Shown here: piece by piece, positions 1 to 64,000 of the stretch
Layout: every line of letters begins with the position of its first letter
Numbering within the stretch: position 1 is the stretch's first letter
Assembly: GCA_053919585.1 (NCBI GenBank)
Contig: CM132796.1
Reading direction: 5' to 3' (one strand)
Length of the DNA: 64,000 nucleotides
Source of the DNA: Euprymna scolopes
Lineage: Eukaryota
Notes under the pieces: model-generated
What the model was told of the DNA's origin: nothing
Database searches by the model: none
What the model saw: only the letters and a program-made list of their open reading frames with translations
Program-made: the position numbers and the translations under genes

Positions 1-199
1 AGTTGTATGTCTAGACTCTCCGTACGAATAGCTCTCTGGACAGCTGTTGTGATCCGATCATTAGCAGCGACAGTATTACAACAGCTATCTGCATGCATCT
101 ACTATTTTTTCAATATCACTCAATTTTTAATTGCATACATCTACCACTGCTTAACAATTCTAATAATAACAATATATAACAATGAATAGTTATTTAATG

Positions 200-234
<35 letters not shown>

Positions 235-265
235 ATTTAGTAATTTATAAAATATATATGGCGAT

Positions 266-318
266 TAAGCTACACTTAATATTCGGCGTTTCATCCACTC
301 TAGGACTCCTCAGGCTTA
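266..318 (-). ncRNA. Type I hammerhead ribozyme motif (family A), core intact
   Basis: Minus strand reads UAAGC-CUGAGGA-GUCC(uagagu)GGAU-GAAA-CGC(cgaauauuaa)GU-GUA-GCUUA: stem I UAAGC/GCUUA, CUGANGA box, 4-bp stem II, GAAA, stem III ACGC/GUGU, GUA cleavage triplet. Flanked by (TA)n. Confidence 0.8.
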
Positions 319-322
319 TGCG

Positions 323-386
<64 letters not shown>

Positions 387-692
387 TTGTGGGGGGCGGG
401 TGTTTGTGTGCCTGTGAGTTATGTGCAAACCAGCACATATATGTATATATCTTTAACTGGGTAAGTGTATACGTGCTCAGATAAATGAATATAATTTGAT
501 TGATTTATGCATATATATGTGCATGGGAACATGTATATATTCTCATACATGTTTATACGGTTCAATTCCTCATAAAAATAAACATAATAAAAATAAAAAT
601 AAGAAGAAGAAGAAGAAGAAGAAGAAGAACATAAGAATTAATAATAATAGTAACTATGCACAATATAGAAACTATGGATGAATAGAATGAAA

Positions 693-729
<37 letters not shown>

Positions 730-999
730 TAAGTTTAAGGCTTAAAATAAATATACAATCGCTTATTATGAGTTGGGAGCATTACTGTGGCTTTCTGTGG
801 CATAGAATGGCTTTTATTAGCTACGCATAAATATTGCTTTCTTTTTTCCATTCGTATTAAGTTCGGCCTTGGCATCGGCATTTTGGCGAATGGCCCGCAT
901 TCTGTGATATGACCTGAGTGTAATTCGCGTCAACTGAGGGGCATTACGTCTAAATGGAACATTGAATGATTTTATGAAAAGCATAGGAATATGTGTTTG

Positions 1000-1047
<48 letters not shown>

Positions 1048-1106
1048 CATATATATATAACTTTACTCATGAAAACAAGTTTTTATTATTTCATATATAT
1101 ATATAT

Positions 1107-1145
<39 letters not shown>

Positions 1146-2365
1146 TGGTGTTAATATTACTGTATATCCATGGCGAATAAGCTACACACAAGCGACTGCT
1201 TAATTCCCACAATATTTAATCAAAGTGAGCTATTATACATCAGGATTGTAGTAACTTATCTGTTACGAATAAATGCATGGTTGTACCATGAACGTACCAC
1301 TCTCGAACGGAGTCAATATTCTTTCAAACATATTATTTAAAGTGATATTTTGAAAAAAATATTTAAAAATAATGCATATCACTTTTACCAATATATTCGA
1401 TGAATTCGAGATAAATTTCAGAAATTGATAACATATTTTTACGATCAAAGTTTTCCATAATAGACCCGACATATTACTAATCCATTTTCCCGAGTACTGT
1501 GAAATATTTTTAAATAAGAAATGTATTTGTTGAATTCAACGACAACATCAGAAACAAACATCGGACGAAGCCTTTTTATTTATATACTTAGACGTATCTA
1601 AAAGGAAATGGAGATTGGCATAAAAATATTTAAGAAAATGAAAAATACAAGAACATTTTCCAGATATTGCTGTAATTCGTAATACTTTTTTTATGAGAAA
1701 CCTTTCTACATCTCAGAGGAAAATTCTTAAACAAAATGACCCGATTACCAATAGACAAAAATATAAAATGGCAAATGACATGTGCCAACGCACCCTTACA
1801 AGCAACGGCATTCGTACCCCGGATCACCTCAATCCGACGGACTCCATTGCGCCGCTACTTACATGTTGTAAATTGGAATCAGAAATAGACTCATTTCTTT
1901 TCCTTATCATCAATAATTAATATTTGTTGGCGAACGCAAATGTTTTATTACATAGGAGAGTTTCGGTGTTGTCTGAAACGACGGCAACATATTTATATCG
2001 ATAAGCCTTCGAAAATGTATATCCGTGTCCCTCTTTAATAGTCTTCTTGATTATCACTCTTTCTTTCCATAAGCCTATTCCAAAGCCGCAGCAATATGAA
2101 GACAGTTCAAATGATTCTAACCAGTATTCATCGTTTACTGCCTGGGTAATTCTCTAATTCTCTAAAGTCTATGTCTTGGAGACATAGACGAAATAACGGG
2201 GTCTATCGATCTTTATTTATTGGCCTTGATAGTAAATATTATGAACTTGCAAAGTTTCTGTACCTGTTTCTTTTTTAAATATAAAGGGAATGCATATGTG
2301 CATCTACATTGGTTTGGCTTGTATAGGTACACAGTTACACAACACTTACATTGAGAAACAATTTC

Positions 2366-2418
<53 letters not shown>

Positions 2419-2890
2419 TAGCAAGATGCGTTAATCGGCATTGCCCGTTGGTAGCATGCATCCCCTCCCCTGGGAGTGGGGTTGTGAAAAAAAATTTCTG
2501 GAAGGTTCACGGTATTTTGCAGGATATGGTTCAGTGTAAACTTCAAGGCAAGGTATTTTATATGGCTAGACTTGAGTTATGGTGACAAATCTATCGGCCC
2601 CTGTGACCCTTGGAGCAAACTAAATCCTAGTAGCCACTTGGCTGTTACTAAATATAAATGTAAACGCTGTTTAATAAAGGAAGCGTTTTAATTAAGCTGT
2701 AAAAGTAAATACTTTAAAAACAGACCGCTTAATGCAATAAAAAATAATGGTAAATCTAGTTCCTTAACTTTTAATAGGTTAAATTTAATCATGTTATTAT
2801 TGAAAATGTAAAGCTGAAATAATGTTATTATTCGGAAAGCTATTCTCTAAATGGTGAGGGTGTTTAGTAAATAATGTCTGCTTCAGCCTT

Positions 2891-4531
2891 TTTTTATTTC
2901 ATTTTCACCCCAAACAAGGGACATTGCCACTTTGGTGTAGGGGGCTACTATCAGGGGCAGCAACTATTGTTCGTAACTGGTTCGGAAAAACACACACCTG
3001 AGCCCATCGTTGCGCCAAGATTCGATTAAGGCAGCGGAATAGAATAGGGGAGACAGCAATTGGGCGAAGGAGGGTGGGCTCGCTGGCATCCGGCGACTTC
3101 GGGATAAGGGAGACTTTAGATCGGATAAGAGAGAGGGGATGTGCTTCACAAAGCAACACAAGATTCAAGGTGGCTGTCACTATTTTGATCCTCTGCAAGG
3201 CCTCGTCGGCTGTGAGTCCATCCAGGCCAGGCGAGGAGCCGCGCATAGCCTTTAGGGAACCCACAACCTCTTCCTCACAGAGGGGGGGGAGCACAGGCTA
3301 CCACTTGTGCCCCCTAGACTGCGCCGGTCTGTTGTCCGGCTCGCCAGGTGCGGACAATTTCCGCTCCCAATAATCAACAGACCCCTCCTGAAGACGTCGT
3401 TCGGCACACGATGTTGCCTCCCTCCATCTCCCAGAGAGGACCGCGTCGGTTCAGTCCTTCCGCTTAACTCTATACAGTCGCTGAATGGCAGCATAAGCCG
3501 CCCTTCGCAACGCCCTCTTGTCACCCTTCGGGGCACCAGCCACAGACCTGGGTCTAGAGCCTTTTCCCCCGTGAGACTGGTTCTTGCGAGCCAGCCTCCC
3601 AGACTGCTTGTGACGAAGCGGCCGGCCCGATATAAGCGCATCGTCCCCCTCCCCTCCAGCGGACGGGGAGAGGTAGCGCAGGAGAAAGGTGTCGATCTGC
3701 CCGGTTACCACCTCCAGGTCGGTACCCTCGCGAATCAAACCAAGAATCCGCAGCAATGCAACGCGAGCCTGATAAGAGGATGGATCAAGCTCTCCGAGAA
3801 CCAGCTTCACCTGATTCTCCACCTTCAGCCGCCAGCTCCGATCATCCACAGCTGGACTCAAAGAATCGCACTCCACAACCGTCTCCCCCGCAGGAGAGCT
3901 CACACTTCTTACACCCGCCGGAGACTGCTGCTTGCCCAGGTGAATTATGCGCTTCCTCACCGGCTCAGCCGAGCGGCCAAAACGGGGAGAAATTGCGGCA
4001 CACAACTCCGCCTTCGTTCGATATCGATCCCTCATCTCGGACGCACAAGCTGACAAAAGTCGGGTTTGTCGAGGGTGTCTATGTTGTGGGGGCACCAGTT
4101 TTTGCAGTTCGTCAGAGCATTCATCATTAAAATACTTGTAGAACAGGCAGAGGGATGCAACGTTTCGTCGATGGGATAGAGGCTTAAGCTTAGATGCCAG
4201 TTCAGGGCCTATCAGATTGGCGACTCTCTTTTGAACCTTGTCAAGGAGCGAGAGACTAGCAGCAGATGCACCAGCCCAAATGTGACAACAATACTCCATA
4301 CATGGGCGAATGGTGGCCTTATAGATGTACAGGATACTTTCAGGTGTCAGTAGTTTTCTAGCACGGTAGAGAGAGCCTACCTTCTTCGCAGCGGCCCTGG
4401 CAATGTTTTCAATATAATTGTTCCAAGTCATGTTTCCTGTGAACGTTAGGTCAAGCAGTTTGAAAGATGTACTCTCAGACAGGAAGTCACTTGCCATTGC
4501 TATTGGCGGCAGAGAAGGTTTCTTGTAATTA
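2891..4531 (-). mobile_element. Chimeric 5'-truncated retroposon: CR1-Zenon ORF2 C-terminus + R2-clade internal fragment + Zenon 3' UTR and A-rich tail
   Basis: 4531-4059 encodes Zenon motifs (YKATIRPCMEYCCHIWAGA, LSHRRNVASLCLFYKYF). The segment ~2970-2891 matches the Zenon 3' UTR seen at 24700-24755. Direct repeat CAGCCTT at 2884-2890 and 4532-4538 (TSD). Confidence 0.85.
2972..4058 (-). mobile_element. R2-clade non-LTR retrotransposon fragment (myb-like region, linker, start of RT), two in-frame stops
   Basis: Translation includes FGRSAEPVRKR (myb-like), RRAAYAAIQRLYR, SSPGLDG, SLIPK, RPIAVSPILFRCLNRILAQR, matching the order of R2 motifs. GC-rich against the background. Confidence 0.8.
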
Positions 4532-4939
4532 CAGCCTTACAATGTAATAAAAAAATATCGTAAAGCAATGAATTTAACTTGCGAAAGCTATATAAAAATG
4601 CGCTATGGTATCACTGTCTTCCATCACAGGCGTCCTAGATAAATATACACTTAAAAAGTTAGTGCTTTGTCACTCTTGGTACCGCGCTCTATGTAATTAA
4701 TGTTATGAGATTATATTCAACTTTCACGCTATTTTTTTATTCAATGGTAATATGAAAGAATATTTACAAAAAACCGTCCTCTTCCCAATGTAAAAATAAT
4801 TACCCAAAATTTTACTTTGTATTGTTCAAGGCTTTTAATTATAAATTATCTAATGATACCTAGTACAACTACAGTTTACATTATTATTTTTTGTGGTAAA
4901 TAACAAGAGTCTTTCCACCCTCGAAAAAAAAAACATAAA

Positions 4940-5545
4940 AAATAACCAATTTTAAAGGTTCAAGTGTGCGCTGAAAACGAAAATAACGTTTAAAAAAATC
5001 CAGCATATTAGTAGCTTTCAAGATCTGAATAAATCTTAGTTTCTAAAAAGTGGGGTATCACTATTCTATAATAATATAACGCGAAATGAGCATTCACTTT
5101 TTGGCCACATTTATTTTTCGGGGGCAAGGGGGGGTCAAAGTACAGTAAACACAATTTAACATGAAATGAGCACCCGTTTTTGTTTGTGGTAGGTGCACGT
5201 AGCCCCCCCCCCAAAAAAAAAATGTGGGCGTGCAATTCTGGTAAAAGTATGTTCATTGTACGCTGACCTCCGCCCCCAACAAAAGATGGACATAAAGTGG
5301 GGTTTTATTGTAGGTTAAATTATTACAAGTGATCCCCTACTTTCTTTAAACTAACATTTTAAAATATTTGGAGACTACTTGTTTGCCGGAATTTTAAACG
5401 TTATTTTCGCTTTCAGCCCCCTTCGCAGAAAACTTTTGTGGAAATTAACATTTCTTTAGATATTTTAAACTACTTGTTTGCCGGAATTTTTTACGTGGTT
5501 TTTGTTTTCAGCACCCCGCAAAACCTTTAAAAGGGTTAACTTTCA
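4940..5545. mobile_element. Degenerate foldback/MITE-like element
   Basis: gctgaaaacgaaaataacgtttaaaa (~4970-4995) is the inverse of ttttaaacgttattttcgctttcagc (~5392-5417). A partial duplicate of the right arm lies at ~5470-5530. Confidence 0.45.
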
Positions 5546-7849
5546 AAGATTCGTCGAAGGTGGAAAGAATCTTTATTTTTATTTGTTAATAGTAATATTC
5601 GAAAAAAAAAACGAAATACTATTGCGATATCCTTATTCCCAAATTAAACGATTAATTTTATAGTAAATAACTACATTTGAACATGTGAAATAATAGCGTG
5701 AATTAATTTTAGTTGTTTAAAGTTCGTGAAGCATTTCTAATATACAAGACTTTTGATCATTAAAAAATGTAATCGGCAACTCGTAAACAAAATAAGACGA
5801 AATGGTTTTCTAAAGCGTCCGTAATAACCGTTTAGTAAAAACAAATTACTGTCTCGTCATCTTTATGACTAAAATTAAATATAATTAATAAAAATATGTC
5901 ACTGTTACTTTATTACTGAAATAAAATATAAATGATAATTTTCTGTCACTGTAAATGACATAAATTTAAACAGCAAAGAAAATATGAATCTCCAATTTCT
6001 ATTTGGTAAAATAAGACGGCAAATAAACAATAAACCAACTAATTTGTTTCCTAGCGATGTTAGTAAGATATTAAGGAAAATAGCACTGGCTATAATTTAA
6101 ATGAAATGAGAATTAATTTTTTATCGAGATTCCGAAGTTTGTTATCGGGGTAGTTAACATGTAATGATTATACTTATGGGAGCCATGTTCGTTGTAATTT
6201 CTGGAATGTTCGTTTTTCAATGATGTTTCTTTTCATTCCGGAATGATAGAATATGTAGGAATACACCTATGAGATTTCGAGGGATGGGAAGAGGGAGGTA
6301 TCATTATTTGTATAAATGTTGAAGCGTTAACAGTAGGCGATGTGTATGGATTCGCAAGTAAGTTAATGACGTAGTAGACCCAGTATAGGGGAGAAGTAAA
6401 AATGAACGCGGTGTCGAATGGGGTTGTAAGAGTTCCTATCGCATAGGGGGTAAAAGTTTGAGCTAATTCCTCTGTACGTCATGATGATGATAAATATGTG
6501 GCTCCTAGGAATAACTGTAATGTTTAACATTACGAAATAATGTGTCTGTAATGGAGTTATATAGTTATATAAGGTAATGTCCAATAGCGTAAACATAATA
6601 AATCTTTATGTGCCACATGTTAGTGTAAACCTTCTGTATTTTGGTCCAGAGGGGAAAAATTGTGCCTCCTTTATTTTCCCCGGTTTTTCCTCAAATATCA
6701 AGTTTAGCATCGGTTCGAATACCCTATATATTGTTTCATGTTTTAGACTAAAACAGACAGAGGAATTCGTAAGNNNNNNNNNNNNNNNNNNNNNNNNNNN
6801 NNNNNNNNNNNNNNNNNNNNNNNNNNNNNNNNNNNNNNNNNNNNNNNNNNNNNNNNNNNNNNNNNNNNNNNNNNNNNNNNNNNNNNNNNNNNNNNNNNNN
6901 NNNNNNNNNNNNNNNNNNNNNNNNNNNNNNNNNNNNNNTTTATTAAAACCTTTTTACGCAAATATTACGCAAGTATCAATTGGATACTTATATGCATGAA
7001 TGTAAATACACATATTAATTAAAAAAAGATGGCTACCCCATAAGAAACCTGAAAAAAAAATAATGGGAAATTAAATAAAATGAATGTTTGAAAGATTATT
7101 CAATTTAGCAAGGCGTTTAGNNNNNNNNNNNNNNNNNNNNNNNNNNNNNNNNNNNNNNNNNNNNNNNNNNNNNNNNNNNNNNNNNNNNNNNNNNNNNNNN
7201 NNNNNNNNNNNNNNNNNNNNNNNNNNNNNNNNNNNNNNNNNNNNNNNNNNNNNNNNNNNNNNNNNNTAAATGGAAAAAACTTTTTTTTAACATGAATATC
7301 GATACATACAAAAAATATAGGAGCTATGATTAATGCTTAACTTGTATTAATAAAAATTAATATTCGTAACGATTATTTTTAATTTTTGGATTACTTTTTC
7401 TAATTTACAAGTGACTGAACAACTTATTAATCTCTCACTTAGCATGCTCCATTGGATGTTCATTTCAACGCCCTTTCGTTTTTAATGCTTATCCGTGTAT
7501 ATAAAATACTATTATCAATCTTTTTGGAATGAATATTATCTTTCGAATTCAAAATGTTATCTATACTATTAATAACATTCTAAATGTTATTTGTTTATGA
7601 GTGTGCATATATATGCCAATAAAACTTGCAAACATATTCACCAAATTCTTTTTTCCCTGAAAGATGTGAGTTCCTAGGTTGTCCTTATCTATATATGGTT
7701 CGTGAAGAGCACCGCCGAGTCACCCAAAAAGCCCGAAATAAGGGTTTGGGTGCCGTTTCGTGCAATTTTCAAAAAGGTTACCTGGCCATGTCAACGGAAT
7801 GTAGTACTGTATGTATACAGTCTCGGTAGCATCTTTCGGCATACGGACA

Positions 7850-7922
7850 GGACTTGTGGCGAAATGGATAACGCGCCTGACTACGGATCAGAAGATTTCA
7901 GGTTCGAATCTTGGCAAGTTCG
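7850..7922 (+). tRNA. tRNA-Arg-ACG: tRNA-Arg(ACG) gene, possibly a variant or pseudogene
   Basis: GGACTTGTGGCGAAATGGATAACGCGCCTGACTACGGATCAGAAGATTTCAGGTTCGAATCTTGGCAAGTTCG, 73 nt. Acceptor stem GGACTTG/CAAGTTC, anticodon loop CTACGGA, T loop TTCGAAT, and a T-run shortly downstream. C27-A43 mismatch and two G-U pairs in the T stem. Confidence 0.85.
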
Positions 7923-9019
7923 TAATAATTTTAACCATCATTTTATCCAACGTTTACTTATTATCCTTACCCTTAGTTTGGGTTTTTTTTTTGTTATTAT
8001 TTTTGTGCATATGGGATTTCCCATACTCGAGTTCACAAGGTAAGCGTTGATGGTAAGACGATGTTGAGTGTACTTGATGTTGTGTTTGACTCGACGTTGT
8101 GGGTGCCGACGCGGCGCAGCCGCGAATATAAAATAAAATGAACGTTTCTTAGTTTTTATTTATTTATTTCTTGATTTTTGTTAACTGTATTATTTAAGTG
8201 GTGTATTCAAATTTAAGTTTTGTTCACTTTGGATAGAATTATTGAGTAAAGAGGATAACTCGTAAAAACCGCTACACTGTTTAATTGTGTTTCTAATGGG
8301 TATTGATTTAATAAGTGTTCATCGAGATATATTTAAGTTTAAGTTTAACTAACGTTCAGTTTACGAGTTATGGATTTATATAGTATATATTAACGCATTA
8401 AGCATTGGTTTGTTTTAGAACTGTGTTGTTGTTTTTAATGCTTTTTTTATATAGTTTGTGATGTATTTTTTTCTATTTTCATTATTAGCAATTTTAAGGT
8501 GTGGCAAATTATTGTGTTATTTGTGGAAATGCGTAAAATAAGGTACTGCATATAAGAAAATTCGGTGTACATGATGATATTTATTATAGTTTCTGGAAAA
8601 TATTTAGAGACCTTTTTTACATATTATGTGATAGGAAATACTGTAGGTATTGCAATGATTTCAAGATGTTGTGATCTATCTAAAATTCTACGTCCAGGTA
8701 TTTTGGACAAAATTCCGAATGCACGTAATAAGAAATCGATTATTATACTTGTCTTTGTATTTTGTTATAATGGTTTAAGGCGTAATGTATGTACTCATCT
8801 TAATTATGATAAGTTATTCATGATATCAAAAAGGTACGTTTTCTACGGCATACTTGGTTGTCTTTAGAAAAATCAATCATTTTTTTACAAATCTACTGCA
8901 TTTATATAAACTCCACATAATTATCACTCCCTTGCTTCTTATTAATATACTATTTATATACTTACATTTTTATTTGTAAATAATTATATTTATTAGTATA
9001 TTTAAACATATATAAAAAG

Positions 9020-9090
<71 letters not shown>

Positions 9091-9569
9091 GTAGCGGGTT
9101 GCACGGCAATCCCCGGTCGAAAAATACGCTTAAGTATGATATCTTGATGAATTTACATTTCACATGTAGTATAATATTATAGTGGACGCAATATATCGTA
9201 ATAATTTAAAAGGTTAAAAAAAATGACGTACGCCACCGCAGTGAATCGAAACCACAGCGTTCAGCTTACGATTTAACTTTTCCTTTGACATTAATGACTG
9301 AACCGTATAGCTATGTTTGCGTCAAGGCTAAAAATAAAAACATGAACGAATAGCTATCCCGTAACGCAAGCATATTGCTAATGTCGTCGTTATATTTTCA
9401 TTTAGCAAATTCCATTTTTTTTTTAATTTTCACACGGTCGAGCCGTTTTTCCCCGGCTAAAACTCAAATATAAAAATTTATTTCGCATGACGGTTTCTGA
9501 TGTGCAGTTAAATTTAACACGAACTATTTTCAATCCCGAGGTTTTCTCATCATTATTCTAGAAAAGGGG

Positions 9570-9912
9570 CCATGTCGGTGGGGCACTAGAATGCACCGAC
9601 TGCCCCCCTGCAGAGGGTAAAAGTCCCTAAATGGGGGTCCTGGATATGGCTTTAAACTATATCCAGTGGTGAGGCCCCAGCTTGTGGGCTTTGGGGAGTG
9701 TGGACCCACCCTTTAATTACCATTGCTCCCAGGTCCACTCTGACCCGTAGTGGTAGTACCTGTTAGGGTTCCAACTATGGGTTAAATAGAAACCGACTTG
9801 AAAACAATAAATATATTCTACTAAACATGTTTTCTTCAAAATCTTTGGATTCGGCATTAAATAACCCGAAAAGGGTTGATATGCCGTAAAGCAAAACTAA
9901 CCAACCAACCAA
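9570..9912 (+). mobile_element. SINE-like interspersed repeat with (AACC)n tail
   Basis: GC-rich ~340 bp block ending gggttgatatgccgtaaagcaaaactaaccaaccaacc. Its 3' part recurs inverted at ~59648-59789. Confidence 0.7.
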
Positions 9913-10248
9913 TCTAGTTAAATGTCTTGGAGACGGGTCACGTTCGGTTGAGAGGTCTTCTCTCTATAAACAGAGGGAATATCTCTTGGGTTTAACTGCG
10001 ATTAGTCTCTAGGATCTTTGAGTAATATAACGTTGCTTTATTTTAATTGCTTTTCCTCATTTTTCCCCAGACATAATGGAACGCTACGTACTTTTCTTTG
10101 CAATTATTTATATTTTCTATTCCCCTCTTAAAAACATCCTTCGATACAGCTTTGTAAAAAGGAATGGCGAAACCGGTCAATCAACTGCCCTCTTATTTTC
10201 TCTCCTCTTATTCACTCCTTTAATTTCATTTTAAAACGCTTTTAATCA

Positions 10249-10632
10249 TCTATAATATAAATATCACTGTATGTTTAAATGTATGTATGTATGTTTGTAT
10301 GTCTGCGTAAAACATTCGGCAGAGGAAACGGATTTTCACGTGATACATATTGTTTTGAAGCTCGACCCTCCGGATGAGAAATATCGAAGAATTGGCCAAA
10401 AACCATAATTCCTTCACCATCAACTGAACGATTGTCTAGCCTTTATTTAAACTTACGTCACTTCCAGTTTGGCGATGAAGGGAACATCAAAGATGACACT
10501 TTTGTTTTAGTCACGTTTTTTTGCCTCCTTCGCGATACATGTTCGAGTCTGCCTGTCTACTACCACTTTTTTTTTCTTTTTTGCTCAACATACACCTCCA
10601 AACACCCAGGCTACACCGGGAACGCAAGCTAG
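10249..10632 (+). mobile_element. Non-autonomous Helitron (family A), single copy
   Basis: Starts a|TCTATA and ends with hairpin remnant + CTAG|t. The body matches the long unit of the arrays at 22.9, 40 and 47 kb. Confidence 0.7.
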
Positions 10633-10714
10633 TGAATTATAAAAATCTTAACTTCATGATTGCGATATTTAAATATTTGTACTCCAAAATAAATATTACA
10701 CACACACATAACTA

Positions 10715-10776
<62 letters not shown>

Positions 10777-10789
10777 TTTACCGTTTTAT

Positions 10790-10858
10790 CTGTTTGGTTA
10801 CACATGTTTCGGATGTTGAACCATGTTTACGATCCAACAGCCTCGTCAGACATAACAG
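10790..10858 (-). ncRNA. Type I hammerhead motif (family B) in a self-inverted element (~10775-10915)
   Basis: Minus strand: CUGUUAUGU-CUGACGA-GGcUGUUGGAUC..GGUUCAACAuCC-GAAAC-AUGU-GUA-ACCAAACAG. Stem I is 7/9 paired. The inverted arm at ~10871-10910 repeats the GAAACAUAUGUA half. Confidence 0.65.
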
Positions 10859-11075
10859 AAATTACAGGTTACATCCGAAACATATGTAACCAAACAGAAA
10901 AAACGGTAATAAAATATAAAACACATATTTGCTTTGCAATAGTATTGAGCACTCTCTTCAGGTTTTTACTAATTACCAGTTTTACCATATATATATTATC
11001 TATCTATATATATATATATATATATGATAGTAGTAAAAATGATAGCATATATAGAAAACTCACATTTACAGCTCA

Positions 11076-11124
<49 letters not shown>

Positions 11125-11768
11125 TGATGGTGGTGTTTTTTTTAATTTCAATTACAAAAGCAAACAAATGTTTACGTTGCTACAATAGATTCAACTCAGT
11201 AAAAAGGTCTAGAGAAATAAATGCAAAAAACGAAGGTGAATATATTTCATGTCTAATATACTTTAGAAAATGTTCATAATATTGACCTATTGTTCGTCTA
11301 GAGAGGAGATAAGAAGGAAATCCATATCTCAAACAAGTACAACCACCTATTACGATTACTGGTGGCTTAGTACTACAGGGAAAATTACCATCTCTAATTT
11401 CTATATCACGAAGCTGATAAGGTGAATACGGAAATAAGTGCGTAGATATTCCAAGTAATACGAAGCTTACTCAGTTAGAAACGAGGTGTGGTTAATTATT
11501 TTCACGTGCAGATAGTGTCAAAGATGGTGTCGGTTTTATATGGAGTGGATATATTACTCGTCAGAAATAGCAATAGATATAGTATAATGATAAAAATGTC
11601 CACCAGGAAGAATTCCTCATCAACTGATAGAGGATATCATGGATACTACACTGTCAATTATTTTAAAAATAAGGTTAAAAAAGGTGTAATTTTCCAAATT
11701 ATGCACAAGGCCACCTGATGTTTGGGAAAATGCGAAGTTCATCATCTTGGTTCCAAATATATAAATAA

Positions 11769-12549
11769 CTAGAATACGCATAACCCGTTGGGTCAGTATG
11801 TTATATTAGCAATATAATTCATTTATGAGCGTGACACTTTTGACGTAAGAAAATAGTTTGTTTTTTTTTTTTTTTTTTTGACATAACACAAACATTTCTA
11901 TGGAAGTATATTAAAATAAAAAAGAATATATATAGATTTCTATGAGTCGTTCTGTTTATTATAATTGGATATTTTTGAAAAAGAAATTACAGTTACTGAA
12001 TTATAAGTGGGTATCTATACTTATAGGTAAATGTGCACTGAACAGACACTATAATACTTATTATAGTTAAATTCAAATTTTGACATACCTGCTTTTTTAC
12101 ATCGTTCATTTTGTATTACGTTTAAGTTATTTTAAACTCCACTCTTCCCATGTTAAATTATAATTTCGAAATAATAACGTTAATATTTCAGCGTCTCGAT
12201 TGTTTTTTGTTTTTCTGTTTATTTTTAACCCCACTCTACCCATGTTAAATAATAATTTCGAAATAATAACGTTACTATTCAGCGTCCCAATTGTTCTTTT
12301 GTTCTTTTTTCGCGTTTAAATTATCCAAATAAACAATTGTTAATACTGTTTGTTTTTTTACATCGTTCATTTTGTATTACGTTTAAGTTATTTTAAACCC
12401 CACTCTTCCCATGTTAAATAATAATTTCGAAATAATAACGTTAATAATTTGTGCGCAGGTCATGCGCGCATGCGCAACAGGATGTTATAAACCGGAAAGT
12501 GGGTTACATACATCGTTACAAGATCATTTGAGTTTTATAATTATATAGA
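11769..12549 (-). mobile_element. Non-autonomous Helitron (family B) with internal subrepeats
   Basis: Minus-strand 5' A|TC at 12549. 3' hairpin TAACCC-GTT-GGGTCA plus CTAG at 11769-11772. Three internal copies of a repeat at ~12100-12450. A second copy lies at 29566-31718. Confidence 0.75.
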
Positions 12550-12585
12550 TGTAATGATAATCTAAATGAAAAGGATATAATATTC

Positions 12586-12914
12586 CAATAGCAAAATGCG
12601 AGCAGGAAAAGTAATATGTTTACGCTTAAACATGGAAAAGTAAAGGACTAGTTTTTGAAAACTGAAAATGAAAGGGACAAGAAATACTAGTAAAAAAATA
12701 TAATATATTCATAACTTAAAATATTGCAGCATTAAGCATTTATTATATAACGTTATAAATTAAAATTTTTAAAAAATCTTAATGCTGCAATATTTTAAGT
12801 TATAAATTTATTATATTTTTACTTGAATGTCTTTTCCAGTTTTAACAACCAGTCGATTACTTTTCCATGTTTAAGCTTAACCATATTACTTTTCTCGCTC
12901 GCATTTTTCTATTG
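12586..12914. mobile_element. Foldback MITE (almost whole-length inverted repeat)
   Basis: Arms such as gcttaaacatggaaaagtaa / ttacttttccatgtttaagc and taacttaaaatattgcagcattaag / cttaatgctgcaatattttaagtta. Confidence 0.7.
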
Positions 12915-15370
12915 TAACCCATGATTTGCCCACGCTTTCAGCAAATTCACTTGTTCTTTGCTTAATTTCAGTCTTATTATTTGCCCCCATAAAATAACAT
13001 ACACATATGTAATAACAATATACGGCACTCGTCTGCTTTCAATAAAATCCCCTAATTATCTCATTTGAATGTTTTTATTCTCTCTGTTCCACTTGTTAGT
13101 TCTCTTTTCGCGAGAGCGTTTAATTAGTAGAAACACTGATTACTGAAGCAACGTTGCTCCTATATAAACCAGTCATAAAAACGTCGCTCACCTCCTTACG
13201 ATTTTTTACAAATCATAACTTTTATTTTACGGAACGAAAATTGAGAATTTTTTTTTTCACAGTGGAGCTGGGAAGATGATCTATACACTGTAATAATTCT
13301 TGGAAATTTTATCGCAAGATGAATGAGCGGTGACGCTTTAAAGCAGTTCTCCACGATTAAAACTGTCACTTACCCATATATTTAAACTTGACTGATATTT
13401 ACCCTGGCGGTTTTCTATTTAAGCAATTTGCTAACTTGTGTAATATTTCATTTTCCATACATATTGAATATAAAGGAAATAGTGAAACAACTTAAACTTT
13501 TAAAGGATTTAATTAGCTAGAATTCTATTAGCAATACCCTTTTTTAAATAATAGATGAACACAACTTTTCTGGTTTGTCGACCTTTAAATGGGAGTAAGA
13601 TCTAAATAGAATAGAACAGAGAACGAAGCATGCGTTTTGAGGATATCATGTTACCAGAAAAATGTAACTCATTCACTCAATTAGCTAAGAGGCTTACTTC
13701 TTCGAATGTCTGTGCTTCAACAGAATCAAGAACCGCGTGCTCTATACTTGGGCAGTGGACACGTACAAGTACCTGCTTTTATTCGTACACAGAAGCTCGC
13801 AACTTGCATATTGTCCAAATACCTAAGAATGTGTTTATTTTCTCCTATCCATCAGATAGTGCTGTAAGATCGCGATCAGATTCTGATCAGCAAGGATTTA
13901 ACTACTTAGAATTCTCTCCGATGCTGTCTCCATACCACCGATCCTGCTACGACCAGAATAGTAAGAAACACCATTTGTGGCCAGATGTTTTAAAATACGT
14001 AGAGAACACCTAGTAGAATAAGATGTTCGAGATCGATACGAGCAGCTCCATTACCGAGATTCATCCAGAACTACTGTAGTACGTGGAATTTGAATAAAAA
14101 AGTAGCCGAACGTCTCCGCATCGTACGTGTTATAGAAGAAACAACGGTCTAGAATTAGAAATCTTATTTGTGTAAATGTTTCTTTCCAAAATATGTTGAT
14201 GATGACGAAATGATCGTTTTTTAAATTTATTCAAATATTTTCTTAGACGTATTCAAATGAGTTAATCTCTTAATTATAAAATAATAAACCCTCAGGCAAA
14301 ACTAATGTTTTTTTCCTATAAACCCGCACACCAAACCAACTGTGTGTGCAAATGTGTTCGAGAGACCTGGAAATAATGAATTAATATACATAATGTAGTA
14401 GTCTCCATCACTTCTCTCTTTTAATACATCATTTTAATGCGGCTTTTTATTCCAGTAGCTAATTTCTTAGAACTAGAGGCTTGTTTAACTTTCTTCCTGT
14501 TGATGACATCCCGCTTATAACTTTGGTATTTTCAGAATCATGGCCAATAGGCTTCTTCTGTCTTTGGAGCAATCATCCATCGTTCTTTGTTAGGCTTCTC
14601 ATCAAGTGGCATCATTTCAAAAATAAATTTCAGTAGCTGCCTAAAAACTTCTTTATTTTCATATGGGTCCCCTAAAGATAACCATTTGATTTTAAAGTAA
14701 CAAATCATAAATGATAAGTTGTGGGGTATACTAATCATTTTCTTTCACACATATTAATAACAGGTTGTAAATCTATCGATATTTACATAGACGATAATTG
14801 AGATAACATCAAATTATAGTTGAGTCTTGTAAGACTTGGATAGCAAAAAAATCATGTAATCAATAAATCACATTATAGTTTAGTCTTATTAAAAAAGCTT
14901 ATCTGATCAACACACTTGTAAAGAAATTTCCTTCCAATTAAATTTCCATGAATAGCGTTTCTTTTCAAATCACTTCCAAATCGAGGAAACACATTACCAT
15001 GGAAGTCATCTCCTTCGCATTATGACAGAGCCGTCTCTAATTTCATTATGAACAAATATTACTCATAAGCATTCTCATAAGCACTTACATTTTCTTATTA
15101 AAATCATCTTTTCATATTCTTCATCGTTCAGCTGCTAATTCATACGTCTCATTATATCTTAACATCAATTGGGTTTGCCTTGATAATGAAGACTCATCAT
15201 TGAAAATGAAATAAAATAAATGTTTTTGATAAGAATGGATTTATTCTATCCTAAACTTTAATTAAATAATACACCTGCATTCTTGTAATTCCATATAATG
15301 TTGAATTTAAACAATTGTATTCATTACGCAATTTATATTTTATCAAATAAATACTTTAATATGTACTATA

Positions 15371-16275
15371 ATTGGTACGTCTCAAATTGTCAGCGCTTAA
15401 GTATACGAAATAATTGGTTAATGCTTTAAAATGTTCAAGTAAAGGCTGGAATGTTAAAGTTGTCACGCTAAAGAAAACATTATTTTAAAACTTTTATTGA
15501 GAAAATCAACTCAGGTAACTTTCTTATGTAAAAGAGTTGATATCTATTCAGTGTAGTCGCTTTCAATCCCAATCATCGCCTGAAGACGAGTCAGCAACTG
15601 GGAGCACGCCGATTCCATGAGCGCCGGAGGGAGGTCGGTGAATACTCGTCGGATGGCAGCGATCAGTGGAAGGTCATATTGTTGATGTTCTCGATGTACA
15701 ACTAAAGAAATAGTCGAGAGAATTCAGGTCGGGGTGGGGGCTAGTTAGAGAAGGGTAGAAAGTCTGAAAACAAGCTTGGGATTATTTAGATGTGGGTCGG
15801 CGCTGAGTCCTGTTGCCATACCCAGGATCTGCCAGCCGCCACCTGATTACACCAGGCGATCACCACACTTTTCATCACATCCAGGTACACTTTAGTGTTG
15901 ACTTTCAAGCTGACTTCGAAAGATGTGAGGTGGTATAATGTGATCCTCATTTGAATCCATATGAACACCCTGGCTGGAAACTTTGTTTTCATCATCCTGA
16001 ATCGGTTCCTGTTATTTTTGGCAACCCATCGATGCATTTCGTGGGTGATGGCAATAGTCATTTTGTCGTAACATAGATCGGTAGAGAGCATGAGTTTTAC
16101 AATGTTTCATTTCCGATCTTGCTCGCGTAACATTTTCTCACTTTCAGCCATGATAGCAAGCTCCTATCGTTCTTGGAAATTGTACACACTTGACCATCTG
16201 GTAGATGGTCTACAACAGAAATAGAAAACCGTTTTTCATCAGATTCTAAGGCGACAATTTCATTGACGAACCGTG
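15371..16275 (-). mobile_element. Internally deleted mariner-type (maT-like, DDxD) transposon relic
   Basis: Minus-strand WVWQQDSAPTH and frameshifted PDLNSLDYF. Imperfect TIRs (cacggttcgtcaatgaaattgtc vs attggtacgtctcaaattgtc), each flanked by TA. Confidence 0.75.
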
Positions 16276-18559
16276 TATTGAGAGAAACACCCTTCTCTCC
16301 CTTAAAGTATATTTCTGATAGAAGAGACGACGCTTGTTATTCACTATTATCTTTTATTATTCTATGATCCGTCGGTCTCAGAGCTCCCATATCTCCGCTC
16401 TCACCGTTAAAACAACCACAGCTACTAGAGAACTGCGAAGAACTTTCCTTTCATCCACTGTTTTCCAAAAGCGGAACTTAACCAACATATATACATTTTG
16501 ATAATGTCCCTGTGTAGAACATGTTCCATGAGTCTGCTTCCCTATGAACTACATGGCAGTTTTAAGTCCAATAAAAATAAATAAATTAACTAAAATAACT
16601 ATTGACTAATCAAAATTTGGCAGTTTAGTCCATCGTTTTCAAATCAACTCATAGTAGTGTCCCATCATCCAGTTTGCAATCTCAGTAACTACTATCGTCA
16701 GGTAGGTATTAACTTTAGTAAGGGGTGACGCATTTGTATATAATAAAGTAGCGTCTTATAGTAATATATTAATTTACGGAGGGTATTTTCACACTAACAC
16801 AAGAATATTTCGAATATAAAAAAGCAATAAACAATAGTAATAAAATACCACGGCTTTCAGTTTAAAACGTGTCGGGTGTCATTCAACCACAACCTAAATG
16901 CATGTCTTACATAATGTGATATAAAACATCATTTGTTTTTGCTTTTAATTAAAAGAATATTTTAGATTATGTTTAGATTTGATATGTTCGTTTTTATTGT
17001 CTAATTTCGCAATTTAAAAGAACTGAATTTACTGCATTTTGCATTAGAAGTTTGCAAATATTCTTGCATGACAACAAGCGGGGGCTATTTATCTCCTTCT
17101 TACGGCATGATGTGATAAAAATGTCGGAAAGTGAGAATGAAGAATTGCAACGACGCCGTCACAGACAAACAAAGGAAAGAAGAAATAAAAATCCGGGTCG
17201 GCATTGTTTCTTTTTTAACAAAAGTTTTATTGTCGATACGCTCCCGTTTCGACACCACTAAAAAGTATCTCACTTCTTTGACCGCATGCTCGGCACAGCC
17301 GGCCAATTTTGTCCTCGATTTTACACGTCCATTTACTTTGATACGTACTTTGCTTTTCCGACCACGTGTTACATCATTTCTCCTATTTATGTGCCTTTTT
17401 ATTCCCGCGCAAACTTCCTAATTTATATGTACGCTTTTTTCGGCAACTGCTTCTGCTAATCATTTCGCAAGCCAGAAATCATTCGCTGTTGTTGATATTT
17501 TCCCATGCGCTCATATATACTATGTTCCAAAAATAGCAGTCTAAGAAAAGAGGGAACTGGTTTTCAAAGAAATCGGAACGATCAAACGTTAGGAGCACTC
17601 CATGCGATTAGCAATAAACTAACCCCTCCTTAAAGGGAAACGGCACAGCCTGGGATGTTAACCGCTTAAAACTCCAAATAACAAGAAATATATCGACACA
17701 AATGTTCTAGAATTTATTGTCTTTTGTACTGAGATTAAAATGACTGGCAACATAAAGGCAAATGAGTTTCTGTTGTTGGTGTGACAGCCATTCTTTTTAT
17801 AGTCCTACATTCAACACTTACTGGCATTAGTAGCAAAAGCAGAATAACATCTAAAAAAAAGGGTCATGATATTCGTGGTAGCAACATACTAGCAGTTTTA
17901 ATATGTCTAGCTAAAGATTAATGTTCTTCTGGAGGAAGAGAGTCTGTATTTAAAGGTTATCGGAGGTCAGCTGCGTATATTTAAAAGCTATTTGACATTT
18001 TCAAATAACTTACCATAATATACGGATGTATGTTTTCAGCTTTTCCTTTAAATAACAAATAATGATTTTTTTTTTGTGCCTGCAACATTTTAAGTAAAGT
18101 GCAACTCTTAAATAGTAAGGAAAGGAAATGATATACGTTAACTTAGTGTTGCCCGGAGTAACGTGTTTATCTAATAATGCGTAGAGAAAGTTTTCGTTCT
18201 TCATAGATTGTTTAGATAACGAATATAATTGAATGGTTTTAGCAACTAAATACGTAAAAATGGAGACAATAAGTAACAGGATTGACTAAGATTTTATTCG
18301 ATTGTTACTTTGTTACAGATATTGTGGGAGGAAAAATAAATTTTAAAAGAGTACGAGTTAGGAAATATATATCCCGCATATAAATATACAGGAGAGTGTT
18401 TTGGACTGGTGGATATATCAGTTTATATCACCCAGTCGTACAAAATAGGAAAAAGGAATTGTTTTGAGGAAGGAACGAACGACGCGTTACATTGAAATAA
18501 ACGAACTAGGATGTATTTCGTGAGGAAACGAATGAAAAAAAGGGTACAGCACGTGTTCA

Positions 18560-18608
18560 GTTTGGCGTGCGTCTCTCGTTGTTAACTGGTGAGAAGGAAA
18601 GTCTGTTG

Positions 18609-18649
<41 letters not shown>

Positions 18650-19420
18650 GAAAGTCAATCCAATTTTGCGTGTGTCTCTCGCTGTTAGCTGGTGAAAGGG
18701 AAAGTCTATTGTTGTTAAGAGAGAGAGAGAGGGAGTGAGTGAGAAAACGTCAATCCAGGTCATGGAGATAGAAAGCGTGTAAGGTGTACGTACTGTCTGT
18801 TGACTCTTGCCCCACACATAGTAGCAGTGATATGAGGCGGGCGGGCGCGCGTGCCCCGAAAGGGATCGGATGGTCCGTCGCCGCTCAGCTCGGAGCTGAG
18901 TCGAAAAGGAAGAAAACAGCTCAGGTATCTTGCTTTTATAGTTGTTCCCGGCGGTCTTTTGCGCATGTATTGATTTCCTTCAAAGGGAAAGTGACGTTGC
19001 CCATGTGTGCGTACGTGTGCGTACATGTGTGTACGTTAGCGTGTGTGTGTGTATGCCCGTGAATGTGAGTGTATGTACGCGAACGTGAATATATCTACGT
19101 GTGCGTACGTGCGCGCGTATGTTTGTATGCGCGTATGTGTATGACAAGAAAAATGGCTTGAGGTGTGAACGCGTGTTTTTGTGCGACACTAGAAGGGCTC
19201 GTACAAGAGAGAGGAAGACAACAAGGGATGCATTTGTATTTCTCACGTATAAAATATACACGATTTTCAAGAGAATGCTTTCTTATGTAGCGTGCTTTTA
19301 TAAGCGATGGAATACAAAAGTTTTCACGTCAAGTTGAATATCATCTGCCTTGTCGCCATCGCTCGTGGCGCTCCGCCCACAGTTTCTGTTCTCTTGGGGG
19401 AGGGGGTTATCCGTTTTTTC
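18560..19420. promoter_or_regulatory. CpG/GC-rich promoter-like island with GA repeats
   Basis: CpG-dense non-TE stretch (ggcgggcgggcgcgcgtgcc; gtcgccatcgctcgtggcgctccgccc) with GC boxes and a tandemly duplicated (GA)n-containing unit. No transcript evidence. Confidence 0.4.
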
Positions 19421-19779
19421 CTCTAATTATGACGAGTTTAATACGAAATTATCTAAACGGAAATTCAACGAAGATTTATGGTTACTTATCAAAAATAGAT
19501 TTGTTCCGGACAACATCAACCTTGATAAACACATCTTTTACATTTCTTACGTGTCCATTCTTCTTCTGAGAAACTTGTTCTCTCGAAAGGTTTACATTTT
19601 TATGTTTATCCTAAACACATCAGTGATATTGAGGTTTTCACTGAATTTGAAATCTTTTGTTTTCAGTTTACATATCATGCACCCACTGGCCTCTGATACT
19701 TTTTCAGCTATGAAAGTCAATTAGTCTTGTATTGCATACTCTTATTGCAATTCTTCGATTGACTTCAGTATTTTTTTCT

Positions 19780-20110
19780 GAAAAAATTATGTTTTTGTAC
19801 TGTACTAAACCTTAAGAAAAAAAAAAGATATTTAGAAGTATTTGACCATCCCAGTTTCTTACATCACGCTCTATCTTTCACTATTGAGATTGAAAAGGAT
19901 AGTTCTCTAGCGTTCCTCGATGCTTTGGTCAAAAGGTACAGAGGCGGTTTTTTTTGTTTTGTTTTTTTTACTTCTATATACAGAAAACCAACCTTTACAG
20001 GTTTATATACTAAATGGTGTTTATTTACACCGAAAACTACCACGTTGACGGTGATTCGAACGTTAGTACACAGGACTTTGGTTATTTGTACACCGTTTCG
20101 ACTAGAACAA
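19780..20110 (+). mobile_element. Penelope-like element RT fragment
   Basis: Translation LSFTIEIEKDSSLAFLDALV..TSIYRKPTFTGLY..IRTLVHR is typical of the PLE RT C-terminal/thumb region. Confidence 0.8.
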
Positions 20111-20112
20111 TC

Positions 20113-20500
20113 AATCCATCAAAAGGAAATAAAGTGCGTTTCGACATGACTAAAATCGGAAAATTGGAAGAGAAGTTGTAAATTCTTTATATGTTTCCAT
20201 TATGCCATTTTGAATTTAGACATGAAATCACTTGACCCATCTATTCGTACTAGCAAGTACTATTAATTTAAGAATACTCTGCCAAAAATGTTTTATTTAA
20301 TAACTAGTAAATTTATTAATTTTAATTAATGTATCCATGGCAGAATGTTTCTACATTAATAGAATTTGTTGGTTTACATAAGTGGGTCTAGTGACGTTTT
20401 TTCGAAATTCAAAATTGCATAATGAAGACATATAAGCTGTTTCCAGCTTCCCTTCAAAATTTCAGATTTTAATCATGTCAAAACGCATTTAATTTACTAG
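20113..20500. mobile_element. Foldback MITE interrupting the Penelope fragment
   Basis: tgcgtttcgacatgactaaaatc / gattttaatcatgtcaaaacgca and further paired arms. A half copy lies at ~32990-33180. Confidence 0.65.
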
Positions 20501-21113
20501 TGTTTCCGTTGTGGAAGGATCTACCTAAATAGAATAACTTGAGTACCAACCATATAAATATGATTGGCACTATAAAGAAAGGAGAGACCCAAAGAGAGAG
20601 AGAAAATGAGATCGAGAGTCGACGACTACCCAGCCGACACCTTCTCCAGATACGGTATCCTCAGGACTAAAAAAATGGACTCTATGTAAACATTGTATAT
20701 ACTTTCTTGCTCTCAATATATCTGTTCTATTTTACTGTTGTGTTGTAGTTATTTATTTTCATGTGTTCAGTCGTGCTTCAACAGTTTCATCCTTCCAGAA
20801 ATCATCAGTGCAGTGTATCAAGACTCCCACCGGTGGGAACATTCGGACCCGTCCACGAAGCCAATTTTGACTCTATTAGCAATGAAAAAATCCACACGGC
20901 CACTATTAACCACGAGAAATACAGTTGAAATTTAATCGTTTATTTTTTATCATTTATTTTTTAAATGTCAAGATCTCTTGATTATGATATGCACCATGAT
21001 ATGCACGTGTAAGCTTAAGTAACTTGCTCAGCAATACAATCCCAGCTCGTAAAAGGATGGCATAATTATTATAATACTTATTTTTTAGTAATATATATTA
21101 TTTTCTTAAGATA

Positions 21114-21353
21114 CAGGGTGATCGTTAGAAAAGCGGGAAATTTTTCAAACAAAGATTATTTTTACATATTTTTCACAGAAAAATGATATATTATACTCAT
21201 AGATGCTCAAAATTTCGTCCGTGCACTTCACTGCAGCGTCTTAACCTTAAAATTAAAGCTCGTGCGCCGTTTTGAAGGGTAAAAAATAGCAATCACACAT
21301 TTTATACATGATCTAAGCTGACTTTCAAATTTTCCGCTTTTCTAGCGACTACC

Positions 21354-21356
<3 letters not shown>
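21114..21356. mobile_element. Tc1/mariner-type MITE
   Basis: TA-flanked TIRs cagggtgatcgttagaaaagcgggaaattt / aaattttccgcttttctagcgactacccca. Confidence 0.65.
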
Positions 21357-21429
<73 letters not shown>

Positions 21430-21885
21430 TTATCATTCCACAACCAGAAAAAATATTTTTTCACACTTATATTATGTTATACATATCCAGACATAATTTA
21501 AAAAAAGCGGGTATTACTTTTGAAAATCCCTTTCTATTTATAAAATAACGAAAATCAAACAACCATAAAAACCTAAGATAGGGAAGTAGCGACGATAAGG
21601 GTATATAATATTACTTCAGATCAAAGCGAAAACGTAGGCAAATAATCAACCGCAAAGTAAAAAGAATACAAACACCTCCCCACTGCTGCAGCTTATCCTT
21701 ACGAAAGCATCCTTCCCCCTTATCCTTCACCCCTACCATCTTTCTTTCATCAAACCTCCCTCCAAAACTCATACTTCTGCTCTCATTCACAAAGTATACA
21801 CCTCACTTTCTTCCAGAATATAATGCGCGCCAAACCAGCTTATAAAACTAATGTAGTTTTGACTCCTGTTTCAATAATGATACTA

Positions 21886-21956
21886 TATTGGTCTGATGAA
21901 ATGTTATCCTTGAATTGAGATTCCACTGAAATATGTATGCATATGTGCAACCAATA
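21886..21956 (+). ncRNA. Decayed type I hammerhead motif (family C)
   Basis: Perfect stem I TATTGGT/ACCAATA brackets CTGATGA, a mismatched stem II, GAAA and a quasi-palindromic stem III. The cleavage triplet is mutated to GCA. Confidence 0.5.
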
Positions 21957-22448
21957 ATGTTTGTATAATAAACAGGTTATATATATATGTATATATATAT
22001 ATGTATATATATGTGTGTGTGTGTGTATATATGTATTTTGTATGCATCTGTGCCCCAATATACGTATATTATACGGCCTAATCACGTTGACTGACCGGTT
22101 CCTGTCAGGACAACGAAGTTATGCAAAGTTGAGCATGGCTAGTGCAAGCTGGGAATTCTAGGCGCTGTCTTTGCTATCCACCTTCCTCGCAATTGTTTTC
22201 CGTCGTCCTGAACCTCAACTTTCTGTTGGTATTTAACAACGTTGACTCAGGAGAGTTGTAGGTAGAGATTGGGCAACACTTGTCACAAAAATTCCAGGTG
22301 CATACACACTTACAGTGTGACAAGACTGAAGGAAACTAACTATATATATATATATATATATATGCATATATATATATATGTGTGTATGAGTGTGTGTGTT
22401 CCTATATATGTATATGTGTATATAAATATTTATATACATCTAATTTTT

Positions 22449-22528
<80 letters not shown>

Positions 22529-22700
22529 CTACTTAATTTACTCACATACATTTATATCGGAAATTATAGATGCATGCGTAAACTTTAAGTATTTACTTCA
22601 AAAGTGCTCAATACGTAGGTAGAGCTAGCTAGTAAGTTATAAAATGTACATGGCGATTAAGCTACACTGAATACTCCGCGTTTAATCAGGCTTATGAGCA

Positions 22701-22753
22701 TAAGCCTGAAGAATCCTAGAATGGATGAAACGCGGAATATTCGGTGTAGCTTA
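22701..22753 (+). ncRNA. Type I hammerhead ribozyme motif (family A), core intact, within a hairpin element 22560-22810
   Basis: TAAGC-CTGAAGA-ATCC(tagaat)GGAT-GAAA-CGC(ggaatattcg)GT-GTA-GCTTA. Predicted cleavage after 22748. An inverted copy lacking stem II lies directly upstream (~22658-22695). Confidence 0.8.
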
Positions 22754-22807
22754 ACCGCCATGTACATTTTATAAATTGCTTAACCGCCATGTACATTTTA
22801 TAAATTG

Positions 22808-22866
<59 letters not shown>

Positions 22867-22867
<1 letters not shown>

Positions 22868-24600
22868 TAGCATTTCAGCTCGGCGTTGCCCGGGTGTTTG
22901 GATGTGTATGTTGACAAAAAAAAATGGTAGTAAAAAGGCAGGTTAGAACACGTATTGCGAAGGAGGAAAAGAATGGGGGGGGGAACATGACGACTTTACT
23001 GTTACGACCACTTCCAAATCGGAAGTGACTTATTTTTATATTAAGGCTAGACAATCGAAAGGAGAGGATGACTTTCAAAAATATCCGCGAAAAAGCGAAC
23101 ACACCCCCTGTAGAAAAGTTCATAGTTGAAGGTGAACATCTTAATATTTTTAGCCAATTTTTCGATATTTGTCGTCTGAAAGTCGAACTTCACAAACGAT
23201 GCTGATCTTGGTAAAATCTGTAGCCTCTGCTGAAAGTTTTAGGCGGACATGCAAACATACATACATACATACATACATTTATATATTGGTAACTAAAAAT
23301 TTTCGGCCCAAACCAATTTAAAAGCTTGGTATATCTCTGAATACCCTTTATGTAAAATTTCAAATGGTTAGACCAGAAATGAGTAATTTGCTGGAGACCG
23401 AAGTGGTCAATTTTTTTTTTAACTTTTACCCTATTATGACGCCTTAACATCTAATCTTTTAAGCTCAAATCAAGTTAACATCTAATGTTTTAAGCTCAAA
23501 TTAAGTTATTAAGTCAGATCCATGTGCAAGGAACTTATATATAAAATTTCAAGTGCGTAGACCTGAAATAGTCGTACGAGTTTGGGAGAGTTCTCAAAGG
23601 TTAAATCGCTCTACTTTGACCCCTTAACAGCCATATTTCTGGCCAAAAACCGATCAGATAGATTTTCCCACATCTCAGTATCCTGTAATAAAATTTCGAG
23701 TCTATAAACTGAAAATTAACAGAGTTATTGCTTAGGGAAATGAACACACACAGACACATAGAGGCACAGATACACAGACACACAGATACACACACAGATA
23801 CACAGACACGTCCACTTTTATAGATATACTTGCATGGGTGACAGGCGTTGCCCGGGTGTTTGGAGGTATATTTTATTTTTTTTTTAAATTGACCCCTATT
23901 ATGACTCCTTAACATTTATTTTGCGCTCAAATCAACTTATTAAGTTAGATCCATGTCCAAGGTACCTATATCTAAAATTTCAAGTGTTTAGAAACAAAAT
24001 TATCGGAGGTCAAATTGTTGAACTTTGACTCCTTAACAGTGAAATTGACACTTTTTCGATATTTTCGTATGTAAGGTCGAACTTTAAAACGATATTGATC
24101 TTGGTAAAATCCGGCGCCTGTGTCGAAAGTTTTAGGCATACATGCAAACATACATACATACATGCATGTATATATTGATAACTGCACATATTCGATCCAA
24201 ACCGATGAAAAAGCTTCTGAATACCCTTTATGTAAAATTTCAAATATTTATACCAGAAATTGTCTGATTAATTTGTTAGAGACCGCAGAGGTTCAATATT
24301 TTTTATATTGACCCCTAATATGACCCCTTTCAATTTTTTTTGGTTTGGGCTCAAATAAAGTTATTAAGTTAGATCCGTGTCCAATGAATCTATATCCAAA
24401 AATTTTAAGTGTTTAGACCTAAAATTGTCGGAGAAGTTTGGTAGAGTTCTCAGAGGTCAAATCCTTGAGCTTTGACCAGTTAACAGCCAAATTTCTGTCC
24501 GAGAACCAATCACATAGATTTACCCAAATCTCAGTACCCTGTATATCAAATTTCAAGTCTGTAGACTAAAAATTGACAGAGTTATTGCGTAGGGAAATCT

Positions 24601-24640
<40 letters not shown>

Positions 24641-26250
24641 GACACACCGACACACGGATACATAGACACGTTCAGATTTATAGACATTTTTTAAATTACA
24701 TTTTCACCCCAAACAAGACACATTGCCACTTTGGTGTAGGGGGCTACTATCAACTACTGGGGCACTATGTTGGGATTTGGCCAGCAAGATGTCGGGTTAC
24801 GTTACACTTGAATTTCTGCATGTTAGTAAAGTTAGGGAAGCAGGAACCTGGAATGGAATTCCAGAGTCTAGCGGTTCTGAGGAAGAAACTACTGGAGTAG
24901 AAAGATCTTTTACATCTAGGGATCTCTACTGTGTGGGGTGGGATTTAGCTTCCTGTCGGGTTTAGACTAGCATGGGTGCCTGGGGTTGTCCGGGTGTTTG
25001 GAGGTGTATGCCGAGCAAACAAATAAAAACAAAAAAAGAACGGTCAATGTTGTAAAACTTTGACCCCTATTATGACCCCTTAAAATTTATTGATTTGGAC
25101 TCCAATTTAGTTATTAAGTTAGATCCATGTCCAAGGCGCCTATGTCTAAAATTGCAAGTGTTTAAACCCAAAATGGTTGGAGGATTTTGGAAGAGTTCAT
25201 AAAGGTCAAATCGTTAGACTTTGGCCCCTTAACAGCCGAAATTCTGTCCGAAATTTTCTCAAGTCTCAGTACCCTGTATATCAAATTTCGAGTCTGTAGA
25301 CTTAAAATTGAGAAAGTTATTGCGTAGGGAAATGTACACAGACAGACACACAGACACACAGACACGTTCACTTTTATAGATATACTAGTATTTTAGCCCG
25401 GCGTTGCACGGGTGTGTGGAGGTGTATGTTTAGCAAAAAAACGGTCCTTTCTGTTAAATTTGACCCCCATTATGGCCCCTTAAAAATTATTGTTTTGGGC
25501 TCAAATCAAGTTATCAAGTTAGATCCATGTCCAAGGAATAAATATCTAAGCTTTCCAGTGTTAAGATCGAAAATAGTCGGAGGTGTTTGATAGAGTTTTC
25601 AAAGGTCAAATCGTTGAACTTTGACACCTTAACAGCCAAATTTCTGGCCGAAAACCAATCACAAAGATTTTCCCAAATCTCTGTACCCTCTATATCAAAT
25701 TTCGAGTCTGTAGACTGAAAATTAACAGAGTTATTGCAAAGGAAAATGTACACAGACAGAGAGACAGACACACAGACACTTTCACTTTTATAGATATATA
25801 GACTAGCATTTCAGCCCGGCGTTTCCCAGGTATTTGGAGGTTTATGTTGAGCAAAAAAGGAAAAAAAGCGGTCAATTTTCTTAACTTTGACCCCTATTAT
25901 GACCCTTTAAAATTTATTTTTCTGAACTCAAATTAAGTTATTAAGTTAGATCCATGTCCAAGGAAGATATATCTAAAATTTCAAGTGTTTAGACCCAAAA
26001 TTGTCAGAGGAGTGTGGTAGAGTTCGCAAAGGTCTAATCGTTGAAGTTTACCCCTTTATAGCAAAGTTTCTGGCCGAAACCCGATCACATTGATTTTACC
26101 CAATCTCAGTATGTTGTCCATCAAATTTTGAGTCTGTAGACTGAAAATTTACAGAGTTATTGCGTAGGGAAATGTACACACACAGAGACACAGACAGACA
26201 GATGCACAGACAGATACACAGACACGTTAACTTTTATAGATATATAGATA
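22867..26250 (-). mobile_element. Head-to-tail array of 5 non-autonomous Helitron units (family A)
   Basis: 3' termini (CCCGGGCAACGCCGGG-type hairpin + CTAG/CAAG) at 22867, 23829, 24967, 25385 and 25803. Each internal terminus abuts the next unit's TCTATAAAAGTG 5' end, except 24967 where a Zenon fragment intervenes. Confidence 0.85.
24687..24962 (-). mobile_element. CR1-Zenon 3' end inserted at a Helitron unit junction
   Basis: Minus-strand SHPHTVEIPRCKRSFYSSSFFLRTARLWNSIP..FKCNVTRHL*, then 3' UTR and A-rich tail. Possible TAGAC TSD. Confidence 0.85.
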
Positions 26251-27274
26251 GATATAGAGAAAAGAGAAAGACAGATTCGCCAACAACTGTATCACAACTC
26301 ACATAAACTTATTTTAATATAAAAATGGAAAATATTTCTGTCTTTTCATCTATTCTGAGCAATAATGAATTTTTTCCGCCTAAAATCTCATTCCGAAAAC
26401 GTTATACTGAAAAATTTTCCAATGCAATGAAGAACTACATAAAACTTGAAACAAAAAGCATTTCAAAATATATTACAATAAACTTTTACTATTAAACAGT
26501 ATATCAATCTGAAATCCAATCTCTCGATTTACGCCGCCGGTTAAATAGCAAATATATTATTAGATTATTCACCTTAGATAATTAATACATTTTTTATGAA
26601 TTGTAGTAAATGGAAATAGATGCTTTCATAAGTAAGAGTGGATATTATTTATATGCATTCATTTAATCTGAAAGTTTTCAAACCTAAACTTAGAGATAAG
26701 CAAAAATGCTATTTTAATTTTAACGTAAGTGTGCCGCCCGATTCACTACATGAAAACAAAAGAGCGAAATGAAGATGACCATATCGGAAAGTGTAAAGAG
26801 GCAGTAGCGACTGCCTTTTTATATTTTATATTTTTTCTTACATGTTTCATTGTGTTCTCGTAACCTATTTATGTAAGTTTATAAGAAAAGGAAAGGGAGG
26901 TCGATCTAACAATAATGGCAGAGTGTTATTACATGAAGAACATGTCACATTGATTTTTATTCATAACACAATTTATTTTTTCTATGATTGCCGAAGTGTG
27001 TCGGAATTATCCGACTGTTTCCGTAAATGCCCAGAACATGACAAATGGTAAGTGGGTTTATTTCCGGTTGAAAAGCTGTAGAAGTACCTCTCTAGATAAT
27101 TTTATTTTAAGATAAGCATAATTGTTGTTGGATTAAGCTTCGGATAGTATGCGAAAAACGTTTATGTAAACAAGTCGAATTAAAGCGAACAGGTATCATA
27201 ATAAATATTAGGATGATTTTTTAGCACCAAAAAAAAAAAAAAGAAAAATGACAAAAATAAACTTATATCAAATT

Positions 27275-27853
27275 TATATATGTCTATGAAAGTGAGTGTG
27301 TCTGTGTAAAATAATTCTCAACCTATATACTCATCGAATTTTGGATCTGCAGACTTGAAATTGAATATATTAAGTATTCAGACATGTAAAAAAAACATTT
27401 TAATATCATTTCATTCGAAAGAAAAGCTTCCAATGGGTTATAATTGAAATATTGGTATGTGGCCGTGATCAGATTTTAATCTGTTTTCAACTGTTTTTCG
27501 ACTGTGCATGAGCGGTCATCAAACATGGCCGCTTGCTTATGTTAAGTATAAATTGGTTTAAAAACACTTATTAAAGATGGTCTAATGGTTATCGTACTTG
27601 ACTCACTGCCTTTAGGTTTAGTTTCGATCTCAGAGCGACTATTTTTGACTTACAAGAAGTGACCTGTTTAGAAAAAAAATTATTACTCGTATGCAAATAT
27701 CTCAGTTTCATTCCGTGTTTTATCTCATTTTGTAAAGGAATTTAACGTTAAGTTAAATTCTACGGTATTTCTGTTCATAATATATAAAAAAGAGAATTAA
27801 TTAAAATATATTTGGGCGAATTTTACAATAGGGGCAACGCCGGGCGGCCTAGT
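27275..27853 (+). mobile_element. Diverged Helitron unit carrying a tRNA-like fragment
   Basis: 5' tctatgaaagtgagtgtgtctgtg and 3' gggcaacgccgggcggcCTAGt. A- and B-box-like sequence at ~27577-27640. Confidence 0.55.
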
Positions 27854-27956
27854 AGTGTTATGACAAAAAAAAATCAATAACTTGTTTTATATATTTTATT
27901 ACAAAGAAAAAAAATAACATTTCTTGGGTTCTTCTTGTGATTTTTTTCAACATAAT

Positions 27957-28164
27957 ATAGCTGACCCCAAAAAACAGGCCCCAACTCTAATTAGGCCCCG
28001 TTTCTTAGTGTTTTGTCCGAAGGATATGAAACTTTACTCATAACTAGTTTATTATATTCAAAACATCACATCAAAACACTAGAGTCTTTGGCCCTTGTTT
28101 CTCCGTTCAACTGCATATGTTATAGATGGCCTCCGTTTAGTTTTTTTTTGGGGGGGTCACCCTG
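27957..28164. mobile_element. Tc1/mariner-type MITE
   Basis: TIRs tgaccccaaaaaac / tttttggggggtcaccctg-TA. Homologous to 31924-32134. Confidence 0.65.
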
Positions 28165-28780
28165 TACTACAAAAGATTTCTTTTCCCGTTTGATTTTTTC
28201 AGTGCATAATACATTTTTTTTTAATGAACAAACATTCACTAAGCTAGGATGAGTTTGGGGTTCGTTAAGCGTCCATTTAACAGATTACTGCTTGCTAGGA
28301 ATGTTAAGAATTATTCAATGTGCAATTAAATTTTAGTCTATTAATCGTGCGTTCTGATTTGTTAAGCACTACCGCATTTTCCGGTTGTTAACGGAAATGG
28401 CCGGAAGATACCGGACAAAAAATCGCTTTCGACGAGTACAAATACTGTACCAGTACCGATAAAAATAATTCTTGGGGCAAGACGATGTATAATTGGTGTT
28501 CGGTTTTGGTCCGTGTAATATGTGGAAGACTANNNNNNNNNNNNNNNNNNNNNNNNNNNNNNNNNNNNNNNNNNNNNNNNNNNNNNNNNNNNNNNNNNNN
28601 NNNNNNNNNNNNNNNNNNNNNNNNNNNNNNNNNNNNNNNNNNNNNNNNNNNNNNNNNNNNNNNNNNNNNNNNNNNNNNNNNNNNNNNNNNNNNNNNNNNN
28701 NNNNNNNNNNNNNNNNNNNNNNNNNNNNNNNNNNNNNNNNNNNNNNNNNNNNNNNNNNNNNNNNNNNNGTTTCGTTCTAT

Positions 28781-28842
<62 letters not shown>

Positions 28843-29565
28843 AAAGAACGAAACTATTGTGTTTTTCTATTATTGGAAAATTGGATCGAGGAATAATCAC
28901 GCGTATATAATGAGCTCTTAAAAATCTAAAATAAAAAAAATGCGTGAATCTATTTTGAAAGAGCCGAGTTTTAATGGTAGGGCCAACTGAAAGGGGTTGC
29001 GTTTTCTGATGATAATAGCGGTGGTTAAAGGTTCGTTAAGAGATGTTCTGCAAAAAAAAAAAGATTGATGAATTAATCGCTGTTGCTTAGGGAAAGAAGA
29101 AGTCGAAAAAATAATGAGATTAGAATTGGATTCGCAAAGGCACACGAGATGGAAATGCTATGAATAAACAAAGAGAATGTTAAAAAAGATGAAAAAATGA
29201 ATGAAAATTAATTTTTTTATTTTATTTTAACATCCGTCATTGTGTAAGCATTAGATCCACTGTCCGTCGGTAGGTGCTTCTGTGACGCTTTATTTTTGTC
29301 ACGCCTCGGATTAAAATAGTATTTCTTAATTTGTAGATTAAGTGTGAATTTGTCCGCCACACTTTAGTTTGACAGAGAAATGTGTTAACTCTGTTAGACG
29401 TAAGTTTGAAATAACAATTTCTTTTGTTTGTAAAGCTTAGTTTTTAACCTTATATATATTTGTGCCAATACAACCCAATAACAGAGTCTTCAATCTTCAT
29501 TCTATCACACTTATGTTCGAAAGAAACTCATGTTTAGCTAGTCAGACATAGTTTAAAATAGTATA

Positions 29566-31718
29566 CTAGACTACCCGTGACCCGTTGAGTCAGTATGTTA
29601 TATTATCTATGGAATTAATGTATGAGCGTGACACTTGTAACGTAAAGAAAGTAGTTTTTTTTTTGTAACATAACAGAAACATTGCTATGAAAGTATATTA
29701 AATTAAAAAAATATAAAGATAGTGATATAAGAGTAATATAAGAGTAGTGGTTGATGGGCAGAAATCAGAGGCCCACAGTATTAATTACATACAGGGCCCA
29801 ACTCTCTTCCTGATCTACATCAATGATTTCCCAAAACACATACTTAAATCATTCGTTCACATCTATGCTGATGACACGATCATATACGGCATCACATCAA
29901 AGGCCGTAAACGACAAAGCTCTGTCTGATCCCCTCTCCTCTGATTTTGAGCGCGTGGTACAGTGGGGAAAGAGGTGGCTAGTTACCTTTAATGTATCTAA
30001 AACCAAGCTCCTATCTCTACATCATAAACGCTAGGATCCTCATCTGGCATCAATTGAAATGGATGGATCTCGTCTAGGGGAGATCCCATGTTTTAATAAG
30101 CTTCTGGATTTGACCTTTACTCCTGATCTGAAATGGAACACATATATCAAGTCTGTTGCCAAGGTAGCTGGGAAAATGGTGGGATCCTTTTACCGCTCCA
30201 GAAGATATCTCACTAATGATGCAATTCTCTATCTATATAAAAACCAAGTACGTCCAAGGATGGAGTACTGCTGCCACATCTGGGCAGGAGCTGCTAAAAA
30301 CAGCCTATCCTGCTTTGACAGAGTACAAAAGAGACTTCGTGGCTTGGTGGGGGATGCCCTCTTCTCTTCCCTGCAATCACTCCCACAGAAGAGACGTAGC
30401 AAGCTTATCTTTGTTCTATCGTTATTTCCATGGCAAGTGCTCGTCTGAGCTCCATTTTCTGGTCCCCCCTCGCCAATCTTTTTTCAAAAAACACCCGACT
30501 AGCCGCAACCACCGTCAATAATTTCCCCCACTCCTTATCTGTGTCTAAATCCAAACGTAGATTCCATGAACAAAGCTTCTTTCTCAGAACTGCACGCCTG
30601 TGGAACTCTGTTCCGCTTGCCTGTTTCCCTCCCGACTTCAACCTGTATGTGTTCAAGTCCAACACAAACAAATTGCTGATGAACCGCCCCCTTAAGTAAT
30701 GACACTTTCTCAATTCTCCAATACTATTACTACACTCTCCCATTGATTACTGTACACACAGTAACCCTTGTCCCCGAGTGGCCCTTGGGCCTTGATAAGT
30801 AGTGAACTCCATGTAAAAAAAAGAAAGAAGATAGACATCTATGAGTCGTTCTGTTTATAATTGCTTGTTTTTGACAAAAAAAATCTTACAGCAATAGAAT
30901 TATAAGTAGTTTGCCATACTTATAGGTAAATGTGCACTGAACAGATACCATAATACTTAAAGTTAAATTCAAATTTTAATATATCTTTTCAGTTAAACGC
31001 GAAAAATAAACAATTGGGTCGCTGATAACGTACACAGTAAAACAATACGTTTTATTGTCTCGTTTATTATTAACGCACTTTAGAAAAACATGTTTTCCGG
31101 ATTATTTATTTATGTTGGTAGTGTAGAAGAAACTGTATGAATGTTTTTAAGAAAGGTATATGAAAACATGGAGAATAAAATAGCAAAATGAAGGCAGTGG
31201 GTAAATCGCCGTTTTAAAATACTTTTATGGTTGTCAACCGGTCAAAGTTGATTTATTTGTAAGAAAATTGCGTTAAAATAACTTAAACATTATATGGAAA
31301 TGAATGACGTAATAAAAAGCAGAAAGTATTAACAATTGTTTATTTGGATAATTTTTACGCGACAAAAAATTGGAACGCTGAAAACGTACACATAAAAACA
31401 ATACATTTTATTGTCGCGTTCATTATTTAGCATAATATATATCGCATATCTGAGACATGTCGATGATTATACGGATTATTTGTAATCACGTTTTGTGTTT
31501 CCTTCCCATATCTTTAAGTTTTTATTCAATAAATTTAAGATATTCGCTTTTCTAAGGACGTCCGTTTGTTCGAACAAAACCGGTCCAGCGATTTTTGTTT
31601 ATTTGTTTAAACTGTTATATACTGATGCTTATGTACGCATACACAATCGGAAGTCGTAAACCGGATGTTGGGTTACAACACCCGTTACAAGGTCATTTGA
31701 GTTTTATAATTATATAGA
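29566..31718 (-). mobile_element. Helitron family B copy split by a Zenon insertion
   Basis: Same termini as 11769-12549. The sequence on either side of 29723-30827 is contiguous in that first copy. Confidence 0.75.
29723..30827 (+). mobile_element. 5'-truncated CR1-Zenon LINE (RT C-terminal half to tail), degenerate
   Basis: GPTLFLIYINDFP, IYADDT, VRPRMEYCCHIWAGA, FFLRTARLWNSVP. A-rich tail. TSD AAGATAG at 29716-29722 and 30828-30834. Confidence 0.9.
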
Positions 31719-31876
31719 TAGATTATTCCGTCTGTCCGACTTAAGTGGCAAACATTTTCACTGAGTTGCACGTAACCAAGTAAGTAACCGTACGTCTTTT
31801 GTTCCGTAATACTTAAGCAATTCAATTATGTTAGACACCCATTTTTTTTATAAAGAAAGCATTTTAGTTGGTCTGT

Positions 31877-31923
<47 letters not shown>

Positions 31924-31925
<2 letters not shown>

Positions 31926-32134
31926 GGGTAACCCCCCAAAAAACGGGCCCCACTCCAATTAGGCCTTGTTTCTTAGTGCTTTGTCCGAATAAAATGCCAC
32001 TTTTGTCATAACTAGTTTATTAAATTCAAAACATCACATCAAAACACTAGGGTCTTTGGCCTTTTTTTTCTCCGTTGACTGTAAACTGTTCAGAAAAACT
32101 GTTGAATGTCCTCTGTTTTTTTTTGGTCACGCTG
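31924..32134. mobile_element. Tc1/mariner-type MITE
   Basis: TA-cagggtaacccccc ... ggtcacgctg-TA. Body homologous to 27957-28164. Confidence 0.65.
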
Positions 32135-32210
<76 letters not shown>

Positions 32211-32265
32211 CAGCGTGACCAAAAAAAAACAGAGGACATTCAACAGTTTTCAACAGGAATTCAAC

Positions 32266-32338
<73 letters not shown>

Positions 32339-32782
32339 ACAGGCATATATAATTCAAGTTAATCCCATAAGATTCGCGCTCTTGCCAACGAACATACGTC
32401 TTTCAAATATACATGTGACAGAACAACTGGCTATGTTAATAGAGAATTGCGTGGGCTCATCAACGCACGATGTATCGAACGTAGAATTTCGAAAGTAAAA
32501 AGAAAGCTATTCCAAATTAAAATCAAATAAATATTTAAAAAAAAAAAAACATTAAAAATATTTTCTTGCGGCTTGAATTTTTTATTCTTTCCGCGCTAAG
32601 GATAATAAAACGATAAATGATTGCGTAATTATTGTTTGAGTTAGAATTAAAGAGTTGTATTTAAGAATGAATAATCCACAAATTGGAACGAGTTTTGAAA
32701 ACATGGACGCTTTAAGATTGAGATTGGCGAGGAATTACTCAAAGCCATCAAAGATAATTGGAGATCTAAATATGATTCCAAG

Positions 32783-32843
<61 letters not shown>

Positions 32844-35111
32844 GTAATACAACCGGAAATTATAAAATAGTTTTTTTCGATTTTTTTCGTATATGTAAAC
32901 CTCTATTATATATTGTAATCAGTGATGTTATCTGGGTAAATATAGATATATTAATTATGAGTAATAAATTTACAAATTAATAAATAAGTGATTTCTTGCA
33001 GAATATACCTAAATTAATAGAATTTGTTAATATGTATATATGGGGTTTAATGACTTTATTTGTAAAATTAAACATGGCGTAATGAAAAAAAAAGGTGTTT
33101 ACAGCTTCTCCTCAAATTTTTTTTGATATTTTAATCATGTCTAAACGCAGTTTATTTCCTTTTAGTGGATTGATTCTTGCTATTTCTTCTGATGAGTAAA
33201 GGCCAAATAGATTCACTGGTTGATCTAATAATTAAGTGATTGGTTTTGTGCTACGAAAATAATACTGTCATGAATTGTAACTGTCAGCTGAATTAAAGAA
33301 TAAATTGTAAGATGGCCATCAGCATGAACTACGGAATATGGAATTTTGTCATTTATTTATTACATTGCTCTGTAATAACATTGAGCTTCTTTAATAAAGA
33401 TTGGTATATATAAAAAATAAATATAAGTGAAAAAGTGTATTTTCACAGAAATATATATATATATACATATATAATAGAAATTTCCCTTGACCACATATAT
33501 TTTATAAAACACACGTATCTATAAGCATAAGGATGTATGCACGCGCGTCTTCGTGCGTGTATAAATACATTAATGGATGCATACATGAACGAAACGAAAA
33601 TTAACAACTCCAAATTATTATTCATCAATTTTTCATCTTTATTTCAAGACATCATGTACATGATTGATTTGGAGAAACAAAACATAACCAATATTTGAAA
33701 ATATACTTGTTGTAAGCAAATAATGTGATTGTATTATATCTTTTAAGAGCAATCACCGCGACGACGTTTTGAAAAAAGACGGAACGTTGATGAACATTCA
33801 ATTTTCGTTTGTTTCTTTTTGATTTCTCTATCACGTTGAACTAATATTTCTGTTATTTTCATTATCTCTACTATGATCTAAAACCACTTCGTGTGTGCGT
33901 AAGCGCATTCCTTATACGTTCTGAAACGGCTGAGCTCATCTTTTGCAAATTTTACACAAATGTAATTTATATGGCTGGCAGTGTTCGTAGGAATGTTTTG
34001 TACAGAAATTCGACCGATAAGTATCGAAAATCGAAAAAATCCCATCCTAAAAATAGTCTTTCTTCCTCATAGATTGTTTGCTGCATATTTAAAAACTAAG
34101 CATTAATCAGATGTGAGTTCATCTTCAAATATCAGCTGACGTGATATTGTAATCAAACACAGACAGAATTTAATGGATTACATTATTATTATTATTTATT
34201 AAAGTTATTATTTTATTTTATTTTTCTTATGAATTAGTCCACTGGGAAAATATTCCTCGTAATATATAATATTCAATAGAGGATTGATTCTATCGCAAAC
34301 TCAAAGAAAACCAACATTTCTTCCTCCTTTTAGGCTTGCATTTACAAATATCCGCGGGCTTAGAGCTAAAGTAGATGATGTTGAATCATTTCTACTAGCA
34401 ATCACACCGAATATCTTAGCATTAAGTGAAACTGACCTACACTCCTCAATCCACTCTAACAAATTTAACATGCTTGGTTATCTACTCTACCGTAAGGACT
34501 CAGAGAGACCGATGCACAGGCTTGGAGTCTATATTCGAACCCCCCACCCGACAAGAGAAACACAACTAGAAACAGACGGCCATGACTTTACGTGCTCCAG
34601 AATTAACATGCAACATAATAATAGCTACTTATATTTTCCCTACCGCTCTCCCTCGACCCAGGACTGTGCGCTAATAAACAAAGTCTCTTACACCATAGAT
34701 ATAGCAATCTCCCCTGATACTAGCACACAAGTACATGTATTTGGTGACTTCAATGTCCACCACAGCTATTGGCTTGTATTCTCTACTTACGCTGACGCAG
34801 CTGGTAGCACAGCACATAGCTTCTCTATATCTCATTCCTTATCACAGACGGTTACATTTCCGACACGTTTCCCAGACCAGCAAGATCAACATGCTTCACT
34901 TCTAAATCTATTTCTGACCACAGATCTTGAGGATTGTATAACGAATGCCGACAGTTCACTCGGAATGCTGATCATCCTCTGATAGCGGTAGAAATCGCTC
35001 TAAATTCTCGATCCAAATCTGATGACCCACTGCTCCAAACAACGAGGTATTACAAAAAAGATGACTGCGAAAACATCAGAGATCTCATCAGAGATGTCCC
35101 ACGGGGAAATA

Positions 35112-36729
35112 CACTGTTGATCCAAAATTTAAGACTACTTAAAAAAAATTAAAAAGAAACCCTTTTGTAGGATAGGTTTTAATCTCTTCCACCTTAAGAT
35201 TACTAATACTATAATCTAAAAGGGTATGAAAACAAAAAGGTACATTCCAAATATTTTACTTAAAAATTTGTATTTTTATTAAATAAAATGAAGAAACTTA
35301 TAAGACCAAGCTAATAATTAAATTATTAGATTTATGATAATTCTAATTTTTTTTTGTTCAGTTAGAGATTAAAACCCACTGCGTAAAGGTGTTACGATAC
35401 CTAAAGCAAGACAACTAACCGCAGTTGGGCGCTCTCGAATTCTAGTATTCCATAAGTAAGGTTTGTCACAGCGAGCGATAACAGCTAATGTAAATCGCAA
35501 TAAAACTGTTATTTTCCACTTTCTAAAGAACACTGAGAATTATGTAAAAGCAAAATCCTTTGGTAGCCCCCCCCCAAATGTCACCTGCATTGAATAGGAT
35601 AATCAGACGGGTTGTTATGAATGACAGAGGACTTTCTTCTAGTCAAATTAAGGTGGTTACAGATGCTGATTGCAACTCAATAACCATCAGAAAACCATTA
35701 CAAGAAAAAGGCATGGTAAATTGTTATATCGTAGATTATATGAATAACAAGTCATTACTGGGGTTGTACAGAAAGGGTTTATTAAGGTAAAAAGGTACAC
35801 ACATTTCTAAGCGTCTATTGGCAGCTTAGTACTAAATTCTGTCTCCCACGTGAGGAGAGTTTGCTTGTCTTTTTATAGACGTAACAGTCCATTCATTTGA
35901 GGGGTGTTGGATCAGTCCATTATATCATAAATAATTGGCGTAAACAAATCCATCGATTTCTTCCACGTCACAAAGTAGATCGCTTGAGATTTGGTCGTGA
36001 ATAGCAAACCTGGGACGTTGAGAAGTAGGAAAAACTTCTGTTTTCCGATGAGAAAAAATCAATTTAGATGGTCCTGATGGCTTCCAGCGATATTGTCATG
36101 ACAAAAACATGCCCCTTTAAATTTTGTCAACGCGTCATAGTGGTGGAGGGTTCGTAATGGTACGGGGTGCCTTTTCTTACAGAGGGACGATGAAGCTCCA
36201 CGTGGCGCAGGGTCGTCAGACAGTAGCTGGTTATGTTAACATGCTACAAAAAGCATCTTTAGTGATGGAGGGTCATCGTTTTATTTAAACAGGATAATGC
36301 TGCAATCCACACTGTAAGACGGACCTTGAGCGTTCTACAATAAAATGGATTTCGTCTCTTGGGATATTCTGCATGCTCACCGGAGTTGAACCCAATTGAA
36401 ACTGTTGGGGATGGGTGACAAGAGAGATTTATAAAAATGGTAAACAATATTCAACAACAAATGAACTTCGCAAGGCCATCTTCAAAAACTGGAGCAGGAT
36501 CCCCGCACTTTAATGGAAACCCTTATTTCTAGCATGCCTCAAATAATTTGGAAGTCATCAAAAGCAGTGGAGGTAGAACCTATTATTAAGTTTGATTCTT
36601 GAATCTTTTCAGACACTTTTTGTACAATTTAATAGAATTTTTGTCCTTGGTCTTATAATTTTGATCATGTGTAAAAAGCCTAATTTAATAAAAATGTAAA
36701 TTTTAAAAATAAATATTTGATCAGCAGTG
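35112..36729 (+). mobile_element. Tc1/Tc3-like DD34E transposon, pseudogenised
   Basis: TA TSDs at 35110-11 and 36730-31. TIR ends cactgttgatc / gatcagcagtg. Motifs LFSDEKK, LDGPDG, QDNAAIH and SPELNPIE, with 34 codons between D and E. Confidence 0.9.
35722..35927 (-). mobile_element. Solo LTR (206 bp) inside the Tc1 transposase
   Basis: TG...CA ends with 5-bp TSD TAAAT (35717-21, 35928-32). Minus strand has TATAAAA (~35878-35872) then AATAAA (~35783-35778). Excision restores the transposase frame EKGMVNNWRKQIHRFLPRHK. Confidence 0.75.
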
Positions 36730-37979
36730 TATCTTTTCTCTTTCAGCTAAACAGTGCGCAAATGAGACCACTGAATGGTTCAAAACTGCAACTGAAGCAC
36801 ATGTTCCAACACAGAAATGCTATAGCAATCCCCACTCTCCCCAGTGGTTTACTTCTACTTGTACAGCTGCCATTGCTCCAAGGTAGCATGCATACCAGAG
36901 ATTTAACCGATATAAGTCCAGTTCAAACAGACAGAGGTTTATATAAGCTAGAAGTAATTGTAAGAGATATATAGCGACAGTTAAGACAGAATACCCCAAA
37001 ACCACCAGAAAACGCACCGAAGCACAGAAATTAGGAACTCGTGATTTTGTGAAAATCTACAACAATGAAGTAAATAAATGGAAGTAAACGATTCCCACAC
37101 TATCAACCAATTATGGATCGTTTACATGGCAACCGAGAAGGTTAACATGCTTGCAAGTAAGATTGCCTTAAACTCCACATCTGACCCGGCAAACAACTCC
37201 CTCCTTAACTTTCCTTTGCGGACAGATGCCAGACAAGACAATCTGAAAATTACCCCTTCTCAGGCGCATGGTATCATAAAAGAATATAGACAATTCGAAA
37301 GCATGCGGGACCGATCTTATCCCGACTGTACTATAAAAAAATGCTCCGCTGGGGTTGTTCTTGTTCTTTCCAAACCTTACAATACATGCCTTATCGAATC
37401 TTGCTTTCCTGACTGCTGGAAAAACTCTTTCTGTGGTACTAGTTTTCAAGAATTCTGGCGAAAGACCTGACTCATTAAATTATCGCCCCTTTAGCCTCCT
37501 CCCGCTTTTCGCAAATAAAATATTTTTGTCCATAATTAATAAAGCGCTAGTCTATCATCTTACAGCTGTTAAACTTCTGACCGACCAACAATATGGAGAA
37601 AGGCAAGCACATTCCACAACATATATACTAACTGTAATCTCTAAACCTATATACCATTTACTGGAAAAAGAAATGGAAGGTAGCGCGTAGCCTCTCGATA
37701 TATGTAAGGCTTTACACAGGGTTTGGCACAATGGTCCCCTAAGGGAAATCAGATCATACGGTATCACTGGAAGAATAGATAATACAATTATGAAAAATGT
37801 AGGTTATCCCCGAGTGTCGTACATCTAGACAATATGATATAAATGCGGAAGGACCACAGGGGTCTATTCTAGGGCGTACATTATTCCTGATATTCATAAA
37901 TAACCTCCCGGATAAAATTGTTTCTGAAATGGGTATATTTGCTGATCACCACTCCCTAAAACAGGCATGACAAATGAAG

Positions 37980-40577
37980 ATATCTATCTATCTATATATC
38001 TTCAAAAGTGAACGTGTCTGTGTGTGTGTCTGTCTGTCTGTCTATCTGTGTACATTTACCTACGCAATAACTGTAACTTTTTAGTCCACAGACTCGAAAT
38101 TGATATACGGCGTACTGAGATTTAAGAAAATCGATGTGATCGGTTTTCGACCAGACATTTGGCTGTTAAGGGGCCAAAGTTCGAAGATTTGACTTTCGAG
38201 AACTCTACCGAACTCCGATAATATTGTGTCTAAACACTTGAAATTGTAGATATAGGTTCCTAGAACAGGGGTCTAACTTGATAACTTGATTTGAGACCAA
38301 AAAAATAAATGTTAAGGGTCATAATAGGGGTAAAAGTTAAAAAAAAATTAACCCATTTTTTTTTTTTTTTGCTCAGCATACATCCCCAAACACCCGCGCA
38401 ATGCCGTGTTGAAATGCTAATATATCTATAAAAGTGAACGTTACTGTGTGTCTGTGTGTCCGTTTGTCTGTCGGTGTGTCTGTGTACATTTCCCTACGAA
38501 ATAACTCTCTCAATTTTTATTCTACAGACTCGAAATTTGATATAAAAGGTATTGAGATTTGGGAAAATCGATTTGATCGTTTTTCGGCCAGAAATTTGGC
38601 TGTTAACGGGTCAAAGTTCAACGATTTGACTTTTGAAAACTCTACCAAACTCCTCCGACAATTTTGGGTATAAACACCTGTAAATTTTAGATACAGTTTC
38701 CTTGAACATGGATCTAATTTAATAACTTGATTTGAGCCCAAACCAATAAATTTCAAGGGGTCATAATAGGGGTCAAATTTTAAAAAATGTACTTTTTTTT
38801 GTTTTTGTTTTTTTATTTTGTGCTCAGCATACCCCTCCAAACACCGGACCAACGCCTGGACCCCATGCTAGTATATCTATAAAAGTGAACGTGTCTGTGT
38901 GTCAGTGTATCTGTGTGTCTGTCCCTTTTTGTGTGTTTGTGTACATTTCTCTACGCAATAACTCTCTCAATTTTTAATCTACAGACTCGAAATTTAATAT
39001 ACAGGGTACTGTGATTTGGGAAAATTTAGGTGATCTCTTTTCGGCCAGAAATTTTGCTGTTATGGGGTCAAAGTTCAACGATTTGACCTTTGAGGACTCT
39101 ACCAACTCCTCCGACAATTTTAGGGCTTAACACTTGAAATTTTGGATATAGGTTCCCTTGACATTGATCTAACTTGATAACTCGATTTGAACCCAAAACA
39201 ATAAATGTTAAGGGCTCATAAAAGGGGCAAGGCCGGGCCGAAATGTTAGTATATCTATAAAAATGAACGTGTCTGTGCGTCTGTGTGTGTCTGTCTGTGT
39301 ACATTTCTCTACGCAATAACTCTGACAATATTGTGTCTACAGACTTTAAATTTTCTATAAAGGGTGCTTAGATTTGAGAAAATCGATGTGATCGGTTTTC
39401 GGCAAGAAATTTGGCTGTTAAGGGGTCAACGTTCAACGATGTTACTTTTGAGAACTCTACCTAACTCCTCCGACAATTTGGGTTTAAACACTTGAAATTT
39501 TTATATAGGTTCCTTGGGCATGGATCTTACTTAATAACTTGAGTTGAGCCCAAAACAATAAAAGTTAAGCAGTAAGAATAGGGGACAAAATTTTTAAAAA
39601 TGCCCTTTTTTCTTGTTTTTTTTTTTTTTTGCTCAGCATACACTTCCAAACACCCGGGCAACGCCGGGCACCCATGCTAGTATATCTATAAAACTGACCG
39701 TATCTGTGTGTGTTGGTGTATGTGTGTGTGCACATTTCACCACGCAATAACTTTGGTCAATTTTAAGTCTACAGACTCGAAATTTGATATACAGGGGGCT
39801 GAGATTTGGGAAAATTTTTGTGATTGGTTTTCGGCCAAAAATTTGACTGCTATAGGATCAAAGTTCAAGGATTTGACCTTTGAGAACTCTACCAAACTCC
39901 TCTGAGTATTTTGGGCCTAAACACTTGAAATTTTAGATATATGTTTCTTTGACATGGATCTAAATTAATAACTCGATTTGAGCCGAAAACAAGAAATGTT
40001 AAGGGCCATAATTTGGGTCACATGAAAACAAATGACCTCTCAGACAATTTTTGGTCTAAAAATTTTTAATTTTACATAAAGGGTATTCAGAGATAGGACA
40101 AGCTTTTTCATCAGTTTTGATCGGAAATTTTTAGTTAGCAATATATAAGATTTAGGCGGACATGGAAACATACATACATATGTATGTATGCTTCCATGTC
40201 CGCCTAAATCTTTCAATAGTGGCGACGTATTTTACCAAGATCGGTATTGTTTTAAAGTTCGACATTTCATACGACGAATATCGAAAAATAAGCTAAACGA
40301 ATTTATATCTTCACCTTCAACAAGACACTTTTCTACAGGGGGGTCGCTTTTTCCGTCGATATTTTTTAAAGTCATCCTCTCCTTACGATTGCCTAGCCTA
40401 GATGATAACATAACTCCTTTCAGGTTTGGCGGTCGTCGTAACCGCAAAGACGTCAGATTGTCCCCCACGTTTTTTTTCTTCTTTGCGATACAGGTTCGGG
40501 CCTGCCTTCCTAATACCATTTTTTTTTGCTCAACATGCACACCCAAACACGCGGGTAAAGCTGGGCTGAAATGCTAG
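37980..40577 (+). mobile_element. Head-to-tail array of 5 Helitron family A units
   Basis: Hairpin + CTAG-like termini at ~38420, 38871, 39249, 39680 and 40577. Internal junctions read CTAG-TATATCTATAAAA (or a one-base variant). Confidence 0.85.
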
Positions 40578-40945
40578 TCTTCTATACTCCTATAACTCTA
40601 GTTTTCTTTTGTGTGTATCGATATTCATATTAAAAACCCTCTATTCTATTTATTTAAAAAGAAAATACAACTTTCGTATATCTTGGTTGTGGAAATGCAT
40701 TCACTAGCAAACGATCTAGCTACTTTGCATATTCTTTTTAAAATTTATTTAAATTTATTCTCTATTAGTTGCTTCGGTTTTTTTAATGGGATAATCATCT
40801 TTAGTTAACTATTACCTGTAATTATATTCATGCAGATATTGTAAATGATTAATAATTGCATAATATTTGCAAAATAAAGTTTATAGTAAACACAAAATTG
40901 TTTCCATATATATTTATGTATACGTATATATTTTTGTTAAACAAA

Positions 40946-43140
40946 TCTATCTATATATATATATATATAAAACAGAACGGGTTTGTGTATCTGTGTGTCA
41001 GTGTACATTTCCATATGCAATAACGCTGTCAAGTATTTGTCTACATACTCGAAATTTGATATACAGGGTACTGAGATTTGGGAAAATCGATGTGATCGGT
41101 TTTTAGCTAGTAATTTGGCGATTAAAGTTTTAAAAAATTGACATCTGCGATCTCTTCCAAATTACTCAGACAATTTCTGGTCTAAATATTTGAAATTTTA
41201 CATAAAGGGTATTCAGAGATAGGGCAAGCGTTTTCATCGGTTTTGGTTGAAAATTTTTAGTTACCCATATATAAATGTATGTATGTATGTTTGCATGTCT
41301 GCCTTAAACTTTCAATAGAGGCGACGGATTTTATCAAGATCAGTAGCGTTTTGAAGTGCGACCTTTAATACGACAAATATCGAAGAATTAGCAAGAAACA
41401 TTAATATCTTCCCCTTCAACTAGGCACTTTTTTGCAGGGGGGTCACTTTTTTCTCCGATATTTTTTAAAGTTATCCTCCCCTTTAGATTGCCTAGTCTTA
41501 ATTTTTAAAAAATGTCACTTCCAGTTTGGCGGTGGTCGTAACAGCATAGACATTAGGTTTTTTAACCTGTTCTTTTCCTCCTTCGCGGTACGGGTTGAAG
41601 CCTTCCTTCGTACTTCCACATTTTTTTTTTGTTGTTCAACAGACACATCCAAACAGCCGGGCAACGCCGGGCCGAAATGCTAGAATGTCTATAAAAGTGA
41701 AAGCGTCTGTGTACATTTCCATACGCAATAACTGTATTAATTTTTAGTCTACAGACTTGAAATTTGATATACGGCCAGAAATTTAGCGATTAATAGGTCA
41801 AAGTTTAACGATTTGACTTTTGAGAACGCTATCGAACTCCTCCGACAATTTTGGGTGTAAACACTTGAAAGTTTAGATATAGGTTTCTTGGACATGGCGC
41901 TAACTTAATAAGTTTATTTTAGCCCAAAAGAATAAATGTCAAGGGGTCATAATAGGGGTCAAACTTTTAAAAAATTGACCGTGTTTTTTTTTTTTTTTGA
42001 TCAGCATACACCTCCAAACACCCGGGCAACGCCGGGAACTCATGCAAGTATATCTATAAAAGTGAATGTTTCTCTGTGTGTATCTGTGTATGTGTACATT
42101 TTGCAAAGCAATAACTCTGTCAATTTTCAGTCTACAGACTCAAAATTTGATATACAGTGTTCTGAGATTTGGGAAATCGGTTTTTGGCAAGAAATTTCGC
42201 TGTTAAGGTGTCAAAGTTCAATGGTTTAACCTTTGAGAACTCTACCAATCTCCTCCGACAATTTTTGATCTAAACACTTGAAATTTTAGATATAAGTTTT
42301 CTGGACAGGGATTTTACTTAATAATTCATTTTGAGCCCCAAACCATAAATTTTAACGGGTCATAATAGGCGTCAAATAAAGCACTGACCGTTTTGTTTTT
42401 TTTTTTCTCTCAGCAAAGTGAACGTGTCTGTGTGTCTGTAGGTCTGTCTGTGTACATTTTCCTTCGAAATAACTCTGTCAATTTTCAGTCTAAAGACTCG
42501 AAATTTGATATACTGGGTACTGAGATTTGGAAAAATGTACGCGATCGGTTTTTGGCCGCAAATTTGGCTCTTAATGGGTCATAGTTCAACGATTTGACCT
42601 TTGGGAACTCTACCAAACTCCTTCGACAATTTCGGTCTAAACACCTGAAATTTTAGATATAGGTTCCTTGAACATGGATCCATCTTAATAACTCGATTTG
42701 AGCCAAAAATAATACATTTTAAGGGGTCACGCCGGGCACCCATTCTAGTATATCTATAAAGGTGAACGTATCTGCGTATATGTGGGTCTGTGTATGTATG
42801 TGTCTGTGTGTGTACATTTCCCTACCCAATAACTTTGTCAATGTTCAGCCTACAGACTAGAGTTTTTATAAAAAGGGTACTGAAACTTGGGAAAATCTTT
42901 GTGATAAGTTTTCTGCCAGAAATTTGGCTATTAAAGGGTCAAAGTTCGAAACTCTACCAAACTTCTCCGACAATTTTGCGTCTAAACACATTGAAATTTT
43001 AGATATATTTTTCTTGGACATTATTAAACTTGATTTCTGCCCAACACAATAAAGGTTAAGACGTCATAATAGGGGGCAAAATAAAAAGAAAACTCTGCGA
43101 TCTCTACCAAATTACTCAGATAATTTCTGGTCTAAAAATT
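40946..43140 (+). mobile_element. Third Helitron family A array (about 5 units, some truncated)
   Basis: Termini at 41683, 42048 and 42748. A deleted junction lies at ~42415. The last unit is truncated at ~43140. Confidence 0.8.
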
Positions 43141-43518
43141 TACACCTTGTCTCGGAAGCCGAGAAAACGCATATCTTATTTTATTTTAATAATATTATTT
43201 GAATTCTTTCCGCTTCTCCTTTTGTGAATTATTCCATGGATTTCGGCCTTTTGGATTATTTTGGACCATTTTCCAATTACGCGATTTCCTTGGATTTCAC
43301 TTGTGCGAATGGAAATTTAACTAACTTACATTTTTTTAATTTTACCGTCATCGGATACTTTACTTTTCACCAGACTATCCACTCACGTGAAATCGCTTAT
43401 TTCTTCACCCTATTCCCTATCCTTCACTTTTTGTTATCAAGTAAGATCTTTGACTATCTTAGAGTTTCATCAAAAACTTTTGCATGCAAAATCCGATCCC
43501 GCATTTTGCTAATTCAAA

Positions 43519-43567
43519 CCCTCTGATGAGAAGGAAAGAATTTCTTCGAAACTCCGCGGATTAAGGA
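43519..43567 (+). ncRNA. Minimal hammerhead motif (family D) in a Penelope pLTR-like region (~43145-43650)
   Basis: CCT-CTGATGA-GAAGGA..TTCTTC-GAAAC-TCCGCGGA-TTA-AGG. Palindromic stem III with one mismatch next to the cleavage site. AATAAA and (TA)n follow. Confidence 0.6.
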
Positions 43568-43656
43568 ATATCCACTTATTTAGTGTTTCGTTTTCCAAAT
43601 AAATGTTTTTAACTCTTTTTAGAAGTGTTTTTAATATGTTTTATTAACTATTTTCT

Positions 43657-43715
<59 letters not shown>

Positions 43716-43856
43716 TTGATGCTCAATGGTAATGAGCATTTGCAGGAGATATATGTGGTAAGTATATTTTATTATCATGTATGATTTCTTTATACGATAT
43801 CATATCGAACATATTTCGTTTCGAAAGAATTGTTTTTTTCTCCATTTTATATATAT

Positions 43857-44723
43857 ACTAGTAGTTCAGCCCGGTTTTACTCGGGCCCTTACTACTGTTA
43901 ATAATTTTCCCTATATGTGATTACTAGGGCTGAGACAACATCATGTGTTTCTAATTTTTTGTACTCTCGAGTATATATCCGACACAGTTAGACCCAGTTA
44001 ATCAAACGATAACCAAATCACTCTATATAAAAGCATATAAGATATTAACGGATACACACTCGAGAGTTAAAACAATGAAAAATATATGCTGTTGTCCTAT
44101 CCCTAGAAATTATCTTTTTATGTAAAATTTCAAATGCTTAGAAAAAATTGTTTGAGTAATTTGTAAAGACAGCAGAGGTATTTTTTAAAACTTGGAACCC
44201 AATCTTGATCAAATCGAAACATAATGTTTAACCCATGTCTAAGTTACATACACTTTAGATTTATCATTTGGCGGCCAAATTTCCGCTCCAAAACTCATTA
44301 AAATGCTTGTCGTATGACTGAATACCCGTTATGTAAAATTTCATATGTTTAGACCAAAGAATTAGCTCAGTAGTTTGCCAGAGAAGGCAAAAGTTAATTC
44401 TTTGGAACTTTGACCCATTGGAAGCTCCAATTTTTCCCCAAACCGATTAAAATTTACCCATGTCCAATTAACCTACATCTAAAATTTGAAGTGTTTAGAC
44501 TCAAAATTGACGGAGTAGTTTGGTATTGATTTCAAAAGTAAAATCGTTGAACTTTGACTCCTTGAACGCCAAATTTCTGGTCGAAACCAATCAAAATATT
44601 CCCCAAAATCTTTATACCCATTATGTCAAATCCCGAGTCTGTAGACTGAAAATTGACAGCGTACTTTGGTAGGGAAATTTACACAGACAGATTGACACAC
44701 ACATACACACACACACATTTTCA

Positions 44724-44775
<52 letters not shown>

Positions 44776-45717
44776 AACATTTAATCTCGGTTTTGCTCAG
44801 GCCCTATGTACTATTTATAATTATATGTACATATGTATATATCATAAAGCCTGCACTTGCACCGTAATGCCTTTCTATAAATTTCTTAATTACCAGAGAA
44901 GAAAAGTTGGTGGAGACAGCAGAGGTCAAGTTTTTTTTACAAATTTTTACCCCAATTATAACCCCTTACCATTTAATGTTTGGGGCTTAAATAAAATTAA
45001 AACGTTTGATCCATGTCCAAGCTACCTACATCTAAAATTTCAAGTGTTTAGACCCCAAATTGGCTGAAGAATTTGGTAAAGCCTGCAAAGTTCAACTCTT
45101 TGAACTCCGAATTTTCGCCAAAAACTGATTAAAAAGCTTGCTGCATGTCTAAGTATCCTTTATATAAAATTTCAAATGTTTATGTCCAAAATTGGCTGAA
45201 TAGTTTACTACAGATTGCAAAGGTCAACTCTTTTAAACTTTGACCCATTGGTAACCAACTTTTCGATTCAAGATTTAAAAGCTTGTCCTATATTTGCATA
45301 CACTTAATGGAAAATTTCAAATGTTTAGACTAAAACTTTACTGAGTAATTTCGTAGAGACCGCATAGGCCAATTTTTTAAAACTTGGACCCCCAATTATT
45401 ACCCCTTAGCATTTATTGTTTTGGTTTCAAATCCGGTTATTATGTTAGATCAATGTCTAAGGAACATATATCTAAAATGTCAATTGTTTACACCCCGAAA
45501 TTGATGGAGGAGTTTGGTAGAGTTCGCAAAGGTCAAATGCTTGAATTTTGATCCTTTAACAGCCAATTTTCTGACCGAAAACAAATTAAAAACATGTTCT
45601 ATATCTTAATACCCCTTATGTTAAATTTCGATTCTGTAGACCGAAAATTGACAGAGTAATTTTATAGGGAAATGTACACAGACAGGCCCACACATTTTCA
45701 CTTTTTTACATATATAA

Positions 45718-45762
<45 letters not shown>

Positions 45763-47437
45763 CATATATATATATACATACTAGCATTTAAGACCGGCGT
45801 TGCCCGGGTGTTTAGAGGTATATGCTGAGCAATAAAAAAAAACGGTAGTAGGAAGGCAGGCTCGAACCCCTACCGCGATAGAGGAAAATAATGGCCAAAA
45901 ACGTGACGCTGCGGTCTCTATCAAATTACTAAGAAAATTTCTGGTCTAAACTTTTACAATTTTACATAAAGGGTATTCAGAGATAGGGTAAGCATTTTAA
46001 TCGGTTTGAGTCGAAAATTTGAGCAACCAATATATAATTTTTTTTGCGTATGTGTGTATGTCTGCTCAAAAATTTTGACAGAGGTGACGGATTTTCAAAA
46101 AGTCGGTATCGTTTTGAAGCCTGACTCTTCCGATAACAAATACCGAAAAATTGGCTAAAACATGTATTTTTTCACCCTAAACTGGGCACATTTCGCTTTT
46201 TTCGCCGATTGTGTCGAAAATCAGCGCCTCTTTTCGATTATGTAGCTTATTTAAAGCTACGTCACTTTCGGTTTGGCGGTGGTCGTAACGGCAAAGCCGT
46301 CACGTTGTTTTCCCTCCTGCGCGAAACGGGTTCGAGCCTGCCTTCCTACTACCACTTTTTTTTTCTCAACACACACCCTCAAACACCCGGACAACGCCAG
46401 GCTGAAATTCTAGTAAATCTATAAAAATTAAAATGTATGTCTGTCTTTTCTCTATGGTAGTTAAGCAAGATTATTATACAGGAAGGGATTACTTTACATG
46501 TTCACATTTTTTAATATATACATATGCACATAACTTTATGAACAGTACATAGGGTCCTAGCAAAGCCGGGAGGAACTGCTAGTATATCTAAAAAAGTGAA
46601 GGTGGCCTTCCATCTGTCTGTCTGTGTGTTTGTGTACATTTCCCTAAACAATATCTCTGTCAATTTTCAGCCTATAGACTCGAAATTTGATATACAGGGT
46701 AGTGAGGTTTGGGAAAATCTTTTTAATCAGTATTCGACGAGAAATTTGGTTGTAAAGAGTTCAGATTTCAACGATTTGACCTTTGAGAACTCCACCACAC
46801 TCCTCCGATAATTTTGGGTAGAAACACTTAACATTTTAGATATAGGTTCCTTTGGCATGGATCTAACTTAACTTGGTTTGAGCCCAAAACAATAAATGTT
46901 AAGGGATCATAATAGCGGTCAAAGTTTTTAAAAAAATGACCTCTGCGGTCTCTAAAAAATTACTCAGACAATTTCTGGTCTAAACATTGGAAATTTTACA
47001 TAAAAGTATTTAGAGATAGATTTCGTTATTGGTCGAAAATTTGAGCAACAAATATATAAATCTATGTATGTACGTTTGCATGTCTGCCTACAATTATCGA
47101 CAGAGGTGACGGATTTTCACATGGTCGGTATCGTTGGGAACAAATACCGAAATATTCCCTAAAAAACATTAATTTCTGCACCCTCAACTGGGCACTTTTC
47201 TACAGGAAGGGGTCGCTTTTTTCGCCGATACTTTCGAAAGTCATTCCCTCTTTTTGATCGTCTAGCCTTTATTTATAACTACGTCACTTCCGGTTTGGCG
47301 GTGGTCGTAACAGCAAAGATGTCACGTTTTTCCCCGTTCTTTCCTTCTCTGCGGTACGAGTTCGAGCCTGCCTTCCTACTACCACTTTTTTGTTGCTTAA
47401 CACACATCTCCAAGCACCCGCCGAGCACCCATGCTAG
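43857..47437. mobile_element. Cluster of further Helitron family A-related units in both orientations
   Basis: Minus-strand termini near 43858, ~44780 (degenerate) and 45781. Plus-strand CTAG termini near 46413, 46582 and 47437, two of them with head-to-tail junctions. Confidence 0.75.
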
Positions 47438-48060
47438 TTATTAATACGTATAATCAGTCAATAAAATACACAAAAAAATTCACACATTTTATTTCAGTTA
47501 CACATCCATATTTGAATTATAATGGACATGTTTATTTCAAAAGGAATATGAATTGCATCAGATTAAATTTATTAACGGCTATATTACTTTCTCTCCCTAG
47601 GCTATCTCGCCTTTTTTAATTTTTTTTTTTTTAAATTTTCAACGACTTTTTTCTGTTTTTCTTGTGGAACAGGGTCATACATTTTATTACATCTAAAGTA
47701 TATTTTCAAATATTGGGAATGGCGTTATCTTTTCGTGATTTCCTTCATCTTGAGAAAGTCTCAAAATAAAGCCGAAACGTTGATGAACATATAGCTTGAN
47801 NNNNNNNNNNNNNNNNNNNNNNNNNNNNNNNNNNNNNNNNNNNNNNNNNNNNNNNNNNNNNNNNNNNNNNNNNNNNNNNNNNNNNNNNNNNNNNNNNNNN
47901 NNNNNNNNNNNNNNNNNNNNNNNNNNNNNNNNNNNNNNNNNNNNNCACATAAAATTTATATTCGAAAGTATAGATTATGCGTAAACTTTAAGTATTTACT
48001 TCAAAAGTGATCAATACGTAGATAGAGCTAGTTAGTCATTTATGAAATATATATGGCGAT

Positions 48061-48180
48061 TAAGCTACACTGAATATTCGGCGTTTCGTCCACTCTAGGA
48101 TTCCTCAGGTACTGAATATTCGGCGTTTATGCCTTAGGAATCCTAGAATGGATGAAACGCCGAATATTCAGTGTAGCTTA
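48061..48180. ncRNA. Inverted pair of family A hammerhead motifs, both damaged
   Basis: The minus copy (48061-48109) keeps CUGAGGA/GAAA/GUA but has lost stem I. The plus copy (~48127-48180) has CUUAGGA. The upstream body matches 22578-22670. Confidence 0.65.
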
Positions 48181-49319
48181 ATCGCCNNNNNNNNNNNNNN
48201 NNNNNNNNNNNNNNNNNNNNNNNNNNNNNNNNNNNNNNNNNNNNNNNNNNNNNNNNNNNNNNNNNNNNNNNNNNNNNNNNNNNNNNNNNNNNNNNNNNNN
48301 NNNNNNNNNNNNNNNNNNNNNNNNNNNNNNNNNNNNNNNNNNNNNNNNNNNNNNNNNNNNNNNNNNNNNNNNNNNNNNNNNNNNNNNNNNNNNNATACTG
48401 ATTACGAGAAACAGTAATTTTAATTCCTCAACTGATGTATTTATTCGCTTAAACGTATGTTATTATGAATGCAATCCCGGACGAACATCCTAAAAGACAT
48501 TCGATTTTTTCTCTTCTTCCTCACATATACAAACAGATTTATTTAAAGTAATTGATAGAAATATTCGTTTTCCCTGCCTCATCTTCTCCGATGTTTATAT
48601 AGAAGTAGATGCATCATTGATCGATAAGAATCGATCTTGGCTATCGGAACTTTCTGCACTTGGAAACATTCTGCCATTGCTAGAGTATTGGCCTGAGAGT
48701 AGACAGATTCACTGTCATGGCCGTTGGCATCAAACGAAGTCTCGCTTCTGGCAGATAAAAGGGAGGCCAGTCATTTATAGCTTGTGCAGATTGAAGAGGA
48801 AAATATTGTAAAAAATGTACTGTGTGTAGGTTTCAGGATTGAGAAAACGCAGTGAAATTGGTTTAATGTTTGTTAACAGGGACTATTGAATCGACGTATC
48901 GCAGATTATATTTACGGCAAAACCCTACGATTACCTTTCAAAATACCCGCGATTTATTTTCCTCACACTGGTGTTACATTGTAAGAGTCACATCCTCTTT
49001 ACATCCTGTGAATATTATCAAATATTTTTTAAGTAGGCTTTCTCAATATTATGGTTTATTTCAGTAAATGTAGAATGATGCACATCGGGCAGAATGTATA
49101 GCTAAATATGATATTCTCGTATTTTCTGAGTGATAAAAGGAACTAGACTTTATCAGTTATTAGTGATAATAAGCCTGCCCAAAGTAACAGTTCTCTTGGC
49201 ATTTGTCTAATGGATGTCTGGTCAGCGCTCTCTCCTCAGTCTTTCCATCTTCCGTAAGCCTACTCGGCCATTTTGCATCATTCTTTGCGGGAGTGATTGA
49301 GTAATGGGAGAGAGGATGT

Positions 49320-51045
49320 AAGGTTTCATGTTTTGTCTCTGCAGCAGCTCGTCTGGTCCGAACACGTGACTCATGTATTAGTCTCCGCATTCCAGAGTTT
49401 CCCTTGATATTTCAGTTGTTTTCATTATTGTTATTCGTTGTCTTTTCCAGCCATTCCTCTGATTCAAATTTCTCCCATTCTCTTCTACAGGGTTTTTCGG
49501 AATTGTTCCTAGTGCACCTACTATTATAAGTACTATCTTGATTTTTTTCATCATCCATTTCGCTTTCAGCTCTCTGACTAGCTCTGTGTATTGGCTCCGT
49601 TTCTCCTTTTCTTTAATATTTATCCTGTGGTCAGCTGGGACATCAAAGTTTACAATTAAACAGAACGTTTCTTTCTTGTTTATTATTAAGACATACGGTC
49701 TTCTTGCTTGGTTTGGTTTATCCGTTTGTATGTTTATGTCTCATGGGGTTTTGTGATTCTCGTTTTCAATTACTGTTGCTAGCTTATGCTTGCACCATTT
49801 GCCTGTGCGTTTGAGATGCAGTTGTTTGCACGATTCCCAATTAGTCGTGCCTGTTCTTGTATTTCTCCTGGGCTAGTTCGCTACATTAGTTACTATATGG
49901 TTTATAGTTGTGTCTCTTTGTCTACAGAGTCTCCATTTGCTGTTTTCTTGTGTTTTGTCGATATTAGCGTTGATGTGTTTGGTTCTTATCGAGTTATCTT
50001 GTGGTGTAGTTATGAAGGAGTCAGTTTCTCGGTTTACGTGTTCATTTCGCATTAATGTCCCAGTGTTTTCGTTAATCTCAACATTTTATCATCCTAAGTA
50101 ATGTTCCGGGTAGTTATTTCTCTTCCCATTTTTCTTTTTTTTGTTGTTTTATCTTCTCTCTGTTTTCTGTTTTATTGACTTTTCCGTGATTAATCTTTCA
50201 GTCTTTCGCATTATGTATTTTTTAGTTCCTTTTTTGAGCCATTCATACAGCCTTCCATACAGATCATTCCCATCCGGTCGCCTTTCCTTTTCACATAGAG
50301 TCGATCAACAAAGTCCTTTGGGTGTAGTGCGGTGTGCATGGTCCTGAGTTTCCTGGTCTTCTGATCGCGCTGCCGCAGTTGTTCTTTATTCCAGCTTATG
50401 AACGGTTCAGAGTATCTTACTAGTGATACTGCCCATGTATTTATACTTTTTATTAGGTTTCTGCTATATAATTTAGTTTCCAGAAGTTTTCTTGTTCTCC
50501 TGAAATATTCCTTCCCAATTCTCTCGTTCATTACTGTAGTTTTGATGGCGTCTGCTTCCAGAACTCTCATGTATTTCTGGGCGTCTTATTCCCCTAGTGC
50601 AATCATCTCCGTTTGGGGGTGGTAGTTCCATGCCTTCTATCGTCTCCAGTTTATCTTTTCTTATCACTAGTAGTGCGCATTTTTCCATACCAAACTATAT
50701 TTGGATGTCCTGGCTGAAGATCCTGGTGGTGTTTATTAATATCTCTAGTTCAAATCCTCCATGCACAAGGTGGTTAATATTTTTCCTCTCTGTTAGAGAA
50801 CTTGTATCCGGCTTGGCACTTTCTCAGTATATTGTTCTGGGGCATCATGGCTACTAAGTACAGTGATGGCAATAGATAATGCCTCTTTGTGTGTTCATTT
50901 CCGTTATGTGTTGCCCATCAATTGTCAGTTCCAGTCGCCACCTTCTCATTGAATTTACAATAACGTTGATGATACTGCTTGGTATTTTATACGTTGACTT
51001 CTCCAGGCTAGGGGGAGTCTGTCGTACGTCTTTTTGTAGTCTATC

Positions 51046-51103
<58 letters not shown>

Positions 51104-51290
51104 GTTGTTATTATTGCTAAACTCTTTCTTCTGCCCTTTACCTCCTTAAAGATATTTTAATCTATATATAGCAGATCATGTGTTCCTCTTTTTCCTTTCT
51201 GGCATCCTTTCTGTTCCTCGAAGAGGAGTGCAGATTTATTCAGGGAGTGGTAGATTTGTTCTCTCGGTTGTGCTGTTAGTATTTTCTATT
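49320..51290 (-). mobile_element. R4/Dong-clade non-LTR retrotransposon, 5'-truncated and degenerate
   Basis: EEQKGC, WIDYKKTYD, KEYFRRTRKLLETKLYSRNLIKSINTWAVSLVRYS, LHPKDFVDRLYV and restriction-like endonuclease IQTDK..ARRP..IIVGALGTIPK. Abuts a (TAA)n tract. Confidence 0.85.
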
Positions 51291-51295
51291 ATTTC

Positions 51296-51345
<50 letters not shown>

Positions 51346-51983
51346 CTTGCTGAACTGAGGGAAATATTGAGAAGGTACAACATTATTGATAACGGACCAG
51401 TTCTCATTCACCAGTAGGCCTGTAAAATAACAATGTGTAGTAAAAAGGTAATGCCTGTTAGTATAGATTCCGAAATTGAAAGCGAAACTTATCCCGTTAC
51501 GAACAACCTTTACTCATTAAACCAGGATAGACTTTGATTTTTTTTAGAATCTAATAAGCGAACCTATTAGAACCAAGAAAAATTACGTTTTATGAATAAA
51601 TGTTTATACATTTAGACTGTAGACACAAATTTCTAAACGGATAGCTCGAATCTACTCTTAACATAGGCAATTTTCTCGTTGTTTTGCTATACTCAAACAT
51701 TGTGTACACGTACGCAAACATTGACAGAAGAAAACTACATCAATAATATAAGAAAAATAAACAAAAGTTCTACGTGAGATATCCTTGAAATTTCTTTTCC
51801 GTTGTAGCAAGTTTTACAATCGATATCCCATAAATGTGCTTAATGGAAAAGACGCAAAAGGTGCGGAGAATGGAACTTGGGAATCGTAGAATATGTTTTC
51901 TCTCTAGCCAGTGATTCTGATTTTAAGGGAAAGCGGATGTTCCTGATTTTAATTGTCTTTAGATGCGAAAACTAAAAAGAATA

Positions 51984-52046
<63 letters not shown>

Positions 52047-52293
52047 AAAGAGAAAGAGAAAGTAAGAACGAGAGAGCAAAATGGATGGATGAGTCTATGT
52101 TTGTCTAGGAGTACGCCGGGCAGCTGGGTAGAAAGATCAGATCAATATATGAGTCAGCATTTTGCAATAACACCCCGCCGTCCTCTCCCAGCTTTCTTGA
52201 ACATAAAATACAACATTGAGAAAGAAAAAGGGATATATTTAATGGTATAAGCGGCGCCGAGACTATTATAAGAATAGCCATTTCACATGGCAA

Positions 52294-52352
<59 letters not shown>

Positions 52353-52459
52353 TTTTAGGTATGTAGCAACTTTTTATTTGGACATTCATCTTTTATTGTA
52401 AATGAAAGACAAGAAGACATGTCAAGCTTATGTAAAGAACACCATTATACAAAAGACGA

Positions 52460-52523
<64 letters not shown>

Positions 52524-52544
52524 GTCCACATACAGAACTGTTCG

Positions 52545-52682
52545 TTTTACTGCTTATCAGTGCAGCTAGACAAGCAACTGCCTGCTTATCAGTGCAGCTA
52601 GACAAGCAACTGCCTGAAGCCAGGATCGAAACCCGATCGCCCAAACGATAGTCGGGGCTTCTAACCGGTGCGCGCAACGGCT
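52545..52682 (-). mobile_element. tRNA-derived SINE head with a ~32-bp tandem duplication
   Basis: Minus-strand A-box-like tgcgcgcaccgg and B box ggtttcgatcc. ctgcttatcagtgcagctagacaagcaactgc occurs twice. Confidence 0.55.
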
Positions 52683-53802
52683 ACTGCTATGCGGGCATTC
52701 AATTAATAATGTTTTTACATTCCCCAAGAAGACATCGGATTTTGTTTTGGGAAACAATGGACACCTGATGAAAGAGTATCTTTTCGATGAATAGGGTACA
52801 TTTCAGCAAAGACTGACCAATTAGTTTCTGAAATTTCCTCCAAGGCTGCTACGATTTTTATCTCGTGTTAAAGAGCGTTGCAATATTTCTATTACTATTA
52901 CAAGGAAAATCATAATCTCATAATTTAATCTAATTACTTCCTAACTCACACAAGACAAAAAACACTTTACGGCGAACATTCGTAAGATTGTTTTATAATG
53001 ATAGACCAGTACTCATAAGGGAATCAGAACTGTGATTAAAGCATTGTACCCCATCTGTTTCATTATATATAGAGAGATTTGAGCCAATGTAAGGACTTAA
53101 AAATAATGCATGTTATAAGAATAAACAAGTCACATCAACGTTGCGTATTATTATTTATCTTCTGTCAAACATTTTATTTCCTCATAAGAAATATAACATT
53201 TACACATTATCGAAAAATAAGTTATTTGCGATAATAATCATATGTTAATTTTACCTGTATTTAATCGAGTTAATAGTGATTAATATTGAATTCATATTAA
53301 TTTAGTGGAGTTAGGTAACGTGCATATACTGTCACGGGTTTAAACTACCCATCAAAGTCAGTAACTTCTTATGATGTTCGCTATTTTATACCTATTAGAT
53401 TAAAAGCATAGAGAAAATATATAAATATTATTTAACTTAATATTTATAATATCCTAGAATTCTTTTTCTTTCTGTTTTTTGATAAGATATGCACCTTATA
53501 TAATACATATAGTAATATGATCTAATAAACACGTGATATAACGCATGCAATAATGTGCTGATATTGTGAATGGCTTTAATAATTTTGAAAATGATAGGAA
53601 TAATAAAATACGTACACTTACGCATTTTATTATTCGTATATGTATGTCAGCATTTATATGTACCTCGATTAAATTTTAAAATTCTCATAATAAATCTATA
53701 AAAAGATTTGATCGTAGATTTAAATATACTCCATTAACTAATGGTTTAATTTAATAAATTCATTAATTTTAAATTATTTACTTACAATATATATATATAT
53801 AC

Positions 53803-53836
<34 letters not shown>

Positions 53837-54031
53837 TGTGTGTAAGCATATGTGTGTGTGTGTGTGAATAAATATATATGGGTGGGTGGGTATGTGCGTG
53901 TATATGTGTGTACGTATATGTGTTTACATGCGTAAATGTGTGTATATATGTGTATATATATATATATTTCTCTGTCTTACTCTCTCTCTTACTCTCTCTC
54001 ACACTCTCTCTCTTACTCTCTCTCTCTCTCC

Positions 54032-54061
<30 letters not shown>

Positions 54062-54073
<12 letters not shown>

Positions 54074-54809
54074 AAGCTGAACGTATACGTGTGTGTCTGG
54101 TACCGAATAGGCTCCTATATGCTTGACTATTATAGAAAACTGATTACATAGATTGATAGAAAATGTATGAAGACACAGGAAGGGGTATGTTTGGTATGGC
54201 ATAGTGATGATTCATTAAAATTATGGGGTCTGTGTACGCGCCTGGTCCACAAAGTATGGAAATAAAAAATTTGAAAATTAAAAACAAACGTTTACAAATG
54301 TTTTTGATATAGATGTACATTATAATACTTTGATAAGTATGTTTTAACTTAAATAGGGATGGTATAATAAAATTTTGGGGTCTGCGTTCGCGCCTGGCCT
54401 CCATAGAATGGAAATAGGCACAAATTTCATAAATATTGTTCATATCTATCTGCGTAAGTATTATTTGATAATTATGTTTCAGTTTGTATAAATATGGTAT
54501 AATAAAATGATGAGGTGTCCATTCGCCCCTGGCATCCATATAATGCAAATACGTCACAAAGTTTAACAAGTTTTTTTTTAAATATAGATCAACAGAATAT
54601 TGTGATAAGTGTTTAAGTGTGAACAGGTATGGTATAATAAATTATGGGGTTTATCTATTTTATTTTTCCTTTCATAATATTTTGCTTTGGTTTTGATACC
54701 TCCAAATTCGAAGCTATCTTTTTACAACCCTTCCTTTTCATAACCATGAATCAGAATCCATTTTCTGTAGGCTGTTCTTGCACCTAGTCAACGACGGGTA
54801 CTTTTGCTA

Positions 54810-54810
<1 letters not shown>
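54062..54810 (+). mobile_element. Non-autonomous Helitron with internal ~135-150 bp tandem repeats
   Basis: Ends tagtcaacgacggg..gCTAGt. The unit ggtataataaaatt.tggggtctg..cgcgcctgg recurs at ~54215, 54360, 54495 and 54630. Confidence 0.6.
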
Positions 54811-54877
<67 letters not shown>

Positions 54878-55620
54878 CTTAACGTATCTATGTAGATATG
54901 TATTTCTGTGTATATATGAGTTTACATATGTTTAACGATTTAGACTTTATGATGAAAGTGAGATTCCAGTTTTTCTTTTTCTTTCTCTTTTTCGTTCTCT
55001 CTCTCCCCCCTCTCTATCTCTCTTCCTCTTTCTTTCTCTTAGTTCCCTCCACGCTTATTCTCGTTTTACCTCCATCTTTCGTCGATTTACTCCATATCAA
55101 CTCCTTATTAACTAGTCTTTCTACATCCGTCTTTTATTTCCTTTTATTAAATATCTCCCCCTACCAACCATTCAGCTTTCTTTGACACGCGACAATAAGT
55201 TGATTAGTAAGTTTCTTTCGACACGTAACAATTGGCTTATCTACAAACACGCTCAAGGCAACCTTATGTTCAGTTTAAATCAATCCCCAACCAATTACAC
55301 AATCTACTGTTCTGGTGGAATACGCCCTTTTTTAATAACTTCAAATTTAAATTGTCTGTATATCCAGTCGTCGATATAAGTTGTAATGTTTTCACCAGTT
55401 TTCCAAAGAAGTTGAAAATACGATTTCTATGTTTTTATGCTTCTTTTTTTAGAAAGCTCGCATCTGATAACCATTGTTTTTTTTTTTGGGGGGGGGGGTT
55501 GCTTGTTTTTTGCTTGTTTAATTTTTTTTTTGCTTTTTGTTTTTTTTGCAGAGATTATTTTTTTCATTTTACCTCAGTGCTAGATGTCTGTTCGTAGCTA
55601 CCAAATCTTACTGTTTGCCT

Positions 55621-55682
<62 letters not shown>

Positions 55683-55703
55683 ATTCGTGATCCTTATGCA
55701 TCA

Positions 55704-55746
55704 TAACCATGACGAATTCCTACGAGAATGAAAAGTATGTAGCTTA
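55704..55746 (+). ncRNA. Decayed family A-related hammerhead motif
   Basis: taacc-ATGACGA-ATTC..GAAT-GAAA-agtat-GTA-GCTTA. The downstream body to ~55830 is the inverse of 22578-22660. Confidence 0.5.
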
Positions 55747-55870
55747 ATCACCATATATATTTTCATAAGTACCTATTTTTGCGTATGTATCGAACACTGT
55801 TGAAGTAAATACTACAAATTTACGCAAAAATTATATCTTTGTATAATTATTTATGTCTGAAATATATAAA

Positions 55871-55921
<51 letters not shown>

Positions 55922-55989
55922 ACTAAAATCCGATACTTTCCGGGATATAAACCGATTTGATTTCGATAAGATGTCTGAAAATGCGTGTA

Positions 55990-56370
55990 TCCTTTTCCAA
56001 TTGAAAGTAAATCGCATCCATCCACCCAGCGCGGTCGCAACCGAGATTGAACTAACTACACGAATATGTAGTGTAATTCAAGTATTATTGGGAGCTGAAT
56101 ACTTGATGCTTCGCCAGGATTATCAAGAGTGTTTTCTTTTACAGTGACGCCATCCCTAGATGGTGTGACTTCGAGGGTTTAAGAGAGTCCCATCTACCGT
56201 CGGGAGAATGATAGACCGCGCCATTTTCTCAACCTGGTATTTATATCTCGCGGTACATACAGCGCCTCACCTTCTCAAATGGCTACCCATCTAGTTCTGA
56301 AAAGGCTTAGCGTTGCTTTACTCCGATGATTTGGCGAGAACCGGTTTGTCAAAGTGATTATGCCGTATAT
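55990..56370 (-). mobile_element. 5S rRNA-derived sequence (56255-56370) with downstream body: SINE3-like element or 5S pseudogene
   Basis: Minus strand tacggcataatcactttgacaaaccggttctcgccaaatcatcggagtaaagcaacgc..agatgggtagcc..gcgctgta aligns along the full length of metazoan 5S rRNA with many substitutions. Confidence 0.75.
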
Positions 56371-56889
56371 TTTTATCTCAATGCCAGTACTTATAATATA
56401 AACTTATAAAATGGACAGTAGTACAATTTAGACTACAGTGTATTGTGAAATACGAAACAGTAGAAGGGCATGTAAGATTGTAATTCCTGACTGAAGCGGA
56501 TAATAACTCGATTTGATGTCACGATCTCATCTCAGTGATGACTGATGTTTTTTTTTACCATAATACATTGTAGTTTACATTGAACTGTAGAGAAACTACT
56601 GTTGATTTTATACATTTGTTTTAGAAAATTACTTGAATCAATGTTTAAAATGCAAGTCTAGTATCATAGTTCGATTGTGCTCTAAACAGAAACATTAAGA
56701 TCGAACGCGACTCTGATTTCAAACACCAGCGGCTTCGTTGATAAGCCTTCGGAAATGCAATTTGGATGTTAAACATATTAACAGTGTTAACTTATACTGA
56801 AGTTGTACTTAATCATATTTTTTCTTATCGGTTTTCAATAATAAAACTGAACAAATGTCATTTTACTTCAATTGTAATTGGGTTTCAAA

Positions 56890-56953
<64 letters not shown>

Positions 56954-56959
56954 TATTGT

Positions 56960-57560
56960 ATTTCCACCTCCAAACAAGGCATAATACCACTTTCATATAT
57001 GGGGTTGCGATATGGGACATAATTGCAGGATACTATGTATGAAATTTAGTAGCAAGATGTCTGTTCACATGCACTTGGACTTCTGAATTTCTTTTCGTGT
57101 TCCTGCTTCTCTGACTGAACTTATGGAGGTCAGTACAGTTGGAGAAGCAGGGACACGGAAAAATTCCAAAGTCTAGCAATTCTGGGGAAGAAACGTTGGA
57201 ATACAAGGCTTTCTTGCATCTGTGGATCTCAATTGTGTATAGTATGGACTTTGCTGCTTGTTGGGTTTGTCGCGGGTATTTATGTCGAGGAGGCACAATA
57301 GTTCGTTATTTGTTGGAGCATCTATTATTAAAATACTTGTAAAACAGGCATGCAACATTTCGTCGGTGGAATAGAGGCTGAAGTCTAGCTGACAGTTCGG
57401 CACCTATTAGGTTGCCGACTCTCTTTTGAATCCTGTCCAGGAGTGAGAGACTAGTAGCAGGTTCACTAAATGTAACAACAATACTCCATACAATGGCGTT
57501 TGGTGGCCTTGGAGATGTACAGAATACTTCCAGGCGTAAGGAACTTTCTTGCACGGTAGA
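56960..57560 (-). mobile_element. CR1-Zenon 3' fragment
   Basis: SLSLLDRIQKRVGNLIGAELSARLQPLFHRRNVACLFYKYF plus a 3' UTR related to 2905-2950. Confidence 0.85.
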
Positions 57561-57574
57561 GGAATTCCTCCCCT

Positions 57575-60380
57575 TCGCCGGGGTTTTACCTTCGTGCCAA
57601 GATCGGAACGATCACCTCACCCCACAAAGACCGCTCTCCCAACACATCAGAGGGATCTGCATGGGGTAAAACCGCTGGAAAGAGACTCTCCCCGCAGGAA
57701 TATGAAGGCATGTATTTTACTAAATACCAGGAATATATTGAGGGGAACGTCTACAAGACAATATATGGCAACGGGAGTCGATAGAGGACAAGATCCTGTC
57801 CTTCGTCACTTCAGACATCCGATAAAATCGTCTTAAAGGATTGAAAAAATGCGAAATGCCAGAGCTCTCCCTGAAACTGAATATACCTGCCACGTATATA
57901 CACCAGACGAGCTTAGCATTCTGGAACATACTGTTCCCCAACAAGGATGATGCAGAAAAGTTCTCCCACACAGAACTTAAACGCGCAGAAGTGAAGCTAC
58001 TGCCGGATAACCTGGATAGGAGTAGAACCCGGGTACAAATACTTAATGCTCCGGCTGACCTACGCACAGAACTTCTGGGAGGCTTCCTCAATAATTTTGG
58101 AGCGGTGGAGCGGATGGAACCAGCGCGTTCCAAAAACGGTGTCCATCTGTGAAGTTATATAGTAAGATTGCGGATGAAAAGAGAGGGCTGCCATCAACAA
58201 TATCGTTCAAGAATGGCGACATGACGGTGTTAGTCGAGGGTCGACGCTCTCACTGCTGGTTCTGCCTGAACAGGGACACATAGCAAAGAACTGCCCAAGA
58301 AAACAGTTCCAAGCCAATCTGCACCACAAGTAAACACAGTTCCAGCGGCGAAGGTGGCAATAGCCACTGAAGCTAAGAAATCACCTACACCAGCCCTTGA
58401 GTCGACAAGGTCCAAGGAGACTACTAATGATCAGTGGAGTGCAGTGGCGGGGTGTAAATGGAAAAACACATATATGTCCATCCCAACCTCACCAACGACT
58501 CAACAGCAGCAGCTTCAACAACAACAGTTGCAACCGCAACGACAACGGCAGCATCAACAACATCAGCAGCAGCAGAAGCAGCCACAAGAAGAACAGCAAC
58601 AGCAGCAGCAGTAGCAGCAGTAACAGCCACATCAGCCGGTTCCGCGGCAGCTGAAGCAGCCGCAGCAACAACAACAACTGCCGCAGCCGAAGAAGCAGCA
58701 ACAACAACAACCGCAACAACAACAGCCGCAGCATCTAGAGTTGCAGCAACATCAACAACAAGAGCAGCAACTAGAGGAGCAGAAAGACAACACCAATCCA
58801 GACGAGGACCAAGCGGAGAAAAGACCGTCCGTCTGAGGATGAATCAGCAAGTGAGAGGGAGATGAACCCAACCTCACCACTCCCCGGTTCATTGTAAGGG
58901 AAGGGGAAGACAAGGAGGCCCTCACCCCCATGGAGAATAAACCATTCCTAACAATAGCACAACCCACTCCCGCCCCAAACCACACACCGAACCAACAACA
59001 AACACTACACCAACAACAGATACTACACCAACACCAGACATTACACCAACAGTAGACAACACACCAACAACAACGCTAGACACCACGCCAACACAAGAAA
59101 CTACACAAATACCAACATCAACACCATACACCACACAAACACCTATCTCAACACCAATGCAAATTGAGCAACCGCCCCAGAAAAATAAGAATGAACACGA
59201 GAGGGGGAGAAACCTTTCAGCTTCTCTCGCTCACAAACTTAGTGCAACAAGGGGCCTCCCTCTTGAAACGAGAGAGAAACTGTGCTTTATAGATTCCCTG
59301 TCTGTGGCAATGATTTACACCACCGGCAGAGAAAAAAATTTAAACCTCTGCTGGACTGCCAACAAATAGCGGGAAAATACATTAATGTCCCCTCTTACTT
59401 CCCGGACGCCCTACTGCTAACAACTTTCCTCAGGCTTCCAGAGGCTTGCAAGAACAACTTGTGGTCAATGATGGCGGCCACTGAAGGGGCTGTTCCGGGA
59501 ATTGAACTTATAAGAGAAAACGACCCTTCTCTTCATGAACTGTCAAAACAATGCATGGGAAGGGTCCCAGTGTTGGTCACTCCGTGACTTTATAGGGACC
59601 TTAAACTGACGTTTCCTCTGGACGTCGGCGGCATTGTAAGAGAAGTCGATTGGTTTTGTTTTACGGCATATCAACCCTTTCCGGGTTATTTAATGCCAAA
59701 TCCAAAGATTTTGAAGAAAAAATTTTAATAGAATATATTTATTGTTTTCCTGTCGGTTTCTATTTAATCCACAGTTGGGACCCTAACAGAAAGAATGGTG
59801 CTGACAGAAGATGGATACATGTAGCAAGTGTATGTGTACGAAAAGGAGCCAAATTTCAATACGTGTTCCCCGCCTAGATGTGGAACACGCAGTTTCGTCA
59901 AGTATATCTTAATATTAAGCCTCTTAGCCAGCCGAGAGACTGCTCCATCCCTCACCGAGTATGAAGCCTCCAAGATCCCCACCGTCTCTTAACTGCATTT
60001 TTTTCTTTTCACCCATCCCTCTAAATTTACCCCATCTTGGAGAGAAAGAAACCAATAACCAACCTCCCATCCTTCTATCCAAAAAAATGTTCTTTTCTCC
60101 ATTTCGTCCCATCCCATCTAGAGGGCATTCCCACATAGAGACTGTCTCGCAAGACCTGAGGTGCTTTACAAACCAAGAGACTAAAACTATCCAGTTCCCA
60201 TTTCCCATCACTCGGGAGATGGCCCCTATTCCCTTTCCCTACCCCTTCCTCACATTAAAAAAAAACGGTCCATACCTAATTTGCTCTTGTGGGGAAGAAA
60301 TAAACACAATCCACCTTCCTCGCAGTAGCCGAGGCAATTTCTCCGTTTTTTTCTTTTTGTAATAAAACAAATAAAAGAAT
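57575..60380 (+). mobile_element. ORF1-only (gag-like) element, frameshifted: RRM-like region, CCHC knuckle, polyQ/Thr-Pro linker, C-terminal domain, 3' UTR
   Basis: RTRVQILNAPADL..GGFLNNFGAVE; VEGRRSHCWFC-(frameshift)-GHIAKNCP; CAG/CAA tract 58500-58790; GRVPVLVTP*LYRDLKLTFPLDVGGI; AATAAA at 60361 and ~60370. No RT or endonuclease motif seen. Confidence 0.65.
59648..59789 (-). mobile_element. 3' fragment of the SINE-like repeat, inserted in the ORF1-only element
   Basis: Reverse complement of ~9760-9905. Confidence 0.75.
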
Positions 60381-60532
60381 TAAAACTGTAAGACAGTGAA
60401 TAATAACATGTTTTAAAGTAGAAACACTGATTACAAGCTAATAATGTTATGACGAAAAACAAAATATAAAGATACATTATCGGTAAGCTTTTAATTGCAA
60501 AGAATTGTAATTTTCACAGTTTGTTTTTCGCT

Positions 60533-61085
60533 TTCACCCCAAACAATGCAGTTTGTCACTTGGACGTAAGGAACTACCAATTAGGACCATGCCTAAAAAA
60601 GATAAGCAAGATATTGACTTACGTTCATTTGAACATCTGCATAGCAGTAGAGTCTAGAAAACATGTAGCAATTCAAGTGAAGATGCTATTAAAGTAGAAA
60701 GCTTTCCAGGCACCTCAACAGTAAAGGGGTGTAATTTTGTTGCTAAGCGTTTAACAGTGATGTGTACGTCGAGGAAGTACAAGTGCGATGTTTTCATGAG
60801 AGCACATTTCATTAAATACTAGTAAAAGAGACACAAGGATGCAACATTGCGGCGATGGGACAAGGATTGGAGCCTAGTAGACAAATGGAACTTATTAGAT
60901 TGGATACACTTTTTTGGATCCTATCTAAAAGGAAGAGACTAGTGGTAAAGGCATCAGCGAAGATGTGGCAACAATACACCGTGCATGGGCGAATGGTGAC
61001 CCTCTAGATGTACAGGAGAAAATCAGTTGTGACTTGTTTTCTAACACGATAAAGGGAACCAACTTTTCTTGAAGCAACCTTCGAT
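60533..61085 (-). mobile_element. Old CR1-Zenon 3' fragment
   Basis: Aligns by eye to 4130-4395 and to the Zenon 3' UTR (tcaccccaaacaa). Confidence 0.75.
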
Positions 61086-62537
61086 GTATTTATTTACATT
61101 CATATTATCCCTGAACTGAGGAAACTCCCTGTTTTTATAAACCTGTGAAACTTATCTCCAATCTTCAAATAGATGATTTAAACCAAATCCTTAATCAAGG
61201 CCGTCAGAAAGATGATTGAATCATTCTACTGCTCCAAATTGTATTTCATGATTAGATAAATATTTGATATCTATACGAGCAAAGTTTCTTCTAGAATTAT
61301 CAGCTTGCTGAAAAAGTACGGAGTGCCTGAATTACATCTGACCATAATATTTCTGTTTGTAAGTTCAATGTAAACAAATTCTTGTCCGTCCACATAAACG
61401 ACCAATGCATCTATTAGTTACAAAGAACATCACAAATTCTCAAAGTGTCTCACTGTTATGGACTCCAATTTAATATTCTCGATTTGTATTTGAGTCTAGA
61501 TAAATGGTACTACTTTATAAAAGCAAAACAAATGTGCGAAACTTTTTGTTTAGAAATATATATTCTCAATTATTTTTCACATATATCAATACAAATAATT
61601 ATTTTCATCAGACATTAATAATGAGTTTTATTACAATACCGCAGGAACATATTTTTATCGAAACATGCTTAAATATTTGGGGGTCATTTGTTAGGATTTC
61701 AGTTTAGGAAGACTTTTGCTTTATCGTCACTCGACAGAACGATTATCAGAAGCTGGTGTAAAGATGTTAGGTCTGTCGTGGATTAGCTTAAAACCTTTTT
61801 TGTGAAATAAAAACAGGCATGATGATTTAATATTTTGAATGAAATAGTTATAAATTAATGATAGATAAACCCAAAGATTATTTTGCTGACGTTGGTTTCA
61901 TCGGTATTTTTCTAGTAAAAATACGGATTAGGAACACGCCGGTTTCTTATGGGAGGGGCCATGAACATTTTAAGTGAAAGTGAGTTTGTGAAACGTATTG
62001 GATTCGAACTTGGGGCACCTTGGTCGTAAGTTCGTGTGGTGAACCTTTAAACCAGCGTCAGCTCCCATTAAGTTGCAACGGTTTAAGATCGAAAAAAGCT
62101 TTTAATGATTTGCCACTAAAATAATAAAAATGCAGAAAAGATGCGCATTCGCCTTGGGATTTCGTGAGGAGTTTCATATTGTTCAAACCGAAAGAAAATC
62201 TTTAAGCTGTTCCTCCAAAAACCAAATGTTATGGTTCCCATAATGATAGTAAATGAAACGGTTGAGGAAAAAGGGTTCTAGCCGGAACTTCAGTCAAAGA
62301 GTGCGGATAATTCTAAGAAAAAGGACAGCTTAATGTCTCGCAAATTAAAAAAAACAAAACAAAAAACAAAGCTAATGAACAGCGAGTTGTACAATAACAC
62401 AAAACCATCTGCAATCATTATACCAAAGGTAAAAAGTACTGAAATTCAAATTAGACTTTTATCATTCAGACTTCGGGAAGCACAACCGATTATTCTCAAT
62501 TGGCAATTACAAATGAACAGTGTGAAAAATCATTGTA

Positions 62538-62590
<53 letters not shown>

Positions 62591-62594
<4 letters not shown>

Positions 62595-63275
62595 CGAGAA
62601 GGGGAACACTGGAGGCAATGAAAGGCATTAAACTACCAAACCAAACCAAACGTATATGTGGGCAATAGATGGATATGATAGCTTCAAATATCTGAGAGTT
62701 CTTGAAGAAAACACCATCAAAGAAACCGAAATAAAATAATAACTTGAAAAGGAATACACCCGTAGAACAAGAGAACTCATCGAAACAAAATTATATAGTA
62801 GAACCTAATAAAATATATAAATGAGTAATGTCACTAGTAAGATAGACTGCTTTTTTAGATAGTGAATTAAAGCAAAAATCATGCATCTCCACCAGGATTC
62901 TCATGATAATGCACTATGCACTACACTAAACTGATGATGAAGACTGTATGATGATCATGCACTAAACTGATGATGAAGGCTGTCTATGAGAAAAGAGTGT
63001 GGAAGAAGACGGTTTTTATAGAAACACGATCGACTTAGAAAAATACATAACGCATTACAGCGAAAGGATAATTAACGCAACAAAAAAAAAATTAAAAAAA
63101 AGCAGAAAGCACAATAAATAGGCCAGTGATGAGACAAGTACAAAAAACGGGAAAGAAAAAATGCTACAGGGACGGTTGATAACAAAACATCAGACTAACG
63201 AAAGCACTTGGACAAGGCTACAAAAACAAACCTAAGCAGAGAAATAGAATAACTAATAACAAGCATACAGGCTTC
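62591..63275 (+). mobile_element. R4/Dong fragment directly after (TAA)n
   Basis: FKYLRVLEENTIKE..KEYTRRTRELIETKLYSR, homologous to 50211-50690. (TAA)n at 62538-62590. Confidence 0.75.
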
Positions 63276-63299
63276 ATACTTAACGTACAACATAACATT

Positions 63300-63632
63300 A
63301 GCTATTTATATTTTCTCTACCGTTCTCCTTCGACTCACGACTGTACCCTAATAAACAAAGTCTCTGAGAGCAAAGATACAAGACTCTCCCTTGATATTAG
63401 CGCAAACGTACATGTATTTGGTGACTTCATTGTCCACCACAGCAATTGGTTTTGATTCTCTACGTACACAAACACATTGGTAGTATAACAGATAGCTTCT
63501 CTATATCTCATTTCCTATCACAGACGGTTTCGTTTCCGACACGTTTCCCAGATCATCTAGGTCTTTTTCTGACCACAGTTCAAGATGATTGTCTAACGAA
63601 TGTCCATAGTCCACTCGGGAATGCTGATCACT
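63300..63632 (+). mobile_element. CR1-Zenon endonuclease fragment
   Basis: Close nucleotide match to ~34625-34975 (VHVFGDF, FPTRFPD, LGNADH). Confidence 0.8.
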
Positions 63633-64000
63633 TGGAAAATGAAAAGGTCTGTCTTTTAAGAATGTTTCTAATTTTCGTTCAGCATTATGGGCAGCTATGT
63701 CTTTTAAAAAGGATTTTTACTTGTTTTAATATATGATTGATACTTAATCGTCTTAGGATAGAAAATTCTTTGGACGGACTTTTTTATCATTTTCTGTTGA
63801 TCTAATTTTATGTTAGGTATCGAATGTTAAGCTATTTTGTATAGGGTGAAACAAAAAACATGTGGACCTATTAAAGACGATATGATTCCATTTCAATTTG
63901 ATGAAAATCAGTTTTCACTTTTTGTTACAGATCATCTACTAGTTAATCAGTTGTGTACGAATCCCAATTGCGATAGAAGTATTCTAATATGTATGAAATT

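What the first reader, a model, noticed from the sequence alone, without database searches (positions are those of the whole stretch)
2884..4538. Zenon-R2-Zenon chimeric retroposon in one frame, bounded by a single TSD
Seen: a CR1-Zenon ORF2 end breaks at ...RQTR (~4059) and continues in frame into ~1.09 kb of R2-clade sequence in the same orientation. It then resumes at the Zenon stop/3' UTR. About 180 nt of Zenon, present in the copy at 24770-24955, is missing. CAGCCTT flanks the whole unit. The R2 piece has no rDNA flank, tail or TSD of its own. Established: R2 normally targets 28S rDNA, and non-LTR RTs can switch templates. Inference: a double template switch between an APE-type and an RLE-type LINE RNA, or a chimeric master element moving R2 sequence outside rDNA.
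Basis: partly seen in the sequence, partly recalled or inferred. Interest (0 to 1): 0.75.

Follow-up and report, generated by a model that had tools for sequence, protein, structure and literature searches.

The report
Dead LINE copy carrying an R2 fragment
One old, dead copy of an abundant jumping gene has about 1.1 kb of a different, ribosomal-DNA-specific jumping gene (R2) spliced into it; this is most likely a copying accident in which the reverse transcriptase hopped between two RNAs, a known kind of event that here happened only once.

Summary
On the minus strand, 4531 to 2891, lie four pieces. First comes a 5'-truncated "Zenon-like" LINE ORF2 end of 473 nt. Then comes an internal piece of a genuine 28S-rDNA R2 element, R2 nt 382-1465, with no indels, in frame and carrying 2 stops. 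A 5-8 nt filler follows, then the last 76 nt of the Zenon 3'UTR with its poly(A). A 5-7 bp target-site duplication, (AA)GGCTG, bounds the unit. About 197 nt of Zenon is missing, not about 180.

Each junction occurs exactly once in the 5.9-Gb assembly, so there is no amplifying chimeric family. Misassembly is unlikely because the R2 piece is 8.7% diverged from every R2 copy seen.

Polarised substitutions show 3.2% neutral decay in the R2 piece. The Zenon parts show 1.9-3.2%, so the pieces are of the same age. This, together with the shared orientation, modestly favours one retrotransposition event with two template switches (about 0.55). The rival is later capture of an R2 fragment at a break inside a resident Zenon copy (about 0.33).

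A second R2 fragment, on contig C29, sits inside another repeat. Its R2 3' boundary lies 4 nt from this one.

Comparable chimeras are known: Buzdin-type tripartite chimeras and Drosophila R2/R1 hybrids. Interest is low to moderate.

The parts
4532..4538 (-). 5' copy of the target-site duplication (AAGGCTG on the minus strand)
   Evidence: Directly precedes the first Zenon-homologous base. The family sequence at this position is different (CCTTCAA), so the motif is flank and not element.
4059..4531 (-). 5'-truncated Zenon-like LINE: end of the RT domain plus the ORF2 C-terminal region, stopping about 63 codons before the stop codon
   Evidence: 95-96% identical over 473 nt to more than 30 genomic copies. 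It differs from the family majority state at 15/472 sites. Longer copies carry RVT_1 just upstream.
2975..4058 (-). Internal fragment of R2 (R2 nt 382-1465; ORF aa about 105-467, from the Myb motif to RT motifs 1-2), in frame with the Zenon ORF, with 2 stops and no indels
   Evidence: 91% identical to six R2 copies that are more than 99% identical to each other and sit in 28S rDNA. The parent ORF matches R2Bm 8gh6 at E = 4e-108. The C at 4059 is shared by both parents.
2967..2974 (-). Filler ACGAACAA (5-8 nt) matching neither parent
   Evidence: Alignment of junction B. The 8-mer is absent from the rDNA unit, R2 and 1.6 kb of Zenon.
2891..2966 (-). Zenon 3'UTR tail (starts 8 nt after the family stop codon) and short poly(A)
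   Evidence: 93-97% identical to the tails of many copies, which lie about 197 nt downstream of the 5' piece in intact copies.
2884..2890 (-). 3' copy of the target-site duplication (AAGGCTG; the two A's are ambiguous with the poly(A))
24687..24963 (-). Comparator: an ordinary 5'-truncated Zenon 3' end in the same window that holds the stretch missing from the chimera
   Evidence: It translates to the usual ORF2 end ...SFFLRTARLWNSIP...HLAGQIPT*.

Best explanation
This is a single, dead-on-arrival chimeric retrocopy made in one target-primed reverse transcription event of the Zenon-like LINE.

Inferred sequence of steps:
1. The LINE enzyme nicked the target at ...CAGCCTT and primed on the poly(A).
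2. It copied 76 nt of the Zenon 3'UTR.
3. It left that RNA, adding 5-8 extra nucleotides.
4. It continued on an R2 RNA at R2 nt 1465 and copied 1084 nt of it, down to nt 382.
5. It switched back to Zenon RNA about 197 nt upstream of where it had left, with 1 nt of microhomology.
6. It copied 473 nt more and terminated.
7. The whole cDNA was integrated between one 5-7 bp duplication.

The copy has since decayed by about 3% and was never amplified.

Shown: the anatomy, the R2 parentage, the uniqueness of both junctions and the equal age of the parts. Inferred: that the joins were made at the cDNA stage.
For: - All three pieces are collinear and in one orientation, directly abutting, with 1 nt of microhomology at one junction and a short filler at the other.
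- One 5-7 bp duplication bounds the whole unit.
- The R2 piece lacks the R2 3' end, any rDNA flank and any duplication of its own, so it did not arrive by R2's own mechanism.
- Polarised substitutions: 57 changes arose in the living R2 lineage, distributed over codon positions 11/12/34, which indicates selection. 35 are private to the chimera, distributed 10/12/13, which indicates neutral decay, giving 3.2% (3.3% outside CpG).
- The Zenon parts differ from the family majority at 3.2% and 2.7% of sites; the strictly private figure is 1.9%. The R2 piece is therefore not younger than its host.
- Double template jumps by LINE reverse transcriptases, giving tripartite chimeras flanked by duplications, are documented (PMC2104539).
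Against: - The outer duplication and the collinearity are equally expected if an R2 fragment was captured later in a resident Zenon copy.
- Returning to the same template about 197 nt upstream (A to B to A) is not the usual pattern of published chimeras.
- The genome holds at least five other internal R2 fragments outside rDNA. Some have no retroelement partner, and one lies in a (TA/TG)n microsatellite. A LINE-independent route for scattering R2 pieces therefore probably exists.
- A second fragment sits in another repeat with only about 6 nt of the host lost, which looks more like break repair.
- The age test has wide errors (35 versus 9-16 substitutions).
Confidence: 0.55

Rival explanations
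1. Two steps. An ordinary 5'-truncated Zenon copy (about 747 nt) inserted first. Soon afterwards a double-strand break inside it was repaired by end joining that lost about 197 bp and captured a stray R2 cDNA or DNA fragment as filler.
For: - Other R2 internal fragments truncated at both ends lie outside rDNA without any LINE tail. L054 sits in unique DNA and L055 inside a (TA/TG)n tract.
- L056 sits inside another abundant repeat whose intact copies have the two flanks only about 6 nt apart.
- A short filler and 1-nt microhomology are also typical of end joining.
- Extra-rDNA, incomplete, divergent R2 copies are known from Drosophila (PMC2718515).
Against: - It requires the same orientation by chance (1 in 2) and an unusually large deletion.
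- It requires capture early in the life of the copy, because the R2 piece shows at least as much neutral decay as its host (3.2% versus 1.9-3.2%).
- The insert lies only 76 nt from the host's 3' end. The L056 insert lies about 100 nt from the end of its host repeat, although that host's class and orientation are unknown. This placement fits early template switching better than random breaks.
Confidence: 0.33
2. This is a retrocopy of an already chimeric Zenon-R2 master element, that is, a chimeric family that moves R2 sequence.
For: The fusion is in frame, and the outer duplication is compatible with retrotransposition of a chimeric RNA.
Against: - A 26-mer and a 30-mer across the two junctions, allowing 2-3 mismatches, each hit only this locus in 5.9 Gb.
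- BLAST of 80-mers gave only half-matches elsewhere.
- The fusion removes the last 63 codons of ORF2 and adds a non-functional R2 piece.
Confidence: 0.07
3. Assembly or read chimera joining a Zenon copy with rDNA-derived R2 reads.
For: rDNA and R2 are repeated and prone to misassembly. No reads were available for a check.
Against: - The R2 piece is 8.7% diverged (94 of 1084 sites) from all R2 copies in rDNA, which are more than 99% identical to each other. It is at most 93-94% identical to any other fragment seen.
- Both Zenon flanks continue in register, and a duplication frames the unit.
Confidence: 0.03

Closest known systems
Bipartite and tripartite chimeric retrogenes formed by LINE template switching (U6/L1 chimeras; Magnaporthe WEIRD/Mg-SINE/MGL; Gogvadze et al. 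2007, PMC2104539)
   Same: The pieces are in the same orientation and directly fused, with a LINE 3' end and tail at the 3' side. One duplication flanks the whole unit, and two switches are needed for three parts.
   Different: The published tripartites join three different RNAs (A-B-C), and the acceptor is usually a small abundant RNA copied from its 3' end. Here the enzyme would return to the first template (A-B-A) with a 197-nt skip, and the middle part is an internal coding piece of another LINE.
R2/R1 hybrid SIDEs and the R1-R2 fusion array of Drosophila (Eickbush & Eickbush 2012, PMC3414825; Stage & Eickbush 2009, PMC2718515)
   Same: R2 (restriction-like endonuclease type) sequence is joined upstream of the 3' end of another LINE lineage. 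The authors discussed either a template jump by the other element's reverse transcriptase or non-homologous recombination as the origin.
   Different: Those hybrids keep the R2 ribozyme, stay in the rDNA (R1 site), and are amplified, functional, non-autonomous families. This one is a single dead copy outside rDNA, carries an internal ORF piece and has no ribozyme.
28S rRNA/LINE-1 and other ncRNA/LINE-1 chimeric insertions in mammals (bioRxiv 10.1101/2025.02.02.635956)
   Same: Fragments of nucleolar RNA, mostly in sense orientation, are fused to LINE sequence and flanked by duplications.
   Different: The partner there is rRNA itself rather than the R2 insertion within it. The chimeras are bipartite, with the foreign part at the 5' side.
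Extra-rDNA R2 copies (PMC2718515)
   Same: R2 sequence outside 28S genes that is incomplete and divergent from the rDNA population.
   Different: That paper does not describe these copies as embedded in another LINE.

Membership tests
R2 (28S-rDNA-specific non-LTR retrotransposon), parent of the middle piece | Insertion at the canonical 28S site ...CTCTTAAGG / TAGCCAAATGCC... | tested here: met
   In L052 and L053 the 3516-bp element is flanked by ...ACTATGACTCTCTT and TAGCCAAATGCCTCG. Rfam LSU matches lie on both sides.
R2 (28S-rDNA-specific non-LTR retrotransposon), parent of the middle piece | Single ORF with N-terminal zinc finger and Myb motif, RT domain, and C-terminal CCHC plus restriction-like endonuclease | tested here: met
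   The 1069-aa ORF matches R2Bm (8gh6) over aa 246-1057 at E = 4e-108 and matches R2Tg. RVT_1 scores E = 7.5e-34. The C2H2, Myb-like, CCHC and KPD motifs are visible in the translation.
R2, the piece in the window as a mobile R2 copy | Own 3'UTR, 5' ribozyme, rDNA flank | tested here: not met
   The piece is R2 nt 382-1465 only and abuts Zenon sequence on both sides.
CR1-Zenon LINE (host element) | Reverse transcriptase domain | tested here: met
   RVT_1 at E = 7e-25 and 2.6e-22 in longer copies (L062, L050), directly upstream of the part present in the chimera.
CR1-Zenon LINE (host element) | N-terminal AP-type endonuclease | not tested
   No full-length copy was obtained.
CR1-Zenon LINE (host element) | Clade assignment by RT phylogeny or Repbase match | not testable with these tools
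No repeat library is available. Copies end in ...GGGGTGAAAATGTAAT plus a poly(A) of 7-30 nt, not in a CR1-type microsatellite.
Template-switch chimeric retrocopy | Parts co-oriented, directly fused, LINE 3' end with tail at the 3' side | tested here: met
Template-switch chimeric retrocopy | One target-site duplication around the whole chimera | tested here: met
   (AA)GGCTG abuts both ends. The 5' copy is not part of the family sequence. Other copies of the family show short, inconspicuous duplications.
Template-switch chimeric retrocopy | Parts joined before integration, giving the same age | tested here: inconclusive
   Neutral decay is 3.2% in the R2 piece and 1.9-3.2% in the Zenon parts. 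This is compatible with one event but also with early capture.
Amplifying chimeric family | Several loci sharing the same junctions | tested here: not met
   One hit for each junction pattern in the whole assembly.

The most novel reading that the evidence does not exclude
R2 RNA, perhaps a species with a discrete 3' end near R2 nt 1465-1469, is a recurrent acceptor for template jumps by the reverse transcriptases of dispersed retroelements in this mollusc. Pieces of a nucleolar, rDNA-confined element would then be scattered through the genome inside other retroelements, always close to the host element's 3' end. Two cases were seen: Zenon here and repeat X on C29.
Probability: 0.2. Interest if true: 0.5.

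Novelty: new member of a known kind. Interest (0 to 1): 0.3.

Why it matters
This is a clean, datable fossil that probably records two template switches by a LINE reverse transcriptase between its own RNA and the RNA of an rDNA-specific element. It adds an invertebrate example with an A-B-A topology to a known class of events. It also shows one way R2 sequence can end up outside rDNA. It has no sign of function or amplification, so its value is mechanistic and anecdotal. That would change only if a genome-wide census showed that such R2 captures recur at a preferred R2 breakpoint.

Tried and rejected
- **Pfam on the chimeric ORFs:** no significant match; the pieces are too partial.
- **First Rfam run:** a run over three loci at once failed and was repeated per locus.
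- **Apparent 28S break in L051:** the break at model position 1888 was an artefact of local alignment plus a rearranged unit. The true R2 site was found by motif search.
- **LINE tail next to fragment L054:** its downstream 76 nt is not a repeat.
- **Source of the 8-nt filler:** not found in R2, rDNA or Zenon. A 6/8 resemblance to R2 sequence 4-11 nt away is not significant.
- **Fold of the Zenon 3' region:** the skipped segment roughly coincides with a closed multibranch domain, but z = -1.75, so it was not used.
- **Full-length Zenon:** three copies fetched were all 5'-truncated. As a result APE and clade could not be tested, and repeat X could not be read from an intact copy.
- **Rfam on L056:** nothing found.
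- **R2-target-like site in Zenon:** only a GTAGCC hexamer 20 nt away from the junction. Insertion by R2's own machinery is also excluded because the piece lacks the R2 3' end.
- **Large protein searches:** not used; the PDB match and the insertion site already settle R2.

Full report
**What is there.** The feature reads on the minus strand. Going 5' to 3' (window 4538 down to 2884) it consists of:

| Piece | Window coordinates | Size |
|---|---|---|
| 5' target-site duplication, AAGGCTG | 4538-4532 | 7 nt |
| Zenon-like LINE (end of RT, ORF2 C-terminal region) | 4531-4059 | 473 nt |
| R2 fragment | 4058-2975 | 1084 nt |
| Filler ACGAACAA | 2974-2967 | 8 nt |
| Zenon 3'UTR plus short poly(A) | 2966-2891 | 76 nt |
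| 3' target-site duplication, AAGGCTG | 2890-2884 | 7 nt |

A search of the window's own 5.9-Gb assembly splits the 1655-nt unit into three blocks:
- Query 8-480 matches very many copies at 95-96% identity.
- Query 480-1564 matches a handful of copies at 91%.
- Query 1570-1650 matches the same many copies again.

In every intact copy the third block lies about 197 nt downstream of the first (for example L015 1973 versus 2171). The missing stretch is therefore about 197 nt, made of the last 62 codons, the TAG stop and 8 nt of 3'UTR. The ordinary copy in this window at 24687-24963 contains that stretch and translates to the usual ORF2 end.

**The middle piece is R2.** Six genomic copies match it over its whole length and are more than 99% identical to each other beyond it on both sides.
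- Around them lie 18S, 5.8S and 28S rRNA.
- The 3516-bp element is bounded by ...ACTATGACTCTCTT on the left and TAGCCAAATGCCTCG... on the right, which is the canonical R2 site.
- Its 1069-aa ORF has RVT_1 and matches the solved Bombyx R2 protein over aa 246-1057 at E = 4e-108. Zinc-finger, Myb-like, CCHC and endonuclease motifs are visible.
- The piece in the window is R2 nt 382-1465 (aa about 105-467). It has no indels, and its frame is continuous with the Zenon ORF. That continuity has a 1 in 3 chance and shows no sign of selection; there are two in-frame stops.
- It has no ribozyme, no 3'UTR, no rDNA flank and no duplication of its own.

**The host element.** Longer copies carry RVT_1 directly upstream of the part present here. 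Copies end in ...GGGGTGAAAATGTAAT plus a poly(A) of variable length. They are 5'-truncated at many positions and have short duplications. The AP-endonuclease domain and the 'CR1-Zenon' clade label therefore remain untested. An earlier scan note calls this a large mollusc genome; I did not verify that.

**Junctions.** At the Zenon-to-R2 junction the two parents share a single C. At the R2-to-Zenon junction 8 nt (5 nt under an alternative alignment) match neither parent, and I found no source for them. The 5' duplication copy is not Zenon sequence, since the family has CCTTCAA at that position.

**One locus only.** BLAST of 80-mers across each junction gave only half-matches elsewhere. Pattern searches with a 26-mer (up to 2 mismatches) and a 30-mer (up to 3 mismatches) found exactly one place each in the whole assembly.

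**Not a misassembly.** The R2 piece differs from the modern rDNA R2 at 94 of 1084 sites. It is at most 93-94% identical to any other R2 fragment seen. A join of present-day reads would carry present-day R2 sequence.

**Age test.** I used nine older R2 fragments to polarise the 94 differences.
- 57 arose on the lineage of the living R2. Their codon positions are 11/12/34, the signature of purifying selection.
- 35 are private to the chimera, with codon positions 10/12/13, which indicates neutral decay. That is 3.2%, or 3.3% outside CpG.
- The Zenon parts differ from the family majority at 15/472 and 2/75 sites. 7 of the 16 differences counted are shared with other copies, leaving about 1.9% strictly private.

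The R2 piece is thus at least as old as its host copy. This fits a single event and argues against capture long after insertion, though the counts are small.

**Mechanism.** I favour one target-primed reverse transcription event with two template switches (0.55). Four observations support it: common orientation, direct fusion, equal age, and an exit point only 76 nt from the 3' end. LINE reverse transcriptases are known to make double jumps that yield duplication-flanked tripartite chimeras (PMC2104539). An R1 (AP-type) enzyme jumping to R2 RNA has been discussed for the Drosophila R2/R1 hybrids (PMC3414825).

The main rival (0.33) is an ordinary Zenon insertion followed soon by break repair that lost 197 bp and captured an R2 fragment. 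The outer duplication does not discriminate between the two. The genome clearly contains other internal R2 fragments outside rDNA without a LINE partner, as is also known from Drosophila (PMC2718515).

**A second case.** On C29 (locus L056) R2 nt 720-1469 lies inside another repeat, X, which has more than 1000 candidate copies. Searches with each flank hit the same intact copies, such as C29:94297153-94297482, with the two flanks only about 6 nt apart. X extends at least 620 nt on one side and ends about 100 nt beyond the R2 piece on the other.

The R2 3' boundary there (nt 1469) is 4 nt from the one here (nt 1465). My own estimate of the chance of such a coincidence among the roughly 14 boundaries examined is about 0.04. 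If X is a co-oriented retroelement, this would point to a preferred R2 RNA 3' end as jump acceptor. If it is not, the small host loss favours break repair for both cases. I could not read an intact X copy, so this stays open.

**Verdict.** It is a unique, old, non-functional chimera, and a new member of a known kind of event.

Noticed in passing
L056 (G000:C29:92085319-92086066, minus strand): A second sandwich: R2 nt 720-1469 lies inside another abundant repeat ('X', more than 1000 candidate copies). In intact X copies the two flanks are only about 6 nt apart. The R2 3' boundary is 4 nt from the one in the window chimera. The class and orientation of X are unknown.
   Followed up: partly
L054 (C34:25170247-25170974), L055 (C14:89202171-89202559), L057 (C14:68416427-68417197), L059 (C46:86308553-86309637), L058 (C18:124110064-124111435): Further R2 fragments outside rDNA, 86-93% identical to the rDNA R2. 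Most are internal pieces truncated at both ends. L055 lies inside a (TA/TG)n microsatellite. L058 reaches the R2 3' end, has internal deletions and follows a poly(G) run.
   Followed up: partly
L051 5261-5577 (G000:C26, about 20.104 Mb): In this rDNA unit, which sits on a 110-Mb scaffold, the 317 bp of 28S just upstream of the R2 site are inverted and the preceding 293 bp deleted, compared with L052 and L053; the inversion alone is also seen against three further R2-bearing loci. It is a rearranged, probably dead unit.
   Followed up: partly
G000:C23:59230030-59334615: At least ten hits only 69-74% identical to the R2 piece are clustered within about 105 kb on one strand. This may be a divergent second R2-like lineage in a tandem array.
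   Followed up: no
L052 and L053 (5' junctions of R2 in 28S): The 5' junctions differ between copies: CTCTT|GTTGCACC in one, and CTCTTAAG + AGACTCTCTT + GTTGCACC in the other, a small duplication of target sequence. This is the usual R2 5'-junction variation.
   Followed up: no
window 24600-24690: The ordinary Zenon copy at 24687-24963 has its 3' end separated by about 35 nt from a (CA)n/(CACACCGA)-type microsatellite.
   Followed up: no
L019/L062 (G000:C36, about 63.012 Mb): This Zenon copy has a premature TGA (CGA to TGA) 13 codons before the family's TAG stop, which explains the apparently shorter ORF there.
   Followed up: yes
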